A stretch of DNA of 64,000 nt, taken from an uncultured Clostridia bacterium. Lineage in GTDB: Bacteria; Bacillota; Clostridia; Lachnospirales; CAMVHY01. The translations under genes were made by a program, and so were the position numbers. Positions 1 to 64,000 of the stretch are shown piece after piece. Each line of letters opens with the position of its first letter. The stretch's first letter is position 1. The notes beneath the pieces are model-generated. The model saw nothing but the letters and a program-made list of their open reading frames with translations, searched no databases and was not told where the DNA came from. Where the stretch lies: NCBI GenBank assembly GCA_947073045.1, contig CAMTJU010000006.1, forward strand, positions 2,159 to 66,158, in the 5' to 3' direction.

Positions 1-2093
1 TATCCAATGCCACATTCTTTCATGGTTCTTACTATTTTTTCGAATGCATCCAAATTGTTAGCCATGTTTCCATCCAATTCAACATAGGTTATATGACCTG
101 CATTAGTTAATTTATGATATGGAGCCTCAAGTTTTATTTTTTCGTGTGCACAAATTTTGTGATATACGGGAACATGAAAGCTGTTCGTATAATAATTTCT
201 GTCTGTGACGCCTGGGATTGTTCCAAATTTCTTTTTGTCTATCGCAACAAATCTTCCTGCTAATCCTTCAGCTGGCGTTGCTAAAAGCGTGTAATTCAAA
301 TTTTTTTCTTGACTTAATTTATCTAAATAATCTCGCATGAAACTTATTATTTCTAATCCTAAATTTTGTGCTTGTATACTTTCGCCATGATGTTTTCCAA
401 CGAGTGCTTTAAGACATTCGGCAAGTCCTATAAATCCTATGGAAAGTGTACCGTGTTTAAGAATGTCACCAATTTTATCTTCAGGATTAAATTTTTCAGA
501 GTCAATCCAAACTCCTTGTCCCATTAAAAATGGAAAATTCTTGACCTTTTTTTCACATTGTATATGAAATCTGTCGGTGAGTTGTTTCGAAACTAAATCC
601 ATTTTTCTCTCTAGCTCTTCGAAAAACCAATCGATATTTCCATTACTTTTTATAGCGATACGTGGAAGATTTATGGAAGTAAAGCTTAAGTTTCCACGTC
701 CATAAACAATTTCTGGGCCACATACATTTCCAATTACACGCGTTCTGCAGCCCATATATGCAATTTCAGTTTCTGGATGATTTGGAATGTAATATTTTAA
801 ATTGAATGGAGCATCAATAAATGAGAAATTAGGAAATAATCTTTTTGCGCTGACACGACAGGCTAATTTAAACAAATCATAATTTTTATCTTCAGGGTTA
901 TAATTTATGCCATCTTTAATTTTAAAAATTTGTATGGGAAATATTGCTGTTTCGTTTTTGCCTAAACCGGATTCTGTTGCCAATAAAATATTTTTAATTA
1001 CCATACGTCCTTCAAGACTTGTGTCTGTTCCGTAATTTATAGATGAAAAAGGAGTTTGTGCACCGGCACGCGAATGCATGGTATTTAAATTATGTAACAA
1101 AGCTTCCATTGCCTGATAAACTTCTTTTTCTGTTTCCTCGAGTGATGTTTTATAAACAAATTGCTGAATCGTTTTTATTTTTTCATTCAAAATTCCTAAT
1201 TTATTTAAAAATTTTTTCTCACTATCAATATATTTTTCTTGCATATCTAAATTTAATTCGTGTGAATTTTTTTCTTTCCATCCTTTTATTTCTTTCATAC
1301 TTATATCAAGTTCTGGACAAATTAAAGATATAGCTTTAAATAGATTGGAAGAATAAATACTGCAAAAAGTTTTCCTCACACCATTTGCCATTGCATAATC
1401 AAAATTTGGAATACTTTGCCCACCATGTTGATCATTTTGATTTGATTGGATAGCAATGCATGCAAGCGCTGCGTAACTTCTTATACTGTTTGGTTCACGT
1501 AAAAATCCATGTCCTGTTGAAAATCCATTTTGAAATAATTTTATTAGATCAATTTGGCAGCAAGTTGTGGTTAATGTATAAAAATCAAAATCGTGAATAT
1601 GAATGTCGCCGTCTTTATGCGCTTTACTTTGTGATGGAGTTAGTATACTTTTTTCATAAAAATATTTTGCGCCCTCTGAGCCGTATTTTAACATTGTTCC
1701 CATTGCCGTATCGCAATTAATATTTGCGTTGTCGCGCTGCATGTTACTTTCTTTTGAATCAGTGAATGTAACTTCTTTGTATGTTTGCATTAAATTTGAA
1801 TTAAGCTCGCGAACTTTAGTGCGTTCGCTTCGATATAAAATATAATTTTTAGCTACAATATTATATTTATTATCGATAAGGACATTCTCGACTGTATCTT
1901 GAATATTTTCGACAGATGGTGGATTATCAGAATATTTTTCTTCGAGCTCACCCTCAACAATTTTTGCAAGCCTAATACTTTCAGATTTATCAGTGCGATT
2001 TGAAGCTGACATTGATTTTAAGATTGCACTAGATATTTTATCAATGTCGTATGAAACTTTTCGTCCATCCCTTTTTATTATTTCCTGAAACAT
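1..2093 (-). CDS. nrdD: anaerobic ribonucleoside-triphosphate reductase (class III RNR), N-terminal part; 3' end runs off the window
   Basis: Hand translation of the minus strand from ATG (rc of 2091-2093), preceded by AGGAGG. It starts MFQEIIKRDGRKVSYDIDKISSAILKS (ATP-cone) and stays in an open frame to position 1. Absent from the ORF track only because it is open at the window edge. Confidence 0.8.
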   Translation of the reverse strand, partial: MFQEIIKRDGRKVSYDIDKISSAILKSMSASNRTDKSESIRLAKIVEGELEEKYSDNPPSVENIQDTVENVLIDNKYNIVAKNYILYRSERTKVRELNSNLMQTYKEVTFTDSKESNMQRDNANINCDTAMGTMLKYGSEGAKYFYEKSILTPSQSKAHKDGDIHIHDFDFYTLTTTCCQIDLIKLFQNGFSTGHGFLREPNSIRSYAALACIAIQSNQNDQHGGQSIPNFDYAMANGVRKTFCSIYSSNLFKAISLICPELDISMKEIKGWKEKNSHELNLDMQEKYIDSEKKFLNKLGILNEKIKTIQQFVYKTSLEETEKEVYQAMEALLHNLNTMHSRAGAQTPFSSINYGTDTSLEGRMVIKNILLATESGLGKNETAIFPIQIFKIKDGINYNPEDKNYDLFKLACRVSAKRLFPNFSFIDAPFNLKYYIPNHPETEIAYMGCRTRVIGNVCGPEIVYGRGNLSFTSINLPRIAIKSNGNIDWFFEELERKMDLVSKQLTDRFHIQCEKKVKNFPFLMGQGVWIDSEKFNPEDKIGDILKHGTLSIGFIGLAECLKALVGKHHGESIQAQNLGLEIISFMRDYLDKLSQEKNLNYTLLATPAEGLAGRFVAIDKKKFGTIPGVTDRNYYTNSFHVPVYHKICAHEKIKLEAPYHKLTNAGHITYVELDGNMANNLDAFEKIVRTMKECGIG

Positions 2094-2117
2094 AAAAAAT
2101 ACCTCCTGTTTTTTATA

Positions 2118-2350
2118 AAAAAAAATACTCCCATAACTGAGAGTAAATGAAATTTTAACAGGTGCATCGTTAAAAATTCCATTAATCCTCACCGATTATG
2201 GTAAATTTAAAATGCTGACAGGTATCCTGACTCAGGGCTTCAATCCTAATTTTTCTGTCTTCCCGCATACGCAGTGACTTTTTGAAATTTCGTAGCCCTT
2301 ACAGTAAAGTGAGCTGTTACGGAATCTAACCGTATTCCCTTTTAATCTCA
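2118..2350 (-). promoter_or_regulatory. cobalamin (B12) riboswitch with intrinsic terminator in the nrdD 5' leader
   Basis: The minus strand reads AAAGGGAAUACGGUUAGAUUCCGUAACAGCUC ... AAGUCACUGCG ... GAAGCCCUGAGUCAGGAUACCUGUCAGC, which resembles the cobalamin riboswitch core and B12 box. This is followed by hairpin ACUCUC-AGUUAU-GGGAGU plus a U-run (plus strand 2120-2150) just before the RBS. Confidence 0.65.
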
Positions 2351-2370
2351 AATGAGAATCAGCAAATTTA

Positions 2371-2376
2371 ATTATA
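2371..2376 (-). promoter_or_regulatory. candidate extended -10 (TGTTATAAT) promoter element for the riboswitch-nrdD transcript
   Basis: The reverse complement of 2371-2379 reads TGTTATAAT, about 20 nt upstream of the riboswitch core. Confidence 0.35.
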
Positions 2377-2429
2377 ACATAGGGAAATTAATTTTTCATA
2401 AAAAAATATTGCATTTTACAAAAATATAT

Positions 2430-2458
2430 TTGACAAAGTAATCAAAATGTAATAAAAT
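2430..2458 (+). promoter_or_regulatory. sigma-A-type promoter for the partner-switching operon
   Basis: TTGACA (2430-2435), 17-nt spacer, TAAAAT (2453-2458), about 50 nt upstream of the RBS/ATG at 2510. Confidence 0.45.
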
Positions 2459-2509
2459 GCAATTAATAGAATTTTTGTATACTTTTTTCAACAAAGGAGG
2501 TAATTTTTT

Positions 2510-2842
2510 ATGGAACTTATTATTGATTCAAAGTTTGATGCTCAAAATAATAATTGGCAAATTGAAATTAATGGTGAGGTTGATTTGTTTAACTCTGCCG
2601 AAATGAAAGCCAAATTATTATCATTGCTTGATGAAAAACCTGCGGACCTTATTATTAATTGTGCTAACTTGGATTATATTGATTCGACTGCTTTAGGAGC
2701 ATTGGTTGCAGTATTAAAAAATGCAAAGGAATATGGCTGCGATATATATCTTAAAAATATTAAGCACAACATTGAAAAATTATTCAAGATTACAAATTTG
2801 GATAAAGTATTTAATATAGAAGGTGATGAAAATGAGCAGTGA
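2510..2842 (+). CDS. STAS-domain anti-sigma-factor antagonist (SpoIIAA/RsbV family)
   Basis: 110 aa with the motif LDYIDSTALGALV (phosphorylatable Ser/Thr context); GGAGG RBS; first gene of the operon. Confidence 0.85.
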   Translation: MELIIDSKFDAQNNNWQIEINGEVDLFNSAEMKAKLLSLLDEKPADLIINCANLDYIDSTALGALVAVLKNAKEYGCDIYLKNIKHNIEKLFKITNLDKVFNIEGDENEQ

Positions 2843-3224
2843 GCAGACAATTGAACTTACGCTGCCAATTAATGCAGCATATATTTCTGCTGCAAGATTG
2901 ACATCTTCTTCTATTGCAAATAGATTAGGTTTTGGAATTGAAGAAATTGAGGATATAAAAACTGCTGTTTCTGAAGCTTGCACTTTTATTATTGAAAAAT
3001 TATCGGACAGTTCGAAAAGTCCTTTCAAATTAAAATTCAAACCTAATAAAAATTGTGTATCAATTATTTTTGAAGTTGACGCAAATATAAATTTTGAATT
3101 TGTAAATAATGAAACAAGTATACTAATGATAAAAGCCTTGATGGATGAAATGAAAGTTGATTCAAAAAATAATGGTTTTGTTATGAGCATTACCAAGAAC
3201 CATAAGGTTATTTCGTTTGATTGA
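2832..3224 (+). CDS. RsbW/SpoIIAB-like HATPase-fold protein lacking recognisable N/G boxes (possible pseudokinase)
   Basis: LPINAAYISAARLTSSSIANRLGFGIEEIEDIKTAVSEACTFII resembles the N-terminal helices of anti-sigma Ser kinases, but no Asn box or DxGxG is visible. Start taken at ATG 2832 after GAAGGTG; the track ORF opens at GTG 2823. Confidence 0.5.
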   Translation: MSSEQTIELTLPINAAYISAARLTSSSIANRLGFGIEEIEDIKTAVSEACTFIIEKLSDSSKSPFKLKFKPNKNCVSIIFEVDANINFEFVNNETSILMIKALMDEMKVDSKNNGFVMSITKNHKVISFD

Positions 3225-3243
3225 AAGTTGAGGTGGTAAAATT

Positions 3244-3672
3244 ATGAAGCTCAAAACTTTTCAAGTTTCCCTTTCTAGTGATTTATATAACATGAAAAAT
3301 ACCGTTAACCAAGCTTTGGAATTTATAAATGAAAATAAACCGAATCTGAACAAAAATGATGTTTACGATATTAAATTAGTGCTTAATGAACTTTTGGCAA
3401 ATGCCATAATTCATGGCAATAAAAAAAATAAATCGAAAAATGTTTATCTCAAAATGAAATTAAAAAAGAATTCGATTTATACGAAAATATCGGATGAGGG
3501 CAAAGGATTTGATTATTTGAATTATTTATCAAAGTATAATTCGGATAAATCATCACAGATGAAAGAAAATGGTCGTGGTATAAAATTAGCTTGCTCATTG
3601 ACAGATTGTATAGCTTTTAATTCTTTAGGCAATGAAATTAAATTTTTAAAAAAGGTGAATCCGAATGGATAA
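3244..3672 (+). CDS. anti-sigma regulatory factor, serine protein kinase (HATPase_c; RsbW/SpoIIAB family)
   Basis: N box LNELLANAIIHGN, G1 box DEGKGFD, G2 box GRGIKL. Confidence 0.75.
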   Translation: MKLKTFQVSLSSDLYNMKNTVNQALEFINENKPNLNKNDVYDIKLVLNELLANAIIHGNKKNKSKNVYLKMKLKKNSIYTKISDEGKGFDYLNYLSKYNSDKSSQMKENGRGIKLACSLTDCIAFNSLGNEIKFLKKVNPNG

Positions 3673-4798
3673 AATCCTAATTGTAGATAATATAAAAAAC
3701 ACAGAGCTTTTGAGAAACCTTTTGATTAATGATACATGTGAGATTTATACATCACAAAGCGGTTATAATGCTTTAGCAAAAGTTAAAATGTTTCATCCGG
3801 ATTTAATTATAATGGAAACAAATTTGACTGATATAAGCGGATATGATATATGCAAAACTTTGAAGGAAAGTAGCAAAACTCAAGATATAATTATATTGCT
3901 TTTATCGAGTTCAGATTTTAAACAAGCAAAATTAAAAGCATTTGAAGTTGGAGCGGATGATTTTTTAGAAAAAAATTTTGATTCTTTTATATTAATTTCA
4001 AAAGTAAAATCTCTATTGCGTATAAAGTATTTGCGAAAGCAGCTACAAGAAAAATATGCGCAACTTGAAGAAACAAATAATATTTTAGATACGCAATTAA
4101 AAATGGCACAGCGTTTGCAGCATTCATTAATCCCCGAAATAAATACAAAGTTTGGTAATGTAGGTGTTTATAGCAAATATTTGCCGGCTATGTATATAGG
4201 CGGGGATTTTTATGATGTAATAAATTTAAAAAAAGATTGCGTATGTATTATATTAGGGGATGTTTCGGGGCACGGTATATCGGCTGCACTTTTGACGGCA
4301 ATGTTAAATAATATGATAAAAAATATTGTAGAGCGACATTTCGATCCTGATAAAGTATTATATTTCCTCAATCATGAATTTATTTCTACTGTCAATACAA
4401 ATGAAATATATGCGTGCGTATTTATAGCAATAATAGATACGGCCGCGCATAAAATATTTTATAGCAATGCTGGACAGCCATCGCCAATTTTTATTTCTGG
4501 TGGCAAAACAAAAGAGCTCCTGTCAACAGGAACTCCTATAGGTTTAATGAATAACTCGCAATATGAAAATAAAGTAATAAGTTACGAATATAATGATAAA
4601 ATATTTTTTCATACGGATGGTCTCGAAAATAATTTTTATAAAGATGACCCCGATGGATTTGCACGTGATTTGAATAAAATTTTGTGTGAATCATCCGACA
4701 ATGAACTCATGCAAAATATTTTAAATCAGTTTTATTATGGTGATGTAGAAAATAAATACGAAGCGGATGATGTTAGCGTAATCATATGTAGCTTGTAG
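3665..4798 (+). CDS. response-regulator receiver fused to PP2C/SpoIIE phosphatase (RsbU-like)
   Basis: N-terminal REC domain (ILIVDN ... DLIIMETNLTDISG) and C-terminal PPM domain (GGDFYDV, GDVSGHGISAALL, HTDG). Confidence 0.85.
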   Translation: MDKILIVDNIKNTELLRNLLINDTCEIYTSQSGYNALAKVKMFHPDLIIMETNLTDISGYDICKTLKESSKTQDIIILLLSSSDFKQAKLKAFEVGADDFLEKNFDSFILISKVKSLLRIKYLRKQLQEKYAQLEETNNILDTQLKMAQRLQHSLIPEINTKFGNVGVYSKYLPAMYIGGDFYDVINLKKDCVCIILGDVSGHGISAALLTAMLNNMIKNIVERHFDPDKVLYFLNHEFISTVNTNEIYACVFIAIIDTAAHKIFYSNAGQPSPIFISGGKTKELLSTGTPIGLMNNSQYENKVISYEYNDKIFFHTDGLENNFYKDDPDGFARDLNKILCESSDNELMQNILNQFYYGDVENKYEADDVSVIICSL

Positions 4799-4799
4799 A

Positions 4800-5948
4800 T
4801 TATTGCCCTGAAATAAGTGGTGTTTGTATGTCTTTTTCATCATTGGTTTGTTGAGAGAAATTTGAATTAAAGGTAGCTGCTTTATAAGTTGCAGAATCTA
4901 TATTTTGACGAAAATTTGATTTTTCGTCTTGTTGATTATGATTTATAAATGGTATTCCTTTTTCTAAGCCTTTTTTAATTTCATCTATACCTTTGTTATA
5001 ATTTTTATCTTTATGTAATTTTATAGAGGCTGCTGTGGTTATGCTAAGAGCAGCTAGTCCTGAAACAGCAGTTATAATAGAACATATTATAGTATGAGAA
5101 GCTATGTAAGCAGCAATAGTTTTTCCTATAGCTCCTATTCCGGCTAAAAATGTTAGACCTATTCCGCCTGTAAAAATTCCCAATGCTACTGTGCTTGATA
5201 TTAATATAATTCCTATTGCTATTAATAATGCTTTGGGCCAAATTTTTCTTTTATGGGGTACTTTTGATGACAAAAGTCCATTTTCTCCTTGATTTTGAGT
5301 AAGGTTATCTGTCAAAAATAATTTTTCTTCAATTTCACTTGGACTTTTACATTGGATTTCTGAATGTGATTTATTTAACTCATAAGTCAATGCACTTAGC
5401 GCATATATTTTTATATTTCTACTTGGTGAATTTTTTTCGTTGCCAAACATATTAATCTTTATAACTGCAGAACGAAATGCACATTGACTGATAAGCCAAT
5501 TTATTTGTTCCTCAGTTAATATTTGATTTTCATAAATTGATAACAGCTTATTAAGTTCATCATTTATTAATTTATCGTTAGAATTTTTTGGTTGACTTTC
5601 TTCATCGTAATCAATATTACCAAACGATTTTATAATATACCAATTAAAAATAGCTAAATCGTTTGATATTTCATCTCCTTGATCTGAATCAAATGTAAAT
5701 TTCCATGATTTTCGTGGATAATTATTTCTATTAAAATTATTATCATTTATCAAATATCCAAAAGGAATGAGGTTATTAGCTGTCTCTTGTTTTGCATTTT
5801 CTTCTACTATTGTTTTATAACATTCTATTTGCGCCTCACATAAAAAATCATCATATGATTCATATTGTGAAGTTTCAAAAGATAATTTTTGATTTATATT
5901 ATATGTCAATTCAACGCTGATTTTTTTTGATTCTCTTGCGTTTTCCAT
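4800..5948 (-). CDS. hypothetical membrane protein: soluble N-domain, Gly/Ala/Ile-rich multi-TM block, short C-tail
   Basis: Start ATG (MENARESKK) after GAGGTGA. TM block: ALLIAIGIILISSTVALGIFTGGIGLTFLAGIGAIGKTIAAYIASHTIICSIITAVSGLAALSI. No family recognised. Confidence 0.55.
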   Translation of the reverse strand: MENARESKKISVELTYNINQKLSFETSQYESYDDFLCEAQIECYKTIVEENAKQETANNLIPFGYLINDNNFNRNNYPRKSWKFTFDSDQGDEISNDLAIFNWYIIKSFGNIDYDEESQPKNSNDKLINDELNKLLSIYENQILTEEQINWLISQCAFRSAVIKINMFGNEKNSPSRNIKIYALSALTYELNKSHSEIQCKSPSEIEEKLFLTDNLTQNQGENGLLSSKVPHKRKIWPKALLIAIGIILISSTVALGIFTGGIGLTFLAGIGAIGKTIAAYIASHTIICSIITAVSGLAALSITTAASIKLHKDKNYNKGIDEIKKGLEKGIPFINHNQQDEKSNFRQNIDSATYKAATFNSNFSQQTNDEKDIQTPLISGQ

Positions 5949-6028
5949 ATTCGTCACCTCATAATTTATAAAGAATAATAAAAATTGTATCATAAATAGA
6001 AACAAGTTACAACAATTATTTGCAAAAA

Positions 6029-6832
6029 TTATTCTGCTATCTTGTCTATTTTTATATTGATTTGAATATTTCCGGATTGTTCATTAATAACATATTTAGT
6101 GTCGAAGCCAGATGCTTTTGTTACGCTCACAGCTTTTTTAATTGTATTGAAGAATATGCGCAAATCTTTTATCACGCTTTTATTTTTCAGTGTTGTTTCA
6201 CATTGATTGTTGCGTTTTATAGTTTTATCAATTAAATTTTTGGTTGTGCGGATGCTCAATCCATAATAAATTATTTTATCAAGGACTTCGTGTTGCAAAT
6301 CTTCATCATTTAATTTTAATAATGCAAATGCAAAGTCTTCAGACAAATTATTTTCCAAAAGAATTGCCTGGATATCCTTAGAAAGATTTAAAAGATAAAG
6401 CTTGCGCAAAATATAGTCTTCACTTTGTTCGAGAACTACAGCCAAATTTTCAATGGATATTGAGCAATCTAGCATAATATTTCTTAAGCCTTCAGCTTCT
6501 TCTATGTAATTTAAATTGCTGCGCTGTATGTTTTCTATCATCGAGACATAAAGACATTCTTTTGGACTTAAATTAATAATAATAGCGGGGATTTTCTCCA
6601 TATTAAGTAATTTGCAGGCACGAAATCTTCTTTCGCCGGCAACTATTTCATATAGATCAACGCTTATTTTTCTAACGGCAATAGGCTGTAAAAGTCCATA
6701 TTTTTTAATAGAGTCAGTAAGATTAGAAAGGCTTGTCTTAGAGAAAAATTTACGCGCCTGATAAGGATTAGTATTAATTTTATTAATAGGTATGAAACTT
6801 ACATTCATTTCATTTGTTGGCATATTACACAT
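6029..6832 (-). CDS. ParB/Spo0J/Noc-family DNA-binding protein
   Basis: NPYQARKFF, LLQPIAVRK and YEIVAGERRFRACKLL ParB boxes; lies downstream of rsmG as in the Firmicutes rsmG-noc arrangement. Confidence 0.85.
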   Translation of the reverse strand: MCNMPTNEMNVSFIPINKINTNPYQARKFFSKTSLSNLTDSIKKYGLLQPIAVRKISVDLYEIVAGERRFRACKLLNMEKIPAIIINLSPKECLYVSMIENIQRSNLNYIEEAEGLRNIMLDCSISIENLAVVLEQSEDYILRKLYLLNLSKDIQAILLENNLSEDFAFALLKLNDEDLQHEVLDKIIYYGLSIRTTKNLIDKTIKRNNQCETTLKNKSVIKDLRIFFNTIKKAVSVTKASGFDTKYVINEQSGNIQINIKIDKIAE

Positions 6833-6919
6833 AAAAAATCACCTCATGCGATAATTTTATCGATAAGGTGATTTTTTGTAAAGCAGACAGTTCGACAATT
6901 AACAGCAGCAAAAAATAAA

Positions 6920-7633
6920 TTACAACGGTCTTTTCGAAATTTTTGCATAAACCCTGGGATATTTTAGCGGTGTATGCGATAATTTGCGTACGAAAATTAA
7001 AGAGTGAGTTATATTAGAATAGGGGAGTGTAATTTTTTTTATGTCTGAGATTGAAGCGCCGAGTTTATCTATAGCAGATTTGGCAATTTTGATTTCACTT
7101 TTAATTTCGGAGCCCTTGTATGCGACGAAATAGCCACCGATTTTTACAAACGGCAAACAAATTTCGCAAAGAATAGATAAGTTAGCGACAGCTCTCGATA
7201 CGCATAAATCATAATTTTCACGATTGTCATCTGTTTTTACAAATTCTTCGGCGCGCGCGTGAATACAATTTAAATTTTCAAGCCCGAGATTATTTTTGAC
7301 AGTCTGTAAAAATTTAATACGTTTAGCGAGTGAGTCAATGAGCGTTAAATTTATATCGGGGCGCAAAATTTTAAGCGGTACTCCAGGAAATCCGGCACCG
7401 CTTCCAATATCAATTACATTTTGATTTTTGATTTGCATTATGGATAAAATTGATAGACTATCTGCAAAATGTTTTATTATGATTTCATTTTTATCCGTAA
7501 TAGCAGTAAGATTGATTTTTTCGTTCCATTCCAATAATAAATCCATATACCGCAAAAATTTTTCAGACTGCTTGTTATCAATTTCAAGATTTAAATTTTG
7601 AATTGCATCACATAATTTTTTTTTGTAATCCAT
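6920..7633 (-). CDS. rsmG: 16S rRNA (guanine527-N7)-methyltransferase
   Basis: WNEKINLTAI ... VIDIGSGAGFPGVPLKI, a GidB-type SAM motif; 237 aa. Confidence 0.9.
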   Translation of the reverse strand: MDYKKKLCDAIQNLNLEIDNKQSEKFLRYMDLLLEWNEKINLTAITDKNEIIIKHFADSLSILSIMQIKNQNVIDIGSGAGFPGVPLKILRPDINLTLIDSLAKRIKFLQTVKNNLGLENLNCIHARAEEFVKTDDNRENYDLCVSRAVANLSILCEICLPFVKIGGYFVAYKGSEIKSEIKIAKSAIDKLGASISDIKKITLPYSNITHSLIFVRKLSHTPLKYPRVYAKISKRPL

Positions 7634-7663
7634 ATGTGTATACCTCAGTTGATTATATTAAAT

Positions 7664-8836
7664 TTATAAATTTGATTTATAAAATTGAAATGCTTCCAAA
7701 CTTAAAGGATGGATTAGGCGCTGAGCTTTTTTGTTTTTCTCAATTGTAAGTTTCAGGCTGTAAGCAACTGCTTTATTTATATTTTCATATGCTAGTTTAC
7801 GCAAATAATACACTTGCTCGAAAGTTCTGTTTGGCTCAATGCAATCTGCTATATAAATAATTTTTTCCAGCATTGACATTCTTTTTTTGCCGGTTGTGTG
7901 ATGGCTTATTGCATTTAAAATTTGTGTGTCGTTTACACAAAATTTATGAAGAGCAATTTGTGCTGCTAAAAATGAATGTGTAAGGTCGGGCTGCTTTGTC
8001 AGGATTCTATCGAGTTTTATTCTATATTCGTTACACATTCGGATTTTTTCAGAATTAGGAATTTCCTTGGCGCAATCATGTAGCAATCCTGCAATATAAG
8101 CTTTGTGAATATTTTCATCATAGCGCTCTGATAGTTTTATTGCTTCGTCTGCAACATTAATAGAATGAACAAAGCGTTTGTATGTTAAATTTTCGAATAT
8201 ATATTTTTTTATGCCGTCAATATTTATTCTTGAATTGATTTTATATAGATTATGCTCATATATATATTGAGCAACTTTTTTTGGTACAAGATGGTCTATA
8301 TTTTTTTCAATTGCAATTCGATTTCTGATGTTTGTTGAAGAAATATTAAGAGCGTTTATATCAACAATATATATTTGGGCTGAATACTTTTTTTTGGCAG
8401 AGCGAAGTTTTTCACACAATAATTTTTTATTTGTACCTGGGCGCATTGCTACAATTAAATTGCAAGCATCTAATAAATCATTTGTTTTGTGCCATTTATC
8501 AATTTCCATAAAAGAGTCTGCACCAATTATTAAATAAATTTGTGCATGCAAAAATTTTTCTCTAACATAATTTATTGTATCGATGGTGTAGGCTTTGTCA
8601 TTTTTTTGAGTTTCGAACAGTGAAACTTCAAAAAAATTACTACCCTCGAGAGCAAGAGTAGTCATATTAAATCTGTGTGTTTTATCGACTTTAATATTTT
8701 TGTGTGGTGCATTACCTGTTGGAACAAATATTATTTTATCAAGCTGCATTGTATTTTTAATATTTTCTGCTAAAAATAAATGTCCATTATGAATTGGGTT
8801 AAAGCTCCCACCATAAATTCCTATCTTTTGTTCCAT
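7664..8836 (-). CDS. nadD: nicotinate-nucleotide adenylyltransferase fused to a YqeK-type HD-domain hydrolase
   Basis: N-terminus GIYGGSFNPIHNGH (NadD); C-terminal half KRFVHSINVADEA ... LLHDCAK ... HTTG (HD domain). Single 390-aa frame. Confidence 0.85.
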   Translation of the reverse strand: MEQKIGIYGGSFNPIHNGHLFLAENIKNTMQLDKIIFVPTGNAPHKNIKVDKTHRFNMTTLALEGSNFFEVSLFETQKNDKAYTIDTINYVREKFLHAQIYLIIGADSFMEIDKWHKTNDLLDACNLIVAMRPGTNKKLLCEKLRSAKKKYSAQIYIVDINALNISSTNIRNRIAIEKNIDHLVPKKVAQYIYEHNLYKINSRINIDGIKKYIFENLTYKRFVHSINVADEAIKLSERYDENIHKAYIAGLLHDCAKEIPNSEKIRMCNEYRIKLDRILTKQPDLTHSFLAAQIALHKFCVNDTQILNAISHHTTGKKRMSMLEKIIYIADCIEPNRTFEQVYYLRKLAYENINKAVAYSLKLTIEKNKKAQRLIHPLSLEAFQFYKSNL

Positions 8837-8850
8837 AAAGATTACCTCAT

Positions 8851-10032
8851 TTAAAATTTTTCGTAATGTATTTTTTCAAGACTGAAATTATTTTGTGGTT
8901 GTTTGAATTCATCAGGTACTCCAATTGAAATTATGCCAAGTGGTTTGACATAATCCGGTAAATTTAAATTATCTGATATTTTCTTCATTTTTTCTTCGTA
9001 AGGTGCAACTCCAAGCCAAACTGCACCTAATCCCATTTCATTTGCCTGGATTAAAATATTTTGAGTTGCGGCAGAACAATTTTGTATCCAGTATTCATCT
9101 CCAAGAATTTTTGAAGTGTTTCCACAAACTACAATAGCAAGTGCACTGTCTTTAAGCATTTGATGATACGGATTTAAAGTACTCAGCTTGGATAAATGAT
9201 TTTTATCGCGCACAATTACAAATTCCCAGTTTTGAGAATTCATAGCAGACGGTGCAGACATTCCAGCCTTTAATAAAATTTCTAGTTGTTCATCGCTAAT
9301 CGGTTCATTTTTATATTTTCTAATACTTCTGCGAGTAAATATTGCATTCATTTTATCGTCCTCCATTTTTAATAAATCAGGTCTTTTTACAACGGTATTA
9401 ATAAAAGATTGCTTAAGGCGCCATTTTTTAATTTCATTATGGTTGCCAGAGAGCAATATTTCTGGTACAGTGCGTCCATTAAAAATTTCAGGGCGTGTGT
9501 ATTGCGGATATTCAAGCAAATTATTTTCAAATGACTCGTTGCAGAAAGATTCAGTTTTGCCCAAAACATTTGGAATTAATCTAGCTATGCTATCAATTAA
9601 AATCATAGCGGGAATTTCGCCGCCAGTTAAAATATAATCGCCAACAGAAATTTCATCCGTTACGATTTCGTCGATAATACGTTGGTCAATTCCTTCGTAA
9701 TGACCGCATAGCAAAATTATATCATTTTCCATAGATAATTTATATGCTGTTTTTTGATTAAAAATTTTGCCTTGGGGCGAAAGATAAATAACGCGGCAAT
9801 TTTTTTTAATACTTTTGTATGCATCATAAATCGGCTGAGCCTGCATTAGCATTCCGTATCCTCCACCATATGGATAATCATCAACGCGTTTGTTTTTGTC
9901 ATTTGAGAAATCGCGGATGTTGATGCAATTTATATTTATAATGTTTTTATCGATAGCGCGTTTTAAAATACTGTGATTCAGACCGCCATAAATAATTTCG
10001 GGAAATAAAGTTAAAACGTGAAAGTTAGTCAT
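8851..10032 (-). CDS. trmD: tRNA (guanine37-N1)-methyltransferase with an in-frame C-terminal nitroreductase-family domain
   Basis: TrmD from MTNFHVLTLFPEI to VKRPDLL (~220 aa), a short linker, then AIFTRRSIRKYKNEPISDEQLEILLKAGMSAPSAMNSQNWEF (nitroreductase fold). No stop between the two. Confidence 0.8.
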   Translation of the reverse strand: MTNFHVLTLFPEIIYGGLNHSILKRAIDKNIININCINIRDFSNDKNKRVDDYPYGGGYGMLMQAQPIYDAYKSIKKNCRVIYLSPQGKIFNQKTAYKLSMENDIILLCGHYEGIDQRIIDEIVTDEISVGDYILTGGEIPAMILIDSIARLIPNVLGKTESFCNESFENNLLEYPQYTRPEIFNGRTVPEILLSGNHNEIKKWRLKQSFINTVVKRPDLLKMEDDKMNAIFTRRSIRKYKNEPISDEQLEILLKAGMSAPSAMNSQNWEFVIVRDKNHLSKLSTLNPYHQMLKDSALAIVVCGNTSKILGDEYWIQNCSAATQNILIQANEMGLGAVWLGVAPYEEKMKKISDNLNLPDYVKPLGIISIGVPDEFKQPQNNFSLEKIHYEKF

Positions 10033-10516
10033 TTAAATCACGCATTCCTTCAATTAATTTTACAGACATCGTTTTGTTTTGCAAATCTATATTCAAAATA
10101 AATTGTTTTACTGCCGGGATTAAAATTTTTTTATCTACAACATAAACATCATTTGCGCCGGTTTGCAAAATATCTGTAATTTGTCCCAAAAATTCTTTGC
10201 CTTCGTAAACATTTATTCCATATAAATCTTGCAGGTAATATTCATTTTCTTCAAGCGGCAAAGCTAAATTTTCTGAAATTTTTATTATTGCGCCTTTTAA
10301 TTTCTCAGCTTCTTCAATATTATTTATTCCCAAAAGTTTAACATACACAAGATTTTTATGATAGCGAACATTTTCAATTTCATATTCCAAATTATTTACA
10401 AAAATTTTTTTGAGCAAACTAAATCGATTTATATTGTCAGTGGTCGGATAAATTTTTAATTCGCCTTTCAGTCCATGTGTATTAATTATTTTTCCTATCT
10501 CAAAATATTTTATAAT
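10025..10516 (-). CDS. rimM: 16S rRNA processing protein RimM, probable ATT start
   Basis: The track ORF (TTG at 10417) lacks the conserved N-terminus. The same frame stays open upstream and encodes KYFEIGKIINTHGLKGELKIYPTTDN, the RimM signature. The only candidate start after AGGAG is ATT (10516) or ATA (10513). Confidence 0.7.
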   Translation of the reverse strand: MIKYFEIGKIINTHGLKGELKIYPTTDNINRFSLLKKIFVNNLEYEIENVRYHKNLVYVKLLGINNIEEAEKLKGAIIKISENLALPLEENEYYLQDLYGINVYEGKEFLGQITDILQTGANDVYVVDKKILIPAVKQFILNIDLQNKTMSVKLIEGMRDLND

Positions 10517-10540
10517 ATCATCTCCTAATTTTCACTTTTT

Positions 10541-11179
10541 TTAATTAAGATTATCGTTTGATAAAATTGCTTGGCAATAATATATTGGCATTCCTGCGTT
10601 TGAAAATTTTTCTTCATATTCTGTAGTAACATTATCTAAATTTGTTTTATGCAAGTCAAATGTTATATTTTTTAATTTCCAATTGTTATCTGAAAATTGG
10701 TTAAGAGTAAATTCAAATAGTGGAAGATTATCCGTTTTAAAATAAATTGGAGCGCCTGGCATTAATATTTTTTTATAAACATCGAGAAAGTCTTTATAAG
10801 TCAAACGACGTTTATAGTGCCTTTTTTTGTGCCATGGATCACAAAAATTTATGTAGATACAACTTACTTTTGTTTTTGGAAAATATTTTTCTATATGGCT
10901 AATATCATCAATAATAAATGCGAGATTTTTTAAAGAATTATTTGCACGCCGAACGCCCATAGCTATTATATGAAAATATTTTTCAACCGCAATAAAATTT
11001 TTACCCGGAAATTTTTGTGCCATCTCATTTATAAATTTTCCTTTTCCACACCCAAGCTCTAAACAAATTTTATTTTCATTGCCGAAGTAATTTTTCCAAT
11101 CATTATTAAAATTTTCATTGATAATTAAATTACTGTTGGCAATTTCATTTTCTGCCCACTTTTTTTTTCTTATCCGCAT
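10541..11179 (-). CDS. trmB: tRNA (guanine46-N7)-methyltransferase
   Basis: MRIRKKKWAENE ... LELGCGKGKF ... FCDPWHKKRHYKRR. Start taken at ATG 11179 after GAGGGAGAA; the track ORF extends to 11293. Confidence 0.85.
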   Translation of the reverse strand: MRIRKKKWAENEIANSNLIINENFNNDWKNYFGNENKICLELGCGKGKFINEMAQKFPGKNFIAVEKYFHIIAMGVRRANNSLKNLAFIIDDISHIEKYFPKTKVSCIYINFCDPWHKKRHYKRRLTYKDFLDVYKKILMPGAPIYFKTDNLPLFEFTLNQFSDNNWKLKNITFDLHKTNLDNVTTEYEEKFSNAGMPIYYCQAILSNDNLN

Positions 11180-11342
11180 TGAAATTTCTCCCTCAATTTT
11201 TTTATTCATTTTATCATAAACGTGGAAAATATAAAATATTTTAGCTAACAAGTTTGATTTGATATGTTTTTTCATATATAATTTCAGTGGCAATTTTAAT
11301 AAAAGGGATTGATGATTTATAAAAAAATTAATAGATTTATAT

Positions 11343-11876
11343 TTGACTTTTGCAAAAATTGGTGGATTTACTCTCGGCAGTGGTTATGCAATGATTCCTA
11401 TTATTCGTAGTGAAGTTGTTGAAAAAAAGAAATGGATTAGTGATGAGGAAATTTCGGATTATCTCGTACTGGGTCAATCTTTACCAGGAGTTATCGCTAT
11501 TAATACAGCAACGGCAGTAGGTAAAAAAGTTTGTGGATTTTGGGGAGCATTGGCCTCGACTATGGGAATGATTACTTTTCCATTTATAATAATAATATTG
11601 GTGGCAAAATATTTTTCAAAATTACAGGAATATTCTGTTGTTCAAAAAGCTTTTGATTCGGTTCAGGCCCTTACAGTTTCAATGATTTTATTGGCAGTGA
11701 TTACGCTTTATAAATCTGGAGTCAGAGACAAAATTCAGTTTGCAATTTTTATTTTAAGTATTTTGGGTACTTTGATTTTTAATATTGCGCCACAATATGT
11801 AATTATTATTGCTGGTGTATTTTCTTTAATATACAAGAAAAAATTTAATATGGAGGAAAAAAATGAACGCATTTGA
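11343..11876 (+). CDS. chromate transporter (ChrA) family, single half-size protein
   Basis: FTLGSGYAMIPIIRSEVVEKKKWISDEE ... GQSLPGVIAINTA; TTG start; overlaps tyrS by 14 nt. Confidence 0.75.
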   Translation: MTFAKIGGFTLGSGYAMIPIIRSEVVEKKKWISDEEISDYLVLGQSLPGVIAINTATAVGKKVCGFWGALASTMGMITFPFIIIILVAKYFSKLQEYSVVQKAFDSVQALTVSMILLAVITLYKSGVRDKIQFAIFILSILGTLIFNIAPQYVIIIAGVFSLIYKKKFNMEEKNERI

Positions 11877-13071
11877 AATATTAAATGAGCGTGGATTTTT
11901 AGAGCAATCAACGGATTTTAATGAAGTTGAAAAACTTTTGAATCGAGAAAAAGTTACTTTTTATACTGGATTTGATCCAACGGCTGACAGTTTGACCGTT
12001 GGACATTTTATACCAATAATGGCTATGTCGCATTTGCAAAGGGCAGGCCATAATCCAATTTTTTTAATTGGTGGCGGAACGGCAACGATTGGAGACCCGA
12101 CCGATCGTACGGATATGAGAAGAATTATGAGTCGAGACGAAATTTCACATAATGTTGAATGCTTCAAGAATCAATTGAAAAATATTATCGATTTCGATAA
12201 TGCTACTATTGTCGATAATGCCGATTGGCTTTTGAAATTAAATTATGTTGATTTTATTCGTACTTATGGTATACATTTTTCAGTAAATAAAATGTTGACG
12301 GCTGATGCATATCGCACAAGATTTGAGAGAGGTCTTTCTTTTTATGAATTTAATTATATGCTTATGCAGGCCTATGACTTTCTTGAATTAAATCGAAAAT
12401 ATAATTGCACGCTTGAAGTTGGAGGAAATGATCAGTGGTCAAATATTTTAGCTGGTGTAGATTTAATTCGCCGTGTTGAAAATAAAACGGTTTATGGATT
12501 GACATTAAAACTTTTGACAAAAAGTGATGGTCAGAAAATGGGTAAAAGTATGGCTGGTGCAATATGGCTTGACAAAAACAAGACTAAACCGCATGATTTT
12601 TTTCAGTACTGGCGAAATATTCATGATGAAGACACTGAAAAATGTTTGAAATTATTGACATTTTTGGAGCTGGACGAAATTTCTCATCTTCTATTAGATA
12701 TTAATAAAGCTAAAGAAAAACTTGCATACGAAGTGACGAAACTTGTGCACGGTGAAACTGAGGCACAAAAAGCTTTGATGGCAGCAAAAACTTTGTTTGG
12801 CGGTGGGAATTTTTCTGATTCACTGCCTACATCAAATTTGAGTAAAAATGATTTTGTAAATGGCAAAAATATTTTAGAATTGCTTTTGCAAATAAATCTT
12901 GTGCCGTCTAAAAGTGAAGGTCGTCGTGTTATTCAACAAGGTGGTTTGAAAATAGATAACAAAAAAATTTCTGATGTGAATTATTCTATAAGCTTAAATG
13001 ATTTCAATCAAGGTCGTCTTTTAATTCAAAAGGGCAAAAAAATTTTTCATCAAATTAAATTAATTGATTAG
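11863..13071 (+). CDS. tyrS: tyrosine--tRNA ligase
   Basis: FYTGFDPTADSLTVGHF (HIGH region), KMGKS (KMSKS), C-terminal S4 domain; 402 aa. Confidence 0.95.
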   Translation: MNAFEILNERGFLEQSTDFNEVEKLLNREKVTFYTGFDPTADSLTVGHFIPIMAMSHLQRAGHNPIFLIGGGTATIGDPTDRTDMRRIMSRDEISHNVECFKNQLKNIIDFDNATIVDNADWLLKLNYVDFIRTYGIHFSVNKMLTADAYRTRFERGLSFYEFNYMLMQAYDFLELNRKYNCTLEVGGNDQWSNILAGVDLIRRVENKTVYGLTLKLLTKSDGQKMGKSMAGAIWLDKNKTKPHDFFQYWRNIHDEDTEKCLKLLTFLELDEISHLLLDINKAKEKLAYEVTKLVHGETEAQKALMAAKTLFGGGNFSDSLPTSNLSKNDFVNGKNILELLLQINLVPSKSEGRRVIQQGGLKIDNKKISDVNYSISLNDFNQGRLLIQKGKKIFHQIKLID

Positions 13072-13083
13072 GAGCAATTATAA

Positions 13084-14241
13084 ATGAATATTGGAATATT
13101 TACGGATACATATTATCCGCACGTAAATGGTGTTGCAACTTCAATAAAGATGTTGGAGGAGCAATTAAGAAAACGTGGTCATAATGTCTATATTTTTACA
13201 ACATCAAATCCATTGGTTAAAGAGCCAAATTCAAATGTATTTAGATTACCGAGCATGCCGTTTGTTTTTTTACCGACTTACCGCATTGCTTTTTTTTATT
13301 CCCCAAAATTATTGTTTAAAATGAAAAAATTTAATCTTGATATTATACATACCCAAACTGAATTTTCAATCGGTATATTTGGAAAAATAGCCTCGGAATT
13401 TTTAAAAATTCCAGTGGTTCATACTTATCATACAATGTATGAAGATTATGTTCATTACATAGCAAAAGGACACTTAATTTCACCTAAGATGGCTCAAAGG
13501 TTTAGCAGAATTTTTTGCAACAGAGCTAAGATAGTAATTGCGCCTACACAAAAAACAAAAGATTCATTATTAAATTATGGAGTTAAAAGGCCAATAGAAA
13601 TTGTGCCGACGGGTATAACTCTTGAAAAATTTTTAAAAGATGCAGACAATAATCAAATAAGTGCAATAAAAAATGAATTGCACATAAACCAAAATGATTT
13701 TGTAATTTTATTTTTGGGACGCGTTGCTAAAGAAAAAAGTATTGACGTTTTAATTTCTCAAATGCCTGATATTTTGAATAAAATTTCCAATGCAAAATTG
13801 TTAATTGTCGGAGACGGTCCATATGTTAATGTATTAAAAAATTTAGCAGATGAACTTAAAGTTTCAAATTCAATAATTTTCAGTGGACAGGTTGCTTGGG
13901 AAAATATTAATTTGTATTATAAATTGGCGGATGTTTTTGTAACTGCTTCTACTTCTGAAACGCAGGGACTTACATATATTGAGGCAATGGCTTCAAAAAT
14001 TCCTGTTATTGCGAAAAATGATGGTAGTATAAAAAATTTGATTGAGGACAAAAAAAATGGCTATGTATTCGATAATCCAAATGAATTACCAAATATCATA
14101 GCCAAAATAAAAAATAATCCCGATGAAAAACTCAAAATTATTGATTGCGCTATTGATAAAATAAAAGATTTGTCAGCTGAAAAATTTGCTGAATCTGTTG
14201 AAAAAATTTATCTCTCACTTATAAAACACGACGTGCGGTAA
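13084..14241 (+). CDS. GT4-family glycosyltransferase (diacylglycerol glycosyltransferase-like)
   Basis: MNIGIFTDTYYPHVNGVATS ... ETQGLTYIEAMA (E-x7-E region); 385 aa. Confidence 0.8.
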   Translation: MNIGIFTDTYYPHVNGVATSIKMLEEQLRKRGHNVYIFTTSNPLVKEPNSNVFRLPSMPFVFLPTYRIAFFYSPKLLFKMKKFNLDIIHTQTEFSIGIFGKIASEFLKIPVVHTYHTMYEDYVHYIAKGHLISPKMAQRFSRIFCNRAKIVIAPTQKTKDSLLNYGVKRPIEIVPTGITLEKFLKDADNNQISAIKNELHINQNDFVILFLGRVAKEKSIDVLISQMPDILNKISNAKLLIVGDGPYVNVLKNLADELKVSNSIIFSGQVAWENINLYYKLADVFVTASTSETQGLTYIEAMASKIPVIAKNDGSIKNLIEDKKNGYVFDNPNELPNIIAKIKNNPDEKLKIIDCAIDKIKDLSAEKFAESVEKIYLSLIKHDVR

Positions 14242-14335
14242 TATAATTTTGCATATAATAACTTTCACTCAAATTGCTTATCATAACACCTTTATTGTTT
14301 GTACTTGCTGAATGAATAAATTGTCCGTTTTCAAA
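13913..14335. repeat. direct repeat copy A of the GT4 3' end / NlpC-P60 3' end junction
   Basis: Aligns by eye with 18457-18805 at high but imperfect identity; copy B has one 75-bp in-frame deletion. Confidence 0.8.
14219..14335 (-). pseudogene. relic of the 3' end of the NlpC/P60 gene (last ~38 codons)
   Basis: The minus strand encodes ..FENGQFIHSASTNNKGVMISNLSESYYMQNYITARRVL*, against GNGQFIHSASPNNKGVMISSLNESYYVQNYITARRVL* at the end of 18688-19773. No upstream part of the gene is present. Confidence 0.7.
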
Positions 14336-14534
14336 TAGAATTAAATATTCCGATACCAATCAGTACAAAAATTTATGCAGACGAAAGTGGTATTGTTATA
14401 AATGTAGGAATAATAAACAGTTATGTCTAAACAGTAATAATAGAGTACGGTGGCGGATTAAGTTATCTTTGTAAATAAAAAAAATGGCAGAAATCATCTG
14501 TCATTTTTTAATAATAATTTTGAGGAGAAATTTT

Positions 14535-15815
14535 ATGATAGACATAAAAAAATATTTTGCGGATTTCACTAATATACCAAAGTATCCGTCGCTTGACACT
14601 ATGAAATATTTTTGCGATAGATACGGAAATTTTGAAAAGCAAATGAAATTTTTACATATAGCAGGAACAAATGGAAAAGGAAGTTGCTGCGAAATCCTCA
14701 GTAAAATTTTAATCAATCAAGGCTATAAAGTTGGGAAATTTATGTCTCCGCATTTAATAAAATATAACGAACGCATAAGTATTAACAATGTTAACATTTC
14801 TGATTTGGATTTCTCAAATTTAATCGAAGAACTACAGCCCGAAATTATTTCTTATCCAAAAAAAGTAACTTTGTTCGAAATCGAAACAATTATTGCTTTG
14901 CTATATTTTTATCGAAATAATATTGATTTTATAATATTAGAAACAGGTTTGGGTGGATTATATGACAGCACAAATATTATTAGCCGGCCACTGATTTCGA
15001 TAATAACTTCTATATCATACGACCACACCGATATTTTAGGTAAAACGCTTAAAGAAATTGCACTACAAAAATCTGGCATAATTAAAAAAAATTCACATAC
15101 CGTATTTTTTTCACAATCAACAGAAATTAATAATGTTATTAAAAATAAATGTGCAATTGAAAATAATACTTTGCATTTGATAACTGAAAATCAAATCAAA
15201 AATTACAGTTTCGACGAAAATTTTCAATACTTTGATTATGATGATATGAAAGAAATTGCACTTAATCTAAAAGGTAAAAGCCAAATTAAAAATGTGTGTC
15301 TTTGTCTTGAGTGCATGAAAATATTAAATCAGCTCAGTTTCCAAATTTCTGAAATAAATATTAAAAGCGCTCTAGCAAATGTTATTCACAAAGGTCGAAT
15401 GGAAATTTTACATAAAAATCCGCTGATTATATTTGATGGCGCACATAATCCTGATGCAATTAAAAATTTACTTGCTACTATCGATATGTATTATAAAAAT
15501 TTTAAACGGCAATATGTAATTTCAATTTTGCGTCAAAAAGATTATGAGTCAATTATAAAAATTCTACTTTCAGATCAATATGCAACTTTTATATTAACTG
15601 ATGGTAATGATGAAAAAATTTATACACCTGCTAAAAAATTATTTTTTGTCGCGCAAAAATATAAATCCAAAAATCAAATTATATGTATAAAAAAATTAGA
15701 TGATGCCATTGATTTCATCACACAAAATAAAAACGATTCGATTAATTTCATAATTGGAAGTTTTTATGTTTACAACTCCGTGATAAATAAATTGCAAAAT
15801 CAAATTTATATATAA
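14535..15815 (+). CDS. folC: folylpolyglutamate synthase / dihydrofolate synthase
   Basis: HIAGTNGKGS P-loop, Mur-ligase layout. Start taken at ATG 14535 after GAGGAG; the track ORF opens at 14484. Confidence 0.85.
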   Translation: MIDIKKYFADFTNIPKYPSLDTMKYFCDRYGNFEKQMKFLHIAGTNGKGSCCEILSKILINQGYKVGKFMSPHLIKYNERISINNVNISDLDFSNLIEELQPEIISYPKKVTLFEIETIIALLYFYRNNIDFIILETGLGGLYDSTNIISRPLISIITSISYDHTDILGKTLKEIALQKSGIIKKNSHTVFFSQSTEINNVIKNKCAIENNTLHLITENQIKNYSFDENFQYFDYDDMKEIALNLKGKSQIKNVCLCLECMKILNQLSFQISEINIKSALANVIHKGRMEILHKNPLIIFDGAHNPDAIKNLLATIDMYYKNFKRQYVISILRQKDYESIIKILLSDQYATFILTDGNDEKIYTPAKKLFFVAQKYKSKNQIICIKKLDDAIDFITQNKNDSINFIIGSFYVYNSVINKLQNQIYI

Positions 15816-15894
15816 TATTCAATATTGTATTCAATATTTTTTTTAGTAAAATAATAATATAAGAGCTGTAGACCTCGAATGAGGAAGTGACATT

Positions 15895-18098
15895 ATGAGT
15901 GAGAGAATAGATTTAAGCAATTTAGCTCCAAAAACATTTGCTGGTTAAATTAAAAATTCTTTCTCGAGTTTGTGGTAAAGTTATTTGTATGGCTCTAGTA
16001 AATACTTGTCAATCAAGAACTGCAATTAATGTTGGTTAGTATAGAGACGCTCATAACATAAGTTATAAGACTTATTTCGTATATGTGACTATTATTTAGA
16101 AACTATTAAAAATAATTTATCTGAAGATGAGAGAAAAAATTATAAATGTATTGAGAGATATTATTGATATGTTTGCATGAAGTTATCAATCTTTATCCGT
16201 TGATCAAATTATTATGCCCGAACATAATGTTTATCGTTTTATTGAAGAAATTTCTCCCAAAAATAAAACCTTTGCTCTTAATTCAGTTGATAGATGAGAT
16301 AACGATAGTTATCAAGTAATAGTGGTTCCAAACGCAGATCTCGTATCACTATTCATTTATGGCACAGGTATTAATTTGAATTGGCGTAAACGAATAACCC
16401 ATTCTAATCATTTGCAAAGACCTATAACACTTATAACTTGGATTGATCATTCTAATATTACTGGCGATACAGAAGCAGATATAATAAATAATAATTTTAA
16501 AGCAAAATTTAATTCAAATACGAATGACGAAAAAATAATTTGGGATGGCAATTATTTATTGCAATATGCTATGCATGCAATTACTTTAATACATTTGATT
16601 CTCCATTAAATACGAGAGTGATAGTGCTTCAAAATTTTGCGAGAAAAATTAATATATAGAAAAAATGAAGATGAAAATGAAATTAAAATATTGATTACTA
16701 AAAAAAAATTTGAGAAAGATTCTAACAATATTTATTCTGATATTTTTAAAATCAACAATTACATTATACAACAAAAAAATCTTTTGCCGGATATTTTAGT
16801 AAACAAAAATAATTTTGATGAAAATATTGCAAAATGTTTGAATAACTTTAAATATATTTTAGAACATAATAATAACTTCTCAGATTTCATAAATGATTTA
16901 TTTAAAAAACCAGAAAATGAAATTAGAGAATTCATTGGATTTGATGAAATGTTTAGTGAAAATAATTTGCCGGAATTAATAACATTACTTGATACAAGTG
17001 TATTATCTATTGAAGGCTTAAACAATATAATCAACTTGTTTTTTATTAAATTAGAAAAAATTGAAAAAGAAAAAGGTTTATCAAAAGAAATAAAAGCGCC
17101 ACATAAAAAGATAGTAAAAACGACCAGATGAAAAAATAGAAATAGCGATAGAAACAGAGAAAAAGCATTAGAAGAAACATTAGAAAAATTAAAGAACGAA
17201 ACTCATAAAATAAAATTTTTTACGCAACAATTATCAAACATTACAAATTAGAAAGAATTTTCCTATGCTAATTTAATAAAAACATTTTATGTTAATGAAA
17301 GTGAACTCGCCAGCGATATAAGCGTAAACATCAAAATAGGAATTAAACCATTTTTTGAAAATAATATAGACTATGAAAAAATATTAATTATACTTTCATA
17401 TGCACTAAAAAATTTATATGAAGATTTTATAACTAATATTGATATGAAAGAACTAAAAAACTTTATCACGAAAAATCTAATAATCCTAATGACTTTGAAG
17501 ATTTCGCTAACATGATGGGTAAAAACATTTTTCTTTTTACAGAAGAAACAAATTAATGATTTTGAATTAAATGATGAAAATGGTAATACATATCTGTTTA
17601 TACTAAAAGTAATAGATAAAATTTCAGGCAAAAAATTTAAAAAATTAAATATTCCTGAGAATTTCAATGACGTTAATTTGGCAATAAAAATAGGCAATTC
17701 AAACGATAGAATAAAATTATTTTCAAAATTTCCTTTAAAAGAATTTTTGAAAATAAAAATACGTAATACCCCTTTAAATTCAATAGCTTACAAAAACAAT
17801 ATAAATTATTTTTTCTCCAAATCATTAGAATTAAAACCTTCAAATTTTAATGAAACAAAAGTTAATAAATGATTTTTTGGCTCTTAAACCTTAGAATTTT
17901 TTAGTATATATCCTTGAAAATAAACATTTGCTCATCGATAACGGAACATTTCCTATTTTATTTAATTTAATTAAAAATAAATTTTACGAGTTCAATGATG
18001 AGAAAAAAGAAAAATTTTCATATGAATTTTTGCCTAAATTATTAACTTTAGAAAACGATAATTTTAAAGCTGAAGATAGAAAAGATTTATTGGAATAA
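15895..18098 (+). pseudogene. decayed or recoded coding region (1-3 former genes, Asn/Lys/Ile-rich, no family recognised)
   Basis: ATG 15895 after GAGGAAGTGA. Frames stay coding-like for about 2.2 kb and are interrupted by TAG at 16037, 16097, 17249 and 17892, and by TGA at 16178, 16295, 17129, 17513 and 17870. There are apparent frameshifts near 15944 and 17868. Track ORFs 16322-16609, 16637-17131 and 17678-17872 are pieces of it. Confidence 0.5.
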
Positions 18099-18205
18099 AT
18101 TATATCTTGCAATTTTATTTATTTGCTTAAAGATTTTATGTTGAAAGGGCAATATTGAAGAAGAAAGTGAAAAAACAGATAATTTTATTTCATTATTTAA
18201 ATTTT

Positions 18206-18496
18206 TTAACGGAAAAAATGATAATAGAAAAATTTTAATAGATAATTTAGTATTCCGGATTTGATTGAAAAAATCATATCCGATTTTATTATGTCATGAT
18301 TATGGAATGTAATTGTCTTAAATTCATGGTATTGCAAAGCAATTGAATACCCAGTTGCATAGATAAATTTTTTTTCATATCCATTAATTTTTATAAAATT
18401 TCTTGTTGCCAAATCTATATCACAAAATTTTGTTCTAATTCTAAATTTATTCTTGATTTGTATTATAAATTGGGGATGTTTTTGTAACTGCGTCAA
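18206..18496 (-). CDS. hypothetical ORF, possibly a truncated gene fragment (tentatively GNAT-like C-terminus)
   Basis: The ORF's start codon lies inside repeat copy B, so its 5' part is not native. ATRNFIKINGYEKKF loosely resembles the GNAT C-terminal motif. Weak call. Confidence 0.25.
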   Translation of the reverse strand: MTQLQKHPQFIIQIKNKFRIRTKFCDIDLATRNFIKINGYEKKFIYATGYSIALQYHEFKTITFHNHDIIKSDMIFSIKSGILNYLLKFFYYHFFR

Positions 18497-18692
18497 CTTC
18501 CGAAACGCAGGGGCTTACATATATTGAGGCAATGGCTTCAAAAATTCCTGTTATTGCGAAAAATGATGGTAGTATAAAATATTTGATTGAGGACAAAAAA
18601 AATGGCTATGTATTCGATAATCCAAATGAATTACCAAATATCATAGCCAAAATAAAAAATAATACCGATGAAAAATTAAAAATTCACTTATA
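18457..18692 (+). pseudogene. relic of the GT4 glycosyltransferase 3' end
   Basis: Encodes ..DVFVTASTSETQGLTYIEAMASKIPVIAKNDGSIKYLIEDKKNGYVFDNPNELPNIIAKIKNNTDEKLKIHL*, matching residues of 13084-14241. It has no 5' part and a 75-bp deletion. Confidence 0.75.
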
Positions 18693-36235: not shown

Positions 36236-36865
36236 ATGAAAAAAGCAATTCTTGCTAAAAAAATTGGCATGACTCAACTTTTTAATGAGAAAAGTGAGTT
36301 TGTTCCTGTTACTGTTTTAGAAGCAGGTCCTTGCAGTGTTATTCAAAAAAAATTAGTTGAAACTGATGGCTATAATGCAATTCAAGTTGGATTTATCGAT
36401 GCTAAGCCTAAAAATGTTATAAAACCTATTGCTGGTCATTTTAAAAAAGCTAATATTAATCCTAAAAAATTTATTCGTGAATTTAGATTGGATGATATAA
36501 GCGAATTTAATGTAGGCGATGAAATTAAGGTCGATATTTTTGTACAGGGTGACAAAGTTGATGCTATCGGCACGTCAAAAGGTAAGGGCTTTCAAGGTTC
36601 AATAAAACGTCACAATCATCACAGAGGCCCCATGGCTCATGGTTCGAAATATCATCGTGGTGTAGGTTCGATGAGTTCGGCAACTACTCCCGGTAAAGTT
36701 AAAAAAGGTAAAAAAATGCCTGGTCATATGGGTGCAAGACGTGTTACTGTTCAAAATCTTGAAGTTATTAAAGTTGATGTATCAAAAAATCTTTTGCTGT
36801 TAAAAGGTTCTGTGCCTGGACCTAAAGGTTCTTTGATTTTTATCAAAGACACTGTTAAGGCATAA
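36236..36865 (+). CDS. rplC: 50S ribosomal protein L3
   Basis: KKIGMTQLF ... [12 protein letters not shown]; operon order. Confidence 0.95.
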
Positions 36866-36887
36866 TTTTTAGGAAAGGAGATTAGAT

Positions 36888-37508
36888 ATGTCTACTGTTA
36901 CTGTTTTAAATATGAATGGCGAAGAAGTTGGAACTATGAAACTTGCCGATGATATCTTTAATGTTGAAGTAAATGAGCATGCAATGCATATGTCGGTTGT
37001 TCAGTATTTGGCTAACCAACGTCAGGGAACTAAATCTGCTAAAACTCGTGCGCAAGTTCGTGGCGGCGGTAGAAAACCTTGGCGTCAAAAAGGTACTGGA
37101 CGTGCAAGACAGGGTTCAATTCGTTCACCGCAATGGCGTGGAGGCGGTGTAGTGTTTGCACCAAAGCCTAGGGATTTTTCTTTCAAAATTAATAAGAAAA
37201 TAAAGAGATTGGCTTTGAAATCCGCGCTCAGTGTAAAAGTTAATGAAAATAAATTGCTTGTATTGGAAAAGCTTGAGCTTGCCGAGATTAAAACGAAGCA
37301 AATGAAGCAAGTGCTTACCAATATAAAAACTGATAATGCTTTAATTGTTATTGATAACAATGATAAAAATGTAATTTTGTCAGCAAGAAATTTACCATCA
37401 ATAAAAACTGCTTCTGCTAATACAATTAATGTGTATGATATTTTGAAATATGATAATTTAGTTGTAACCAAGGATGCAGTTAATAAAATTCAGGAGGTGT
37501 ACGCATAA
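36888..37508 (+). CDS. rplD: 50S ribosomal protein L4
   Basis: RGGGRKPWRQKGTGRARQGS. Confidence 0.95.
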   Translation: MSTVTVLNMNGEEVGTMKLADDIFNVEVNEHAMHMSVVQYLANQRQGTKSAKTRAQVRGGGRKPWRQKGTGRARQGSIRSPQWRGGGVVFAPKPRDFSFKINKKIKRLALKSALSVKVNENKLLVLEKLELAEIKTKQMKQVLTNIKTDNALIVIDNNDKNVILSARNLPSIKTASANTINVYDILKYDNLVVTKDAVNKIQEVYA

Positions 37509-37807
37509 TGGCAGATTTAAAATACTACGATATAATTTTAAAACCTATCATAACTGAAAAAGCCATGAATATGCTTAGCGAAAAAAAATATTGTTTTTAT
37601 GTGCACCCTGACGCAAATAAAATTCAAATTAAAGAAGCAGTAGAAAAAATGTTTGAGGGAGTTAAAGTCGACAGAGTTAATACAATGAATCTGCGCGGCA
37701 AAACTAAACGTCGCGGTAAAATTGTTGGTAGAACTCCCGACAGAAAAAAAGCTATTGTGAAATTAAAAGCGGATAGCAAAGAAATTGAATTGTTCCAGGG
37801 CATGTAA
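37508..37807 (+). CDS. rplW: 50S ribosomal protein L23
   Basis: YDIILKPIITEKAM; operon order. Confidence 0.95.
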   Translation: MADLKYYDIILKPIITEKAMNMLSEKKYCFYVHPDANKIQIKEAVEKMFEGVKVDRVNTMNLRGKTKRRGKIVGRTPDRKKAIVKLKADSKEIELFQGM

Positions 37808-37831
37808 AAAAAATGAGAGGAGTGAAAAGCT

Positions 37832-38662
37832 TTGGGTATTAAAAGATACAAACCGTATACACCATCAAGACGTCATATGACGGTATCAGATTTTGCTGAA
37901 ATTACGAAAAAAACTCCTGAAAAAAGTTTGTGTGTGCATTTGAAAAAGCATTCCGGTCGTAATAATCAAGGTAAGATTACCGTTCGTCATAAAGGTGGCG
38001 GTCATAAGATTAAATATAGAATAATAGACTTCAAGCGCAAAAAAGATGATATGTTTGCACAAGTTATAGGAATTGAATACGATCCAAATCGTAGCGCAAA
38101 TATTGCTTTATTAAAATATGAAGATGGCGTGAAAAGTTATATACTTGCTCCATTAAATCTAAAAGTTGGAGATAAGTTGATGAGTGGAGAAAATGCAGAA
38201 GTTCGTATTGGTAATTCACTGCCGCTTTCAAATATTCCTGTTGGTGCCGAGATTCATAATATAGAAATGAAACCGGGCAAAGGTGGACAATTAGTTCGCT
38301 CTGCAGGAAATGTTGCACAGTTAATGGCTAAGGAAGGAAAGTTTGCTACAATTAAACTTCCGTCTGGCGAAATGCGTATGGTTCCAATTAACTGTCGTGC
38401 AACCGTAGGTCAAATTGGAAATCTTGACAATGAATTGATTAACATTGGTAATGCCGGCAAGAAAAGACATATGGGAATTAGACCAACTGTTCGTGGTGCA
38501 GTTATGAACCCGAATGATCACCCACATGGTGGTGGTGAAGGAAAGAATCCTATTGGACGTCCGGGTCCATGTACTCCTTGGGGTAAACCAGCGCTTGGAT
38601 TTAAGACTCGTAAGAAAAATAAAGCTTCCAATAAATATATCATTCATCGCAGAAAAAAATAA
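37832..38662 (+). CDS. rplB: 50S ribosomal protein L2
   Basis: [20 protein letters not shown] ... [15 protein letters not shown] start. Confidence 0.95.
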
Positions 38663-38692
38663 TTTGTGAATGAGAAAGGAGAATGCAAATAA

Positions 38693-38977
38693 ATGAGCAG
38701 ATCTTTGAAAAAAGGACCATTTGCCGATAAACATTTATTGAAAAAAGTTGATGCGCTCAATGAAAAAAATGAAAAATCTGTAATAAAAACGTGGTCGCGT
38801 CGCTCAACTATTTTCCCAAGTTTTATCGGGCATACAATAGCTGTTCATGATGGACGCAAACATGTTCCGGTTTATATAACGGAAGATATGGTTGGACATA
38901 AACTTGGTGAATTTGTACCGACCAGAGTTTATAGAGGTCATGGTAAAAATGCCGAAAAGAAATCCAAAGTAAATTAA
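38693..38977 (+). CDS. rpsS: 30S ribosomal protein S19
   Basis: [12 protein letters not shown] ... [17 protein letters not shown]. Confidence 0.95.
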
Positions 38978-38997
38978 GAAAGGAGGATTTATAAAAA

Positions 38998-39393
38998 ATG
39001 TCTAAGGGCCACAGAAGTAAATATAAAAGATTAAGAAATGAAAACAGGGAAACTCGCCCTCATGCTATTTTGAGAAATATTCGTATTTCAGATTCAAAGG
39101 CTCGTATAGTTTTAAATGAGATTAAAGGAAAAGATGCAGCTCCTGCTTTAGCAATGTTAAATTATTCACCGCGTTATGCTTCGCACGTAATTGGTAAATT
39201 ATTAAAATCGGCAATGGCTAATGCAGAAAATAATATGGGACTCGATCCGAATAAATTATATATTGAAGAAGCATTTGCGGGCAGAGCTTCAATAATGAAA
39301 AGAATACGTCCTCGTGCAAAGGGTAGGGCATACGGAATTCAAAAACGTTTTTGCCACATTACTTTAATTTTAAATGAAAAGATAGGAGGTTAA
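38998..39393 (+). CDS. rplV: 50S ribosomal protein L22
   Basis: Operon position; [17 protein letters not shown]. Confidence 0.9.
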
Positions 39394-39395
39394 GA

Positions 39396-40070
39396 ATGGG
39401 ACAAAAGGTTAATCCTCACGGACTTCGAGTAGGTATTATAAAAGAATGGGATTCAGTATGGTTCTCAGAAAAAAATTTTAGTAAATATTTGCTCGAGGAT
39501 AACAACATTCGTAAGTTTGTAAAGAAAAAATTATTTCAATCAGGAGTTTCGAGAATCCAAATTCACAGAACTAATGATAAAATGCGTGTGACTATCTCTA
39601 CTGCTAAGCCTGGTATTGTAATTGGACGCAATGGTCAAGCTATTACGGAATTGACTCAGGAAATTCAAAAATTTACTGATCAAAAAGTTTCGGTTAGTAT
39701 TGATGAAATTAAAAGAGCTGAATTAGATGCACAACTTTGTGCTGAAGATATTGCTAAACAACTTGAAAATCGTGTGACTTTCAGACGCGCTATGCGCCAG
39801 GTAATGAATCGTTCAATGAAGGCTGGAGTTAAAGGAATAAAAACTTCTGTATCGGGACGATTGGGCGGAGCTGATATGGCTCGTACTGAACATTATCATG
39901 AAGGAACTATTCCTCTTCAAACTCTGCGTGCCGATATTGATTATGGATTTGCAGAGGCCGATACTACTTACGGTAAAATTGGTGTGAAAGTTTGGATGTA
40001 TAAAGGTGAAGTTCTTCCTGAAAAAAATGTGAAGGGAGAGAAAAAAAATGTTAATGCCAAAAAGAGTTAA
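39396..40070 (+). CDS. rpsC: 30S ribosomal protein S3
   Basis: [14 protein letters not shown] ... [12 protein letters not shown]. Confidence 0.95.
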
Positions 40071-40482
40071 GAGACGCAAACAATTTAGAGGTAGAATGAA
40101 AGGTCAAGCTTATCGCGGTAATAAAATTAATTATGGAGATTTTGGAATCGTAGCGATGGAACCGTGTTGGGTTACATCAAATCAAATCGAAGCTGCCCGT
40201 ATTGCAATGACAAGATTTATAAAACGTGGCGGTAAGGTTTGGATTAAAATTTTCCCGGATAAGCCGGTAACTCAAAAACCTGCTGAAACTCGTATGGGTA
40301 GCGGTAAAGGTTCACCGGAATATTGGGTAGCAGTTGTAAAACCAGGTCGAGTTATGTTTGAACTTGGAGGAGTTGCAGAAGATATTGCGCGTGAAGCATT
40401 AAGACTTGCCACTCATAAATTGCCTTTGAAATGCAAAATAATTTCTCGCAAGGAACAGGAAGGTGATAGCGTTGAAAACTAA
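40048..40482 (+). CDS. rplP: 50S ribosomal protein L16
   Basis: [19 protein letters not shown]. Confidence 0.95.
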
Positions 40483-40678
40483 AGCATATTTGGAAGAGTT
40501 AAGAAACAAAACACAAGATGAATTAAAAATGGATTTAGTTTCAGCGAAAAAAGAATTATTCAATTTGAGATTCCAGAATGTAACAAATCAATTGGATAAT
40601 ACCGCAAGAATTAATCAGGTTAGAAAAAATATTGCGCGTATACAAACGATAATGACGCAAAAAAAAATTAGTGGCTAA
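40472..40678 (+). CDS. rpmC: 50S ribosomal protein L29
   Basis: [27 protein letters not shown]. Start taken at TTG 40472 after GGAAGGTGA; the track opens at GTG 40463. Confidence 0.85.
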
Positions 40679-40698
40679 AGTCGAGGGGAGTTGAGTTA

Positions 40699-40959
40699 AT
40701 GTCAGAAGAAAGAAATCTTCGCAGAACTATTATTGGTAAAGTTGTCAGCGATAAAATGGATAAGACAATAGTAGTAGCAGTTGTTCGAAATGTAAAACAT
40801 CCGCTTTATAAAAAAATAATGAAGCGTACTAAAAAATTTAAAGCTCATGACGAAAATAATGAGTGCAAAATTGGTGATACTGTGAAATTAATGGAAACTC
40901 GTCCGCTCTCTAAAGAAAAATGTTGGAGATTAGTTTCTATCGTTGAAAAAGCAAAATAA
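40699..40959 (+). CDS. rpsQ: 30S ribosomal protein S17
   Basis: [16 protein letters not shown] ... HPLYKK. Confidence 0.95.
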
Positions 40960-40980
40960 TTATGAAAGGAGTGCTTATCC

Positions 40981-41352
40981 TTGATACAGCAAGAATCTAG
41001 ATTAATTGCTGCTGATAATTCTGGTGCTAAGGAATTATTATGTATACGAGTTCTTGGCGGTTCAAAACGTAAGTGGGGAAATGTTGGAGATGTTATTGTA
41101 GCGGCAGTAAAAGATGCAGTGCCAGGTGGCGGTATCGTTAAAAAAAGTGATGTCGTTAAAGCCGTTATCGTTCGTACAAAACGTGGCGTAGCTAGAAAAG
41201 ATGGTTCACATATTAGATTTGACGATAATGCGGCAGTTATTATAAAAGATGATAAAACGCCAAGAGGTACTAGAATTTTTGGACCGGTAGCACGTGAATT
41301 AAGAGACAAAGGTTTTATGAGAATTATTTCTCTTGCGCCGGAAGTTTTATAA
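40981..41352 (+). CDS. rplN: 50S ribosomal protein L14
   Basis: [20 protein letters not shown] start. Confidence 0.95.
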
Positions 41353-41374
41353 ATGAAATATGGAGGTGTGAAAT

Positions 41375-41734
41375 TTGCCAAGGCAAAAAAAAATTACCGG
41401 ATATAAAATGAAATTGAAAAAGGGCGATTTGGTTAGAGTCATTGCCGGAAAAGATAAAGGGCGTGACGGAAAAATTTTGGTTGCCGACAGAAAGAAAAAT
41501 CGTGTAATTGTTGAAGGTATAAATATGATTACGAAGCATCAAAAACCAAATGCCATGCATCCTCAAGGTGGATTAATAAAAAAAGAAGCCGCAATTCATG
41601 TTTCAAATGTTATGTATTTGCATAACGGGGTACCGACAAAAATCGGTTATAAATTAGAAACTGCAGTTAAAGACGGAAAAAATGTTACCGTCAAAAAAAG
41701 AATTGCGAAAAAAACCGGTGAGGTTATAGATTAA
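41375..41734 (+). CDS. rplX: 50S ribosomal protein L24
   Basis: [15 protein letters not shown] (KOW). TTG 41375 follows a strong GGAGGTG RBS; the alternative ATG 41408 has a poor RBS. Confidence 0.85.
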
Positions 41735-41756
41735 TTAAGAAAGGAGGTTAAAGTAA

Positions 41757-42296
41757 TTGAGTCGCTTGAAAGAAATTTATCAAAATGAAATTATGCCGGC
41801 TATGACTAAAAAATTTGGTTATAAAAATAAAATGGCTGTTCCTAAAATCGATAAAATAATTTTGAATATAGGAATGGGCGAGAGCAAAGATAATGCTAAA
41901 GCTTTAGAAAATGCTTCAAACGATATTGCTATTATTACCGGCCAAAGACCTATTGTGACTAAAGCTAAAAAATCTATCGCGGCTTTCAAACTTCGTACGG
42001 GCATGCCAATCGGTTGCAAAGTTACATTGCGTGGTGAAAAAATGCTCGGATTCCTCGATAGATTAATTAATGTTGCACTGCCGCGTGTTCGTGATTTTCA
42101 TGGCGTTAATGGAAATTCATTTGACGGACGTGGTAATTATTCATTGGGTTTGAAAGAACAACTTATTTTCCCTGAAATTCAATATGATAAAATTGATAAG
42201 ATTCGCGGAATGAATGTTGTTATTGTAACGACTGCTAAAAATGATGAACAGGCAAAAGAATTATTAAGTTTATACGGAATGCCGTTTAAAAAATAA
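41757..42296 (+). CDS. rplE: 50S ribosomal protein L5
   Basis: [12 protein letters not shown] ... [18 protein letters not shown] start. Confidence 0.95.
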
Positions 42297-42311
42297 TATG
42301 GAGGCTGAGTA

Positions 42312-42497
42312 ATGGCTAAAAAATCTATGATAGCTAAACAAAAAAGAACTCCTAAATTTTCTACTCGTGCTTATACCCGTTGTAATATTTGCGGACGTCC
42401 GCACGCTGTCCTTAGAAAATTTGGAATATGTCGTATTTGTTTTAGAGATTTAGCTTATAAGGGACAAATCCCCGGTGTTAAAAAAGCAAGTTGGTAA
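42312..42497 (+). CDS. rpsN: 30S ribosomal protein S14, zinc-binding type Z (61 aa)
   Basis: [20 protein letters not shown]. Confidence 0.95.
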
Positions 42498-42521
42498 AAT
42501 GATGAAGGGAGGTATTTTTAA

Positions 42522-42923
42522 ATGTCAATGAGTGATCCAATTGCGGATATGCTTACAAGAATAAGAAATGCAAATGATGCAAAACACAAAAGTGTTGATA
42601 TTCCTTCGTCAAAAATTAAAATCGCTATTGCAGATATTTTGATTAAAGAAGGTTATATAAATAGTTATGAAATAATAGGCGACGAAGTGAAAAAAAATAT
42701 CCGTATCCAATTGAAATACGGTGAAAATAAAAATGAACGCGTTATCAATGGCTTGAAAAGAATTTCTAAACCAGGTTTGAGAATTTATGCCGGTTGTGAC
42801 GAAATTCCAAGAGTTCTTGGTGGACTTGGTATCGCTATTGTTTCTACCAACAAAGGTATTATTACTGACAAAGAAGCTCGTATGTTTGGTGTTGGTGGAG
42901 AAGTTTTAGCGTTTGTTTGGTAA
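42522..42923 (+). CDS. rpsH: 30S ribosomal protein S8
   Basis: [17 protein letters not shown]. Confidence 0.95.
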
Positions 42924-42948
42924 AAAAAATTTAGGGAGGTGTAAAAAA

Positions 42949-43488
42949 ATGTCGCGTATAGGTAAACAACCTATTGATATCCCAACAGGTGTCGAAATTA
43001 AAATCGATGAATCAAATTTTATTAGCGTTAAAGGTCCAAAAGGAATTCTTGAAAGAAAATTGGCTGACGGTTTGAAAATTGAACAGGTTGATAATAAAAT
43101 TATCGTTTCAAGACCTAACGATTTGAAAAAATTTAGAGCGCTTCATGGTTTGACTCGTACCTTGATAAATAATATGGTTATTGGTGTGACTCAAGGGTTT
43201 TCAAAAATTTTAGAAATTAACGGTGTTGGATATAGAGCTGCTAAATCCGGTAATAAATTAACTTTAACTCTTGGTTATTCTCATCCGGTGATTATGTTTG
43301 ACCCGGAAGGTTTATCTACTTGTGTTGATCAAAACAAAATTACTGTGTCGGGGTTGGACAAAGAAAAAGTTGGTCAGTATGTAGCGGATATCAGATCAAA
43401 ACGTGCGCCTGAACCTTATAAGGGCAAAGGTATTAAATATTTGGATGAGAGAATCAGAAGAAAAGTTGGTAAGACTGGTAAAAAATAA
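42949..43488 (+). CDS. rplF: 50S ribosomal protein L6
   Basis: [12 protein letters not shown] after AGGGAGGTG. The track ORF opens 36 nt earlier. Confidence 0.9.
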
Positions 43489-43506
43489 TGAAAGGAGTTA
43501 GGATTA

Positions 43507-43875
43507 ATGATAAAAAAAGAGTCTCGTAACGCTGCCAGATTAAAACGGCATATGAGAATTCGCTCTAATTTGTCGGGTACAGCTCAAAAGCCCAGAATGT
43601 GTGTATTTAGATCAAATAAATATCTTTACGTACAAATCATAGATGATACTGTGGGAAACACATTAACTGCAGCTTCGACTAAAGAAAAAACTGTTGCAGC
43701 TAATTTGAAAAATACTTCTAATATTGAAGCGGCAGATTTTTTAGGCAAAGAAATTGCAAAGCGCGCGTTGGAAAAAGGTATCGATACTATTGTTTTTGAT
43801 CGCGGTGGCTATGCATATCATGGAAAAATAAAAGCTTTGGCTGATGCGGCACGTTCTGCAGGTTTGAAATTTTAA
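43507..43875 (+). CDS. rplR: 50S ribosomal protein L18
   Basis: [19 protein letters not shown] ... [17 protein letters not shown]. Confidence 0.95.
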
Positions 43876-43895
43876 AATTGGAAGGAGGGAAATTT

Positions 43896-44414
43896 TTGAA
43901 TAAGATTGATGCAGATAGTTTGGATTTGAAAGACAAAGTTGTTACAATTAATCGTGTTACTAAAGTTGTTAAAGGCGGTAGAAATTTTAGGTTTGCAGCT
44001 TTAGTGGTAGTAGGCGATGAAAACGGACATGTTGGAGTTGGTTTGGGAAAAGCTTCTGAAGTTGTAGAGGCAATCCGTAAAGGCAAAGAAGATGCAAAGA
44101 AAAATTTAATTTATATCGAACGCAATTCACATGACAGTATATATCATGAAGTCATTGGAAAATTCGGTAGCTCTAGTGTTTTAATGAAGCCAGCGGCAGA
44201 AGGTACTGGAGTTATTGCTGGAGGTCCTGTTCGTATAGTTATGGAGCTTGCTGGAATAAGAAACATTCGTACAAAATCTATTGGCTCAAATAATAAACGC
44301 AATGTTGTAAATGCAACAATGGAAGGATTAAAAAATATCATGACTCCAAAGCAAATTGCAAGATTGCGTGGCAAATCTATAGAAGAAATATTAGGAGGTA
44401 TTAAAATTGCCTAG
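43896..44414 (+). CDS. rpsE: 30S ribosomal protein S5
   Basis: [30 protein letters not shown] 43896 after GGAAGGAGGG; the track opens at 43878. Confidence 0.9.
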
Positions 44415-44592
44415 TGATAATTTGAAAATAACGTTAATAAAATCTCAGATAGGCGCACTTCCTAAACAAAAAAAAATTTTAGAGGCGCTTGGTCTTAGAA
44501 AATTAAATAGTTCTACCGTTCAACAAAATAATCCTGCAATTTTAGGTATGATTGAAAAAGTATCTCATATGGTAAAGGTTGAAAATTTATAG
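44407..44592 (+). CDS. rpmD: 50S ribosomal protein L30
   Basis: [11 protein letters not shown] ... [15 protein letters not shown] start. Confidence 0.9.
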
Positions 44593-44610
44593 AAAAAGGA
44601 GGCGAATTAT

Positions 44611-45051
44611 ATGAAATTAAGCGATTTGAAACCGGCACCTGGTTCTAAAACTAAGGCATTTCGTCGAGGCAGAGGTCATGCTTCTGGTAACGGCAAAACT
44701 GCCGGAAAAGGTCATAAAGGTCAAAATGCTAGAAGTGGCGGCGGTGTAAGATTAGGTTTTGAGGGTGGACAAATGCCTCTTTATAGAAGAGTGCCTAAGC
44801 GTGGATTTAAATGCATTAATACAAAAAATATCGTTGCTTTGAATCTTAGGCTCCTTGAAAATTTTGAGGACAGTAGTATAATTGATTTTGCAGCTCTCAA
44901 ATCTAAAGGTCTTGTTAGTAAATTGCGTGACGGTATAAAAATTTTGGGTACTGGCGATGTTACTAAAAAATTTACTGTGCGTGCTAATTATTTTAGTAAG
45001 GTAGCAAAAGAAAAAATTGAGGCTGCAGGCGGAAAAGCTGAGGTGGTTTAA
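44611..45051 (+). CDS. rplO: 50S ribosomal protein L15
   Basis: [12 protein letters not shown] ... [15 protein letters not shown]. Confidence 0.95.
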
Positions 45052-46302
45052 TTGTTTAAAACTTTTGCGAAAGCTTGGAATATAAAAGATGTACGCAGAA
45101 GATTGATTTGTATTTTTATTGCTCTTCTTGTTTATAGATTGGGAGCACATGTTTATTTGCCGGCAATGGATTTAAATTTGATTGCCGCTGCAAAAGCCGG
45201 TATAACTTCTCAACAATCTCTTTTTTCTATTATTGCTGGCGGTGGATACGCTTCAATCTTTGCATTGGGAATTGGTCCGTACATTACGGCTTCAATTATT
45301 TTGCAATTATTAACTGTGGCAATTCCAAAGCTTGAACAGATTAAAAAAGAAGGCGAAGAAGGACGCAAGAAAATTGATCAGTATACAAGAATTACTGCTA
45401 TTCTTTTGTCAATCATGCAAGGTGCAGGTTACGTCTTTACTTTAAAAGATATGTTCGTGTACAAAAATATGTTTGTATATTTTATGGCACTAACTGCTCT
45501 TGTTACCGGTTCAATTTTTGTAATGTGGCTCGGTGAATTTTTAAACGAGTTCGGTATTGGAAATGGGTCTTCTTTTATTATTTTTGCTAATATTTTGTCT
45601 GGACTGCCAACTGGTATTATGTCTTTATATTTTTATGGTAGTGGCGCTGATATTTATAATTGGATTAAAGTTGCAGTGTTAGTTGTTTTGTTTGTTATTA
45701 TAATTGGATTTGTAGTTTGGGTGCAGGATGGCGAGCGCAGAATCCCAGTTCAGTATTCAAAAAAAATGGTTGGCCAATTTGCAGGGAATAACAATTCTTA
45801 TATTCCTATCAAAGTTAATATTGCCGGTGTAATGTCGATAATCTTTGCAATTTCACTCTTGCAATTTCCGACGACCATTCATCAAATATGGAAATCGGCT
45901 AAGCTTGAAAAATTAATTAATTTCTTATCGATAACAAATCCGTGGGGTACTCTTATATATATTTTCCTTATCTTTTGCTTTACTTTTTTTTATACTTCAT
46001 TTGCTATTAATCCAATTGAAATGGCTGAGAATATGAAAAAGAATGGCGGATTTATTCCTGGAATTCGTCCGGGTAAATCAACTTCTGATTATATTCAAAC
46101 TACCGTTGACAGATTATCATGGATTGGTGCAGTATTTTATTCAATAATTGCTATAATGCCTGTTGTTTTTCAATGGATATTTGGATTTAGAGTTGGTTTT
46201 GGAGGTACAACTTTATTGATTGTAACGGGAGTTGCCCTCGAGATTATTAAACAGCTTGAATCTCAATTGTTAATGCGGCATTATAAAGGTTTCTTAAGTT
46301 AA
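45052..46302 (+). CDS. secY: preprotein translocase subunit SecY
   Basis: 416-aa polytopic protein; GIGPYITASIILQLL; TTG start directly after the rplO stop. Confidence 0.95.
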   Translation: MFKTFAKAWNIKDVRRRLICIFIALLVYRLGAHVYLPAMDLNLIAAAKAGITSQQSLFSIIAGGGYASIFALGIGPYITASIILQLLTVAIPKLEQIKKEGEEGRKKIDQYTRITAILLSIMQGAGYVFTLKDMFVYKNMFVYFMALTALVTGSIFVMWLGEFLNEFGIGNGSSFIIFANILSGLPTGIMSLYFYGSGADIYNWIKVAVLVVLFVIIIGFVVWVQDGERRIPVQYSKKMVGQFAGNNNSYIPIKVNIAGVMSIIFAISLLQFPTTIHQIWKSAKLEKLINFLSITNPWGTLIYIFLIFCFTFFYTSFAINPIEMAENMKKNGGFIPGIRPGKSTSDYIQTTVDRLSWIGAVFYSIIAIMPVVFQWIFGFRVGFGGTTLLIVTGVALEIIKQLESQLLMRHYKGFLS

Positions 46303-46319
46303 AGAAACGGGGTTGTAAA

Positions 46320-46961
46320 ATGAATTTAATTGTATTGGGAGCGCCGGGCGCCGGCAAAGGTACTCAAGCTAGATCACTTGCTCAAAAATTTAATCTTAAA
46401 CATATATCGACAGGTGATTTATTACGAAAGAAAGTTAATTCAAAATCGGATATCGGTTTAAAAATAAGCAGCTTAATAAATAAAGGAATGCTTGTATCCG
46501 ATGAATTGGCTACTCAATTATTAAAAGAAGAATTGCCTAAAGAAAATTTTATTTTGGATGGATATCCGCGCACGCTTAATCAAGCTAAAATTTTAGATGA
46601 TATGAATTTGAAAATTGATAAAGTTATATGCGTTGAAGTTAAAGACAAAATAATAGTTGAACGAATGTCGGGCAGAAAAATTTGTCCAAATTGTTCATCG
46701 ATGTATCATGATTTTTATCATCCACCTAATAAAATAAATGTGTGCGACAATTGCAATAGTAATTTAGTTCAGCGCGATGATGATAAAATGATGACAGTAC
46801 TGGATCGTCTGAAAATTTATCACGAATTAACTGAGCCTATAATAAATTTTTATGCGGCAAAAAAAATTTTATTGCGTGTCGATGGAACCGATTCTATAAA
46901 TAAAATTACCGAATTTATTATAAATAGGTTGGAGGAATTTCAAAATGCCTATAACGATTAA
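46320..46961 (+). CDS. adk: adenylate kinase (zinc-lid type)
   Basis: GAPGAGKGTQ P-loop; lid CPNC ... CDNC. Confidence 0.95.
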   Translation: MNLIVLGAPGAGKGTQARSLAQKFNLKHISTGDLLRKKVNSKSDIGLKISSLINKGMLVSDELATQLLKEELPKENFILDGYPRTLNQAKILDDMNLKIDKVICVEVKDKIIVERMSGRKICPNCSSMYHDFYHPPNKINVCDNCNSNLVQRDDDKMMTVLDRLKIYHELTEPIINFYAAKKILLRVDGTDSINKITEFIINRLEEFQNAYND

Positions 46962-47700
46962 AAGTGATAGCGAAATAGAAAAAATGCGTTTGGCTGGAAA
47001 AGTTGTTGCTAAAACTCTTGAGTATCTTAAAAATAATATAACGGCAGGTGTGACAACAAAATATTTAAATCAAATTACCGATGAGTTTATCAAAAGTCAG
47101 AATGCTATCCCGTCTTTTAAAAATTATAATGGCTATCCAGCTTCTGTTTGTATTTCTATTAATGAAGAAGTTATTCACGGAATACCAAGCAAAAGAAAAT
47201 TAGTTGACGGCGATGTAGTTAGTGTAGACATTGGCGCAATTTTAAATGGATATCATGGCGACGCAGCAAGAACTTTTATTGTTGGCAAAACTTCAATTGA
47301 AAATCAAAAATTAGTTGATGTTACCCAAAAAAGTTTCTTTGAGGGAATTAAATTAGCTAAGGCGGGTAATCATTTGTTCGATATTTCAGCAGCTATTCAA
47401 GATTTTGTTGAGGCAAATGGTTTTTCAGTTGTAAAAGATTACGTCGGCCATGGAATAGGTACGCAAATGCATGAGGCACCTGAAATTCCTAATTATCGTC
47501 AGAACAGACGTGGTCCTAAATTGGAAAAAGGTATGACGTTAGCAATTGAGCCAATGGTGAATTTAGGAACTGATGAAATAATTTTGCTTGATGATGGCTG
47601 GACAGTTATAACGGCTGATAAAAAGTGCGCTGCGCATTACGAAAATACAATTTTAATAACTGATGGACAACCGGAAATTTTAACTGCTACGGATTTTTAA
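46945..47700 (+). CDS. map: type I methionine aminopeptidase
   Basis: VSVDIGAILNGYHGD ... GHGIG ... LAIEPM ... HYENT metal ligand pattern. Confidence 0.95.
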   Translation: MPITIKSDSEIEKMRLAGKVVAKTLEYLKNNITAGVTTKYLNQITDEFIKSQNAIPSFKNYNGYPASVCISINEEVIHGIPSKRKLVDGDVVSVDIGAILNGYHGDAARTFIVGKTSIENQKLVDVTQKSFFEGIKLAKAGNHLFDISAAIQDFVEANGFSVVKDYVGHGIGTQMHEAPEIPNYRQNRRGPKLEKGMTLAIEPMVNLGTDEIILLDDGWTVITADKKCAAHYENTILITDGQPEILTATDF

Positions 47701-47721
47701 AATGATAAGTGGTGATTATTT

Positions 47722-47976
47722 TTGATTGGCAATATTGTTTATTCCAAATGCGGTCACGATAAGGGAGATATTTTTATTGTGGTTGACGAAGATAATTTTT
47801 ATTATTATCTTGCAAATGGAAAACAAAGATTAGTTAGTCGGCCAAAGAAAAAAAAGATTAAGCACGTCCAACATACTAATTATTTTTGTAGCGAATTGAT
47901 TGATTTGATAAAGAATGGTAAATGCTTGGATGCTAATATTAGAAAATCTATTAAAAAATATGAGGAGCGTGAATAA
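47722..47976 (+). CDS. KOW-domain RNA-binding protein (map-infA intergenic gene typical of Clostridia)
   Basis: 84 aa; [22 protein letters not shown]-like; TTG start; position between map and infA. Confidence 0.65.
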
Positions 47977-47978
47977 AC

Positions 47979-48197
47979 TTGTCAAAGGATGATGTGATTG
48001 AAGTCGAGGGTACTGTTGTAGAAAAATTACCTAATGCTGTTTTTAAAGTTGAGTTGCCTAATGGCCACCAAATTATTGCTCATATTTCAGGCAAGTTGCG
48101 TATGAACTTCATAAGGATCATTCCCGGTGATAAAGTTTTGGTAGAAATGTCTCCTTATGATCTTACTAAAGGCAGAATTGTTTGGCGCGATAAATAA
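47979..48197 (+). CDS. infA: translation initiation factor IF-1
   Basis: [33 protein letters not shown] start. Confidence 0.95.
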
Positions 48198-48221
48198 TTT
48201 TTTTGGGGAAGGTGAATGAAA

Positions 48222-48335
48222 ATGAAGGTTAGGCCTTCGGTTAAACCAATTTGTGAAAAATGTAAAATTATTAAACGTAAAGGTGTTGTTCGTGTGATTT
48301 GCGAAAACCCTAAGCATAAACAACGTCAAGGTTAA
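48222..48335 (+). CDS. rpmJ: 50S ribosomal protein L36
   Basis: Hand translation [37 protein letters not shown] (37 aa). Too short for the ORF track. Confidence 0.95.
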
Positions 48336-48363
48336 TTTTAAAATTGGAGGTGTATTTGTTTAA

Positions 48364-48732
48364 ATGGCTCGTATAGCAGGTGTTGATTTACCTAGAGAAA
48401 AACGTGTCGAAATCGGTTTGACTTATGTATATGGAATAGGTCGCCCTAGCTCTAACAGAATTTTAAAAGAAGCAGGCGTTAATCCTGATACTAGAGTTCG
48501 CGATTTGACAGATGATGAAGTTTCAAAAATTCGTGATGTAATCGCTAAAACTCAAAAAGTTGAAGGTGATTTAAGAAGTGAAGTTGCTCTTAATATCAAA
48601 AGATTGATAGAAATCGGATGCTATCGTGGAGTTCGCCATAGACGTGGATTGCCAGTGCGTGGTCAACGTACAAAAACTAATGCGCGTACACGAAAAGGTC
48701 CGAAACGTACTGTTGCCAATAAGAAAAAATAA
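48364..48732 (+). CDS. rpsM: 30S ribosomal protein S13
   Basis: [15 protein letters not shown]. Confidence 0.95.
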
Positions 48733-48745
48733 TGGAGGTGTTTAA

Positions 48746-49138
48746 ATGGCACAGGCTAAAAAAGTTGTAAAAAAGCGCCGTGATAAAAAATCTGTAGATC
48801 GCGGCCAAGCCCATATTCAATCTACTTTTAACAATACAATTGTTACAATAACCGATATGAAAGGCAATGCAGTATCATGGTCGAGCACGGGACAATTAAA
48901 TTTCAAAGGTTCAAAAAAATCTACTCCATATGCAGCGCAAATGGCAGCAAATAGTGCAGCTCAGGCAGCTCGTGAATTTGGAATGAAAACGGTTGAGGTA
49001 TACGTAAAAGGTCCAGGAAGCGGACGTGAAGCAGCTATTCGTGCTTTACAATCAGCTGGTCTTGAAGTTACAATGATAAAAGATGTGACGCCTGTTCCTC
49101 ATAATGGATGCAGGCCACCAAAACGCAGAAGAGTCTAA
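48746..49138 (+). CDS. rpsK: 30S ribosomal protein S11
   Basis: [16 protein letters not shown] ... [13 protein letters not shown]. Confidence 0.95.
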
Positions 49139-49156
49139 GGGGGGTGTATTTTTTAG

Positions 49157-49783
49157 ATGGCTAGATATATTGGTCCAGTTTGTAGATTATGTAGGCGCGA
49201 GGGCGAAAAACTTTATTTAAAAGGTGATAAATGCGCTAGCAAATCTTGTACTTTTAATAAAAGAGGTTATGCGCCGGGACAGCATGGTAGTGCTAAGAAA
49301 AAAATGTCTGAATATGGATTGCAGCTTCGTGAAAAACAAAAGGCTAAAAGAATTTATGGAGTGCTCGAGACTCAATTCAGAAATTATTTCAAAAAGGCTG
49401 ATAAAATGCCAGGCATTACTGGTGAAAATTTATTGATCATGCTCGAAAAAAGACTTGATAATGTTGTATATAGATTAGGATTTGCACGTTCACGTGCTGA
49501 AGCGCGTCAAGTTGTTCGCCATAATCACATAAAAGTTAATGGAAAAAAGGTTAATATTCCTTCGTACATCGTAAAAACTGGTGATGTTATAGAAGTTAAG
49601 AGAGAGGATGAACCGATTCAGCGCTTTAAAGATATTGTGGAAGTTACATCTTCAAGAATTGTGCCGGAATGGTTGAATTCTGACTATGCAAATTATAAGG
49701 GTACAGTTTTGAGTGAGCCACAGCGTTCGCAAATTGATTCACCTGTTAATGAAACATTAATTGTTGAGTTGTATTCGAAATAA
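49157..49783 (+). CDS. rpsD: 30S ribosomal protein S4
   Basis: [26 protein letters not shown]. Confidence 0.95.
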
Positions 49784-49830
49784 TAATTTCTAGTGAAATT
49801 AGTGAAAAAAATAAAAGGAGGTTTTATTGA

Positions 49831-50787
49831 GTGTTTGAGTTTGAAAAACCTCACATAGAAATTACTCAAGCTTCAGAAGATGGCAAATATGGAAAATTTA
49901 TTGCGGGCCCATTTGAGCGTGGATACGGTACAACTTTAGGAAATTCTTTGAGGCGTGTTCTTTTATCTTCTATTCCTGGTACTGCTGTAAGTAATATAAA
50001 AGTTGATGGAATCGTTCACGAATTTACTAGTATTCCTGGAGTAAAGGAAGATGTTATAGAAATAATATTGAATTTAAAACGTCTTGCTATTAAAAATTTT
50101 ACTGACCGTTTTGAAAATAGAATTGCGCATATAAATGTCTCGGGTCAAAGAGAAATTACTTCTGAAGATATTGTTGTTGATAGCGATTTGAAAATTATAA
50201 ATAAAGATTTGCATATTGCAACTTTAAATAGTCCCGATAGTAAATTATCGATGGAATTGACAATAACTTCTGGAAGAGGTTATGTTAATGCAGAAAAAAA
50301 TAAGGAATTGAGTGAGTCAATCGGTACAATTCCTATTGATTCTATCTATACACCTATTGAGCGTGTGAATTTTTCTGTAGAAAATACGCGTGTTGGTAAT
50401 ATTACTGATTATGATAAATTGATTTTTGAGATATGGACAAACGGTACACTAAGTGCTGCAGATGCATTAAGCTGTGCTGCTAGAATAATGACGGAGCATT
50501 TAACTAGCTTTATTGATATTTCTGATAATAACACTATTGAAGATCCTGATTTAGTTAGAAACAGAATGGATAATGAAAAATTTATCAAACAGCCGATAGA
50601 AGATTTAGAATTTTCTGTTCGTGCTTATAATTGTTTAAAACGTACAGGCATAAATACAATTGAAGATTTGCTCAATAAAACGGAAGAAGAAATGCTCAAA
50701 GTCCGCAATTTAGGTAAAAAATCTTATTATGAAGTCATAACTAGATTAAATGATTTAGGTCTATCATTAAAAGAAAGTGATGAATAA
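49831..50787 (+). CDS. rpoA: DNA-directed RNA polymerase subunit alpha
   Basis: GYGTTLGNSLRRVLLSSIPG ... LEFSVRAYNCLKRTGINTIEDL; GTG start. Confidence 0.95.
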   Translation: MFEFEKPHIEITQASEDGKYGKFIAGPFERGYGTTLGNSLRRVLLSSIPGTAVSNIKVDGIVHEFTSIPGVKEDVIEIILNLKRLAIKNFTDRFENRIAHINVSGQREITSEDIVVDSDLKIINKDLHIATLNSPDSKLSMELTITSGRGYVNAEKNKELSESIGTIPIDSIYTPIERVNFSVENTRVGNITDYDKLIFEIWTNGTLSAADALSCAARIMTEHLTSFIDISDNNTIEDPDLVRNRMDNEKFIKQPIEDLEFSVRAYNCLKRTGINTIEDLLNKTEEEMLKVRNLGKKSYYEVITRLNDLGLSLKESDE

Positions 50788-50807
50788 AAAGAAAGGAGGA
50801 AAAAATA

Positions 50808-51338
50808 ATGCCGGGTTATAGAAAACTTGGATTTGCATCAAAAGAACGCAAAGCTGCATTTCGTAAATTGACAACAGATTTATTGTACTATGGTCGTATT
50901 ACAACTACTTTAACAAGAGCAAAAGAATTGCGTAAATTTGTAGAGCCATTAATAACGCTTGCAATAAGAGAACATGAAAATTATTCACAAGTTACAATAA
51001 AGGTAAAAGTTCCTAAAAAAGATGGAAATGGCAAAAGAATTCGTCAAGAAGTGGATGGAAAAAGAGTGGAAGTTTTTGAAGAGGTTGAGAAAACAATAAA
51101 GAAAGACAATCCTTCAAGACTTAATGCACGCCGTAAAATGCTCAGTTGGTTCTATCCAATTACAGAATTGCCACAGAATGCTAAAAAGAAAAAAGTTGTT
51201 AATTTCGATTTGGTAAGAAAAATGTTTGATGAAATTGCGCCAAAATATGCACAGCGCCAAGGCGGTTATACAAGAATTATTAAGCTTGGACCGCGTAAAG
51301 GCGATGCAGCGCAAATGGTAATAATAGAATTAGTTTAA
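50808..51338 (+). CDS. rplQ: 50S ribosomal protein L17 with an internal insertion of roughly 55 aa
   Basis: GYRKLGFASKERKAAFRKLTTDL and C-terminal RQGGYTRIIKLGPRKGDAAQMVIIELV. 176 aa, against roughly 113-130 aa in typical bacterial L17. Confidence 0.9.
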   Translation: MPGYRKLGFASKERKAAFRKLTTDLLYYGRITTTLTRAKELRKFVEPLITLAIREHENYSQVTIKVKVPKKDGNGKRIRQEVDGKRVEVFEEVEKTIKKDNPSRLNARRKMLSWFYPITELPQNAKKKKVVNFDLVRKMFDEIAPKYAQRQGGYTRIIKLGPRKGDAAQMVIIELV

Positions 51339-51361
51339 AGCAAAAAATATACAAGAAAATA

Positions 51362-51420
51362 TTGACCTCAATGATTAAATCCAAAATGGATTAAGTCTTA
51401 TTGAAGGTCATTTTTTTTTG
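51362..51420 (+). terminator. intrinsic terminator after rplQ
   Basis: TGACCTCAAT ... ATTGAAGGTCA long hairpin (inner AATCCA/TGGATT) followed by T9. Confidence 0.65.
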
Positions 51421-51518
51421 TATAAATTTAAATTAAGTTAAATTTTGTTTTGCCTTTAACTTAGGTATTGTATTTATATTTCAAATATATTACAAAAAGT
51501 ATTAAGGAGGCGATTAAG

Positions 51519-52199
51519 ATGGAAGAAGAAGCAAGAAGAAAAAATTATTTAAGATATTTGCAGGAACAAGATAAAATTGAAGACATAGAAAATGAAAATA
51601 AGGAAAAATTCATTAAAGAAAATGAAAAATCGCGTATTCAATATGAGATAAATAAAAATTCAGCAGCTCATAACGTGACTTTGCCAACTGAGTATGTAGT
51701 TGTAGTACAAAATGTTGTTGGAAATTTTGAAAAATTGCTTGCTATGGTTGAAAGTGACTTAAAAGGTTTAAATAAATTAAGTGAAAATAAACAAAGTAAT
51801 AATTCGAATAAATCAGAAAAACAATATGTAAAAAAAGATTTAGTTAATAAAAATGATAGTAATAATGAATTAAGCAGAGAGACTGTAGTTAATACTAGAA
51901 ATCAAATTTCCAATGCTGCTAATGTTTTGCAAAATTCTTTACGAAATAATGATATGATTTCGAATACTAATATGTTTGATAATATTAATAGGGGACTGAT
52001 TGAACTTTGTAATCGAAGAAGTCAAAATCAATATCAATCAATAATTTCTTTTTATACAGATTTAAGTGTTTTTTTAATATCATTTAATGCTATTTTTCGT
52101 CACAGTATATTTTCAAGAGTATCTTCCGATACAAATGCAGAACCGTTTAATTTATTTTATCAGCGTAATTCAAATGATGAACATGATTTGAATTTGTAA
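51519..52199 (+). CDS. hypothetical Asn/Lys/Glu-rich protein (orphan)
   Basis: ATG 51519 after AAGGAGG (MEEEARRKNY). No family recognised. Confidence 0.5.
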   Translation: MEEEARRKNYLRYLQEQDKIEDIENENKEKFIKENEKSRIQYEINKNSAAHNVTLPTEYVVVVQNVVGNFEKLLAMVESDLKGLNKLSENKQSNNSNKSEKQYVKKDLVNKNDSNNELSRETVVNTRNQISNAANVLQNSLRNNDMISNTNMFDNINRGLIELCNRRSQNQYQSIISFYTDLSVFLISFNAIFRHSIFSRVSSDTNAEPFNLFYQRNSNDEHDLNL

Positions 52200-52256
52200 A
52201 GAATATTTTAAAAAATGTTGTTTTTCGAATTTATAATTGTGTTTTTTATAAAGATA

Positions 52257-52286
52257 ACGCTTTCGATTGCGAAAGTGTTTTTTTTA
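52257..52286 (+). terminator. intrinsic terminator
   Basis: CGCTTTCG-ATTG-CGAAAGTG followed by T8. Confidence 0.55.
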
Positions 52287-52370
52287 TTAACTATTGGACA
52301 TTTTGTTTAGGTATATAATACGAATTTATAAAATAAGTAACGTGAATCCAAAATTTAAATAATTTATTTC

Positions 52371-52399
52371 TTGACAAGAAAATTATTTTATGATACAAT
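52371..52399 (+). promoter_or_regulatory. sigma-A-type promoter for the tRNA-Tyr/tRNA-Leu pair
   Basis: TTGACA (52371-52376), 17-nt spacer, TACAAT (52394-52399), 16 nt before the tRNA 5' end. Confidence 0.55.
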
Positions 52400-52415
52400 A
52401 AAAAAGTTGGTTTTT

Positions 52416-52497
52416 GGGAGAATTCCCGAGCGGTCAAAGGGGGCAGACTGTAAATCTGTTAGCATTGCTTTCGAAGGTTCGAATCCTTCTTCTCCCA
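52416..52497 (+). tRNA. tRNA-Tyr (anticodon GTA), long variable arm
   Basis: GGGAGAATTCCCGAGCGGTCAAAGGGGGCAGACTGTAAATCTGTT...GAAGGTTCGAATCCTTCTTCTCCCA. Confidence 0.9.
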
Positions 52498-52535
52498 GTT
52501 TTTGTTTTATTATTTTTGATATTATTTTAAAAATT

Positions 52536-52621
52536 GCTCGAGTGGCGGAACAGGTAGACGCACAGGACTTAAAATCCTGCGGGAGTTAAATCCCGTACCG
52601 GTTCGATTCCGGTCTCGAGCA
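52536..52621 (+). tRNA. tRNA-Leu (anticodon TAA)
   Basis: GCTCGAGTGGCGGAACAGGTAGACGCACAGGACTTAAAATCCTGCG...GGTTCGATTCCGGTCTCGAGCA. Confidence 0.9.
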
Positions 52622-52648
52622 TTTTTTTATATTTGGGAGTGTTATTGA

Positions 52649-53089
52649 ATGGCATATGTATTAAATTGTATGACAATAAGAACTAATAATACGCATGAAG
52701 GAATTTCAAAAATAGATGAATTGTGGAAAGATATTGTAAGTGGGAAATTACCAATTTTATTTGATAGTGAACATAATTTTCAAAATGGTTTATCTCCTGT
52801 ATCTAGGTATAGTAATTATGATGAAAATGGCAACTATGATTTAAGCATTTTAGGTGTTAGAGCTGATTTTTTTAAGGAGTTAGAAAATACAAAAGATGCA
52901 TATAAAAAATATGATTTTTGTGCAGAAGACATATCAAAATGTACAAAGAATGCATGGAAAACAGTTTGGGATGACCAAAAAAATGGTTTAATAAATAGAT
53001 CGTATACAATTGATTATGAGAGTACAGTGCCCGCTGAATATTCGAAAGATGGAAAAGCACATTGTTATCTTTATATTGCAGTTAAATAA
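52649..53089 (+). CDS. GyrI-like / effector-binding-domain protein (tentative)
   Basis: 146 aa, cytoplasmic. The pattern resembles stand-alone AraC-type effector-binding (GyrI-like) domains. Call is from memory of the fold family only. Confidence 0.4.
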   Translation: MAYVLNCMTIRTNNTHEGISKIDELWKDIVSGKLPILFDSEHNFQNGLSPVSRYSNYDENGNYDLSILGVRADFFKELENTKDAYKKYDFCAEDISKCTKNAWKTVWDDQKNGLINRSYTIDYESTVPAEYSKDGKAHCYLYIAVK

Positions 53090-53262
53090 ATAAAGTAAGG
53101 GTAATCAGTTTTGTAGCATTGACTGGTATAGTATATGAAATAGAAGATTTTGGTGTATTTATAATTTAAAAACAAGATTTAGTCATGAAATTATTGTTGT
53201 ATTTGTTGTAGAAATTCCTCATTGGGCATTTTCACAATAGAGAAAATAAAGGAGTTAATAGT

Positions 53263-53568
53263 ATGAAATTCATTGATATATTTGGAATTTGTTTGCTTAT
53301 ATCTGTTGTTATGTATTTTATTACTTATAAAAAAAATAATAAAATGTCTAAAATTTTATGCTGTATATCTGATAATGGAATTTATTTGTCTACCTTGTTA
53401 ATTTTTATGTATTATTTCAATGTACCTTTTTTATTGATTTTATCATATGTTTTTGTTGTATTATTAATTATTTTAATAACTGCATTCGTGTTTAAAAAAG
53501 ATTTTAATTTTATTAAACTTGTACATGGATTAGTGTTTTTGATTCTCGTATTTAGATATTTAATTTGA
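53263..53568 (+). CDS. small hypothetical membrane protein (3 TM segments)
   Basis: AAGGAG RBS; three hydrophobic stretches; 101 aa. Confidence 0.45.
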   Translation: MKFIDIFGICLLISVVMYFITYKKNNKMSKILCCISDNGIYLSTLLIFMYYFNVPFLLILSYVFVVLLIILITAFVFKKDFNFIKLVHGLVFLILVFRYLI

Positions 53569-53626
53569 TTTGTAGTTATTTTATAAAAGAGCATAGTAAA
53601 AAAGCAGAAAATTTTTCTGCTTTTTT

Positions 53627-54427
53627 TTATTTCTCGCCTGTTGATATATCAATTATTTCTCCGGATTTTATTTTCAAATTGAAAATGCCGGCAGAAATTT
53701 TTTTTTGCAGTTTTGTATTGAAGAATCTTTTTACTGGCGGGCATTCAACATAAATTTTATTGCCTCTGTTTTTTAATATTGAACAATTTTTTAATTCAAA
53801 TTCATCGCTGTATGACAAAACTGATATTATTTCATTTTCATTGCATAAAATTTGAGTTTCTTTATCTATAAAATCAAAGTCAATTCCCTCAATTGAAAAA
53901 TAATTTTCACTTGTAATAATGTAATTTTGTAAAATCTTTTTGTTTTGTAAAGATGTTGCAAGCGTAATTATTTTTTTTTGCGTTATTTTTGTATCCAAAT
54001 CTTTTATTGTATCCATAAATAATTTGACCCACAGTGAATATGAAATATTTTTGTTTTTATTTTCATCTGTAATTTTTATTTTAATTGTGTTTGATGGATT
54101 GATTTTGTCCAGTAAATATTGAGCTTGGATAAGAGTGAGAGGGTTTTGCGGCTCAAATTTGTTTTCTGTGCCGCTCATTAATTTTTTGTTATACACAGCA
54201 TTTATGTATTTGTCATACCATTTTGTAGCGTCAGTGTCGCTAAAATTTATATTGCGAGAATTGTACAAATCAATTATTTCATTTTTATCGCAATACATAA
54301 AAGCAAGCATTTTTGCAATTTGTGCACGACTTATTGTTTTGTCAGAACCGTAATTTATTTGCTGCGCATATATATTTTTGCTTAGAAAAATTGTACAAAA
54401 AAAAACTGCCAAAAAAATTTTTTTCAT
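53627..54427 (-). CDS. secreted protein with N-terminal SLH (S-layer homology)-like domain
   Basis: Signal peptide MKKIFLAVFFCTIFLSKNIYA. ISRAQIAKMLA ... FSDTDATKWYDKYINAVYNKKLMSGTENKFEPQNPLTLIQAQYLL fits the SLH pattern. Adjacent to the csaB cluster. Confidence 0.55.
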   Translation of the reverse strand: MKKIFLAVFFCTIFLSKNIYAQQINYGSDKTISRAQIAKMLAFMYCDKNEIIDLYNSRNINFSDTDATKWYDKYINAVYNKKLMSGTENKFEPQNPLTLIQAQYLLDKINPSNTIKIKITDENKNKNISYSLWVKLFMDTIKDLDTKITQKKIITLATSLQNKKILQNYIITSENYFSIEGIDFDFIDKETQILCNENEIISVLSYSDEFELKNCSILKNRGNKIYVECPPVKRFFNTKLQKKISAGIFNLKIKSGEIIDISTGEK

Positions 54428-54481
54428 AATCGCAATCTCCCTTGATTAAATTTAATATAAATATATTAATTTTGGACGAGA

Positions 54482-55192
54482 TTATGAAAATTTTTTTAGC
54501 AGTACTGCAGCCAAAAATTTAGGTAATGCAAGCATTCTCCAAAATCTTTTTGGCTGCTTAATTAATCTGTAAAACCATTCCAGCCCCAATTTTTGAAAAA
54601 TAGTAGGGGCGCGTTTTATTTTTCCTGACATTACATCAAAACTTCCGCCAATGCCAATAAAAACTTTAGCATTTAATTTATCTTTGTATTTATAAATCCA
54701 TTTTTCTTGTTTTGGTGCGCCCATTCCAACCAATAAAACATCTGGATTCAAAAGATTAATTTGATTGATAATTTCTTCATTGTTGTCAAAAAAACCGTTG
54801 TGTGCACCGACAATATTGATATTTTTAAATTTTTCTTGCATGTTTTTTTTGGCAAGTTCAATAATTTGTGTGCTGCTGCCCAAAAAATAAATTTTGTAAT
54901 TTTTACTCATAGAGAAAAATTTTTGAACAAGATCGTATCCTGCAACACGATTTTTAATTTTTATTTTGTTAAATTTTGAAGCTAAAACAATTCCTATACC
55001 ATCGGCAATGACAAGATCGGCAGAATTAATTATCTTTTTCAATTCCAAATCTTTTTGCGCAATCATAACTATTTCAGGGTTTGGAGTTACGACGAAACAT
55101 TTTTCATTGTTTTCAATTGCATTGATTAATTTTTGCGTAGCGTCATCAATTTGTATCACATCAAAATTTATATTAAGTATATTGGTTTTCAT
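54482..55192 (-). CDS. tagA: WecB/TagA/CpsF-family glycosyltransferase
   Basis: VVTPNPEIVM ... ADGIGIVLAS ... GAPKQEKWI ... IGIGGSFD. Confidence 0.85.
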   Translation of the reverse strand: MKTNILNINFDVIQIDDATQKLINAIENNEKCFVVTPNPEIVMIAQKDLELKKIINSADLVIADGIGIVLASKFNKIKIKNRVAGYDLVQKFFSMSKNYKIYFLGSSTQIIELAKKNMQEKFKNINIVGAHNGFFDNNEEIINQINLLNPDVLLVGMGAPKQEKWIYKYKDKLNAKVFIGIGGSFDVMSGKIKRAPTIFQKLGLEWFYRLIKQPKRFWRMLALPKFLAAVLLKKFS

Positions 55193-55200
55193 ATTGCCTC

Positions 55201-57402
55201 CTAAAATATTGGTTTATCAAGTAATTCCAAAGCTAATTGTGTATTTTGCATAGCTTTTTCTTTAAATTGCATAGCGCATGTTTTTAATTGCTGTGAAATT
55301 TTATTTTGATTAATAATAATTTCGGATACAAAATTTTTCAATACGGTAAGATTTATATTTTTAACGTCAATGTATGTATTTTGATTAGTTTCTTGCATTA
55401 TTGCTTTAACTTTTGGATCGTATACAAGTGCAAGGATTGGAGTAGCTGTTTGAATGGCATAAATAATTGTGTGCAGACGCATGCCCAAAATAAATTCGGC
55501 ATTGGCTATCAAATTTAATAAATCATGTGTAGCATAATCAATTCCGATATATTTTGTATGAGTTTTCATCAAAGAGATAATTTTTTTAGAAATTTCGACA
55601 TCGTTTGAAGGATGCATAGGTATGAAAACAGGAAGTAGATTATATTTTTGCTGCAGGTAGTCACAAAATACAGCCATGTTTTTTTCAAATCCATCAGCAT
55701 TATATTTCCAACTTCGCAAAGCTACAACAAAATATTTTTGATGAGATTTGAGATCAAATTTTAAAGCAGTTGTTTTAGTAAAATCGAGATTGAGATTAAA
55801 AGCGGCATCAGCCGTAATTATTATTTTAGGTTTATTTATATTAAGGTTTTCGAGCTCAATCAAAGAATTTTTATCACGCAAAGTTATTAAATCAACTTGA
55901 TTCAAGATTTTTGTTACAAGTTGCCTGTTTTTACTTCGGTTGATTGGACCGATTCCATTTGAATAAAGCATAACGGGGACATTATTTTTGATTGCAGTTT
56001 TTATTATCCACAGATAATATTTAAGAGAATGCGTGCTTGTTAAATCTTGAATTAAGCTTCCGCCACCACTTATTAATAAATTTGTTTGACGCATATATTT
56101 TCTTATTGCAAAAAAGTTGAAACGGTTTATTGCAAATACGTTATATAATTTTTTAGTTTCGAACGGACGTTTTGACAAGACCGTAATTTTTATTTGCGGT
56201 CTGGATTTTTTTAAATTATCTGTTATTGATTTCAAAACAGAATCATCACCATTATTATTAAAGCCATAATAACCTGAAATCATTATGTCTATATTTTTTT
56301 GGTTGTATCTGACTGATTCATAAACATTTAATGCATCATCAGCCATTTTTTCTACTGAATAAAGTTTTTTTATTACATCGAAGCAATATGTTCCAAGTTG
56401 TTTTAAATCATCTTTATTCATTGAAAGCAATTTGTTGATATCATTTTTTAAATTATCAGCAGATATGTTTTCGCAATTTCGGCAACAAAAATTTGTTTGA
56501 ATAGCGCTATCAAGTTTTGTCTCATCAAATATTCCTATATAACCTTCGTTGCCCGCTAAAATTGTTGGAGTTTTTGCAGACATTGCCTCAAGTGCAGCGC
56601 GACTTACACCAACAAAAATATCAGCCATTGCTAAAAATTTGTTTATATCGACTCGAGCGCCTGTGATGTAAACAATTTTACCATCTTTATTTATTTTTTC
56701 AGCTTTTGATTTAATTTGCGCAATATCATTCCCACCACCAACAATAATTAATTCGGTGTTATTTTTACAAATATCTTTAGCAATTTCTAAAAGTTTGTGT
56801 GCGCAAAAACTTCGGTCTTTGTCCAGACGGCTAACGCAAACTATATGTTTTTTATTTTTGTTGAAGCCAAACTCTTTTACAATATCGTTGTATTTTACGG
56901 AAGATGAGAAATTTTCTGTGTCAATTCCATTTATTGTGATAGCAATATTTTTTTCATCTAAATTGTAGTTATCTATTAGATATTTTTTTATATCTTCGCT
57001 TACAGCTAAAGTTTTTTCTCCCCAATTTGTAAGTATATTGAGAGGGAAAGTCGATTTAAAAATCCAATGGGCGGTGGTAACAAATCTAAAATTCAATTTT
57101 TTTTGTAATAAGCCACACAAAAAAGCCGGTATCCTTGCGTGTGCATGTACCAGCTTTATTTTGTTTTCAATAATTATTTTTTTGAGTAGGTAATAAGATT
57201 TTATTAGGTTATTTATTTTTTTATTGTGTAGGGGAACTTTGTAATGTTTGATTTTGTATTTATTGAGTTCTTTTTCATAAGCGCCACCATTTGATGCAAC
57301 AATAATTTCGCAATTGCGTTTTTTAAGAGCTTTGCATAATTCGAGGACATGAGTTTCAGCGCCGCCTATCTCCATTCCCATTAAAACCATTAAAATTTTC
57401 AT
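55201..57402 (-). CDS. csaB: fusion of a GT4 glycosyltransferase (N-terminal) and a CsaB-type polysaccharide pyruvyl transferase (C-terminal)
   Basis: N-terminus MKILMVLMGMEIGGAETHVLELC ... RAALEAMSAKTP. From ~aa 375, IDIMISGYYGFNNNGDDSVLKSI ... SGGGSLIQD ... MRLHTIIYA (pyruvyl transferase). Confidence 0.8.
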   Translation of the reverse strand: MKILMVLMGMEIGGAETHVLELCKALKKRNCEIIVASNGGAYEKELNKYKIKHYKVPLHNKKINNLIKSYYLLKKIIIENKIKLVHAHARIPAFLCGLLQKKLNFRFVTTAHWIFKSTFPLNILTNWGEKTLAVSEDIKKYLIDNYNLDEKNIAITINGIDTENFSSSVKYNDIVKEFGFNKNKKHIVCVSRLDKDRSFCAHKLLEIAKDICKNNTELIIVGGGNDIAQIKSKAEKINKDGKIVYITGARVDINKFLAMADIFVGVSRAALEAMSAKTPTILAGNEGYIGIFDETKLDSAIQTNFCCRNCENISADNLKNDINKLLSMNKDDLKQLGTYCFDVIKKLYSVEKMADDALNVYESVRYNQKNIDIMISGYYGFNNNGDDSVLKSITDNLKKSRPQIKITVLSKRPFETKKLYNVFAINRFNFFAIRKYMRQTNLLISGGGSLIQDLTSTHSLKYYLWIIKTAIKNNVPVMLYSNGIGPINRSKNRQLVTKILNQVDLITLRDKNSLIELENLNINKPKIIITADAAFNLNLDFTKTTALKFDLKSHQKYFVVALRSWKYNADGFEKNMAVFCDYLQQKYNLLPVFIPMHPSNDVEISKKIISLMKTHTKYIGIDYATHDLLNLIANAEFILGMRLHTIIYAIQTATPILALVYDPKVKAIMQETNQNTYIDVKNINLTVLKNFVSEIIINQNKISQQLKTCAMQFKEKAMQNTQLALELLDKPIF

Positions 57403-57404
57403 GA

Positions 57405-57899
57405 TTAATCACCTATTTTTTCTACTGTACCAATTACATCTGCGTATTTAGTCATAATATAAATATCGGCACCAGATTTAAGTTCGTAAGTTCCACCAAT
57501 TAAGTAAGCTTGTTCAGTTTCGACGGCATTAGCTTCTACATCTAAAAGTATTTGAATTTTATCAGGCTTTTGTGCATAATGAACAACACCGTTTATGTCT
57601 GTTACGTAATCATAATAATCCTTAATGCTAAAATTTGTTATTGTTCCAAGAAAAACACCTGTTTTTGAATCTGATACACTTAAATTTTTTTGATAGAACT
57701 TTACGGAAGATTTTTTTACATCTTTGATTAAAATTTGATAATGAATTTTTTGTGAGCTGCCATTAATATTTGTAGCATGTGATTTAAATTTATAAAATGT
57801 TCCGATAGCGACAATCAATAATAAAACAAGTACGCAAAAATCAATTATGTTAATGAATCCGAAAATCTTGCCATTATCGTCTATTAATTTTTTTTTCAT
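57405..57899 (-). CDS. DUF4330-family membrane-anchored protein
   Basis: DDNGKIFGFINIIDFCVLVLLLIVAIG N-terminus typical of DUF4330; paralog of the next gene. Confidence 0.6.
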   Translation of the reverse strand: MKKKLIDDNGKIFGFINIIDFCVLVLLLIVAIGTFYKFKSHATNINGSSQKIHYQILIKDVKKSSVKFYQKNLSVSDSKTGVFLGTITNFSIKDYYDYVTDINGVVHYAQKPDKIQILLDVEANAVETEQAYLIGGTYELKSGADIYIMTKYADVIGTVEKIGD

Positions 57900-57904
57900 C
57901 TAAT

Positions 57905-58420
57905 TCACTCCGTTTCCATATTTATTATATATCCATACACAACGTAACCTTTAGATTTGAGCGACATTAATTTTCCCAAACGAATTGGATTAGTATCAAC
58001 AGTTATTGCATCATCGGAAATATTTGCGTCGCACTCAACTGTAATTTCAATATCAATTTTATCTGGGATTTGTGATAAAACAAACTCGCCTGTTACATTA
58101 TTTTCTGTGATTTTTTTAGCAGACTTAAATTTAATATCAGAAACTTTGCCATAAAAATAACCGTGTATATTATCACGAATTTGGTCGCCAATAGAAATTT
58201 TTTCTTGAAAATCTTTATCGAGCTCTAAAGCTTCTATTGTAAAATAAAATTTTTGTGTGTCTTGCAAAATACTGCTAGATTTATTATAAATTTTCATTCC
58301 AAATACAGTTATTATTAGCAAAATAATAATAACAATAACGATATCAAATGCATTAAGAATATGCTTTGATTTTTTTTTTGCTGCCTCTTTTTTTCCATTT
58401 TCCTTATTTTTTTCATCCAT
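57905..58420 (-). CDS. DUF4330-family membrane-anchored protein
   Basis: NAFDIVIVIIILLIITVFG anchor plus beta-rich C-domain; paralog of 57405-57899. Confidence 0.55.
   Translation of the reverse strand: MDEKNKENGKKEAAKKKSKHILNAFDIVIVIIILLIITVFGMKIYNKSSSILQDTQKFYFTIEALELDKDFQEKISIGDQIRDNIHGYFYGKVSDIKFKSAKKITENNVTGEFVLSQIPDKIDIEITVECDANISDDAITVDTNPIRLGKLMSLKSKGYVVYGYIINMETE

Positions 58421-64000: not shown

What the first reader, a model, noticed from the sequence alone, without database searches (positions are those of the whole stretch)
15895..18098. About 700 codons of coding-like frame interrupted only by TGA and TAG, never by TAA, in a very AT-rich context
Seen in sequence: frame 2 is open from 15944 to 16609 except for TAG at 16037 and 16097 and TGA at 16178 and 16295. 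The same frame continues from 16637 to 17872 with TGA at 17129, TAG at 17249, TGA at 17513 and TGA at 17870. A +1 shift at the T-run near 17868-17880 continues to TAA at 18096 with one TAG at 17892. The only in-frame TAAs are at 16607, within a TAA..TGA TAG cluster that looks like a real gene end, and at the final stop at 18096. Out-of-frame sequence here hits TAA every few tens of nucleotides, so these frames are coding-derived. Inference, alternative (a): young pseudogenes hit by G-to-A and C-to-T transitions at TGG, CGA and CAG codons. In that case CAA-to-TAA should also be common, because CAA codons are plentiful here, yet none is seen. Alternative (b): DNA acquired from a donor or mobile element that reads TGA and/or TAG as sense (code 4/25-like or TAG-recoded phage-like). 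Contexts such as MFA-TGA-SYQ and VDR-TGA-DND would accept Trp. Alternative (c): regulated read-through. The host itself uses all three stops on conserved genes, so the signal is local.
Basis: partly seen in the sequence, partly recalled or inferred. Interest (0 to 1): 0.6.

Follow-up and report, generated by a model that had tools for sequence, protein, structure and literature searches.

The report
Decayed orphan gene, not stop-codon recoding
The stretch is the wreck of one large gene of unknown function that is still intact in a sister genus of gut Clostridia; it is broken by frameshifts, deletions and stop codons, so it is an ordinary dead gene and not evidence for an unusual genetic code.

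Summary
The conclusion drawn from them does not hold.

- **What it is.** Window 15895-18100 is a single pseudogene. Its closest relative is an intact 1063-aa gene in a sister-genus MAG, G003 (MGBC163006, labelled uncultured Eubacteriales).
- **How it is broken.** A frameshift-aware alignment shows at least 7 frame changes and three internal deletions of about 20, 375 and 85 codons. One deletion junction lies at a microhomology. There is also a 39-codon insertion.
- **Stops in the ancestral frame.** There are five, or six counting the tail. They align to Cys, Lys, Lys (Gly in paralogs) and an invariant Leu, so no single residue fits.
- **Stops outside the ancestral frame.** Five of the listed stops (TAG16097, TAA16607/TGA16619/TAG16622, TGA17513) lie in out-of-frame stretches. 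TGA17870 lies in the ill-defined switch zone. The supposed gene end at 16607 is not a gene end.
- **Host code.** It is standard: TAA/TGA/TAG end 384/102/76 long ORFs, RF1 and RF2 are both present, and no suppressor tRNA was found.
- **Origin.** The pseudogene lies in a 4.2-kb island with an intact folC. The island appears to be imported from a G003-like lineage.
- **Reality of the lesions.** Three other assemblies carry the same lesions.
- **What remains.** A TAA deficit remains (0 of 5-6, nominal p about 0.001-0.01). I attribute it to chance and to how the region was selected.

The finding is ordinary.

The parts
15895..15939 (+). Retained start of the dead gene. ATG at 15895 is preceded by GAGGAAG. 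Fifteen codons, MSERIDLSNLAPKTF, match MSERINLNSLNPKTF of the intact G003 gene. This frame (mod 3 = 1) then hits TAA at 15946.
15940..15944 (+). First lesion: a 1-nt frame change together with loss of about 20 codons (G003 residues 16-35).
15941..16090 (+). Frame-2 piece matching G003 residues 36-87. It includes the family's invariant VNTCQSRTA motif. TAG 16037 aligns to Cys68, which is Asn or Ala in the paralogs.
16091..16132 (+). Stretch between two frameshifts. The ancestral frame here is mod 3 = 1 (YLETIKNNLSEDE matches YFESSKNNFSEDE).
16133..16597 (+). Frame-2 piece matching G003 residues 101-263, with 8 codons lost after residue 119. TGA 16178 aligns to Lys116. TGA 16295 aligns to Lys163, which is Gly in the paralogs.
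16598..16639 (+). A 1-nt deletion followed by a frame-1 piece (SPLNTRVIVLQNF matches residues 265-277).
16621..16639 (+). Junction of an internal deletion of about 375 codons (G003 residues about 278-652). It lies at an imperfect 18-nt microhomology that is present at both sites in the G003 gene.
16625..17065 (+). Frame-2 piece. CFKILREKLIYRKNE matches residues 654-669. About 85 codons are then lost (residues about 670-754). The rest matches residues 755-885 at about 70% identity.
17066..17182 (+). A 39-codon charged insertion that is absent from G003 and from both paralogs. It contains TGA 17129.
17183..17452 (+). Frame-2 piece matching residues 886-976. TAG 17249 aligns to Leu909 (TTG in G003), which is invariant in the family alignment.
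17453..17542 (+). Stretch between a 1-nt deletion (CTA reduced to CT) and a 1-nt insertion. The ancestral frame is mod 3 = 1 (KKLYHEKSNNPNDFEDFANMMGKNIFLFT matches KKLYPDKSNDAEGFEDFTNMMDKNIYLFT). TGA 17513 is out of frame here.
17543..17869 (+). Frame-2 piece matching G003 residues 1007-1054. A tail then continues past the G003 stop. The tail is weakly similar to residues about 1180-1258 of the longer paralog (7.3 bits, against a shuffle maximum of 3.6).
17871..18098 (+). Coding-like stretch in frame mod 3 = 0, entered by a frame change near the T-run at 17873-17878. It holds TAG 17892 and ends at TAA 18096. Homology to the paralogs is not significant, so TAA 18096 may be the original terminator or an internal nonsense codon.
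14329..14469 (+). Context: relic of an M23 peptidase gene. It carries an ancestral-frame TAA at 14428 aligned to Tyr. It is 64% identical to the G003 gene and 51% identical to this genome's own intact copy.
14484..15815 (+). Context: intact folC, the only copy in the genome, directly upstream of the dead gene. It is 87% identical to folC of G003 and G005.
18251..18451 (-). Context: relic of an M24 Xaa-Pro aminopeptidase gene. It is 67% identical to the G003 gene, which lies next to the intact 1063-aa gene there, and 51% identical to this genome's own copy.
13922..14334 (+). Context: left copy of the direct repeat that brackets the island. It spans the 3' end of the GT4 gene plus a relic of the 3' end of the NlpC/P60 gene.
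18467..18803 (+). Context: right copy of the direct repeat, 95% and 89% identical to the left copy. It spans a relic of the GT4 3' end plus the true 3' end of NlpC/P60.

Best explanation
Window 15895-18100 is a single, well-decayed pseudogene. Its parent belongs to a very rare family of large proteins (1063 to about 3300 residues) of unknown function, so far seen only in a small clade of reduced-genome mouse-gut Clostridia.

Inferred history: the gene arrived as a passenger in a 4.2-kb segment (M23 relic, folC, this gene, M24 relic) that came from a lineage closer to the sister genus of G003 and G005. The segment was inserted at the GT4 / NlpC-P60 junction, and that junction was duplicated in the process. 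folC was kept because it is the genome's only copy. The passenger gene was under no selection and decayed by ordinary routes: 1-2-nt indels, deletions between short repeats, and base substitutions that made stop codons.

The host reads TAA, TAG and TGA as stops. No reading of TGA or TAG as sense restores the gene.

Shown here: the homology, the frameshifts, the deletions, the residues aligned to the stops, the standard host code, and reproducibility in other assemblies. Inferred: the import from a sister lineage, the absence of selection, and chance as the cause of the TAA deficit.
For: An intact homolog exists. G003 has a 1063-aa ORF that starts MSERINLNSLNPKTF. tblastn to the window gives 55% identity over residues 36-263 with E = 1e-67, and the genome search gives 70-73% identity over the C-terminal half.

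The frameshift-aware alignment places frame changes at about 15940, 16091, 16132, 16598, 17453 and 17542, and another near 17850-17897. At codon level these are 1-nt deletions and insertions.

One deletion junction sits at a microhomology.

The stops align to Cys68, Lys116, Lys163 (Gly in paralogs), an insertion, and the invariant Leu909.

The host code is standard. Among 562 ORFs of at least 250 aa, 384 end in TAA, 102 in TGA and 76 in TAG. RF1 (PET motif) and RF2 (SPF motif) are both present. None of the tRNA genes found by ARAGORN has a UCA or CUA anticodon.

Even with TAA as the only stop, no frame is open across the region.

Three other assemblies carry the identical sequence apart from one SNP at 16738.

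The island relics are closer to G003 genes (64% and 67%) than to this genome's own intact copies (51% and 51%). folC is 87% identical, against TyrRS 80%, GT4 77%, FtsX 73%, M24 69%, M23 68% and NlpC/P60 64%.
Against: The TAA deficit among ancestral-frame stops (0 of 5-6) is nominally unlikely under every mutation model I tried (p = 0.0007-0.01). I explain it only by chance and by after-the-fact selection of this region.

The closest intact homolog is only about 55-70% identical, so the ancestral codon at each stop cannot be reconstructed.

The frame path alternates only between two frames for most of the gene. This could hint at some past selection for compensation.

The import scenario rests on a few genes and on short relics.

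Confidence: 0.9

Rival explanations
1. The DNA comes from a donor or mobile element that reads TGA and/or TAG as sense codons (code 4 or 25, or an amber-recoded phage). On this view the stops are sense codons of a once-functional or still-functional gene.
For: Six ancestral-frame stops are TGA or TAG and none is TAA. The island does look imported. TGA 16295 aligns to Gly in the two paralogs, which would fit code 25 at that one site.
Against: The intact homologs in the donor-like lineage have no in-frame TGA or TAG. The stops align to Cys, Lys, Lys/Gly and an invariant Leu, and none to Trp or Gln. At least 7 frame changes and three deletions break the gene under any code. No suppressor tRNA was found and both release factors are present. 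No relative was found in phage, plasmid or IMG/VR collections.
Confidence: 0.02
2. Leaky read-through. The gene survived for a time on natural read-through of the weak stops TGA and TAG, while TAA nonsense alleles were purged. Alternatively, pieces of it are still expressed at a low level, like the 'pseudo-pseudogenes' described in Salmonella (PMC9122581, seen only as a search hit and abstract).
For: The TAA deficit has a nominal p of 0.0007-0.01. The start codon and Shine-Dalgarno sequence are retained. Two pairs of frameshifts restore the main frame after 13 and 30 codons.
Against: Translation from the retained start ends after 17 codons at TAA 15946. About 480 of roughly 1060 or more codons are deleted. 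Read in the main frame, the stretches between the paired frameshifts themselves contain stops (TAG 16097, TGA 17513). No expression data could be obtained.
Confidence: 0.04
3. Assembly or sequencing artefact. On this view the frameshifts and stops are consensus errors in a metagenome-assembled genome, and the real gene is intact.
For: The genome is a 36-contig draft. One frame change lies at a T6 run, 17873-17878.
Against: Contigs from three other assemblies (ERZ13641590, ERZ27269716, ERZ13641597) match the window over 1.0-6.5 kb with a single SNP and carry all the lesions they cover. The neighbouring genes are intact. Large deletions and substitutions are not typical consensus errors.
Confidence: 0.01

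Closest known systems
Ordinary bacterial pseudogenes decaying by small indels, deletions and nonsense substitutions. Relevant papers are Kuo & Ochman 2010 (PMC2916853) and Danneels et al. 2018 (PMC6054270), both found and known to me only from title and abstract. That mutation is biased towards AT, and that deletions outnumber insertions, is my own background knowledge.
   Same: An intact homolog exists elsewhere. Frameshifts of 1-2 nt are present. One deletion lies at a microhomology. There is a net loss of sequence. The stops align to assorted residues. The lesions are fixed in the sampled population.
   Different: The parent is an orphan family with no annotated domain. Among the few nonsense codons there is no TAA, although TAA should make up 60-70% of them.
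Stop-codon reassignment: NCBI tables 4 and 25, and amber-recoded gut phages ('code 15').
   Same: Only the surface feature is shared: a long coding-like frame interrupted by TGA and TAG.
   Different: No consistent residue aligns to the stops. No suppressor tRNA was found. Both release factors are present. TGA and TAG are used as terminators. The frame is also broken by indels.
Intact family members: the G003 1063-aa gene (contig CAOVHW010000004.1 of MGBC163006), its paralog of about 3300 aa next to folC, and the 1978-aa gene of G005 (contig CANEHT010000012.1).
   Same: They share the N-terminus, the invariant VNTCQxRT, DHETQ and FIGKN motifs, and the C-terminal blocks. In all of them the gene or its paralog lies next to folC or the M24 peptidase gene.
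   Different: The window copy has lost about 480 codons and its frame. It is 55-73% identical to the 1063-aa gene and only about 26-30% identical to the folC-adjacent paralogs.

Membership tests
Decayed bacterial pseudogene | An intact, full-length homolog exists in a related genome | tested here: met
   G003 has a 1063-aa ORF, open under table 11. tblastn gives E = 1e-67.
Decayed bacterial pseudogene | The reading frame is disrupted by frameshifts relative to the homolog | tested here: met
   At least 7 frame changes. Codon-level alignment shows 1-nt deletions and insertions.
Decayed bacterial pseudogene | Premature stops at positions where homologs have ordinary, unrelated residues | tested here: met
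   The stops align to Cys68, Lys116, Lys163 (Gly in paralogs) and the invariant Leu909.
Decayed bacterial pseudogene | Truncation or internal deletion of coding sequence | tested here: met
   About 20, 8, 375 and 85 codons are lost. One junction is at a microhomology.
Decayed bacterial pseudogene | The lesions are real, not assembly errors | tested here: met
   Three other assemblies are identical apart from one SNP.
Decayed bacterial pseudogene | No functional product | not testable with these tools
Stop-codon reassignment (tables 4 and 25; amber-recoded phages) | In-frame stops align to one consistent amino acid in homologs | tested here: not met
   TGA aligns to Lys, Lys/Gly and an insertion. 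TAG aligns to Cys and Leu.
Stop-codon reassignment (tables 4 and 25; amber-recoded phages) | A tRNA with anticodon UCA or CUA is present | tested here: not met
   ARAGORN found no such tRNA in the 1.17-Mb draft. Caveat: the draft lacks several ordinary tRNAs as well.
Stop-codon reassignment (tables 4 and 25; amber-recoded phages) | The matching release factor is lost, and the codon is not used as a terminator | tested here: not met
   RF1 and RF2 are both present. TGA ends 102 and TAG ends 76 of 562 long ORFs.
Stop-codon reassignment (tables 4 and 25; amber-recoded phages) | The gene becomes one continuous frame under the alternative code | tested here: not met
   With TAA as the only stop, the longest open stretches are 57, 425 and 87 codons in three different frames.
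Programmed read-through or expressed 'pseudo-pseudogene' | A continuous frame from a start codon through the stop(s) | tested here: not met
   The frame of the start codon ends at TAA 15946. The homology changes frame repeatedly.
Programmed read-through or expressed 'pseudo-pseudogene' | A detectable protein or ribosome footprint across the stop | not testable with these tools

The most novel reading that the evidence does not exclude
The absence of TAA among the ancestral-frame stops is not chance. After import, the gene stayed weakly useful for a time and tolerated only the leaky stops TGA and TAG, read through at a low level, while tight TAA alleles were purged. Frameshifts and deletions killed it later. 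If so, the types of stop codon found in young bacterial pseudogenes would record a phase of read-through-dependent partial function.
Probability: 0.04. Interest if true: 0.4.

Novelty: already known. Interest (0 to 1): 0.12.

Why it matters
This matters mainly as a negative result.

It also gives a practical lesson for the scan. In AT-rich genomes, a pseudogene frame delimited by eye at TAA codons will tend to appear to be interrupted only by TGA and TAG. A frameshift-aware alignment to a homolog is needed before stops are counted.

Two smaller points came out of the work:
- An extremely rare orphan family of giant proteins is confined to a few reduced-genome gut Clostridia.
- This genome's only folC appears to sit in a segment imported from a sister genus.

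Tried and rejected
**Searches on the parent family that found nothing useful**
- Pfam found nothing on the three translated pieces.
- Pfam and NCBIfam gave only sub-threshold noise on the intact homologs.
- A profile search of PDB sequences gave no hit.
- The search for homologous proteins with the G003 protein returned only itself.
- hmmsearch of 1.84 billion representative proteins gave 5 hits. Two of them are gene calls on this same pseudogene. One is a distant 1138-aa relative.

**Structure**
- AlphaFold2 on the N-terminal 460 residues, with a 3-sequence alignment, gave mean pLDDT 36.7. The model is unusable, so I ran no fold search.

**Possible link to the neighbouring OTU-like genes**
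- I tested whether the parent family is related to the window's OTU-like genes at 23632-26787 and 28043-29581. BLASTP found no similarity.

**Wider searches for relatives**
- A genome-contig scan with the read-through translation found nothing. The second scan, with the family alignment, recovered only G003 and G005.
- Viral contigs, metagenome contigs, phage and plasmid searches, and an exact DNA pattern search, all found nothing.

**The tail**
- Homology of the tail 17901-18116 to the long paralog looked plausible by tblastn. It was not significant with a bias-corrected HMM. I therefore do not claim that TAA 18096 is an internal nonsense codon.

**The deletion junction**
- My first reading aligned 'LH*IRE**CFKILREKL' to residues 646-662. 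DNA alignment corrected this: only CFKILREKL onward belongs there.

**Synteny**
- GT4 and NlpC/P60 are not adjacent in the relatives, so synteny gave no simple empty site.

Full report
**1. Observation**

I read 15700-18300 and translated all three forward frames.
- In the frame with position mod 3 = 2, the stops are TAG 16037 and 16097, TGA 16178 and 16295, TAA 16607, TGA 16619, TAG 16622, TGA 17129, TAG 17249, TGA 17513 and TGA 17870.
- The next frame then runs to TAA 18096 with TAG 17892.
- Between 15944 and 17872 this frame has 11 stops in 642 codons. The other two frames have 75 and 90 stops, of which 49 and 46 are TAA. The frame is plainly coding-derived.

**2. What it is**

Pfam finds nothing on the translated pieces. 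A six-frame search of related genomes found an intact relative in G003, a genome of the same family but a different genus.
- The G003 ORF is 1063 aa and begins MSERINLNSLNPKTF. The window has ATG at 15895, preceded by GAGGAAG and followed by MSERIDLSNLAPKTF.
- tblastn of the G003 protein on the window gives 55% identity over residues 36-263 with E = 1e-67, plus a long C-terminal match.
- The genome search reports 57%, 70% and 54% identity for three blocks.
- G003 is the mouse-gut MAG MGBC163006, labelled uncultured Eubacteriales. G005 is another uncultured Clostridia MAG.

**3. Anatomy of the wreck**

I wrote a protein-to-DNA aligner that allows frameshifts and checked one junction at DNA level. 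The ancestral reading path is as follows.

| Window position | Frame (mod 3) | Matches in G003 / event |
|---|---|---|
| 15895-15939 | 1 | Residues 1-15 |
| about 15940 | change | 1-nt shift and loss of about 20 codons |
| to 16090 | 2 | Residues 36-87 |
| 16093-16131 | 1 | YLETIKNNLSEDE matches YFESSKNNFSEDE |
| 16133-16597 | 2 | Residues 101-263, with 8 codons lost |
| about 16598 | change | 1-nt deletion |
| 16600-16639 | 1 | SPLNTRVIVLQNF matches residues 265-277 |
| 16621-16639 | junction | Deletion of about 375 codons |
| from 16625 | 2 | CFKILREKLIYRKNE matches residues 654-669 |
| after about 16669 | deletion | About 85 codons lost |
| to 17452 | 2 | Residues 755-976, with a 39-codon insertion at 17066-17182 |
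| 17453 | change | 1-nt deletion (CTA reduced to CT) |
| 17455-17541 | 1 | Residues 978-1006 |
| near 17542-17548 | change | 1-nt insertion |
| to about 17690 | 2 | Residues 1007-1054 |

The junction of the 375-codon deletion lies in an 18-nt stretch that resembles both deletion end-points in the G003 gene. The DNA alignment scores are 61 and 58, against a maximum of 39 in 200 shuffles.

Beyond the G003 stop, the frame stays open to 17869. That tail resembles residues about 1180-1258 of a much longer G003 paralog, but only weakly (7.3 bits, against a shuffle maximum of 3.6). A frame change near the T6 run at 17873-17878 then leads into a 75-codon coding-like stretch that ends at TAA 18096. I could not show homology for that last stretch. 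TAA 18096 may therefore be the original terminator.

**4. The stops, re-sorted**

On the ancestral path:
- TAG 16037 aligns to Cys68 (TGT in G003; Asn or Ala in the paralogs).
- TGA 16178 aligns to Lys116.
- TGA 16295 aligns to Lys163 (Gly in the paralogs).
- TGA 17129 lies inside the window-specific insertion.
- TAG 17249 aligns to Leu909 (TTG in G003), which is invariant in the family alignment.
- TAG 17892 is probably on the path as well.

- TAG 16097
- TAA 16607, TGA 16619 and TAG 16622
- TGA 17513

TGA 17870 lies in the zone where the frame switches (about 17850-17897), and its placement is uncertain.

The 'two genes' are one gene.

**5. Host code**
- The genome is 1.17 Mb in 36 contigs, 30% G+C, and scored as 100% complete.
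- Of 562 stop-to-stop ORFs of at least 250 aa, 384 end in TAA, 102 in TGA and 76 in TAG.
- Two class-I release-factor genes are present. One has the RF1 tripeptide PET and the other has the RF2 tripeptide SPF. Assigning the tripeptides to RF1 and RF2 is my own background knowledge.
- ARAGORN finds no tRNA with anticodon UCA or CUA.
- Even with TAA as the only stop, the region does not become one frame. The longest TAA-to-TAA stretches are 57, 425 and 87 codons in three different frames.

Recoding and read-through cannot rescue the gene.

**6. Are the lesions real?**

Gene calls on two fragments of this pseudogene are present in the public protein collection. Looking one of them up returned contigs from three other assemblies. 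They match the window over 6495, 1375 and 1010 bases with a single SNP at 16738 and carry every lesion they cover. Some of these assemblies may come from the same study, so they may not be fully independent.

**7. The TAA question**

- I used the sense codons on the ancestral path, or those of the G003 gene.
- I tried flat, transition-biased and AT-biased mutation spectra. I also tried a spectrum estimated from 18 differences in the island's own repeat relics.
- Under all of these, TAA should make up 60-70% of one-step nonsense mutations.
- This gives P(0 TAA of 5) = 0.002-0.010 and P(0 of 6) = 0.0007-0.004.
- Adding the neighbouring M23 relic, which does carry an ancestral-frame TAA at 14428 aligned to Tyr, gives 1 of 7 and p = 0.004-0.019.

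The deficit is nominally real and I found no mechanism for it. I do not think it outweighs the rest of the evidence, for three reasons:
- The sample is 5-6 events.
- The region was flagged because of this very pattern, in a scan of a very large number of windows. One search lists 24 similar notes, several of which turned out to be ordinary nonsense mutations.

**8. Why a dead gene sits here**

The segment 14242-18466 is bracketed by direct repeats. 13922-14139 matches 18467-18684 at 95%, and 14202-14334 matches 18671-18803 at 89%.

Contents of the segment:

| Element | Position | Identity to G003 / G005 gene | Identity to this genome's own intact copy |
|---|---|---|---|
| M23-peptidase relic | 14329-14469 | 64% | 51% (copy on contig 11) |
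| folC, intact | 14484-15815 | 87% | this is the only copy |
| the pseudogene | 15895-18100 | 55-73% (1063-aa gene) | none in this genome |
| M24-aminopeptidase relic | 18251-18451, minus strand | 67% | 51% (copy on contig 13) |

For comparison, other orthologs between this genome and G003 or G005 are 92% (FtsE), 86%, 80% (TyrRS), 77% (GT4), 74%, 73% (FtsX), 69% (M24), 68% (M23) and 64% (NlpC/P60).

In G003 the gene order is ftsX, M23, folC, a giant paralog, M24 on the opposite strand, then the 1063-aa gene. The island's M23, folC, gene, reversed-M24 order echoes this.

I infer that the segment came from a lineage closer to G003 and G005 than this genome is. folC was retained, and the large passenger gene decayed. 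The donor-like lineage uses the standard code. No relative of the gene was found in phage, plasmid or IMG/VR collections.

**9. The parent family**
- Three intact members (1063 aa, 1978 aa and about 3300 aa) align over about 1100 residues at 35-38% identity. Invariant motifs include VNTCQxRT, DHETQ and FIGKN.
- There is no Pfam, NCBIfam or PDB match.
- A profile search of 1.84 billion representative proteins found five proteins. Two of them are this pseudogene's own fragments and one is a distant 1138-aa relative.
- AlphaFold2 gave an unusable model with mean pLDDT 36.7.
- The family is not detectably related to the window's OTU-like genes.

Its function remains unknown. That does not affect the verdict, because the window copy is dead.

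**10. Verdict**

This is an ordinary, well-decayed pseudogene inside a probably imported segment. What remains of it is a small-sample oddity.

I therefore could not test read-level variation or expression, or make a wider ortholog comparison.

Noticed in passing
window 13922-18803: A 4.2-kb island (M23 relic, the genome's only folC, the pseudogene, M24 relic) is bracketed by direct repeats of the GT4 / NlpC-P60 junction (95% and 89% identical). The relics are closer to the sister genus's genes (64% and 67%) than to this genome's own intact copies (51% and 51%). folC is 87% identical to the sister genus, against 64-80% for most other orthologs. This suggests import of the only folC from a sister lineage.
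   Followed up: partly
window 16621-16639: The junction of the roughly 375-codon internal deletion lies in an imperfect 18-nt repeat that is present at both end-points in the intact G003 gene. This is the classic signature of deletion between short direct repeats.
   Followed up: yes
L011 6741-9932 (-), L012 3957-9893 (-), L021 (- strand, from 8111 downwards): An orphan family of giant proteins (1063, 1978 and about 3300 aa) has invariant VNTCQxRT, DHETQ and FIGKN motifs. It gave only 5 hits among 1.84 billion representative proteins and has no known domain. AlphaFold2 failed on it. In G003 and G005 a member always follows folC.
   Followed up: partly
L021, + strand ORF of 1433 aa starting near 14703; window 25618-26274: A G003 ORF of 1433 aa is a distant homolog (23% identity, E = 5e-9) of the window's large OTU-like gene, and also of a gene on contig 9 of this genome. 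That rare family is therefore present in the sister genus too.
   Followed up: no
G000 contig C22:2868-3431 (-), locus L023: The RF2 (SPF motif) open frame of 344 aa shows no Met near its beginning. This is probably the usual prfB +1 programmed frameshift. I did not check it.
   Followed up: no
whole genome G000: ARAGORN finds only about 36 tRNA genes. None was found for Ala, His or Ile, and no Lys-UUU, although the genome is scored as 100% complete. The missing ones probably lie in unassembled rRNA/tRNA clusters.
   Followed up: no
window 17066-17182: A 39-codon, strongly charged insertion (KEKGLSKEIKAPHKKIVKTTR*KNRNSDRNREKALEETL) is absent from all three intact family members. Its origin is unknown.
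   Followed up: no
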